IMG/VR virus record: IMGVR_UViG_3300020042_002824
Source: a virus
Lineage: Duplodnaviria > Heunggongvirae > Uroviricota > Caudoviricetes
Reading direction: 5' to 3' (one strand)
Length of the DNA: 15,827 bases
Shown here: positions 1-15,827 of the stretch, piece after piece
Position numbering within the stretch: the stretch's first letter is position 1
Layout of the letters: each line of letters begins with the position of its first letter
Made by a program: the position numbers and the translations under genes
Notes under the pieces: model-generated
Database searches by the model: none
What the model saw: the letters and a program-made list of their open reading frames with translations, nothing else
What the model was told of the DNA's origin: nothing

Positions 1-92
1 ATGGAGAATACAATGTTCTCTTAATTGGAACTAGAAAAGATAAATTAGCTTTAGATGCTTGGAATGGCACAGAAGTTAATGATGTAGAATAA
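1..92 (+). CDS. 5'-truncated CDS; C-terminus of a probable tail fibre/structural protein
   Basis: Frame from base 3 reads GEYNVLLIGTRKDKLALDAWNGTEVNDVE*, with TAA at 90-92. As I recall, YNVLxIGTRKD ends occur in Bacteroidota-phage fibre proteins. Too short to verify. Confidence 0.45.
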   Translation, partial: GEYNVLLIGTRKDKLALDAWNGTEVNDVE

Positions 93-121
93 TAATTTTA
101 AAACTTAAAAAACAAAAAAAA

Positions 122-340
122 ATGGCAAACTTACAAGAATTACAAGCTCAGTTAGAAGCTAAACAACAAGAAATGCAACAAGCTAGAGAAGCTAAAATAC
201 AGGCTTATCTAGCAGATGTCCAAGCTAAAGAAGAAGCTAGGAAAGCAGCAGAGGCAGCTAAATCTGATGAAGAGAAAGCAGCAGAATTAGTAGCAAAGAT
301 TGCAGCATTAGATGCTAGTTTAGTAGAAATTAAAAAGTAA
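122..340 (+). CDS. Small coiled-coil protein (72 aa)
   Basis: Ala/Glu/Gln/Lys-rich heptad-like sequence (LQELQAQLEAKQQEMQQ) with an A-rich start context. Confidence 0.75.
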   Translation: MANLQELQAQLEAKQQEMQQAREAKIQAYLADVQAKEEARKAAEAAKSDEEKAAELVAKIAALDASLVEIKK

Positions 341-367
341 TAAAGAAAAAACCAACAAAAACTACAT

Positions 368-1384
368 ATGAAGGATCTTAAATTTATCTGTGCTCAGCCA
401 GATGACGTCTACTATACGTGGCAAGTTCATCTATGGTTGGAAAGCTTGAAAAAGCTTGGACATTCAGACAAAGCAATTGTTTTAGTGTACACTCCTAGTT
501 TTAGAGAATACAATGGTAAGTGGGAGAAGATAATGGAACTGTATCCAGAAGCACAATTTGCTTTCTACAAGGATACAGGAGATGTTAGTCAATATTTAGG
601 AGTGTACATTCCTATTCTACGTCCATATTGCTTGATGAGATATTTTCAGGACAACCCTGATATGATCACCAAAGCAGTGTTTTACTGTGACTGTGACGTA
701 ATCTTCACAGATAAATTTAACGTTGATGAGTTTAAAGATGATGATATAAACTATCTCTCTGATACAAACAGTTATATCAACGCTTCATATTTTGATAGTA
801 AAATAAAAGATGTGCTTCCAGAGAAGCTGGAGGAATACAAGACAAGAGATGTTCTAGCTGAACTTGCAAGTTTAGTAGGCATCAATAGAGAAATAGCTGA
901 AGCTAACAATGAACACTCAGGAGGAGCGCAATATTTCTTAAAGAATGTAGATTCTGATTTCTGGAAGAAGGTGATGAATGATTGTGTTCTGATTCGTGTC
1001 TACTTACAGAATATAAATAAAGAGTTCTTCAAAGATGAGAACAAAGGGTTTCAAAGCTGGTGTGCAGATATGTGGGCTGTGCTATGGAACGTTTGGCTTA
1101 GAGGACAAGAGACAAAGAACATTCCTGAATTGGAATTCTGTTGGTCTTCAGATCCTATTGAGAAGCTAGAAAGAACAACAATATTACATAATGCAGGTAT
1201 TACAGGACAACACAATATGGGTTATCCTGCCTTCTACAAAGGAGCCTACCACGCTGGTAAAGATCCTTTTCAAGACACACATTTAGATGTGGTGTTGAAT
1301 GATGAGAAGTCTAAGAAGTATGCCAATCATTATTATGTAACACAACTATTAGAAATAAAAAACAAATATAATTTAAATTATTAA
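368..1384 (+). CDS. GT-A fold glycosyltransferase, HPAT/SERGT1 (GT95/GT96)-like candidate peptide O-glycosyltransferase (338 aa)
   Basis: DxD motif YCDCDVIF, plus DDVYYTWQV, YIPILRPYCL, SWCADMWAVLW and ILHNAG in the same order as the motifs I recall for plant HPAT (SVYNTWQC, YVVLNRPW, EPDH, GWVLEMYAY, IIHYTYG). Confidence 0.7.
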   Translation: MKDLKFICAQPDDVYYTWQVHLWLESLKKLGHSDKAIVLVYTPSFREYNGKWEKIMELYPEAQFAFYKDTGDVSQYLGVYIPILRPYCLMRYFQDNPDMITKAVFYCDCDVIFTDKFNVDEFKDDDINYLSDTNSYINASYFDSKIKDVLPEKLEEYKTRDVLAELASLVGINREIAEANNEHSGGAQYFLKNVDSDFWKKVMNDCVLIRVYLQNINKEFFKDENKGFQSWCADMWAVLWNVWLRGQETKNIPELEFCWSSDPIEKLERTTILHNAGITGQHNMGYPAFYKGAYHAGKDPFQDTHLDVVLNDEKSKKYANHYYVTQLLEIKNKYNLNY

Positions 1385-1393
1385 TTATTAATT

Positions 1394-1606
1394 ATGGCCT
1401 CAATTAACTCTCGCCCTCTCAAAGCATATGTGCGCTTTGATGGTACTGGAAGAATCGTTCCAAGCAGCCTAATTCTAAGAAGAAAAATGCCTAAAGTGGG
1501 TAAATGGAAAGAGATTCCAGCTTACGAATGTTGTAATCCAACAACTACAACTACTACAACCACAGTAGCCCCAACAACAACAACTACAACTACTGTCCCA
1601 GGATAG
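1394..1606 (+). CDS. Thr-rich (mucin-like) small protein, paralog 1 (70 aa)
   Basis: 40-aa domain LKAYVRFDGTGR...WKEIPAYECCN followed by P-T8-VAP-T7-VPG. Confidence 0.8.
   Translation: MASINSRPLKAYVRFDGTGRIVPSSLILRRKMPKVGKWKEIPAYECCNPTTTTTTTTVAPTTTTTTTVPG
1538..1597 (+). repeat. Poly-Thr codon tract (ACN)n, two blocks
   Basis: Mixed ACA/ACT/ACC codons encoding P-T8-VAP-T7-V. Confidence 0.9.
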
Positions 1607-1623
1607 TATAAAACTAATATAAA

Positions 1624-2016
1624 ATGGCAAATCAAAGTAAATTAAAAGCATACGTACGATATGATGGTACAGGTAGAGTGATTAGTGGTAGTTTGATCTT
1701 ACAAAGATTCAAACCTGCTGTAGGTAATTGGGTGGAGATTGATGCTAGTGAATGTTGTAATTACGTTCCTACCACCACCACTACAACCACTGCTACTCCT
1801 ACTACTACCACAACTACTACTGTTCTTTCTGGATGTTTAGAGTATAATGTTGTAGTACCTGATGGTGGAAGTGGAACACTTAGTGGTGTTGATTGTGTTG
1901 GAAATCCTTTTGGACCAGTAACTCTTACAGGACCTGTTGATCAAAATTATTGTTTTGAGAGCATAAGTTCAACTGGAGACGTTACTATAACACTAGTAGG
2001 ACCTTGTAACCCATAA
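1624..2016 (+). CDS. Thr-rich (mucin-like) protein, paralog 2, with Cys-containing C-terminal domain (130 aa)
   Basis: Same 40-aa N-domain (27/40 identical to paralog 1 by hand alignment), then P-T7-ATP-T7-V, then a ~60-aa beta-rich domain with 4 Cys. Confidence 0.85.
   Translation: MANQSKLKAYVRYDGTGRVISGSLILQRFKPAVGNWVEIDASECCNYVPTTTTTTTATPTTTTTTTVLSGCLEYNVVVPDGGSGTLSGVDCVGNPFGPVTLTGPVDQNYCFESISSTGDVTITLVGPCNP
1768..1824 (+). repeat. Poly-Thr codon tract (ACN)n, two blocks
   Basis: Mixed ACC/ACT/ACA codons encoding P-T7-ATP-T7-V. Confidence 0.9.
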
Positions 2017-2032
2017 TAAAAATCAATATAGA

Positions 2033-2437
2033 ATGGCAAAATCATTATTCCCAGATGAGATGATAAGATCAGGGGAACTAAACTTGGAAACAATAGCTGG
2101 GAAGCTTACACATTTCCATGAGCAATTACACTTAACTCATTGGCAGACAAAGAGTTATGCTGAGCATCAAGCTCTAGGAGCATTGTACGATTATGTACAG
2201 GATTTCAAAGATGGTGTAATTGAAAAGCTTATGGGATATACAGGTAAAAGACCTGCTCCATACAAGATAGAACCTCTTACAAATTGTACAGGGGATGAAT
2301 GTGTGTCAAAACTTTTATCTTTTGCATCCTCTTTAAAAAGCTATGCTGAAGCAAACAGCTATCACGACATTGCAAATCTAGCAGATGCGTTGTCTGGTGA
2401 AGCTGCAAAAACTAAATACTTATTAACCTTGTCTTAA
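2033..2437 (+). CDS. Ferritin-like / Dps-like four-helix-bundle protein (DUF5856-like, 134 aa)
   Basis: HLTHWQTKSYAEHQALGALYD...DGVIEKLMG parallels the Dps HW...H...LY...D..AE pattern. The C-terminal helix DIANLADALSGEAAKTKYLL matches Dps helix 4. Confidence 0.7.
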   Translation: MAKSLFPDEMIRSGELNLETIAGKLTHFHEQLHLTHWQTKSYAEHQALGALYDYVQDFKDGVIEKLMGYTGKRPAPYKIEPLTNCTGDECVSKLLSFASSLKSYAEANSYHDIANLADALSGEAAKTKYLLTLS

Positions 2438-2727
2438 TGCAAATTAACAAGAAATTTTTCCCAGAGGTGATGCAAGATAACGAACTTGCTTATTTTGCTC
2501 ACCTCGAAGGAATTATTGCTTCAGTGGATGAACTCTCTATATTAGAGATAACTAAAAACCCCAACTCCTATCATTTTAGATTGGCTGCCTCTGTGCCCAA
2601 GTATAATGACATGTTACTTGAGGAACTATTGAAGTTCCATAACATGTTTCACATTAAGCTAGATCTTAGCAAAAGCATTAAAAGCTCTGCTACTATCACG
2701 TTTGAAATAAATTTGGAGAATTCATAA
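2437..2727 (+). CDS. Hypothetical protein (96 aa)
   Basis: ORF coupled to the upstream gene by a TAATG overlap. Confidence 0.75.
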   Translation: MQINKKFFPEVMQDNELAYFAHLEGIIASVDELSILEITKNPNSYHFRLAASVPKYNDMLLEELLKFHNMFHIKLDLSKSIKSSATITFEINLENS

Positions 2728-2743
2728 TAAATACATATCTTTG
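2712..2743 (+). promoter_or_regulatory. Bacteroidota primary-sigma promoter TTTG-N20-TATCTTTG
   Basis: tttg at 2712-2715, a 20-nt spacer, TATCTTTG at 2736-2743. Exact match to the established Bacteroides/Flavobacterium -33/-7 consensus, ~20 nt upstream of ATG 2765. Confidence 0.7.
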
Positions 2744-2764
2744 TATTTAAAAAAAATTACAACT

Positions 2765-3040
2765 ATGTCAGAAGAAATCAACCAAGTAGACGTGGCTAAT
2801 GAAGCCCCAAGTTATGACCCTAGTAAGAAATATACATGGTCAATGGAACATAACTTTACCATCTCTGGAGGAGAGTTTGGTGTAATATTAAATGCTTTAC
2901 GTGCTATTACAAATACACCAGAAGCACACGCTATCTTCTTAGCAGACAGAGCAGCAGGTGCTGTTGAATCTGTTCTAGCTAGAGGTGTAGAAGCAGGTAT
3001 TGTTAAAGAAGTTGAAGAATCTCCTAAAGGTACATTATAA
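2765..3040 (+). CDS. Hypothetical acidic protein (91 aa; ATG start MSEEINQ preferred over TTG 2741)
   Basis: The TTG at 2741 lies inside the -7 promoter box; ATG 2765 has an A-rich leader. Confidence 0.75.
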   Translation: MSEEINQVDVANEAPSYDPSKKYTWSMEHNFTISGGEFGVILNALRAITNTPEAHAIFLADRAAGAVESVLARGVEAGIVKEVEESPKGTL

Positions 3041-3189
3041 TGGCAAAAGAAATGATTAAACGCAAGGATGGTTCTGTTTCACAACGTGGTTTGTGGGATA
3101 ACATTCGTGCTGCTAAAGGATCTGGCAAGAAACCAACAGCTGCTATGCTAAAGCAAGAAAAGAAAATAAAAGCTAAAACTAAAAAATAA
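3040..3189 (+). CDS. Small basic protein (49 aa), missed by the ORF track
   Basis: MAKEMIKRKDGSVSQRGLWDNIRAAKGSGKKPTAAMLKQEKKIKAKTKK. TAATG overlaps at both ends; 16 K/R versus 4 D/E. Confidence 0.8.
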   Translation: MAKEMIKRKDGSVSQRGLWDNIRAAKGSGKKPTAAMLKQEKKIKAKTKK

Positions 3190-3545
3190 TGGCAAAGATT
3201 AAAAAAGCTGCTATGGGTAGCATGTCAGGATTGAAAGCTTCTGATAAGCGTGTAGGTCCTGTAGATCCACTAGGTGCTTGGACTAAAGTTCAAGAGAATA
3301 CATTAGCAGATGCTAGAATGACTCCTAAGTTAAAGAAAGATAAAGAACTTGGTGCCACCAAAATGGAAGGTGGTGGTAAGGTGGGACGTTCTGAGAAGTC
3401 TTATGGCTTGGACAAGAAAACACCTGCATACAAAGACATCAACCCTGGAAGTTTCAGAAAAGCTGCTTTAAAGCGTGAATCTGAATTAATAGAAAAACGC
3501 AGTGGTGAAATGGCTCCTAAGTTAAAATCTTCTAAAAAGAAATAA
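3189..3545 (+). CDS. Lys-rich basic protein, putative DNA-binding/core protein (118 aa)
   Basis: Starts MAKIKKAAMG, has internal KMEGGG, ends KKK. Confidence 0.75.
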   Translation: MAKIKKAAMGSMSGLKASDKRVGPVDPLGAWTKVQENTLADARMTPKLKKDKELGATKMEGGGKVGRSEKSYGLDKKTPAYKDINPGSFRKAALKRESELIEKRSGEMAPKLKSSKKK

Positions 3546-3546
3546 C

Positions 3547-3918
3547 ATGGCAACTATTAAGAAAGCACAAACTGGTGCTGGAGTTCCTAAAGGAATGGTT
3601 CGTGGTGAAATGACAGGCAAGCTTATTAAGAAGTCTGTTCAAGACAAACGAGATATTGACATGGCTGATGCTTTAGATAAGCAAGCTGGTAAGGGCAAGT
3701 ATGCTCCTAAACCTAAAGGTCTAAACTTTGATAAGAAAAGTTTTGATAAACTACCTGCGTTAAAGACCAAAGCTAAAGATGGTAAATGGATTCAAAAGGC
3801 TGTTAATCCAGCCCATAAAGGATATTGTACACCAATGACCAAAGCTACATGTACTCCTAAGCGTAAAGCTTTAGCTAAGACATTTAAAGCAATGGGCAGA
3901 GCTAGAAAAGGTAAATAA
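3547..3918 (+). CDS. Lys-rich basic protein, putative DNA-binding/core protein (123 aa)
   Basis: Starts MATIKKAQTG. C-terminal module KAKDG-KWIQKAVNPAHKGYC...C...KALAKTFK. Confidence 0.75.
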   Translation: MATIKKAQTGAGVPKGMVRGEMTGKLIKKSVQDKRDIDMADALDKQAGKGKYAPKPKGLNFDKKSFDKLPALKTKAKDGKWIQKAVNPAHKGYCTPMTKATCTPKRKALAKTFKAMGRARKGK

Positions 3919-3919
3919 C

Positions 3920-4564
3920 ATGGCTAGAATTCCTAAAACAAAAGTTTATAACCCACAGAAGGCAGAAGCCTATGTAGGTAAAGGGGTTCTCAGAAATGGA
4001 GACACCATTACAGCTATTAAAGGTGCTATAACACCTGTTCCTAATGGCCACCTTATAAAGAAAGATGGTACATCATTAAAGAATGGTAGTAAGATTGTTA
4101 AAGCTGGTGGTCAAACACATAAAGTGTTTAAGAAGAAAGTTGATAAAGGTATAGGTGATAAAGGGGATATAGTTGTAGATCATACAGCTGGTCCTTCTGC
4201 TGGTAAATGGGATAAGATTAACCTTACTAAGAAATCTAAAGCTAAGACTGTTAAACAAGGTGTTGCTTCTGTAAAGAAGTGGCATAGAGAAAATCCTATG
4301 ATGAAGAATGGTGGATCTACACCAGCTTGGCAACGTAAAGAGGGTAAAAGTTCTACAGGTGGTTTAAACGCTAAAGGTAGAGCTTCTTATAACAGAGCTA
4401 ACCCAGGTAAACCAGGTCTTAAAGCTCCTCAACCTGAAGGAGGTTCTCGCAAGAAATCATTCTGTGCTAGAATGTCAGGGATGAAAAAGAAACTCACAAG
4501 TGCTAAGACAGCAAATGATCCTAATAGTAGAATCAATAAGTCTTTGCGTAAATGGAAATGCTAA
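3920..4564 (+). CDS. Modular basic protein with C-terminal DUF6321-like module (214 aa)
   Basis: Modules separated by LRNGD/LKNGS/VKAGG/MKNGG. The C-terminal STPAWQRKEGK...GGLNAKGRASYN...RKKSFCARMSG...SRINKSLRKWKC matches a recurrent phage family (recalled as DUF6321). Confidence 0.7.
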   Translation: MARIPKTKVYNPQKAEAYVGKGVLRNGDTITAIKGAITPVPNGHLIKKDGTSLKNGSKIVKAGGQTHKVFKKKVDKGIGDKGDIVVDHTAGPSAGKWDKINLTKKSKAKTVKQGVASVKKWHRENPMMKNGGSTPAWQRKEGKSSTGGLNAKGRASYNRANPGKPGLKAPQPEGGSRKKSFCARMSGMKKKLTSAKTANDPNSRINKSLRKWKC

Positions 4565-4585
4565 ATTTAAAATAAAATAATCAAA

Positions 4586-5209
4586 ATGGCAAAGATGAAA
4601 AAATACCAAGGTGGTGGAAATGTAGATCCTAGGGTGGCTGCGTTCTTAAAGAAAAGAGCTGCTTCAGACACTACTAAAATGTACAACAGAGGTGAAATGT
4701 TAGAAACCATTAATGCAATAACTGCAGGTAAGATTAAACCTCGTGTAGATAAACCTATGGCTTCTGGTCAAGGCACTAAGAAATATGCTACAGTTAATAA
4801 AGGTGATACCACTTATATGAGCAAAGGAGATTTTGAAAAGAAATATGCACAGAAGAAAGCTGGTGGTAAAATTAAGAAAGCTAAATCTGGTGGTTCTTTT
4901 CCTGACTTAAACAAAGATGGTAAGATTACACAAGCTGACATCCTTAAAGGACGTGGTGTTATTAAAAATGGTGCTGCTCTTAAAAAACAAGCTGCAATAG
5001 CAATTGCTATGAAGAAAGCTGGTAAAACACCTAAGAAGATGATGAAATCTGGTGGTACATTATCTGCTCCTAAGAAAGATGGTTTATCTATGGAATTAGG
5101 TACTTACACAAGACAAATTGGTAAAAACTACACTGGTAAAAATGTTGTTAACAAAGGTGCTAAGGCTAAAATGGGTAAGTCTGTAGGTAAATGTAAATAT
5201 GGCTGTTAA
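4586..5209 (+). CDS. Modular basic protein with EF-hand-like loop (207 aa)
   Basis: Starts MAKMKKYQGGG, with repeated KKAGG/AKSGG/IKNGA/MKSGG/AKMGK and a DLNKDGKITQAD loop. Confidence 0.75.
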   Translation: MAKMKKYQGGGNVDPRVAAFLKKRAASDTTKMYNRGEMLETINAITAGKIKPRVDKPMASGQGTKKYATVNKGDTTYMSKGDFEKKYAQKKAGGKIKKAKSGGSFPDLNKDGKITQADILKGRGVIKNGAALKKQAAIAIAMKKAGKTPKKMMKSGGTLSAPKKDGLSMELGTYTRQIGKNYTGKNVVNKGAKAKMGKSVGKCKYGC

Positions 5210-5220
5210 AACCAACAATT

Positions 5221-5499
5221 ATGGCAAAGATAAAAAAAGCACAGTCTGCAATGGTTGATCAAGACAGACAATGGAAGGTGAATTCAGCAATGGATACACT
5301 TCTTCGCTACAATGAGTTATTAGCTGATAAAGCTTTAATGGCTGATGTACAAAAGAAAGCTCAAGATCAATTAAGCACTGTTACTAATACTCTTAAAATG
5401 GGCGGTAAGGTAACTAAAAAGGCTGTTTCTAAAAAACCTATGGCTAAGAAAGCTATGGTTAAGAAAATAGCTAAAAAAGTTGTAGCTAAAAAGAAATAA
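5221..5499 (+). CDS. Basic protein with histone H1-like C-terminal tail (92 aa)
   Basis: Starts MAKIKKAQS. After LKMGG comes KVTKKAVSKKPMAKKAMVKKIAKKVVAKKK (14 K in 30 aa, no acidic residue). Confidence 0.75.
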   Translation: MAKIKKAQSAMVDQDRQWKVNSAMDTLLRYNELLADKALMADVQKKAQDQLSTVTNTLKMGGKVTKKAVSKKPMAKKAMVKKIAKKVVAKKK

Positions 5500-5705
5500 T
5501 GAAATCAACTAAAGTAACTAGTAAACAAGCAAAGTCAGTAAAGCCAATGACTGCAGGTAAAGCTAAAGGATCAGGTACACCAAGACCTGCACCTAAGGTG
5601 GCTCCTCCTAAACCAGTCAATGGTAATTATATGAAGGAAGCTGATACACCTCTTAGATTGAAAAGTAAAATGTGGCCTCTTAAACAAAAGAGGTTATCAA
5701 AATAA
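5499..5705 (+). CDS. Small Lys/Pro-rich basic protein (68 aa)
   Basis: TAATG coupling to the upstream gene; K/P-rich composition. Confidence 0.7.
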   Translation: MKSTKVTSKQAKSVKPMTAGKAKGSGTPRPAPKVAPPKPVNGNYMKEADTPLRLKSKMWPLKQKRLSK

Positions 5706-5814
5706 CTGTCTTCTCCTGCATCCCTCGCTCTGCACGCTCAGGTTGTGGTAACTCAGTCTAGAATGAGCCCCTTAAAGAAGAATTTCCCCCCTATAGTCTC
5801 AGTATTATAGGTCT

Positions 5815-5848
5815 AAAAAAGCCTCCCTTAAAAAAGGAGGCTTTTTTT
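5815..5848. terminator. Bidirectional intrinsic terminator between convergent gene blocks
   Basis: AAAAAA-GCCTCC-cttaaaaaa-GGAGGC-TTTTTTT: GC stem flanked by A and T tracts. Confidence 0.85.
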
Positions 5849-6383
5849 ATGATACTAATGAATTGTATACAGATAGTATCTTGTTTATGTAATGTTTATT
5901 CTTTGCTTTTTTATAACAGTTCTCAGCAAATACACCATCAGCATCTCTCCTTGATAGAACAAATCTTTCTTGATTCACTATAGATGTATGTACAATGAAG
6001 TTATGGCTATCTACATAGCTTAACTTAATTATGTTTCCATACAATCTATGTACACCACTGTTCCACAGTTGATCAAATGATATAAAATCATTGTTTAAGT
6101 CTTTGATATTGTCCCACAACTCTGGATGCATAGTTGTATCATCATCGTTGAAATATATCCAACCCTCTGTTACTAGATTAATTGCTAGGTTTCTTTGTGC
6201 ATTTCCACATACGCTTTTTACATCCTTTATACAATAAGCTTCACATTCAGGAATATCAGTTGGAATAGTCTCTGAATCAAACACAACAATCCATCTGTAA
6301 TTTTCTTTAGGTATGTTAATGCTTTCTGCAATTCTATGTAAAAAATGAGGTCTACTACAAGGAGTGATAATATTTAAGAACAT
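5847..6383 (-). CDS. GT2-like (GT-A) glycosyltransferase (178 aa)
   Basis: IITPCSRP, GNAQRNLAI, YFNDDDT (DxD) and ADGVF motifs. Confidence 0.8.
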   Translation of the reverse strand: MFLNIITPCSRPHFLHRIAESINIPKENYRWIVVFDSETIPTDIPECEAYCIKDVKSVCGNAQRNLAINLVTEGWIYFNDDDTTMHPELWDNIKDLNNDFISFDQLWNSGVHRLYGNIIKLSYVDSHNFIVHTSIVNQERFVLSRRDADGVFAENCYKKAKNKHYINKILSVYNSLVS

Positions 6384-7027
6384 GGTTTGTCATTTCTATG
6401 TAAAACTAAAAGCTTATCGTTGTCCCAACCTGGAGAAAACTTTAACTCATGATTAGCCATAATAAATGTAGCAGATGAGAAGTATTCTTTAATGTGATCC
6501 ATGGCTTCCATGTATCTGTTTTCATCTTCTCTAAGGAAGATATCTTCGATGATGATTATACCTCCTGGCTTAACACATTTGTATGCTATGTTTAAAAATC
6601 TAATCTGATCTTCAAACACGTGTGTAGAATCTTCTATGATTATGTCAAAGAAGTTATTTTTGTTGAACACGTTGTTAAGAGATTGTTCACTGGTAACATC
6701 TATATGAGTGTATGTAGCATTGTTAAGATTATCACGTATTCCTTTTTGCAACTTATCATCATGATATTCATAACCAAACAATGTTGCATTAGGGAAATAT
6801 TCTCTCCAACATAACATAGAATGATTATCTAATATACCCACCTCACCTATTGTAATCTCTTTGTAACGAAGATTTGAAAACAATAAGTTATATATGGAAG
6901 TGTAAGCATGTCTATGTAAATGAGGATGGTTATGATAAGGACACTTGTCTGTAGGATACTTAACAGCAAGTTTACATAAGTCTGTATTAGAATGTGTAGA
7001 GTCAATACTTAGTCTATTTATTTGCAT
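6374..7027 (-). CDS. Class I SAM-dependent methyltransferase, MycE/sugar O-methyltransferase-like (217 aa)
   Basis: YPTDK..H.YT.IY, IGEVGI, CWREYFPNA, FDIIIEDSTH and VKPGGIIIIED motifs. Confidence 0.8.
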   Translation of the reverse strand: MQINRLSIDSTHSNTDLCKLAVKYPTDKCPYHNHPHLHRHAYTSIYNLLFSNLRYKEITIGEVGILDNHSMLCWREYFPNATLFGYEYHDDKLQKGIRDNLNNATYTHIDVTSEQSLNNVFNKNNFFDIIIEDSTHVFEDQIRFLNIAYKCVKPGGIIIIEDIFLREDENRYMEAMDHIKEYFSSATFIMANHELKFSPGWDNDKLLVLHRNDKPCS

Positions 7028-7769
7028 TGATAAAATCTTTTAACATTTGTGAATAGTCTTTACTCCAATGAGGAACTAGTTTAACTTCTCCTGTAGGAAC
7101 TTTTCCTTTGATTCTTTCTGATTCAATGTGAGCACTGTGTCTTTGTATAGCGTTAAGCTTTCCAGGATGGTCTGTACCCTCACCACTCATGTGATAACCC
7201 CTACCACCCCACATATAAAACCAACTAGCTTCTTCCTTAGGAGGTTTAGCAAATAGTCTTCCTCCATATGCGTTTATTGCTTCAATGAATGTCATATCAT
7301 ATCCAGCATTTTCAAGAGGATGTCCTCCTATAGCTTTCCAAGCTGACTTTCTAAAAACAATACCAGAGTTACCTATCCAACCAACTTGTTCAATACCTGT
7401 AATGTGACATAACACTCCTGTTTCCCAGTGAAGAATGTTCACCTTATCAGTCATGTATTTAGCTACATTCTTTAAATGGTGTGGTAGAGCTACATCATCA
7501 TCATCCCATTGGCATATAATATCTCCTTGACAACGCTCTGTAGCATAGTTTTCTTTCGCTCCTATAGTATCATATCCCTTAACTAGGTTAACTATCTTAA
7601 CTTGAGGATGATCAAATACAAGAGTTTGTAAAGGATAGTCATTAACTATTATAAGCTCACACTTATCTGCAGGATAGTCCTGCTTGAGGAAAGACTCAAT
7701 ACTCTCCTCAAGCGTAGCTACCCTTCCATAAGTTATACATTTACATGATATAAATGGAAGTGAGTTCAT
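7014..7769 (-). CDS. GT2 family glycosyltransferase (251 aa)
   Basis: ITYGR...LEESIESFLKQDY, ELIIVND, IGAKENY and GDIICQWDDDD motifs. Confidence 0.85.
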   Translation of the reverse strand: MNSLPFISCKCITYGRVATLEESIESFLKQDYPADKCELIIVNDYPLQTLVFDHPQVKIVNLVKGYDTIGAKENYATERCQGDIICQWDDDDVALPHHLKNVAKYMTDKVNILHWETGVLCHITGIEQVGWIGNSGIVFRKSAWKAIGGHPLENAGYDMTFIEAINAYGGRLFAKPPKEEASWFYMWGGRGYHMSGEGTDHPGKLNAIQRHSAHIESERIKGKVPTGEVKLVPHWSKDYSQMLKDFINANK

Positions 7770-7770
7770 A

Positions 7771-8052
7771 TTACCAAATCATTATAACATCAAATGGACT
7801 AACAAGAATTACTTCCTCATCATTTGATAGGTTAATTAATGGAGCTTTTGATAAAGAGCTTGGATCTACCAAGATGATATCTCCTGCTTTGATACTTGTT
7901 ACCAAATCACCAACTGTGTGCACCTTTAACTTAGACATCTTCTTAAGCATCTCTTTTTGTAATGCTTCTTTAGTGTTCTCGTCTACAATTAACTTGCTGT
8001 CTTCATTTTGTTTTGGCATCTCTACATAGATGCGGTTACCTAATAGCTTCAT
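7771..8052 (-). CDS. GroES-like co-chaperonin (93 aa)
   Basis: KLLGNRIYVE, VHTVGD..TSIKAGDIILV and ILVSPFDVIMIW follow the Cpn10 beta-barrel pattern. Confidence 0.7.
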   Translation of the reverse strand: MKLLGNRIYVEMPKQNEDSKLIVDENTKEALQKEMLKKMSKLKVHTVGDLVTSIKAGDIILVDPSSLSKAPLINLSNDEEVILVSPFDVIMIW

Positions 8053-8053
8053 A

Positions 8054-8323
8054 TTAATTATTTGCTAGGTTATTAAATCTTGTTATGTCTTCTCCTTCTA
8101 AATAAATTTCTGATTGGAATGTTTCTCTCACTCTCTTCACTTCTAATTTATTTGTCTTGATGTTTGGAGCTTGTATATCTCTAGAACGCTCATGTAAGTC
8201 GTCTAATAAGATTAATAATGCTCCATCTTCCATTTGTACTGAGCGTACTAACTTGTTTAGGTTAAAACTTTCTGTGTAAGTTTTATCACCATCTTTTCTT
8301 GTGTAAAAGAATAAATTGTTCAT
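8054..8323 (-). CDS. Hypothetical phage protein (89 aa; ATG 8323 preferred over TTG 8335)
   Basis: The ATG directly follows the upstream stop (TAA-A-ATG); MNNLFFYTRK...LLDDLHER...TFQSEIYL. Confidence 0.75.
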   Translation of the reverse strand: MNNLFFYTRKDGDKTYTESFNLNKLVRSVQMEDGALLILLDDLHERSRDIQAPNIKTNKLEVKRVRETFQSEIYLEGEDITRFNNLANN

Positions 8324-8324
8324 T

Positions 8325-8594
8325 TTAATTTTCAATTTTATCTGGGTTATTTAAATCTGTCATTCTTTGAACTAATATGTTTTCATAATTCTGCATAGTA
8401 GTTAATTGACTATCTAACAAACGCTTATGAAAGTAATTTACATTTTTAAAATCAGGACTCATTGTCATAAAAGTTTTTAACTTTTCAATTTTACTTGATA
8501 GTTCAATTCTTTCAATGTGTAATTTACCTGCTAGACCTACTATAGGTTCTTTTAATTCTTGTTCTGGAACATTGTCCCATGCTGTTGCAATCAT
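8325..8594 (-). CDS. Helical-hairpin phage protein, crAss001_48-like (89 aa)
   Basis: The E..EL..KI.KL..F....F.......LL..QL..M..Y..IL..R pattern is recalled for this family. Confidence 0.55.
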   Translation of the reverse strand: MIATAWDNVPEQELKEPIVGLAGKLHIERIELSSKIEKLKTFMTMSPDFKNVNYFHKRLLDSQLTTMQNYENILVQRMTDLNNPDKIEN

Positions 8595-9049
8595 TGTATT
8601 ATATTTATTTGGTTGTAAAAAGAATTTGTTAAATGTTGTACCTCATATGCAAACGCTTCTTCTGTCTCTGAATTAAGTTCCATACCTGTCCAATACATTA
8701 TGTTCAAAGCTGTATGAAATATCTCATGTGCTATAACACCTTGATCTTCTGTGCTAGCCATCCATATAATAGGAGGTTTACCATCTATTGTAGGAAATGA
8801 TACAGCCCTAGCATCAAAGTCTGCAGCTGTCACTGTACTATCTAAATTATCTCTTACATATTTAGCAGCAAATGCTGTATCATCTGTAATTAAGACATTT
8901 ACATCCATGTCAAATGTATCTCCACTAAGAGTAATTAATTGATATTTAGTAGTGATGTTTGTATCATCAGACATTGCAAAATACAATATTGCTACACAAG
9001 CAAAAGCACATACTAAAAATACCAATAAATCAATTTTAATGTATTTCAT
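8591..9049 (-). CDS. Membrane-anchored zincin-like metalloprotein (152 aa)
   Basis: N-terminal hydrophobic helix LLVFLVCAFACVAILYFAM; AHEIFH (HExxH) plus downstream EEAFAY. Confidence 0.65.
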   Translation of the reverse strand: MKYIKIDLLVFLVCAFACVAILYFAMSDDTNITTKYQLITLSGDTFDMDVNVLITDDTAFAAKYVRDNLDSTVTAADFDARAVSFPTIDGKPPIIWMASTEDQGVIAHEIFHTALNIMYWTGMELNSETEEAFAYEVQHLTNSFYNQINIIQ

Positions 9050-9434
9050 ATTTCTGTTTTAATTTTTCACGTCTTTTGTTTACTTCCTCATACCTGTACA
9101 TGTCACTTTCTACATTAGTGTGTTCATCTAATGTCAAAAGTATGATATTTTCTTCATCTAAAGAAGCTTGAGGGTACTTTTCTTTGGGTAATATGTGATG
9201 AAAGAATACTGACAAAGGCTCTTTACCTAGATAGTCCATACTCACTTCTGAATAATGGAGCTTCTTCCTCCAGATTTGTAAGAAAAACTGTTGCATTTCT
9301 GATATATCTCGAATTACCCTCTCTTTTTTGACAGATTTTGTCAAATTTTGTGTAGCAATTCGTTTTCTAGGCTTGTGCTTAAAACAGTATTCTCCCTCAC
9401 AGTTTTTACCACATGTCTTACACTGTGTCTTCAT
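9036..9434 (-). CDS. HNH endonuclease-like protein with N-terminal Zn finger (132 aa)
   Basis: CKTCGKNC....CFKH at the N-terminus; HHILPKEKYP..SLDEENIILLTLDEH beta-beta-alpha-metal motif. Confidence 0.7.
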   Translation of the reverse strand: MKTQCKTCGKNCEGEYCFKHKPRKRIATQNLTKSVKKERVIRDISEMQQFFLQIWRKKLHYSEVSMDYLGKEPLSVFFHHILPKEKYPQASLDEENIILLTLDEHTNVESDMYRYEEVNKRREKLKQKYEIH

Positions 9435-9877
9435 TTGAGACCAGTTGAGCCAAAGCCTCCCTCACCTCTTTCTGATTGCTCCAATTCAGGAACAACATCA
9501 AAAGATACAGGTAAGACTTCTTCAAAATAGATTTGTGCCACTCTATCTCCTACACCATATGGAAAGTCTTGATAGCCATCAGCAAACTCTTGTCCTGGTA
9601 TTGCTGTAAATATAGCCATCCACTCTCCTCTATAATCAGCATCAATAACACCAAAAGAGTTATTTAACACCCAATTATACTTTGTTAAGTTACTGCGTGG
9701 AACAAGAATGCCTTTATACCCCTTGGGTATTTCAGTCTTGAATCCAAGACCTACGTATCTTTTACTATTTGCACCTGTTATGCTGTGAGCATATACATCA
9801 TATGCAGCAGCGTGCTCGCTACCTTTGTAAGGCATGCGAGCATCTTCTGTTAGTTTTTGAAATTTAATCTTCAACAT
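9431..9877 (-). CDS. dut: Trimeric dUTPase (148 aa)
   Basis: All five motifs present: AAAYDV, PRS, GVIDADYRGE, GDRVAQ, RGEGGFGSTG. ATG 9877 preferred over TTG 9886. Confidence 0.95.
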   Translation of the reverse strand: MLKIKFQKLTEDARMPYKGSEHAAAYDVYAHSITGANSKRYVGLGFKTEIPKGYKGILVPRSNLTKYNWVLNNSFGVIDADYRGEWMAIFTAIPGQEFADGYQDFPYGVGDRVAQIYFEEVLPVSFDVVPELEQSERGEGGFGSTGLK

Positions 9878-10898
9878 GTTCTTCAACTTTTAATTCAACG
9901 TTATTAATCTTGTCTACAATGGTTTGTTTAATTTTATTATAAAACTCTTCATTGTCTACAAGCATTTGCTTAAATTCATCAAGATCATATTTAACATCTT
10001 CAAATGTAAATGTCTTACCATACTTTCTTCCAAGCTCAAACTCATTAAGAAGGTCCATCATCTCCTTCACCTTATCAATACCAAGACCATATACAATCTC
10101 AAATGTAGATAGTCTATAAGGAGGATTTGTTTTGTTCTTAGTAGCTTTCACCTTAGTTAAGTTACCATATTGTACATCACCATCTTTCACAGCTGTTTTA
10201 GAGACTTCTATTCTTACATCACTGTAAAACTTCAGCGCATGTCCACCTTGTGTTGTCTTTGGATCTCCAAACATCATACCAATCTTCTCTCTGTATTGGC
10301 TGATAACAATAACACATACATTATGTTGTGATAGAGCTGATTTCAATTTAGGATATGCATTACTATTCAACAATGCTTTCTTACCAATAGAAGAATCACC
10401 CACCTCACCATCAATCACCTTCTTAGGAATCAATGATGAATCTGAATCTATAATAACAAGATCAATCTCACCAGTGTTAATCATTTCCATAGCAATGTTA
10501 AAGCCCTCTTCACCACATGATGGTTGAGCAATTAACATCTCACTAGTATCAACACCAATAGCTTCAAAGTATTTCTTATCAACAGCATGCTCGCCATCAA
10601 TATAAACCACTTTACCACCTTTCTTCTGGCATTCAGCTACAGCATGTCCACATATTGTAGACTTACCTGAGCCTTCCCAACCCATAAGTTCATAGAGTTT
10701 ACCTTTTACAAAACCTCCAACACCTAATGTTACATAATCAAAACCAACACTTCCTGTGCTGATTACATCATAATGACCATCTGATTTGGAATCTAATGCC
10801 AAGACTGTGCCTGCACCATATTGTTTATTAAGCTTTTCTAAAGCTTCTTGGTATTTAGAGACACCACTGTCTACTGTTTGTTTCACTGCTTTCGCCAT
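9864..10898 (-). CDS. recA: RecA recombinase (344 aa from MAKAVKQ)
   Basis: ISTGSVGFD..LGVGG, Walker A GWEGSGKST, YIDGEHA, IIDS, QYREKIGMMFGDPKTTQGGHALKFY. The upstream ORF extension to 11003 crosses a terminator and is spurious. Confidence 0.95.
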   Translation of the reverse strand: MAKAVKQTVDSGVSKYQEALEKLNKQYGAGTVLALDSKSDGHYDVISTGSVGFDYVTLGVGGFVKGKLYELMGWEGSGKSTICGHAVAECQKKGGKVVYIDGEHAVDKKYFEAIGVDTSEMLIAQPSCGEEGFNIAMEMINTGEIDLVIIDSDSSLIPKKVIDGEVGDSSIGKKALLNSNAYPKLKSALSQHNVCVIVISQYREKIGMMFGDPKTTQGGHALKFYSDVRIEVSKTAVKDGDVQYGNLTKVKATKNKTNPPYRLSTFEIVYGLGIDKVKEMMDLLNEFELGRKYGKTFTFEDVKYDLDEFKQMLVDNEEFYNKIKQTIVDKINNVELKVEEHVED

Positions 10899-10916
10899 AA
10901 TTGTTAATTTAGTATA

Positions 10917-10948
10917 CAAAATTAATGTTTTTCTCTGATAATTCCATA
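10917..10948 (-). promoter_or_regulatory. Candidate Bacteroidota-type promoter for recA (TATG-N20-TAATTTTG)
   Basis: The -7 box TAATTTTG (10924-10917) is exact and the -33 box imperfect. It lies just downstream of a terminator and ~20 nt before ATG 10898. Confidence 0.45.
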
Positions 10949-10958
10949 CTTTTTCGCT

Positions 10959-10995
10959 AAAAAATAAAGCCCCTAATGTAGAAACACTAGGGGCT
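10959..10995 (-). terminator. Intrinsic terminator downstream of nrdJ and the Cys-rich gene
   Basis: On the - strand: AGCCCCUAGUGU-UUCU-ACAUUAGGGGCU (12 bp with one G-U) followed by UUAUUUUUU. Confidence 0.85.
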
Positions 10996-11020
10996 GGACA
11001 CAATTAACGAAAAACAGAAA

Positions 11021-11060
11021 TGCAAACTTATGCATAATTATGCATACATACGCAAATTAT
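11021..11060. repeat. Four degenerate 10-bp tandem units containing a perfect 18-bp palindrome (candidate operator)
   Basis: tgcaaactta/tgcataatta/tgcatacata/cgcaaattat; palindrome TATGCATAATTATGCATA at 11029-11046. Confidence 0.6.
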
Positions 11061-11061
11061 T

Positions 11062-11241
11062 TTATCTTTTATTATCATCTGCTATCATTTGGTTACCCTT
11101 GATAACAGGTTTTTCATATGGACAGTGTCTGCAGTTGTTACCACAGCACTCTCCTTTTTCCTTGAGATAGCTTTCTGTAAAGATTACAAAGCCATCTTCA
11201 AGATAATAATCAATGTCTTTTATAAATTCTTTCTTTTCCAT
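11062..11241 (-). CDS. Small Cys-rich protein, DUF5522-like (59 aa), missed by the ORF track
   Basis: MEKKEFIKDIDYYLEDGFVIFTESYLKEKGECCGNNCRHCPYEKPVIKGNQMIADDNKR; the YYLEDG.V.FT..YL..G.CCG..CRHCPY signature is present. Confidence 0.8.
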   Translation of the reverse strand: MEKKEFIKDIDYYLEDGFVIFTESYLKEKGECCGNNCRHCPYEKPVIKGNQMIADDNKR

Positions 11242-11254
11242 TATAAATTAATTA

Positions 11255-11333
11255 TGCAATTTTAGGTTGGATTTATTATTAGGCTTTAACCACGTACAAT
11301 CATTGCTGATAGGTAGCCATTCCTAAGATTGCA
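11255..11333. other. Candidate structured RNA / long inverted repeat between nrdJ and the Cys-rich gene
   Basis: Outer 12-bp inverted repeat tgcaattttagg / cctaagattgca, inner GGCU/AGCC and ACC/GGU helices, and an AUCA-GCAA-UGAU GNRA hairpin on the - strand. Confidence 0.35.
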
Positions 11334-11339
11334 ATTATT

Positions 11340-13277
11340 TTAAATGTTTATTTCACATCCTTCAGGACCGCTACAAGCTGCAATAGCACCAAAGTCCACT
11401 GTATCATCTAATTCCATCACCTTAGTTAGGTCAATGGCTTTCAATGAATTGATACGACTGTTGTAATCCTCTTCTGTGATGTCTTCAAAAGGAGCTTGTT
11501 TGTAACTGCCTCCAAAATATGGTAGTACTGACAAGCCATTGTATATTTCTCTATTGTCCCACATCCATTGTCCTACAGCTTGCCACTCATTCAAGAAACC
11601 ATCATCAGTTTGTGTGTATCTACTACCTTTACCATCACTCATGTCAACTGATATATAGTTTCTACCATTATCAATAGAAACAGTAGCACTTACATTATGT
11701 GTGTTAGCTCCATTAATATGTCCTGCTTTGACCCATTCTGTAGAGAATCTTTTAACACGCTCTAGCGTATCAATTGCTGTCTCTGTACGTAGAATAGATC
11801 CTTCAGGGGCTTTAACAGGAATGCGTACACAAACTGTATCCTTAGGACGTAACACATCATCTTCACATAGTTCAGGATGGTTAATCTCTAAGTACATAGC
11901 CATATCTTCGCTCTTGTTAAACCTCATAGTTCTTAAGTAGTAAGGAGCATGCCATGCGTGGATACCAGATGCTGTTCCTAAGACTAATGATGTTGTACCA
12001 CTTGGTTTAATACATGTAATACGAGCTGCTTCGTTGGTACCAATCTTATCAGAAATCATACTGTTAACCACCTTAGCTGTATTGGCTGCTATTTCCAGGT
12101 CATATTTAAGGATTTCTCCTGAACCTATACCTGTCATACCAATGCCTAATAGAGCGTCTTTTTGGGTGGTCTTTTGCCAAATAGGACGTAAGTAGTGGAA
12201 GTCAAAGAATCCTGCTTGTAATGTACCAAAGAATGCTGCAACACTCACTCTGTTGTTAAGGTCTTCCTGATCTACTACATCAGACACATTCACCTCACAT
12301 AGGTTACAGAATTGAAAAGGTCTTAGACCAATTTCACAGCAAGGGTTAGTTCCCCAATCTAGGTCATTAGACCAATAGATACCTGGTTCACCACTTCCTG
12401 ATGCTTCAATTCTTTTCCATAGGGCTTGGAACTCTTCTTCACTCACCTCACCTCTTTTAAGGACAGCTGAGTTATTACTTCTACCACGTTGTTCATTAGT
12501 CTCCCACCAGTCACCATACTTACATGTAATCATTTCCTCGTCATCATGGCTAAACAAAGAGATCATAGCTGACCTTCTGATACCACCTGCAAGTACACTG
12601 TTAGCAATATGACACATAATATCATGAGCTTCTAAAGGAGATAGCTTTTGACCATCTTCTTTACGTTCCATAACAGCATCAATATGAGATAAGCATAACT
12701 TAAGTGGTTCAGGACCAGGAGCTTTACCTCCAGCTGTCACTAATCTAGCACCCTTGTGTCTAATAGCTCTGAAGTCAAACTTAGGCTTATAACCACCTTC
12801 AAAGTAGAACTTCATCAAAACTTTTACAGCATCAGCCCATCCCATAATAGAATCTTCAATCAGGTAGTTACGTTGCTTGTATGTCTCTTGTTTCTTAATA
12901 GCTGGCAGTTGCTCTATATGATGCTTTTGAACAGAAAAACCTACACCTGAACCTCCTAATAGGAGAAACATAGTCTCAGAGAAACTGTATAGACTGTCAA
13001 CAGGTAGATAAGCACAGTTATATCCTCTAGCATTGTTCACTTCCATTGCTGGACCAGCAAACTGAAGGGCCCTCATTGATGGTAAGACTTTCTTCTCTCT
13101 AATGAATACAGCACTTTCTACAATTGCTTGCTCTAATTTAGGATATTTCTTGATCATCATGCTTTGATACCTATCCACTATCTCATCCCAAGTCTCTCTT
13201 CTTTTCTTTTCTGAGATGTACTTTGCATACTTGCTAAAAATTGTTATTTTGCTCAAAGCTTCTAATCCTAAATCCAT
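11340..13277 (-). CDS. nrdJ: Class II (adenosylcobalamin-dependent) ribonucleotide reductase, monomeric RTPR type (645 aa from MDLGLE)
   Basis: PSMRALQFAG, YNCAY, GTNPCCEI (NPCxE active site), FCNLCEV, TCIKPSGTTS and a C-terminal Cys pair ACSGPEGC. The frame is uninterrupted. Confidence 0.93.
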   Translation of the reverse strand: MDLGLEALSKITIFSKYAKYISEKKRRETWDEIVDRYQSMMIKKYPKLEQAIVESAVFIREKKVLPSMRALQFAGPAMEVNNARGYNCAYLPVDSLYSFSETMFLLLGGSGVGFSVQKHHIEQLPAIKKQETYKQRNYLIEDSIMGWADAVKVLMKFYFEGGYKPKFDFRAIRHKGARLVTAGGKAPGPEPLKLCLSHIDAVMERKEDGQKLSPLEAHDIMCHIANSVLAGGIRRSAMISLFSHDDEEMITCKYGDWWETNEQRGRSNNSAVLKRGEVSEEEFQALWKRIEASGSGEPGIYWSNDLDWGTNPCCEIGLRPFQFCNLCEVNVSDVVDQEDLNNRVSVAAFFGTLQAGFFDFHYLRPIWQKTTQKDALLGIGMTGIGSGEILKYDLEIAANTAKVVNSMISDKIGTNEAARITCIKPSGTTSLVLGTASGIHAWHAPYYLRTMRFNKSEDMAMYLEINHPELCEDDVLRPKDTVCVRIPVKAPEGSILRTETAIDTLERVKRFSTEWVKAGHINGANTHNVSATVSIDNGRNYISVDMSDGKGSRYTQTDDGFLNEWQAVGQWMWDNREIYNGLSVLPYFGGSYKQAPFEDITEEDYNSRINSLKAIDLTKVMELDDTVDFGAIAACSGPEGCEINI

Positions 13278-13315
13278 GTTTAATTGTGTTTTTTTGGTTA
13301 AAAAATAAAGGGTTG

Positions 13316-13346
13316 CAAATGTACAACAGTACAACTTACCAACCAA
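13316..13346 (-). promoter_or_regulatory. Bacteroidota-type promoter for nrdJ (TTG-N20-TACATTTG)
   Basis: TACATTTG at 13323-13316 and TTG at 13346-13344, ~40 nt upstream of ATG 13277. Confidence 0.6.
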
Positions 13347-13361
13347 GAGAATTAGAAAATT

Positions 13362-13631
13362 CTACTTAACTAAATTTCTTATTTTGTAACCAAGTTCTGC
13401 ATCATTAGAATTGTCTCTAACTAATTTAGTTATTTCCTGATTTTGGAACATTAGCTTTTCTAAATAAAGCGTTGCATCCATTAGTTCTTCCTGTAAATGC
13501 TTGAGATAGTTATCCTTATTGTTAGTCTGTAAGGTGGTGCCATACTTTTCTTGACCCACTTTGCTACGCATAGCATATTTTGCTAAGACGTTCATAACTA
13601 TTGCATCCTCTACCATTAGTTCTGTAGTCAT
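13362..13631 (-). CDS. Small phage protein, possible all-alpha NTP pyrophosphohydrolase (MazG-like) fold (89 aa)
   Basis: RSKVGQEKYGTTL and HLQEELMDATLYLEK (EExxD) motifs. Confidence 0.5.
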   Translation of the reverse strand: MTTELMVEDAIVMNVLAKYAMRSKVGQEKYGTTLQTNNKDNYLKHLQEELMDATLYLEKLMFQNQEITKLVRDNSNDAELGYKIRNLVK

Positions 13632-14014
13632 AATCTTTCATTTAATAGTTTAAATGCTTCCTCAATAGCTACCTTTTCAGCTTCTATTCTAGAATTATAC
13701 TTAGTAGGTTCTGTGTGTATAAGATCACCTTCCACTACAGTATATGTAAACATTGAAGGTCTATCACTATACATTACTAATATTTCAACATTTAACCCAT
13801 TATCATCAAACACATCAAACAAAAATCTAGGATTTGAATCTATAAATGTTGCAACATATTCATTATCAAAGCTTTGTTGTTTTATCATCTCTTTAAACTC
13901 TTCTGGAATTTCTTCAGAGGAGTTACTTACAGAGTCTATAAGTTTATTATTATAAAAATCTTTAATAACAGTTGCTGCTTTAGGATAGGTTTCTAATAAT
14001 TCAATTCCTTTCAT
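13628..14014 (-). CDS. Hypothetical acidic protein (128 aa)
   Basis: ORF coupled by ATGA overlaps at both ends. Confidence 0.75.
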   Translation of the reverse strand: MKGIELLETYPKAATVIKDFYNNKLIDSVSNSSEEIPEEFKEMIKQQSFDNEYVATFIDSNPRFLFDVFDDNGLNVEILVMYSDRPSMFTYTVVEGDLIHTEPTKYNSRIEAEKVAIEEAFKLLNERL

Positions 14015-14217
14015 ATTTTTCTTTTTAATTGTTTACTACTTTCAGCCCACCAGTCTCTTTCAAACTTCCATTCGTTAGGTTCTGGGTGGTGTTTCTTGTC
14101 TTCGTCCACTGATTCTGCTAAGAGAGCATTCTTTTCGCTCTCCATGTCACAGAATTTAATTACATCATCTATACCATATTTACTGATTAGATGGGTTAGT
14201 ATATCACTGTTATACAT
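14011..14217 (-). CDS. Hypothetical protein (68 aa)
   Basis: ORF overlapping both neighbours within the operon. Confidence 0.7.
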   Translation of the reverse strand: MYNSDILTHLISKYGIDDVIKFCDMESEKNALLAESVDEDKKHHPEPNEWKFERDWWAESSKQLKRKI

Positions 14218-14761
14218 TTTCTTTTAATTTAGTAATGTCTAATATTTCAAATTCATCAAAGAAACCATGCCAAACTTCCATGTCTTCTTCAATCTCCACT
14301 CCTAGTTTATCTTCCCAAAATTGTCTCAAATCATCTGTCTTGTTAAAGACTCTATACTGCAAAGAGATTTCATCTCTTCTTAGTCCATTCTTTCTAATTT
14401 GAATAGCTTTAGGGAAAATATCCTGGAATTTCCTAGAAGTTTGGGAATATTTACCTTGTTTTACCAGTTCTATGTCATCCTTTAATCTAGGATTGATCTC
14501 ATAAACAACCACTACATAACCATCTTCATAGTCATAATCATCTATGATGGACTTAGTTCTTTCATATTCCTCATCAAGAAAGTCTCTGAATCTATCTAAG
14601 TCCTTTGGTTTAAATAAGAGATATACAGCATTTTCATACTGTACATCTCTACTATTGTCTTTTATATATCCATTGAGAAATCCATTGTCCAATAACTTAT
14701 CTCTACCTATGCTAAGAGTTGGAACAATGAATACGCTAGTGATTGTGTGTTTTCTCTCCAT
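14210..14761 (-). CDS. Hypothetical phage protein (183 aa)
   Basis: TAATG coupling with the upstream nuclease gene; acidic/aromatic composition; no recognised motif. Confidence 0.8.
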   Translation of the reverse strand: MERKHTITSVFIVPTLSIGRDKLLDNGFLNGYIKDNSRDVQYENAVYLLFKPKDLDRFRDFLDEEYERTKSIIDDYDYEDGYVVVVYEINPRLKDDIELVKQGKYSQTSRKFQDIFPKAIQIRKNGLRRDEISLQYRVFNKTDDLRQFWEDKLGVEIEEDMEVWHGFFDEFEILDITKLKENV

Positions 14762-15804
14762 TAATCTAAGTTTACTACACCATTATTAATATGATTCTCT
14801 CTTGATATGTTCCATTTATCATTAGCTAGGGCCCACTTAAGGTCTCCAATAAGTTGTGCAACTCCTGGATACTCTCTTCCTTTGTATTCAAAACCATCAA
14901 GAGCATTGTTCATACTGTCTTGAGTCATTGAATATACTAATGGATTTGAATAGTTTGTGCTGTCACAAACAATAAATTTAGGCAAGAGGATTTCATAGTC
15001 TCCATAGCCCATTTCACTAGCCCAAGACTCTGCAGCTTTATGATATAAAAATCCTTGAATGTAAGCTCTTCTATACAAATAGTATTCACTATAAAAGTTC
15101 TCTACAGACCATGTACATTTAAGGTCATACACTTGCACTGTCTTTGCTTTGTGATCTACAATCAACTTGTCCATCATAGATTTGAACTTGTGGTCAAACA
15201 CATCATATCCTTCCACTTGTAACTGATTATGTATAGAATACTGTGCATCAGATGTAGTGTTTACAATCTCTGCTGTGACAGGATTAGTTTTTAGTTCTAA
15301 TACTATCTTCTCAGCATTAACAATCTCTTGTGTTGTTACCACTGTAAGATTCTTAGGTCTCACCTCTCTAATCTCTTTGTAATAAATCTCTGCATCAGAT
15401 CCTATAAACTTACCAAGAACAGCATCAAGTTTTATCTTGAATCCTGATTCTGCATGAGCATCTCTACACATGTCTTCAAAGCTTCTAGTCACTGTACCTT
15501 CTTCAGATGTAGCTTCTACAGTGTGTCTGTATAACGCTTCTACAAACTCTAACATTAAGTTAGTTGGTGTAGTCATGCATGTAGATAGATAAAATCTCTC
15601 ATCAAATAAATGTGGTTCCATTAATATTGTTTCCACCATTCTACCCATTGTAGCTGCTTTGCTATCTTCATCCTCAACCACTTCATTAAGGATGTATTTC
15701 TTATGATACTTCTTCCTGTCCATGGAGAAGTCCTTTAAACTAGAACTGCTGTCTAGATAAATTGCTCTATATAGAGCTTCTGTGTTAACTGGTCCACTAA
15801 TCAT
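14761..15804 (-). CDS. PD-(D/E)XK nuclease, RecE/exonuclease VIII (DUF3799)-like (347 aa; start may extend past the window)
   Basis: DSSSSLKDF, AATMGRMVETILMEP, FKSMMDKL, VYDLKCT (D-L-K) and YIQGFLY (Q..Y) motifs. The frame stays open to the window edge upstream of ATG 15804. Confidence 0.8.
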   Translation of the reverse strand: MISGPVNTEALYRAIYLDSSSSLKDFSMDRKKYHKKYILNEVVEDEDSKAATMGRMVETILMEPHLFDERFYLSTCMTTPTNLMLEFVEALYRHTVEATSEEGTVTRSFEDMCRDAHAESGFKIKLDAVLGKFIGSDAEIYYKEIREVRPKNLTVVTTQEIVNAEKIVLELKTNPVTAEIVNTTSDAQYSIHNQLQVEGYDVFDHKFKSMMDKLIVDHKAKTVQVYDLKCTWSVENFYSEYYLYRRAYIQGFLYHKAAESWASEMGYGDYEILLPKFIVCDSTNYSNPLVYSMTQDSMNNALDGFEYKGREYPGVAQLIGDLKWALANDKWNISRENHINNGVVNLD

Positions 15805-15827
15805 GTCTGCTTTCTTTAAAATCTTTA

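What the first reader, a model, noticed from the sequence alone, without database searches (positions are those of the whole stretch)
368..2016. Candidate phage protein O-glycosylation system: HPAT/SERGT1-like transferase directly upstream of mucin-like poly-Thr proteins
Seen: the 338-aa ORF has a DxD motif and four further ordered motifs (VYYTWQV, YIPILRPY, SWCADMWAVLW, ILHNAG). It is followed after 9 nt by two proteins with conserved P-T7/8-xxP-T7-V tracts. Known (from memory): plant HPAT (GT95) and SERGT1 (GT96) add the first sugar directly to hydroxyl amino acids in repetitive peptides and share these motif positions. Some actinobacteriophages glycosylate virion proteins with their own transferases. 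Inference: enzyme and substrate are encoded side by side, giving bottle-brush glycosylated virion appendages (glycan shield against antibodies, proteases or host defences, or an adhesion aid). I know of no description of such a pairing in Bacteroidota phages.
Basis: partly seen in the sequence, partly recalled or inferred. Interest (0 to 1): 0.85.

Follow-up and report, generated by a model that had tools for sequence, protein, structure and literature searches.

The report
Phage sugar-transferase beside poly-threonine proteins
A freshwater crAss-like phage encodes an unannotated sugar-adding enzyme, folded most like the plant enzymes that glycosylate cell-wall proteins, directly upstream of two small proteins with pure threonine runs; the same pairing recurs in very different phages, so the enzyme probably sugar-coats those runs, though no sugar has been shown.

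Summary
ORF 368-1384 (338 aa) belongs to PHROG 4417 (function unknown) and has no Pfam or PDB sequence match. Its model (pLDDT 97) is a GT-A glycosyltransferase with an invariant DxD motif. The nearest characterised folds are plant and algal HPAT (GT95) and SERGT1 (GT96), at TM 0.59-0.71. GT8 enzymes such as glycogenin score lower, at TM 0.46-0.57.

The window's only four Thr7-8 runs lie in the two ORFs that begin 9 nt downstream. Across 186 loci with a family member, a same-strand poly-Thr tract lies within 500 nt upstream in 67% and within 500 nt downstream in 37%. Beyond 5 kb the rate is 0-10% per bin upstream and 0% downstream. In Enterococcus, Lactobacillus, Staphylococcus, Clostridium and Chryseobacterium phages the enzyme gene follows a capsid, tail-tube or other gene ending in a poly-Thr tail. 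Tail-tube orthologues in phages without the enzyme lack that tail.

Fused relatives join the domain to GT2, GT6, GT32-like and methyltransferase domains, and the window has a GT2-methyltransferase-GT2 cassette.

Most likely it starts O-glycans on poly-Thr tags of phage surface proteins. Glycosylation itself is untested. This scan reached the same reading on at least 50 other genomes. I found no paper describing the family.

The parts
368..1384 (+). P0001, 338-aa soluble GT-A glycosyltransferase of PHROG 4417. DxD motif at D108/D110. Proposed poly-Thr peptide O-glycosyltransferase.
   Evidence: phrog_4417 E 1.3e-55. No Pfam or PDB sequence hit. AF2 model pLDDT 97.2. Fold hits. Invariant residues.
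1394..1606 (+). P0002, 70 aa: conserved N-terminal domain (residues about 8-48) followed only by a P-T8-VAP-T7-VPG tail. Proposed acceptor.
1541..1594 (+). The two poly-Thr tracts of P0002: T8 at 1541-1564 and T7 at 1574-1594.
1624..2016 (+). P0003, 130 aa: the same N-terminal domain, a P-T7-ATP-T7 linker, and a 64-residue Cys-containing C-terminal payload. Proposed acceptor.
   Evidence: Model: N-domain pLDDT 79-84, the rest below 50.
1771..1821 (+). The two poly-Thr tracts of P0003: T7 at 1771-1791 and T7 at 1801-1821.
7014..7769 (-). 251-aa GT2 glycosyltransferase, a likely chain-extending enzyme of the same pathway (inferred).
   Evidence: PF00535 E 1.2e-11. Homologous to the N-terminal domain of relatives in which it is fused to a P0001-like domain (P0203 E 1e-6, P0214 E 3e-8).
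6374..7027 (-). 217-aa class I methyltransferase (Methyltransf_24/31), a possible sugar O-methyltransferase (inferred).
   Evidence: Methyltransf_24 domains are fused to P0001-like domains in P0142 and P0178. The pairwise match to P0142 is not significant.
5847..6383 (-). 178-aa GT2-like protein with a DDD motif; weak assignment.
   Evidence: PF00535 E 0.004, below the gathering score.

Best explanation
P0001 is a soluble, phage-encoded GT-A glycosyltransferase that uses a nucleotide sugar and a divalent metal held by D108/D110, and probably H274. It transfers the first sugar onto the hydroxyl groups of consecutive threonines (and serines) in poly-Thr tags of the phage's own late proteins, inside the infected cell before or during assembly. 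In this window the tags are on P0002 and P0003, which share an N-terminal anchor domain. P0002 is nothing but anchor plus tag. The GT2-methyltransferase-GT2 cassette at 5847-7769 probably extends and methylates the glycan. The product would be mucin-like, bottle-brush stalks or tails on surface-exposed phage proteins. Shown here: the fold, the catalytic motif, the gene linkage, the co-variation of enzyme and tag, and the domain fusions. Inferred: the acceptor, the initiating role, the donor sugar (unknown), virion location, and biological benefit (shielding, stability or adhesion).
For: Fold. The model is high-confidence GT-A (pLDDT 97). The closest characterised families are peptide O-glycosyltransferases HPAT and SERGT1. 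Other protein-glycosylating GT-A enzymes also match: glycogenin Z 14.3, Skp1 AgtA Z 13.9, GlyE of serine-rich-repeat protein glycosylation Z 12.9, and PBCV-1 A64R Z 11.0. PF23452 HPAT is the only Pfam family hit by more than one family member (2 of 63, best E 0.012).

Linkage. The window's only four Thr tracts lie within 440 nt downstream of the gene. In 186 loci, same-strand tracts peak at 67% in the 500 nt upstream and 37% in the 500 nt downstream. Bins beyond 5 kb hold 0-10% upstream and 0% downstream. The pattern holds in 31 of 40 enzyme clusters at 70% identity and 9 of 9 at 50%.

Different carrier proteins in independent lineages. These include the phiFL1A tail tube, Semele gp074 and gp075, the PMBT8 tail protein, Clostridium FA88 ORF18, the protein directly upstream of the enzyme gene (capsid by gene order, my inference) and the tail-tube orthologue in R3.3, a 429-aa Chryseobacterium phage protein, and multi-module Cys-rich proteins in metagenomic phages.

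Natural experiment in one tail-tube family. Phages with the enzyme (phiFL1A, R3.3) have the Thr tail. Six phages without it (GBSVK-C, Javan505, phiJL-1, ATCC8014, SPP1, phiLpTT2) do not. Four enzyme-carrying records served as positive controls for the search.

The tag itself. About half of the 85 unique relatives of P0002/P0003 end in the tract with no payload, so the tract is more than a linker.

Surface location in relatives. In a complete 115.8-kb relative, the only other runs of seven or more consecutive Thr codons are in a 1272-aa virion structural protein. The other tagged family shares its N-terminus with a collagen-like tail fibre.

Fusions. Relatives join the domain to GT2, GT6, Gly_transf_sug and methyltransferase domains, and one of these is homologous to the window's GT2.

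Precedent. The experimentally glycosylated mycobacteriophage Che8 also carries GT2 and Methyltransf_24 domains.
Against: No experiment or mass-spectrometry data show any sugar on these tracts. The fold says glycosyltransferase, not which acceptor. Sequence similarity to HPAT is marginal: P0001 itself has no Pfam hit. GT8-clan enzymes mostly act on sugar acceptors, so P0001 could be an extending enzyme. Because many loci place the gene in the structural module, part of the linkage could reflect module position. 20 of 186 loci show no tract within 1.5 kb. Virion association of P0002 and P0003 is not shown; their payload has no detectable relatives and only the N-domain models with moderate confidence. 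None of the listed relatives is fused to a Thr tract.
Confidence: 0.7

Rival explanations
1. The tracts are glycosylated, but P0001 is an extending enzyme that adds a sugar onto a sugar already placed by another enzyme, such as one of the GT2 proteins or a host enzyme. It would then not be the initiating peptide transferase.
For: The best solved-structure matches include sugar-acceptor GT8 enzymes (LgtC, WbbM) and GlyE, which extends a GlcNAc primer on serine-rich repeat proteins. The window also has two GT2-like genes.
Against: In the small Firmicutes phages inspected, P0001's homologue is the only glycosyltransferase seen in the 8.8-kb structural stretch I read; whole genomes were not screened for others. 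The nearest characterised folds, HPAT and SERGT1, both place the first sugar on the peptide (their activity is from my knowledge).
Confidence: 0.12
2. P0001 glycosylates something other than phage protein, such as host envelope polysaccharide, teichoic acid or phage DNA. The poly-Thr tracts would be unmodified flexible linkers that happen to lie in the same late module.
For: Phage glycosyltransferases for DNA and for host O-antigen or teichoic acid are well known (my knowledge). Poly-Thr/Pro linkers exist without proof of modification. The fold does not identify the acceptor.
Against: The positional peak is very sharp: 67% in the adjacent 500 nt, 0-10% beyond 5 kb upstream and 0% beyond 5 kb downstream. 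It holds across carrier proteins of unrelated families and across hosts from three bacterial phyla. Tail-tube orthologues lose the tail when the enzyme is absent. Many carriers end in the tract, so it links nothing. No membrane segment is seen, and no hydroxymethyl-pyrimidine pathway gene is seen in the window.
Confidence: 0.1
3. The ORFs after the enzyme are not real genes, and the Thr runs are translated simple ACN repeats.
For: The tracts are ACN repeats. Depth at 1765-1848 in metagenome contigs is about 100-fold above the neighbouring bins, which shows shared repeat words.
Against: The 45-residue N-domain is conserved with 10 invariant columns across 38 diverged copies, while the tracts keep frame and vary in codon use. 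There are 85 unique family members, always on the enzyme's strand.
Confidence: 0.02

Closest known systems
Plant and algal hydroxyproline O-arabinosyltransferases (HPAT1-3, RDN, PLENTY; CAZy GT95; Pfam PF23452) and peptidyl-serine alpha-galactosyltransferase SERGT1/SGT1 (GT96)
   Same: They are the nearest characterised folds: TM 0.57-0.71 over nearly the whole protein. Both use a GT-A fold with a DxD motif. By my knowledge, they put the first sugar directly on hydroxyl amino acids in repetitive, low-complexity peptides (extensins, arabinogalactan proteins, CLE peptides). There is a weak PF23452 sequence signal in relatives.
   Different: Identity is 11-15%, and P0001 does not reach the Pfam threshold. 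There is no N-terminal membrane anchor; the alignment starts at residue 1-2, against residue 60-70 in HPATs. It would act in the cytoplasm, not the Golgi. The proposed acceptor is poly-Thr, not Hyp or Ser-Hyp4. The donor sugar is unknown. It is encoded by phages.
Actinobacteriophage virion O-glycosylation (mycobacteriophage Che8 gp108-110; Freeman et al. 2023, Cell Host Microbe, cited in PMC11256854 and PMC13313380; the paper itself was not held)
   Same: Phage-encoded glycosyltransferases plus a methyltransferase modify the phage's own capsid and tail-tube proteins. Che8 gp108 is GT2 plus Methyltransf_24/TylF and gp109 is GT2, the same domain classes as the window's cassette. In Firmicutes relatives of P0001 the tagged proteins are likewise capsid and tail-tube subunits.
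   Different: Che8 has no P0001-family member and adds a GT25 enzyme. Its capsid and tail proteins have no poly-Thr tail. There is no significant pairwise similarity between the window's GT2 or methyltransferase and gp108. The Che8 system is proven by experiment; this one is not.
GT8-clan retaining GT-A enzymes: glycogenin, LgtC, GlyE, Skp1 AgtA, UGGT (GT24)
   Same: These are the best solved-structure matches: Foldseek E 5e-7, and VIA Z 12.9-14.3 with 218-249 residues aligned. The pattern DxD ... Q ... H is invariant, as in GT8 active sites (my knowledge). Glycogenin, GlyE and AgtA act on proteins or protein-bound glycans.
   Different: TM is only 0.44-0.49 by query, lower than for HPAT and SERGT1. 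There is no PF01501 hit. P0001 is about 80 residues longer, with extra helices.
Mucin-type O-glycosylation and serine-rich-repeat adhesin glycosylation (GalNAc-transferases GT27; GtfA/B)
   Same: The logic is the same: dense Ser/Thr tracts flanked by Pro, modified by a dedicated initiating transferase encoded with or near the substrate.
   Different: The enzyme families are different (GT27 has a lectin domain; GtfA/B is GT-B). No homology was detected here.

Membership tests
PHROG 4417 (phage protein family, function unknown) | Match to the family HMM over its full length | tested here: met
   E 1.3e-55, residues 4-321 on profile positions 1-287 of 293.
GT-A fold nucleotide-sugar glycosyltransferases | Rossmann-like GT-A fold | tested here: met
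   Model pLDDT 97.2. At least 256 PDB chains match at E <= 0.001, and every chain in the 50 rows shown is a glycosyltransferase (probability 1.0). Glycogenin gives Z 14.3.
GT-A fold nucleotide-sugar glycosyltransferases | Conserved DxD metal- and nucleotide-binding motif | tested here: met
   D108 and D110 are invariant in 63 sequences of 31-49% identity. Their position in the active site was not checked in 3D.
CAZy GT95 / Pfam PF23452 (HPAT) | Sequence match to PF23452 at the gathering score | tested here: not met
   No hit for P0001 at E <= 1. Only 2 of 63 relatives hit, best E 0.012.
CAZy GT95 / Pfam PF23452 (HPAT) | Closest fold among characterised families | tested here: met
   HPAT1-3, PLENTY and RDN score TM 0.57-0.61. 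HPAT-like AFDB clusters score 0.55-0.65. A Chlorophyta cluster that is 100% PF23452 scores TM 0.71, rmsd 3.2 over 282 residues.
CAZy GT95 / Pfam PF23452 (HPAT) | Type II membrane anchor and Golgi location | tested here: not met
   P0001 aligns from residue 1-2 to HPAT residues 57-68 onward. Its N-terminus is the first beta strand, with no hydrophobic segment in the sequence.
CAZy GT95 / Pfam PF23452 (HPAT) | Transfers L-arabinofuranose to hydroxyproline | not testable with these tools
   Needs an enzyme assay. The proposed acceptor here is Thr.
CAZy GT96 (SERGT1/SGT1) | Fold similarity to the catalytic domain | tested here: met
   Arabidopsis SERGT1 is the top Swiss-Prot hit (E 5.8e-10, TM 0.59, residues 391-702). 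The Chlamydomonas enzyme scores TM 0.51.
CAZy GT96 (SERGT1/SGT1) | Galactosylates Ser in Ser-Hyp motifs | not testable with these tools
   Needs an enzyme assay.
CAZy GT8 (Pfam PF01501) | Sequence match to PF01501 | tested here: not met
   No hit for P0001 or for any of the 63 relatives. A profile search of PDB sequences finds no GT8 chain.
Actinobacteriophage virion glycosylation system (Che8 type) | Homologous glycosyltransferase set | tested here: not met
   No P0001-family match in the Che8 genome at E <= 1. Only the GT2 and Methyltransf_24 domain classes are shared, with no significant pairwise match.
Actinobacteriophage virion glycosylation system (Che8 type) | Glycans demonstrated on virion proteins | not testable with these tools
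   Needs glycostain and mass spectrometry of virions.

The most novel reading that the evidence does not exclude
Poly-threonine runs are a portable, genetically encoded 'glycosylate me' tag read by one soluble enzyme family. Phages of at least three bacterial phyla have attached it independently to capsids, tail tubes, fibres and free-standing anchor proteins. If so, virion glycosylation would be common in nature rather than an actinobacteriophage oddity. It would also give a minimal two-part tag-plus-enzyme system for cytoplasmic O-glycosylation in bacteria. The family may be the prokaryotic-virus sister of the plant extensin glycosyltransferases GT95 and GT96.
Probability: 0.55. Interest if true: 0.85.

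Novelty: new variant of a known kind. Interest (0 to 1): 0.8.

Why it matters
Phage virion glycosylation has been shown by experiment only in mycobacteriophages, where it alters antibody recognition. This enzyme family has over 2,000 clusters at 90% identity in the protein collection and 779 representatives at 50% identity.

It occurs in cultured phages of Enterococcus, Staphylococcus, Lactobacillus, Lactococcus, Clostridium and Chryseobacterium. The window's own stretch occurs in freshwater metagenomes from many studies.

If the family glycosylates poly-Thr tags, three things follow:
- Many therapeutic and dairy phages would carry a glycan coat that nobody has looked for. That would bear on immune clearance, stability and adsorption.
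- Poly-Thr tails would become a simple sequence predictor of glycosylated phage proteins.
- A soluble enzyme plus a short tag could be a handy tool for glycoengineering in bacteria.

It would also give the plant HPAT and SERGT1 families their first viral or prokaryotic structural relatives.

Tried and rejected
- Pfam and PDB sequence searches of P0001, and a PDB search with the family profile, gave nothing useful.
- No whole genome is held for the window.
- The C-terminal payload of P0003 has no detectable relative among longer proteins and no match to the Cys-rich modules of the 1272-aa virion protein. The Atlas feature search gave only viral hypothetical clusters.
- The P0003 model is too poor outside the N-domain (mean pLDDT 56) for a fold search.
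- No listed relative is fused to a Thr tract.
- Pairwise comparison of the window's methyltransferase with fused relative P0142 and with Che8 gp108, and of the GT2 with gp108, was not significant.
- Literature searches for phage tail or capsid glycosylation with threonine tracts, HPAT in phages, and poly-threonine in phages found no description of this family. Freeman et al. 2023 is not held.
- RNA-library contigs cover parts of the enzyme gene (158-717 and 593-1089). Contigs from RNA libraries do not prove transcription, so I do not count this as evidence.
- I did not run a complex prediction of the enzyme with its tag, because the tool description rates enzyme-substrate pairs as rarely informative.
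Full report
**What is in the window**

The 15.8-kb window is phage DNA. The minus strand carries ribonucleotide reductase, a UvsX-like recombinase, dUTPase, an exonuclease and a crAss001_48-family gene. The plus strand carries a block of small genes. Close relatives are IMG/VR contigs of 100-118 kb. Stretch 300-2100 is held at 75-99% of its sampled words in 14 runs from 12 studies, labelled freshwater, lake-water, 'fungus' and 'crustacean' metagenomes.

**The observation**

Nine nucleotides after its stop comes ORF 1394-1606 (P0002, 70 aa), then ORF 1624-2016 (P0003, 130 aa). Both open with the same 45-residue domain and continue into P-T8-VAP-T7 or P-T7-ATP-T7. A six-frame scan finds no other run of six or more Thr/Ser anywhere in the window.

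**The enzyme**

- P0001 matches PHROG 4417, function unknown, at E 1.3e-55. It has no Pfam family and no PDB sequence relative.
- The family is large: 2,119 clusters at 90% identity and 779 representatives at 50% identity.
- In 63 relatives of 31-49% identity, the invariant residues are Y80, D108, D110, Y136, Q229, F257, H274, K291 and Y323.
- With that alignment AlphaFold gives a model at pLDDT 97.2 and pTM 0.93.
- Against solved structures the best matches are GT-A glycosyltransferases of the retaining GT8 clan. They are glycogenin (Foldseek E 5e-7; VIA Z 14.3, 238 residues, rmsd 3.9), Skp1 galactosyltransferase AgtA, LgtC, the UGGT catalytic domain, WbbM and GlyE. The chlorovirus capsid glycosyltransferase A64R follows at Z 11.
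- No GT95 or GT96 chain appears among the PDB matches listed. Among predicted structures of reviewed proteins the order changes. Arabidopsis SERGT1 is first (E 5.8e-10, TM 0.59). HPAT1-3, PLENTY, RDN1/2 and NOD3 follow at TM 0.57-0.61. GT8 enzymes such as galactinol synthase and glycogenin score about 0.46.
- AFDB fold clusters agree: HPAT-like clusters score TM 0.55-0.65 against 0.47-0.49 for GT8.
- The ESM Atlas agrees too. A Chlorophyta cluster whose members all carry PF23452 scores TM 0.71, against 0.57 for a GT8 cluster.
- At sequence level the link is marginal. PF23452 is the only Pfam family hit by more than one of the 63 relatives, and only at E 0.012.
- P0001 aligns from its first residues to HPAT residues 57-68 onward. 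It therefore corresponds to the catalytic domain without the membrane anchor.

**Linkage to poly-Thr genes**

I collected 186 loci holding a family member:
- 80 are close relatives at 68-100% identity.
- 98 came from three diverged representatives.
- The rest are cultured phages.

Same-strand poly-Thr tracts occur in the 500 nt upstream of the enzyme gene in 67% of loci and in the 500 nt downstream in 37%. The rate falls to 3% by 1.5 kb downstream. Beyond 5 kb it is 0-10% per bin upstream and 0% downstream. In all, 166 of 186 loci have a tract within 1.5 kb. So do 31 of 40 enzyme clusters at 70% identity and all 9 at 50%.

The proteins that carry the tracts are not one family.
- In Enterococcus phage phiFL1A the tail-tube protein gp50 ends in a 21-residue Thr/Ser run, and the enzyme gene gp51 follows with no gap.
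- In Lactobacillus myophage Semele, two short proteins with Thr repeats precede the enzyme gene.
- In Staphylococcus phage PMBT8 the annotated tail protein ends in T17.
- In Clostridium phage FA88 the upstream ORF18 ends in a Thr tail.
- In Lacticaseibacillus phage R3.3, both the protein directly upstream of the enzyme gene (capsid by gene order, my inference) and the tail-tube orthologue end in Thr tails.
- In Chryseobacterium phage MA9V-3 the upstream 429-aa protein has an internal 23-residue Thr/Ser tract flanked by prolines.
- In metagenomic phages the upstream genes encode beads-on-a-string proteins, with small Cys-rich modules joined by Thr/Ser linkers.

**A natural experiment**

The SPP1 gp17.1-type tail-tube family gives a natural experiment. 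The orthologues align up to a shared PGExxGE motif.
- The two lineages with the enzyme (phiFL1A, R3.3) continue into a Thr tail.
- Five lineages without it (two Streptococcus prophages, phiJL-1, ATCC8014, SPP1) end in short, unrelated sequence.
- A sixth, phiLpTT2, carries about 100 further residues that look Ig-like to me by eye, not tested.

Absence of the enzyme was checked on whole records with the family profile. Four enzyme-carrying records served as positive controls, at E 1e-67 to 1e-81. The sample is small (2 against 6) and is not corrected for phylogeny.

**The tagged proteins in this phage group**

Relatives hold 85 unique proteins with the P0002/P0003 N-domain.
- 72 have Thr tracts, totalling 7 to 102 Thr/Ser residues.
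- About half are only domain plus tract.
- The rest carry unrelated payloads of up to about 370 residues.

A tract that ends the protein cannot be a mere linker.

Upstream of the enzyme gene, most relatives have a second family with a shared MAIPSRQIGW N-terminus. Some members are collagen-like tail fibres (phrog_819 and phrog_3904). Others are 47-60-residue proteins that are anchor plus Thr tail. This window has a 72-aa coiled-coil gene there instead.

In a complete 115.8-kb relative, the only other runs of seven or more consecutive Thr codons lie in a 1272-aa protein. That protein matches a virion structural family at E 1e-55. These facts point to surface proteins. Virion location of P0002 and P0003 themselves is not shown.

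**Partner enzymes**

Longer relatives fuse the P0001-like domain to GT2, GT6, Gly_transf_sug, Methyltransf_24 or radical-SAM/SPASM domains. The window's 251-aa GT2 (7014-7769) is homologous to the N-terminal domain of two such fusions, at E 1e-6 and 3e-8. That links the GT2-methyltransferase-GT2 cassette at 5847-7769 to P0001.

The mycobacteriophage Che8 virion is reported to be glycosylated (cited in PMC11256854 and PMC13313380). It carries GT2 plus Methyltransf_24/TylF, a second GT2 and a GT25. It has no P0001-family member and no Thr tails.

**Interpretation**

The fold, the invariant DxD, the sharp and repeated linkage to Thr tags on unrelated carriers, the joint presence and absence, and the fusions to sugar-pathway domains all fit one model. 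P0001 would be a cytoplasmic peptide O-glycosyltransferase that starts glycans on poly-Thr tags of the phage's late, probably surface-exposed proteins. I put this at 0.7.

The main rival is that it extends rather than starts the glycan (0.12). Next is that it serves another acceptor and the tags are plain linkers (0.1). Nothing here shows a sugar, the donor or the benefit.

**Population variation**

Contigs with an enzyme 100% identical to P0001 carry a different first downstream gene. Freshwater runs hold forms that skip P0002 or recombine between the tracts. The tagged genes are therefore swapped faster than the enzyme.

**Novelty**

I found no paper that describes this family or the enzyme-tag pairing, in a library that lacks most subscription journals. 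Phage-encoded virion glycosylation as such is known from actinobacteriophages. I therefore class this as a new variant of a known kind, with a new enzyme family and a new type of acceptor.

This scan has reached the same reading on at least 50 other genomes. I saw those notes after my own analysis, and they agree with it.

Noticed in passing
window 3040-5705 (+): A run of small lysine-rich proteins, several starting MAK(I/V)KK. One (3920-4564) has a DUF6321 C-terminal domain shared with many PHROGs of unknown function. They may be internal or DNA-associated virion proteins.
   Followed up: no
window 2033-2437 (+): A DUF5856 / Dps-ferritin-like protein (PHROG 858, 'starvation-inducible regulator') is conserved directly after the poly-Thr genes in all close relatives inspected.
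   Followed up: no
L003 and L004 (GT at 319-1338) compared with window 1394-3040: Contigs whose enzyme is 100% identical to P0001 have a 153-aa anchor-tract-payload gene where the window has the 70-aa P0002. L004 also has an extra 200-aa gene, not searched against any family, inserted after the DUF5856 gene. This looks like recent cassette exchange and insertion of a mobile gene.
   Followed up: partly
window 1384-1840, runs X3 and X8: Freshwater metagenome contigs hold variants that join 1384 to 1654 (no P0002) and 1537 to 1687, and others with extra Thr-coding letters between the tracts. Depth over 1765-1848 is about 100-fold higher than the neighbouring bins, so the ACN repeat words are shared by many other sequences in these samples.
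   Followed up: partly
L010 9105-9973; L062 8107-9257; L013 9804-9974: A second anchor family with the N-terminus MAIPSRQIGW is shared by collagen-like tail fibres and by 47-60-aa proteins that consist of anchor plus poly-Thr tail. It lies just upstream of the enzyme gene in most relatives but is absent from this window, which has a 72-aa coiled-coil gene (122-340) there.
   Followed up: partly
L186 2168-5986 (-) (complete relative G002): A 1272-aa virion structural protein (phrog_37948) whose last third is a string of small Cys-rich modules separated by Thr/Ser linkers, 65 kb from the enzyme gene.
   Followed up: partly
P0235 (658 aa) and ESM Atlas row 4 (Bacteroidota, 581 aa): In P0235 the family domain is fused to a radical-SAM/SPASM domain. 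In a cluster of Bacteroidota cellular proteins it is fused to a Glyco_transf_7C domain. The family is therefore not confined to phages.
   Followed up: no
window 9036-9434 (-): A free-standing HNH endonuclease gene sits between the dUTPase gene and a small gene in the replication block.
   Followed up: no

Follow-up and report, generated by a model that had tools for sequence, protein, structure and literature searches.

Module and gene shuffling at a repeated K-x-G-G element in a lysine-rich late-gene cassette of a freshwater crAss-like phage

Layout and products of the cassette

The window, i.e. the whole 15,827-nt stretch of IMG/VR record IMGVR_UViG_3300020042_002824 that was analysed, comes from a freshwater crAss-like phage and contains seven tightly coupled genes on the plus strand between 3040 and 5705, at the end of the late operon. 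All seven ORFs were found at the positions given in Table 1; they encode proteins of 49-214 aa and together comprise 871 codons. Five of the six intergenic joints are coupled or almost abutting: genes 1/2 and 6/7 overlap in ATAATG (at 3189 and 5499), genes 2/3 and 3/4 are separated by 1 nt (TAAC ATG) and genes 5/6 by 11 nt, with a gap of 21 nt between genes 4/5. Gene 7 closes the late operon and converges on a minus-strand replication block starting at 5847.

The predicted proteins contain 19-27% lysine (23-33% K+R) and have net charges of +12 to +38, and neither signal peptides nor amphipathic membrane helices are present in any of the seven. In the first-pass annotation they were called protamine/histone-like, and while their basic composition agrees with this, none of the seven matched the Pfam histone, protamine or HU families at E ≤ 1, and hence the term is a description of composition only. 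Searches of PDB profiles, for the gene 4 and gene 5 alignments only, gave nothing relevant, although such fold tests say little for proteins that are mostly disordered. The AF2 model of gene 5 has a mean pLDDT of 54 with nothing but short helices, and that of gene 4 is folded (helical, pLDDT 70-86) only at residues 132-214. The genes are real and under purifying selection, based on dN/dS values of 0.07-0.20 against the 92%-identical relative G001, the 1,480 gene 5 homologs in the database (all unnamed) and the match of gene 4 to the Pfam family DUF6321. Genes 1 (dN/dS 0.12) and 7 (dN/dS 0.15) are both conserved in the four relatives G001-G004; gene 1 consists of a single conserved module (GLWDNIRA...GSGKKPT) without GG junction, and matched no Pfam or PHROG family. 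The C-terminal unit of gene 3 is a two-Cys module (GYCTPMTKATCTP...), and gene 5 further contains a DUF6496-like helix and a C-terminal GKCKYGC.

Table 1. Coordinates and characteristics of the cassette genes and their features in the window
Feature	Position	Strand	Description
Gene 1	3040..3189	+	49 aa, net charge +12; from the ORF list
Gene 2	3189..3545	+	118 aa; leader MAKIKKAAMG; internal junction KMEGGG at 3363-3380
Gene 3	3547..3918	+	123 aa; leader MATIKKAQTG; natural fusion of two units
Gene 4	3920..4564	+	214 aa; four junction-type motifs (LRNGD, LKNGS, VKAGG, MKNGG); C-terminal DUF6321
75-codon module of gene 4	4096..4320	+	Absent from G001; from DNA alignment and protein comparison
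DUF6321 domain of gene 4	4313-4561 (residues ~132-214)	+	Pfam PF19846, E = 3.6e-18
Gene 5	4586..5209	+	207 aa; leader MAKMKKYQGGG
Gene 5 junction KKAGG	4853-4867	+	
Gene 5 junction AKSGG	4880-4894	+	
Gene 5 EF-hand/dockerin-like loop	~4895-4957	+	DLNKDGKITQAD
Gene 5 junction MKSGG	5042-5056	+	
Gene 6	5221..5499	+	92 aa; leader MAKIKKAQSA; junction LKMGG at 5392-5406; K/A-rich tail
Gene 7	5499..5705	+	68 aa, K/P-rich; without leader and GG junction

A repeated junction element as the seam for module exchange

Four of the seven proteins (genes 2, 3, 5 and 6) start with MA(K/T)(I/M)KK(A/Y)(A/Q), and these four N-termini, as well as the twelve internal motifs listed in the first-pass annotation, were all recovered from the seven consecutive lysine-rich ORFs. 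The loose form of the motif used there occurs 17 times against 7.2 ± 2.5 expected (p ~0.001, 5,000 within-protein shuffles), the stricter pattern [MLIV][KR]xG[GSAD] 7 times against 1.2, and [VLIMA][KR]xGG 5 times against 0.65, with none of the 5,000 shuffles reaching 7 or 5, respectively; the patterns were set post hoc, after inspection of the data, and the p-values are therefore indicative only. Relative to shuffles of matched composition, the junction motif is enriched 5-6-fold, whereas plain GG in the cassette proteins is not enriched (12 vs 9.4 expected in within-protein shuffles). Elsewhere in the window the strict motif occurs once, as VKPGG in a methyltransferase-like gene.

Over 416 junctions the consensus reads [M/Y/A]-[K/Q]-x-G-G, beyond which the residues vary; most junctions have a hydrophobic residue at P5, and in the cassette the element takes the form K-K-[M/Y/A]-[K/Q]-x-G-G. 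The common N-terminus is real, and this leader (MAKIKKAQxGG) is itself a copy of the junction element; the same leader dominates in 120 homologs. Within the gene 5 family, the junction region K91-G103 is the best-conserved stretch.

Alignment with G001 placed module indels and a gene fusion/fission at these elements. The ortholog of gene 2 carries MKNGG where gene 2 has KMEGGG (dN/dS 0.17), and the counterpart of gene 3 consists of two ORFs of 103 and 52 aa: at the DNA level, a 59-nt deletion in gene 3 spans the stop and spacer as well as the start and leader of the second gene, with its endpoint directly after a K-x-G codon triplet. Each edge of the 75-codon module of gene 4 is marked by a copy of the motif-coding repeat AAGAATGGT (4079-4087 and 4304-4312), and this repetition leaves the exact position of the edges ambiguous by ~12 nt. 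A further deletion variant of gene 4 is present in a metatranscriptome contig, where LRNG is joined to G-STPAW (joint 3994>4309), a weak case with a short flank. The slot of gene 6 is variable, as its place holds a different 50-aa gene in both G001 and G002. Two genomes with 92% identity hence differ by module indels, one gene fusion and one gene replacement, and the module indels and the gene fusion/fission fall exactly at motif or leader edges.

The same is seen in the wider family, where the >1,400 gene 5 relatives recombine ~20 mini-modules in combinatorial architectures, and homology breakpoints are enriched near motifs (45% vs 28%). The proposal that the motif delimits segments of these proteins is borne out by all of these comparisons, and in their sequence organisation the cassette proteins are mosaics with the junctions as breakpoints. 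Since the modules hold a preferred order, the proteins are, judged by their architecture, not simple strings of equivalent peptides. The cassette is a clear example of a short repeated coding element acting as the seam for module and gene shuffling.

DUF6321, expression and the cargo position

Residues 142-212 of gene 4 match DUF6321 with 66.4 bits (cut-off 28.5), and its C-terminal 83 residues, a bona fide member of the family, contain 44 invariant columns in an alignment of 55 sequences (gene 4 and 54 relatives). DUF6321 is a virus-only domain with >5,000 longer (fused) relatives, all annotated as 'hypothetical', and is also called cyanomyovirus gene cluster T4-GC119 (e.g. S-SCSM1 ORF29, P-SSM2 PSSM2_123 and P-SSM4 PSSM4_160). 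No paper was found with the family name DUF6321 in a full-text literature search (~8.4 million texts), and fold searches with the folded part of the gene 4 model (132-214) gave a best Z of 2.4, with no fold or sequence match indicating DNA binding.

The domain of gene 4 is 70% identical over 80 aa to the C-terminus of ORF29 of cyanophage S-SCSM1, which is labelled 'virion protein' in GenBank; CsCl-purified S-SCSM1 particles were analysed by mass spectrometry, in a paper that does not specify the ORF29 peptides seen (PMC9602691). The only experimental link of the cassette to virions is formed by this one common domain, in an unrelated phage family. With regard to gene position, DUF6321 genes are located between the major capsid protein (MCP) gene and gp11 in a T7-like cyanophage, T4-like cyanophages have them among gp15/gp16/gp17, and in 66-kb podoviruses they close the structural block. 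In one protein, DUF6321 is fused to the ART-PolyVal domain of packaged polyvalent proteins. The cryo-EM paper on the T7-like cyanophage P-SCSP1u describes models of the portal (gp16), MCP (gp19), adaptor (gp22), nozzle (gp23) and fibre (gp28). No decoration protein is reported there, and a term search of the paper returned nothing on products encoded between MCP and adaptor (PMC10575957).

Among the 110 junctions listed for 120 fused DUF6321 proteins, nearly all have [FYML][KA][EKQ]GG(ST) directly before the domain, and an N-terminal DUF6321 starts with MAK-TPAW. All five T4-like cyanomyovirus homologs instead have x-E and then [GA](V)AAW before DUF6321, with a hydrophobic P3 in three of the five. 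Prohead proteases of the gp21 type cut at Glu sites of this kind, and T4-like cyanophages carry such enzymes.

Codon usage in the cassette shifts towards GGT, GCT, CGT, TCT and CCT, and on a capsid-type codon index for the 83 genes of G004, a complete relative, two cassette genes take 3rd and 4th place, just behind the MCP, which suggests that the cassette genes are highly expressed. The late operon of G004 runs from TerL, portal, MCP, ring proteins and muzzle via giant proteins and lysis genes to the cassette, which comes last. We also searched for motif enrichment throughout G002, G003 and G004, where only one cassette gene (in G002) and two large adjacent proteins were enriched at shuffle p ≤ 0.002, with weaker enrichment for a cassette gene of G004 (p = 0.008) and two other genes of G003 (p = 0.013-0.015). 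The two large proteins, one of which contains GGWLNKYQGGG, close to the leader of gene 5, are encoded after a gp44-like muzzle gene (blastp 1.4e-7) and before the giant genes. This is the position, next to the muzzle gene, of the cargo proteins gp45 (C1) and gp46 (C2) of crAss001 (PMC10172136), and the assignment of the two large proteins as cargo is by gene order only: neither matched Pfam crAss_CARG1, PHROGs or, by BLAST, crAss001 gp45/gp46. A six-frame search of G002, G003 and G004, including their cassettes, for crAss_CARG1 (PF25725) gave no match at E ≤ 1. The crAss001 proteins gp45/gp46 are themselves not enriched in the motif.

Proposed packaging, possible processing and alternative roles

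With moderate confidence, we propose that the cassette encodes hyperplastic, late, abundant, lysine-rich and largely disordered proteins that are packaged in the capsid with the DNA, as the T4 internal proteins are. This is supported by the virion link of DUF6321, the motif in cargo-position proteins, the capsid-like codons and the location at the end of the late operon, and makes the virion-internal location suggested earlier a plausible one. Each protein is built from short modules in series (~15-75 aa; some have a Cys pair and one is DUF6321), which are separated by the K-K-[M/Y/A]-[K/Q]-x-G-G element, and a copy of it begins most of the proteins. At the DNA level this junction serves as the seam where modules and whole genes swap, fuse and split, and at the protein level it may be a common recognition signal that acts as a packaging/targeting tag or, alternatively, as a site of processing. 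Inside the capsid the positive charge would bind the packaged DNA electrostatically, although, given the cargo space described for crAss001, a net charge of ~+159 per seven-gene set could by our estimate neutralise only a few percent of a 106-kb genome. The proteins would probably leave the capsid at infection, and their disorder suits passage through the tail channel. An aquatic crAss-like phage of Bacteroidota would then possess, in this cassette, a functional equivalent of the T4 internal proteins.

The T4 internal proteins IPI, IPII and IPIII have a capsid-targeting sequence and are processed by gp21, and the IP locus is polymorphic in T-even phages. The cassette resembles this locus in its tandem small basic proteins with a common N-terminal leader of ~10 residues, and in a gene content that varies strongly from one close relative to the next, where the conserved leader region forms the seam, and would also resemble it in the packaging with DNA and ejection predicted here. 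Unlike the T4 proteins, to which they have no sequence similarity, the cassette proteins have leaders ending in x-G-G or x-G rather than in the (L/I)-x-E of gp21-type sites, the leader element recurs between modules, and no gp21-type protease was found in the complete relative. The likeness to crAss001 gp45/gp46 consists of membership of the same viral order, and of the cassette junction motif in proteins at the equivalent position in relatives (PMC10172136); the cassette genes differ in that they close the late operon rather than adjoin the muzzle gene, and encode much smaller and far more basic proteins. Gene 4 shares with the DUF6321 family a domain that is encoded in head, neck or packaging blocks and present in virions in one case, but in cyanomyoviruses DUF6321 ends proteins of 270-860 aa made of other modules (DUF5872-type), with SWRDD...xE junctions and not K-x-G-G.

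Alternatively, these could be abundant late nucleic-acid-binding proteins that stay in the infected cell, where they would compact or protect replicated DNA before packaging or bind RNA, with the junction as a flexible, lysine-rich, DNA-contacting hinge. The extreme basic charge, the disorder and the high-expression codon usage would fit this, and DUF6321 is ~80% identical between phages that infect Bacteroidota, cyanobacteria and SAR11 and have unrelated capsids, which speaks for a ligand that is universal, e.g. nucleic acid, and against a contact specific to the capsid; the term search of the P-SCSP1u paper, which gave nothing on the MCP-adaptor gene products, points the same way. We nevertheless consider it unlikely, as a DUF6321 protein was found in purified S-SCSM1 virions, DUF6321 genes are consistently located in head, neck or packaging blocks, the motif is common to proteins at the cargo-gene position, and a simple hinge leaves the conservation of the N-terminal leader unexplained.

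The first-pass annotation had gone further and suggested polyproteins matured by a protease, as in eukaryotic viruses. Adenovirus pVII, pX (mu) and pTP are matured by adenain, a clan CE protease, and the ASFV polyproteins pp220 and pp62 are cut at GG|X by pS273R. A GG-specific protease, either an unrecognised phage enzyme or one from the host, would remove the leader and cut after G-G at every junction, releasing many small basic peptides inside the head, in parallel to adenovirus, ASFV and polyubiquitin. Several observations are in keeping with cleavage: the junction is the best-conserved part of the family with its specificity on the non-prime side, a copy precedes every first module, where a mere linker would need none, and one and the same module is found both as its own gene, following a leader, and in fused form, following a junction, so that cutting would give the same product from either. 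DUF6321 also starts right after the GG element in nearly all of the 110 junctions, and its Glu-type counterpart in T4-like cyanomyoviruses may point to exchange of one cleavage site for another, although this concerns five sequences with a hydrophobic P3 in only three.

No maturation protease was recognised, however, and the register of the sites differs from the adenovirus one. Pfam scans of ~70 proteins of G004 gave no peptidase family except the self-cleaving fibre domain S74, with Peptidase_S77, S78, C5, C48, C57 and any other head protease all absent. Clan CE PF02902 (Peptidase_C48) was absent at E ≤ 0.1 from five related contigs, of which one is complete, in a search that is blind to a very divergent enzyme, and the HK97-type S78 (PF04586) was absent from the same number; the prohead or clan CE protease sought elsewhere in the genome is hence not recognisable in the complete relative or the four partial ones. 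The adenain consensus, (M/I/L)-X-G-G|X or (M/I/L)-X-G-X|G, does not describe the 416 junctions, in which the hydrophobic residue is mostly at P5 and not P4; in the window only KMEGGG fits MxGG|x, and AKDGK, LRNGD, IKNGA and AKMGK, listed as sites earlier, lack the second Gly. The crAss001 structure paper makes no mention of a protease or cleavage (PMC10172136). What is left of the parallel is a Gly-Gly preceded by a hydrophobic residue in basic proteins whose virion location, DNA association and cleavage are all hypothetical, in a phage without homology to these eukaryotic viruses, and we regard polyprotein processing as doubtful. A broader version is similarly improbable: hydrophobic-K-x-G-G might be a common capsid-cargo code in a large group of aquatic phages, acting as an incorporation tag that is cut by a GG-specific phage or host protease, with cassette and cargo-slot polyproteins yielding small basic peptides and mini-domains in variable mixture, for packing and injection together with the DNA, and T4-like cyanophages having swapped the junction for gp21 Glu sites.

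An extracytoplasmic role, either as cationic lysis helpers disrupting the outer membrane, as phiKT disruptin does, or as surface/adhesive proteins docked via the gene 5 loop to a cohesin-domain protein, is very improbable: a GH19 endolysin is encoded ~4 kb upstream in the same operon, but with glycosyltransferase, poly-Thr and DUF5856 genes in between; seven genes are far more than any known lysis accessory needs, and the proteins lack signal peptides and membrane helices; the late block of G004 includes a cohesin-domain protein and gene 5 has a canonical D-x-N-x-D-G-x-I-x-x-x-D loop, but residues 89-120 score 16.5 bits against Dockerin_1 (PF00404, cut-off 22.9) with a single half-repeat, where a type I dockerin is defined by two tandem Ca-binding F-hand repeats and a score above the gathering score; and the one homolog with a signal peptide in place of the first module (P0077) is a single sequence on a 1.3-kb contig.

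The gene families of the cassette are abundant in aquatic phages, with >1,400 relatives of gene 5 and >5,000 fused forms of DUF6321. If the products are packaged as we propose, the crAss-type 'cargo' concept would be extended by a protein load that is rich in charge and evolves fast, and the proteins would be natural candidates for factors that protect DNA ends or act against host defence once delivered at infection.

The lysine-rich cassette

The seven tandem lysine-rich ORFs proposed in the first-pass annotation are all present on the + strand between 3040 and 5705, encoding proteins of 49, 118, 123, 214, 207, 92 and 68 aa, and the four N-termini and twelve internal motifs cited there were all found in these proteins. 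Five of the six gene junctions are coupled or near-abutting (two ATAATG overlaps, two 1-nt spacers of the form TAAC ATG and one 11-nt spacer), and genes 4 and 5 are separated by 21 nt. The seven proteins contain 19-27% lysine and have net charges of +12 to +38. Compared with G001, a 92%-identical relative, dN/dS was 0.07-0.20 in all comparable cassette segments, and this purifying selection indicates that the seven genes are real. Searches of PHROGs and Pfam gave no match for six of the seven proteins, and cultured-phage records gave no match either in tblastn searches with genes 1, 3 and 5 (50,697 records) or in a megablast search with window 2000-7000; hence the cassette is carried by no cultured phage, with only the DUF6321 domain (PF19846) at the C-terminus of gene 4 in common.

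The AF2 model of the gene 5 product shows disorder interrupted by short helices (mean pLDDT 54), and in the gene 4 model the C-terminal DUF6321 domain alone is folded, being helical with pLDDT 70-86. Fold searches with the gene 4 model, of which DUF6321 is the folded part, gave a best E of 9.8 with Foldseek against the PDB and a best Z of 2.4 with VIA-align, and PDB profile searches returned chance-level matches only; DUF6321 has no sequence or structural neighbour in the PDB, and these comparisons yielded no functional clue for the domain.

Directly upstream of the cassette lies a gene for a DUF5856 protein, with the family assigned through a metagenome contig that encodes an identical gene 5 product and came with precomputed annotation, and a 93-aa gene elsewhere in the window looks GroES-like by eye. 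Relatives also contain, outside the window and some 4.7 kb upstream of their cassette, a mini-gene for a 41-42-aa product (MAKAKGG...) with 36-39% K+R.

Coordinates of the cassette genes and associated features in the window, in its relatives (G001-G004; L006 is G001 DNA and L076 G004 DNA) and in T4-like cyanophages (other L-numbered stretches)
Feature	DNA	Coordinates	Strand
Gene 1	window	3040-3189	+
Gene 2	window	3189-3545	+
Gene 3	window	3547-3918	+
Gene 4	window	3920-4564	+
DUF6321 (gene 4)	window	4313-4561	+
Gene 5	window	4586-5209	+
Calcium loop (gene 5, residues 104-124)	window	4895-4957	+
Gene 6	window	5221-5499	+
Gene 7	window	5499-5705	+
DUF5856 gene	window	2033-2437	
GroES-like gene	window	7771-8052	-
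MAKAKGG mini-gene	relatives	L006:6164-6292; G004 16881-17006; G002 7310-7438	
GIY-YIG-type gene	G001	L006:9985-10587	
Motif-rich large proteins	G004	48328-51525, 51544-52974 (L076:8328-11525, 11544-12974)	-
Orthologs of motif-rich large proteins	G002; G003	G002 46720-49506, 49527-51959; G003 46267-49740	
WRDD-linked DUF6321 proteins	T4-like cyanophages	L008:1724-4294, L092:2461-3276, L097:1676-2740, L100:2663-4216	

Junction motifs as seams of module shuffling

The loose motif proposed in the first-pass annotation occurs more often than lysine and glycine composition predicts (17 observed vs 7.2 expected in within-protein shuffles of the cassette, p ~0.001), as do [MLIV][KR]xG[GSAD] (7 vs 1.2) and [VLIMA][KR]xGG (5 vs 0.65), with the motif patterns set post hoc after inspection of the cassette. 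Plain GG was not enriched in the same shuffles (12 vs 9.4), and the signal therefore lies in the surroundings of the glycine pair and not in glycine content. In the gene 5 family the junction has the consensus K-K-[M/Y/A]-[K/Q]-x-G-G followed by variable residues and is the most conserved stretch of the alignment, and nearly all family members carry a copy at their start, MAK(I/M/V)KK(A/Y)Q.G(G).

At E <= 1e-3 the relatives of gene 5 number 1,480, all unnamed. They recombine about 20 short modules (clustered with the shared linkers trimmed) in a preferred order, which opens with a variable first module and continues with an EF-hand-like module, an optional DUF6496-like helix and a GKCKxGC tail. 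Comparison with G001 at the DNA level showed that gene 3 joins two genes that are separate in G001, through a 59-nt deletion that begins right after a K-x-G triplet and stops with the leader of the downstream gene. Gene 4 contains a 75-codon module absent from G001, the indel being flanked by two copies of AAGAATGGT, and the gene 6 slot holds another gene in both G001 and the relative G002. Over 904 internal homology breakpoints, 45% were within 6 aa of a junction vs 28 +/- 2% for random positions; within 3 aa of the motif there was no enrichment (16% vs 16%), because the alignments extend through the shared linker. The conserved junction is the seam of module and gene shuffling, and we infer that it is a shared recognition element, for targeting or processing.

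Residues 104-124 of the lysine-rich, disordered gene 5 product form a canonical EF-hand/dockerin-type calcium loop (DLNKDGKITQAD), which is replaced by an alternative module (FGMLSVKAGIDKNPNPT) in relatives; the late block of the complete relative G004 includes a gene for a cohesin-domain protein. In P0077, a 134-aa gene 5 homolog on a 1.3-kb contig, a typical signal peptide replaces the first module, which could mean either that this variant is truly secreted or that the contig was assembled as a chimera. In G001, a homing-endonuclease-like gene of the GIY-YIG type (200 aa) separates two genes that are direct neighbours in the window (~2727-2741).

Genome setting and virion links

The crAss-like identity of the phage is confirmed on its relatives, as the 111-kb genome of G004, complete and with direct terminal repeats, has genes for crAss ring proteins 2 and 3/4, a crAss-type portal, TerL, MCP and a homolog of the muzzle protein gp44 of the Bacteroides phage crAss001. 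Though the phage is crAss-like, the window DNA is found almost entirely in freshwater lake, river and crustacean-associated metagenomes, for the most part those of freshwater lakes, and not in gut samples. The G004 late operon runs from TerL, portal, MCP, tail and muzzle through proteins of 476, 1,065 and 857 aa, three giants, and glycan and lysis genes to the lysine-rich cassette, which comes last and abuts a convergent replication block; the window shows a matching late-operon end. Codon usage of the cassette in the window is shifted in the same way as that of the capsid gene, and two G004 cassette genes rank third and fourth of 83 genes on a capsid-type codon index, behind MCP. Portions of the cassette are covered by contigs from the RNA libraries of four studies of fresh water or rivers, but these were left out as expression evidence since neither level nor strand is readable from them and DNA carry-over is possible.

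When all genes of G002, G003 and G004 were scanned for [MLIVFYW][KRQAE]xGG against shuffles, enrichment at p <= 0.002 was limited to one G002 cassette gene and two large adjacent proteins (7 vs 0.8 and 5 vs 0.6 expected in G004), which are flanked by the muzzle homolog and the giant genes, the position of the cargo proteins gp45 and gp46 in crAss001 (PMC10172136). A G004 cassette gene had p = 0.008, and two other G003 genes reached no more than p = 0.013-0.015. One of the large proteins contains GGWLNKYQGGG, close to the gene 5 leader MAKMKKYQGGG. Neither has a Pfam, PHROG or cultured-phage match, and an Atlas lead (0.80) to crAss cargo protein 1 for the cargo-slot protein was unconfirmed by HMM search. 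Both have conserved hydrophobic-x-x-G-G sites and repeated GGW(L/V)NK(Y/F), the latter also found at the extreme C-terminus of the 476-aa protein.

DUF6321 is virus-only, with 44 invariant columns among 55 sequences, and an Atlas search returned 'DUF6321' clusters only. Identity reaches 82% with marine cyanomyoviruses, cyanopodoviruses and pelagiphages, and the gene lies between MCP and tail-tube gp11 in a T7-like cyanophage, among gp15, gp16 and gp17 in T4-like cyanophages, and at the close of the structural block in 66-kb podoviruses; one protein has DUF6321 fused to ART-PolyVal. The domain forms the C-terminus of ORF29 of cyanophage S-SCSM1 (70% identity over 80 aa to gene 4, E 3e-31), labelled 'virion protein' in GenBank, and mass spectrometry of CsCl-purified S-SCSM1 particles detected 45 phage proteins (PMC9602691). 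A literature search with the family name found no paper, and T4-GC119, a GenBank label carried by DUF6321, is mentioned once, in a list where it is a hypothetical gene of a cassette that may be mobile (Sullivan et al. 2010, PMC3037559). The domain is 70-82% identical between the window and marine T4-like cyanophages with unrelated core genes (records compared: KJ019141, NC_006883, NC_006884, KX349237, MK867354), which argues for recent horizontal spread of the module. The main rival to packaging of the cassette proteins is an intracellular nucleic-acid-binding role without it.

Possible processing at GG junctions and the probable role of the cassette

Cleavage of the cassette proteins at their GG junctions by a maturation protease, as first proposed, is a live but minority reading that we consider rather unlikely after weighing the following. 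Junction conservation falls on the non-prime side, and even the first module is preceded by a junction copy. In nearly all of the 110 junctions listed for 120 fused DUF6321 proteins, the domain starts directly after [FYML][KA][EKQ]GG(ST); an N-terminal DUF6321 begins directly as MAK-TPAW. All five T4-like cyanomyovirus homologs have Glu before the domain (NE/GAAW, ME/GVAAW, SE/AAAW and SE/GAAW, with / the putative cut), as a gp21-type head protease, which is Glu-specific, would need, although this is a small sample with a hydrophobic P3 in three of the five. Against processing, no prohead, clan CE or other maturation protease was recognisable in related genomes: PF02902 and PF04586 were absent from five related contigs, and the sole peptidase match in a Pfam scan of G004 (35 late, 28 early and 3 giant proteins) was the self-cleaving Peptidase_S74 domain that ends a 2,550-aa fibre, the search covering proteins of at least 110 aa encoded by relatives. 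Neither a protease nor processing is mentioned in the paper on the crAss001 structure (PMC10172136). The register differs from the adenain consensus of adenovirus, and several of the sites originally listed lack the second glycine.

In DUF6321 proteins of T4-like cyanophages the modules are linked by another recurring element, in which (E/S)(F/Y)S(N)WRDD precedes hydrophobic-x-E by a few residues and which looks like a capsid-protease (gp21-type) site.

Lysis or surface roles of the cassette proteins are unlikely. The best-supported reading is that the cassette is a hyperplastic set of abundant, disordered, basic proteins packaged with the DNA. In its logic, but not in its sequence, such a cassette most resembles the internal-protein locus of T-even phages, whose proteins share a capsid-targeting leader.
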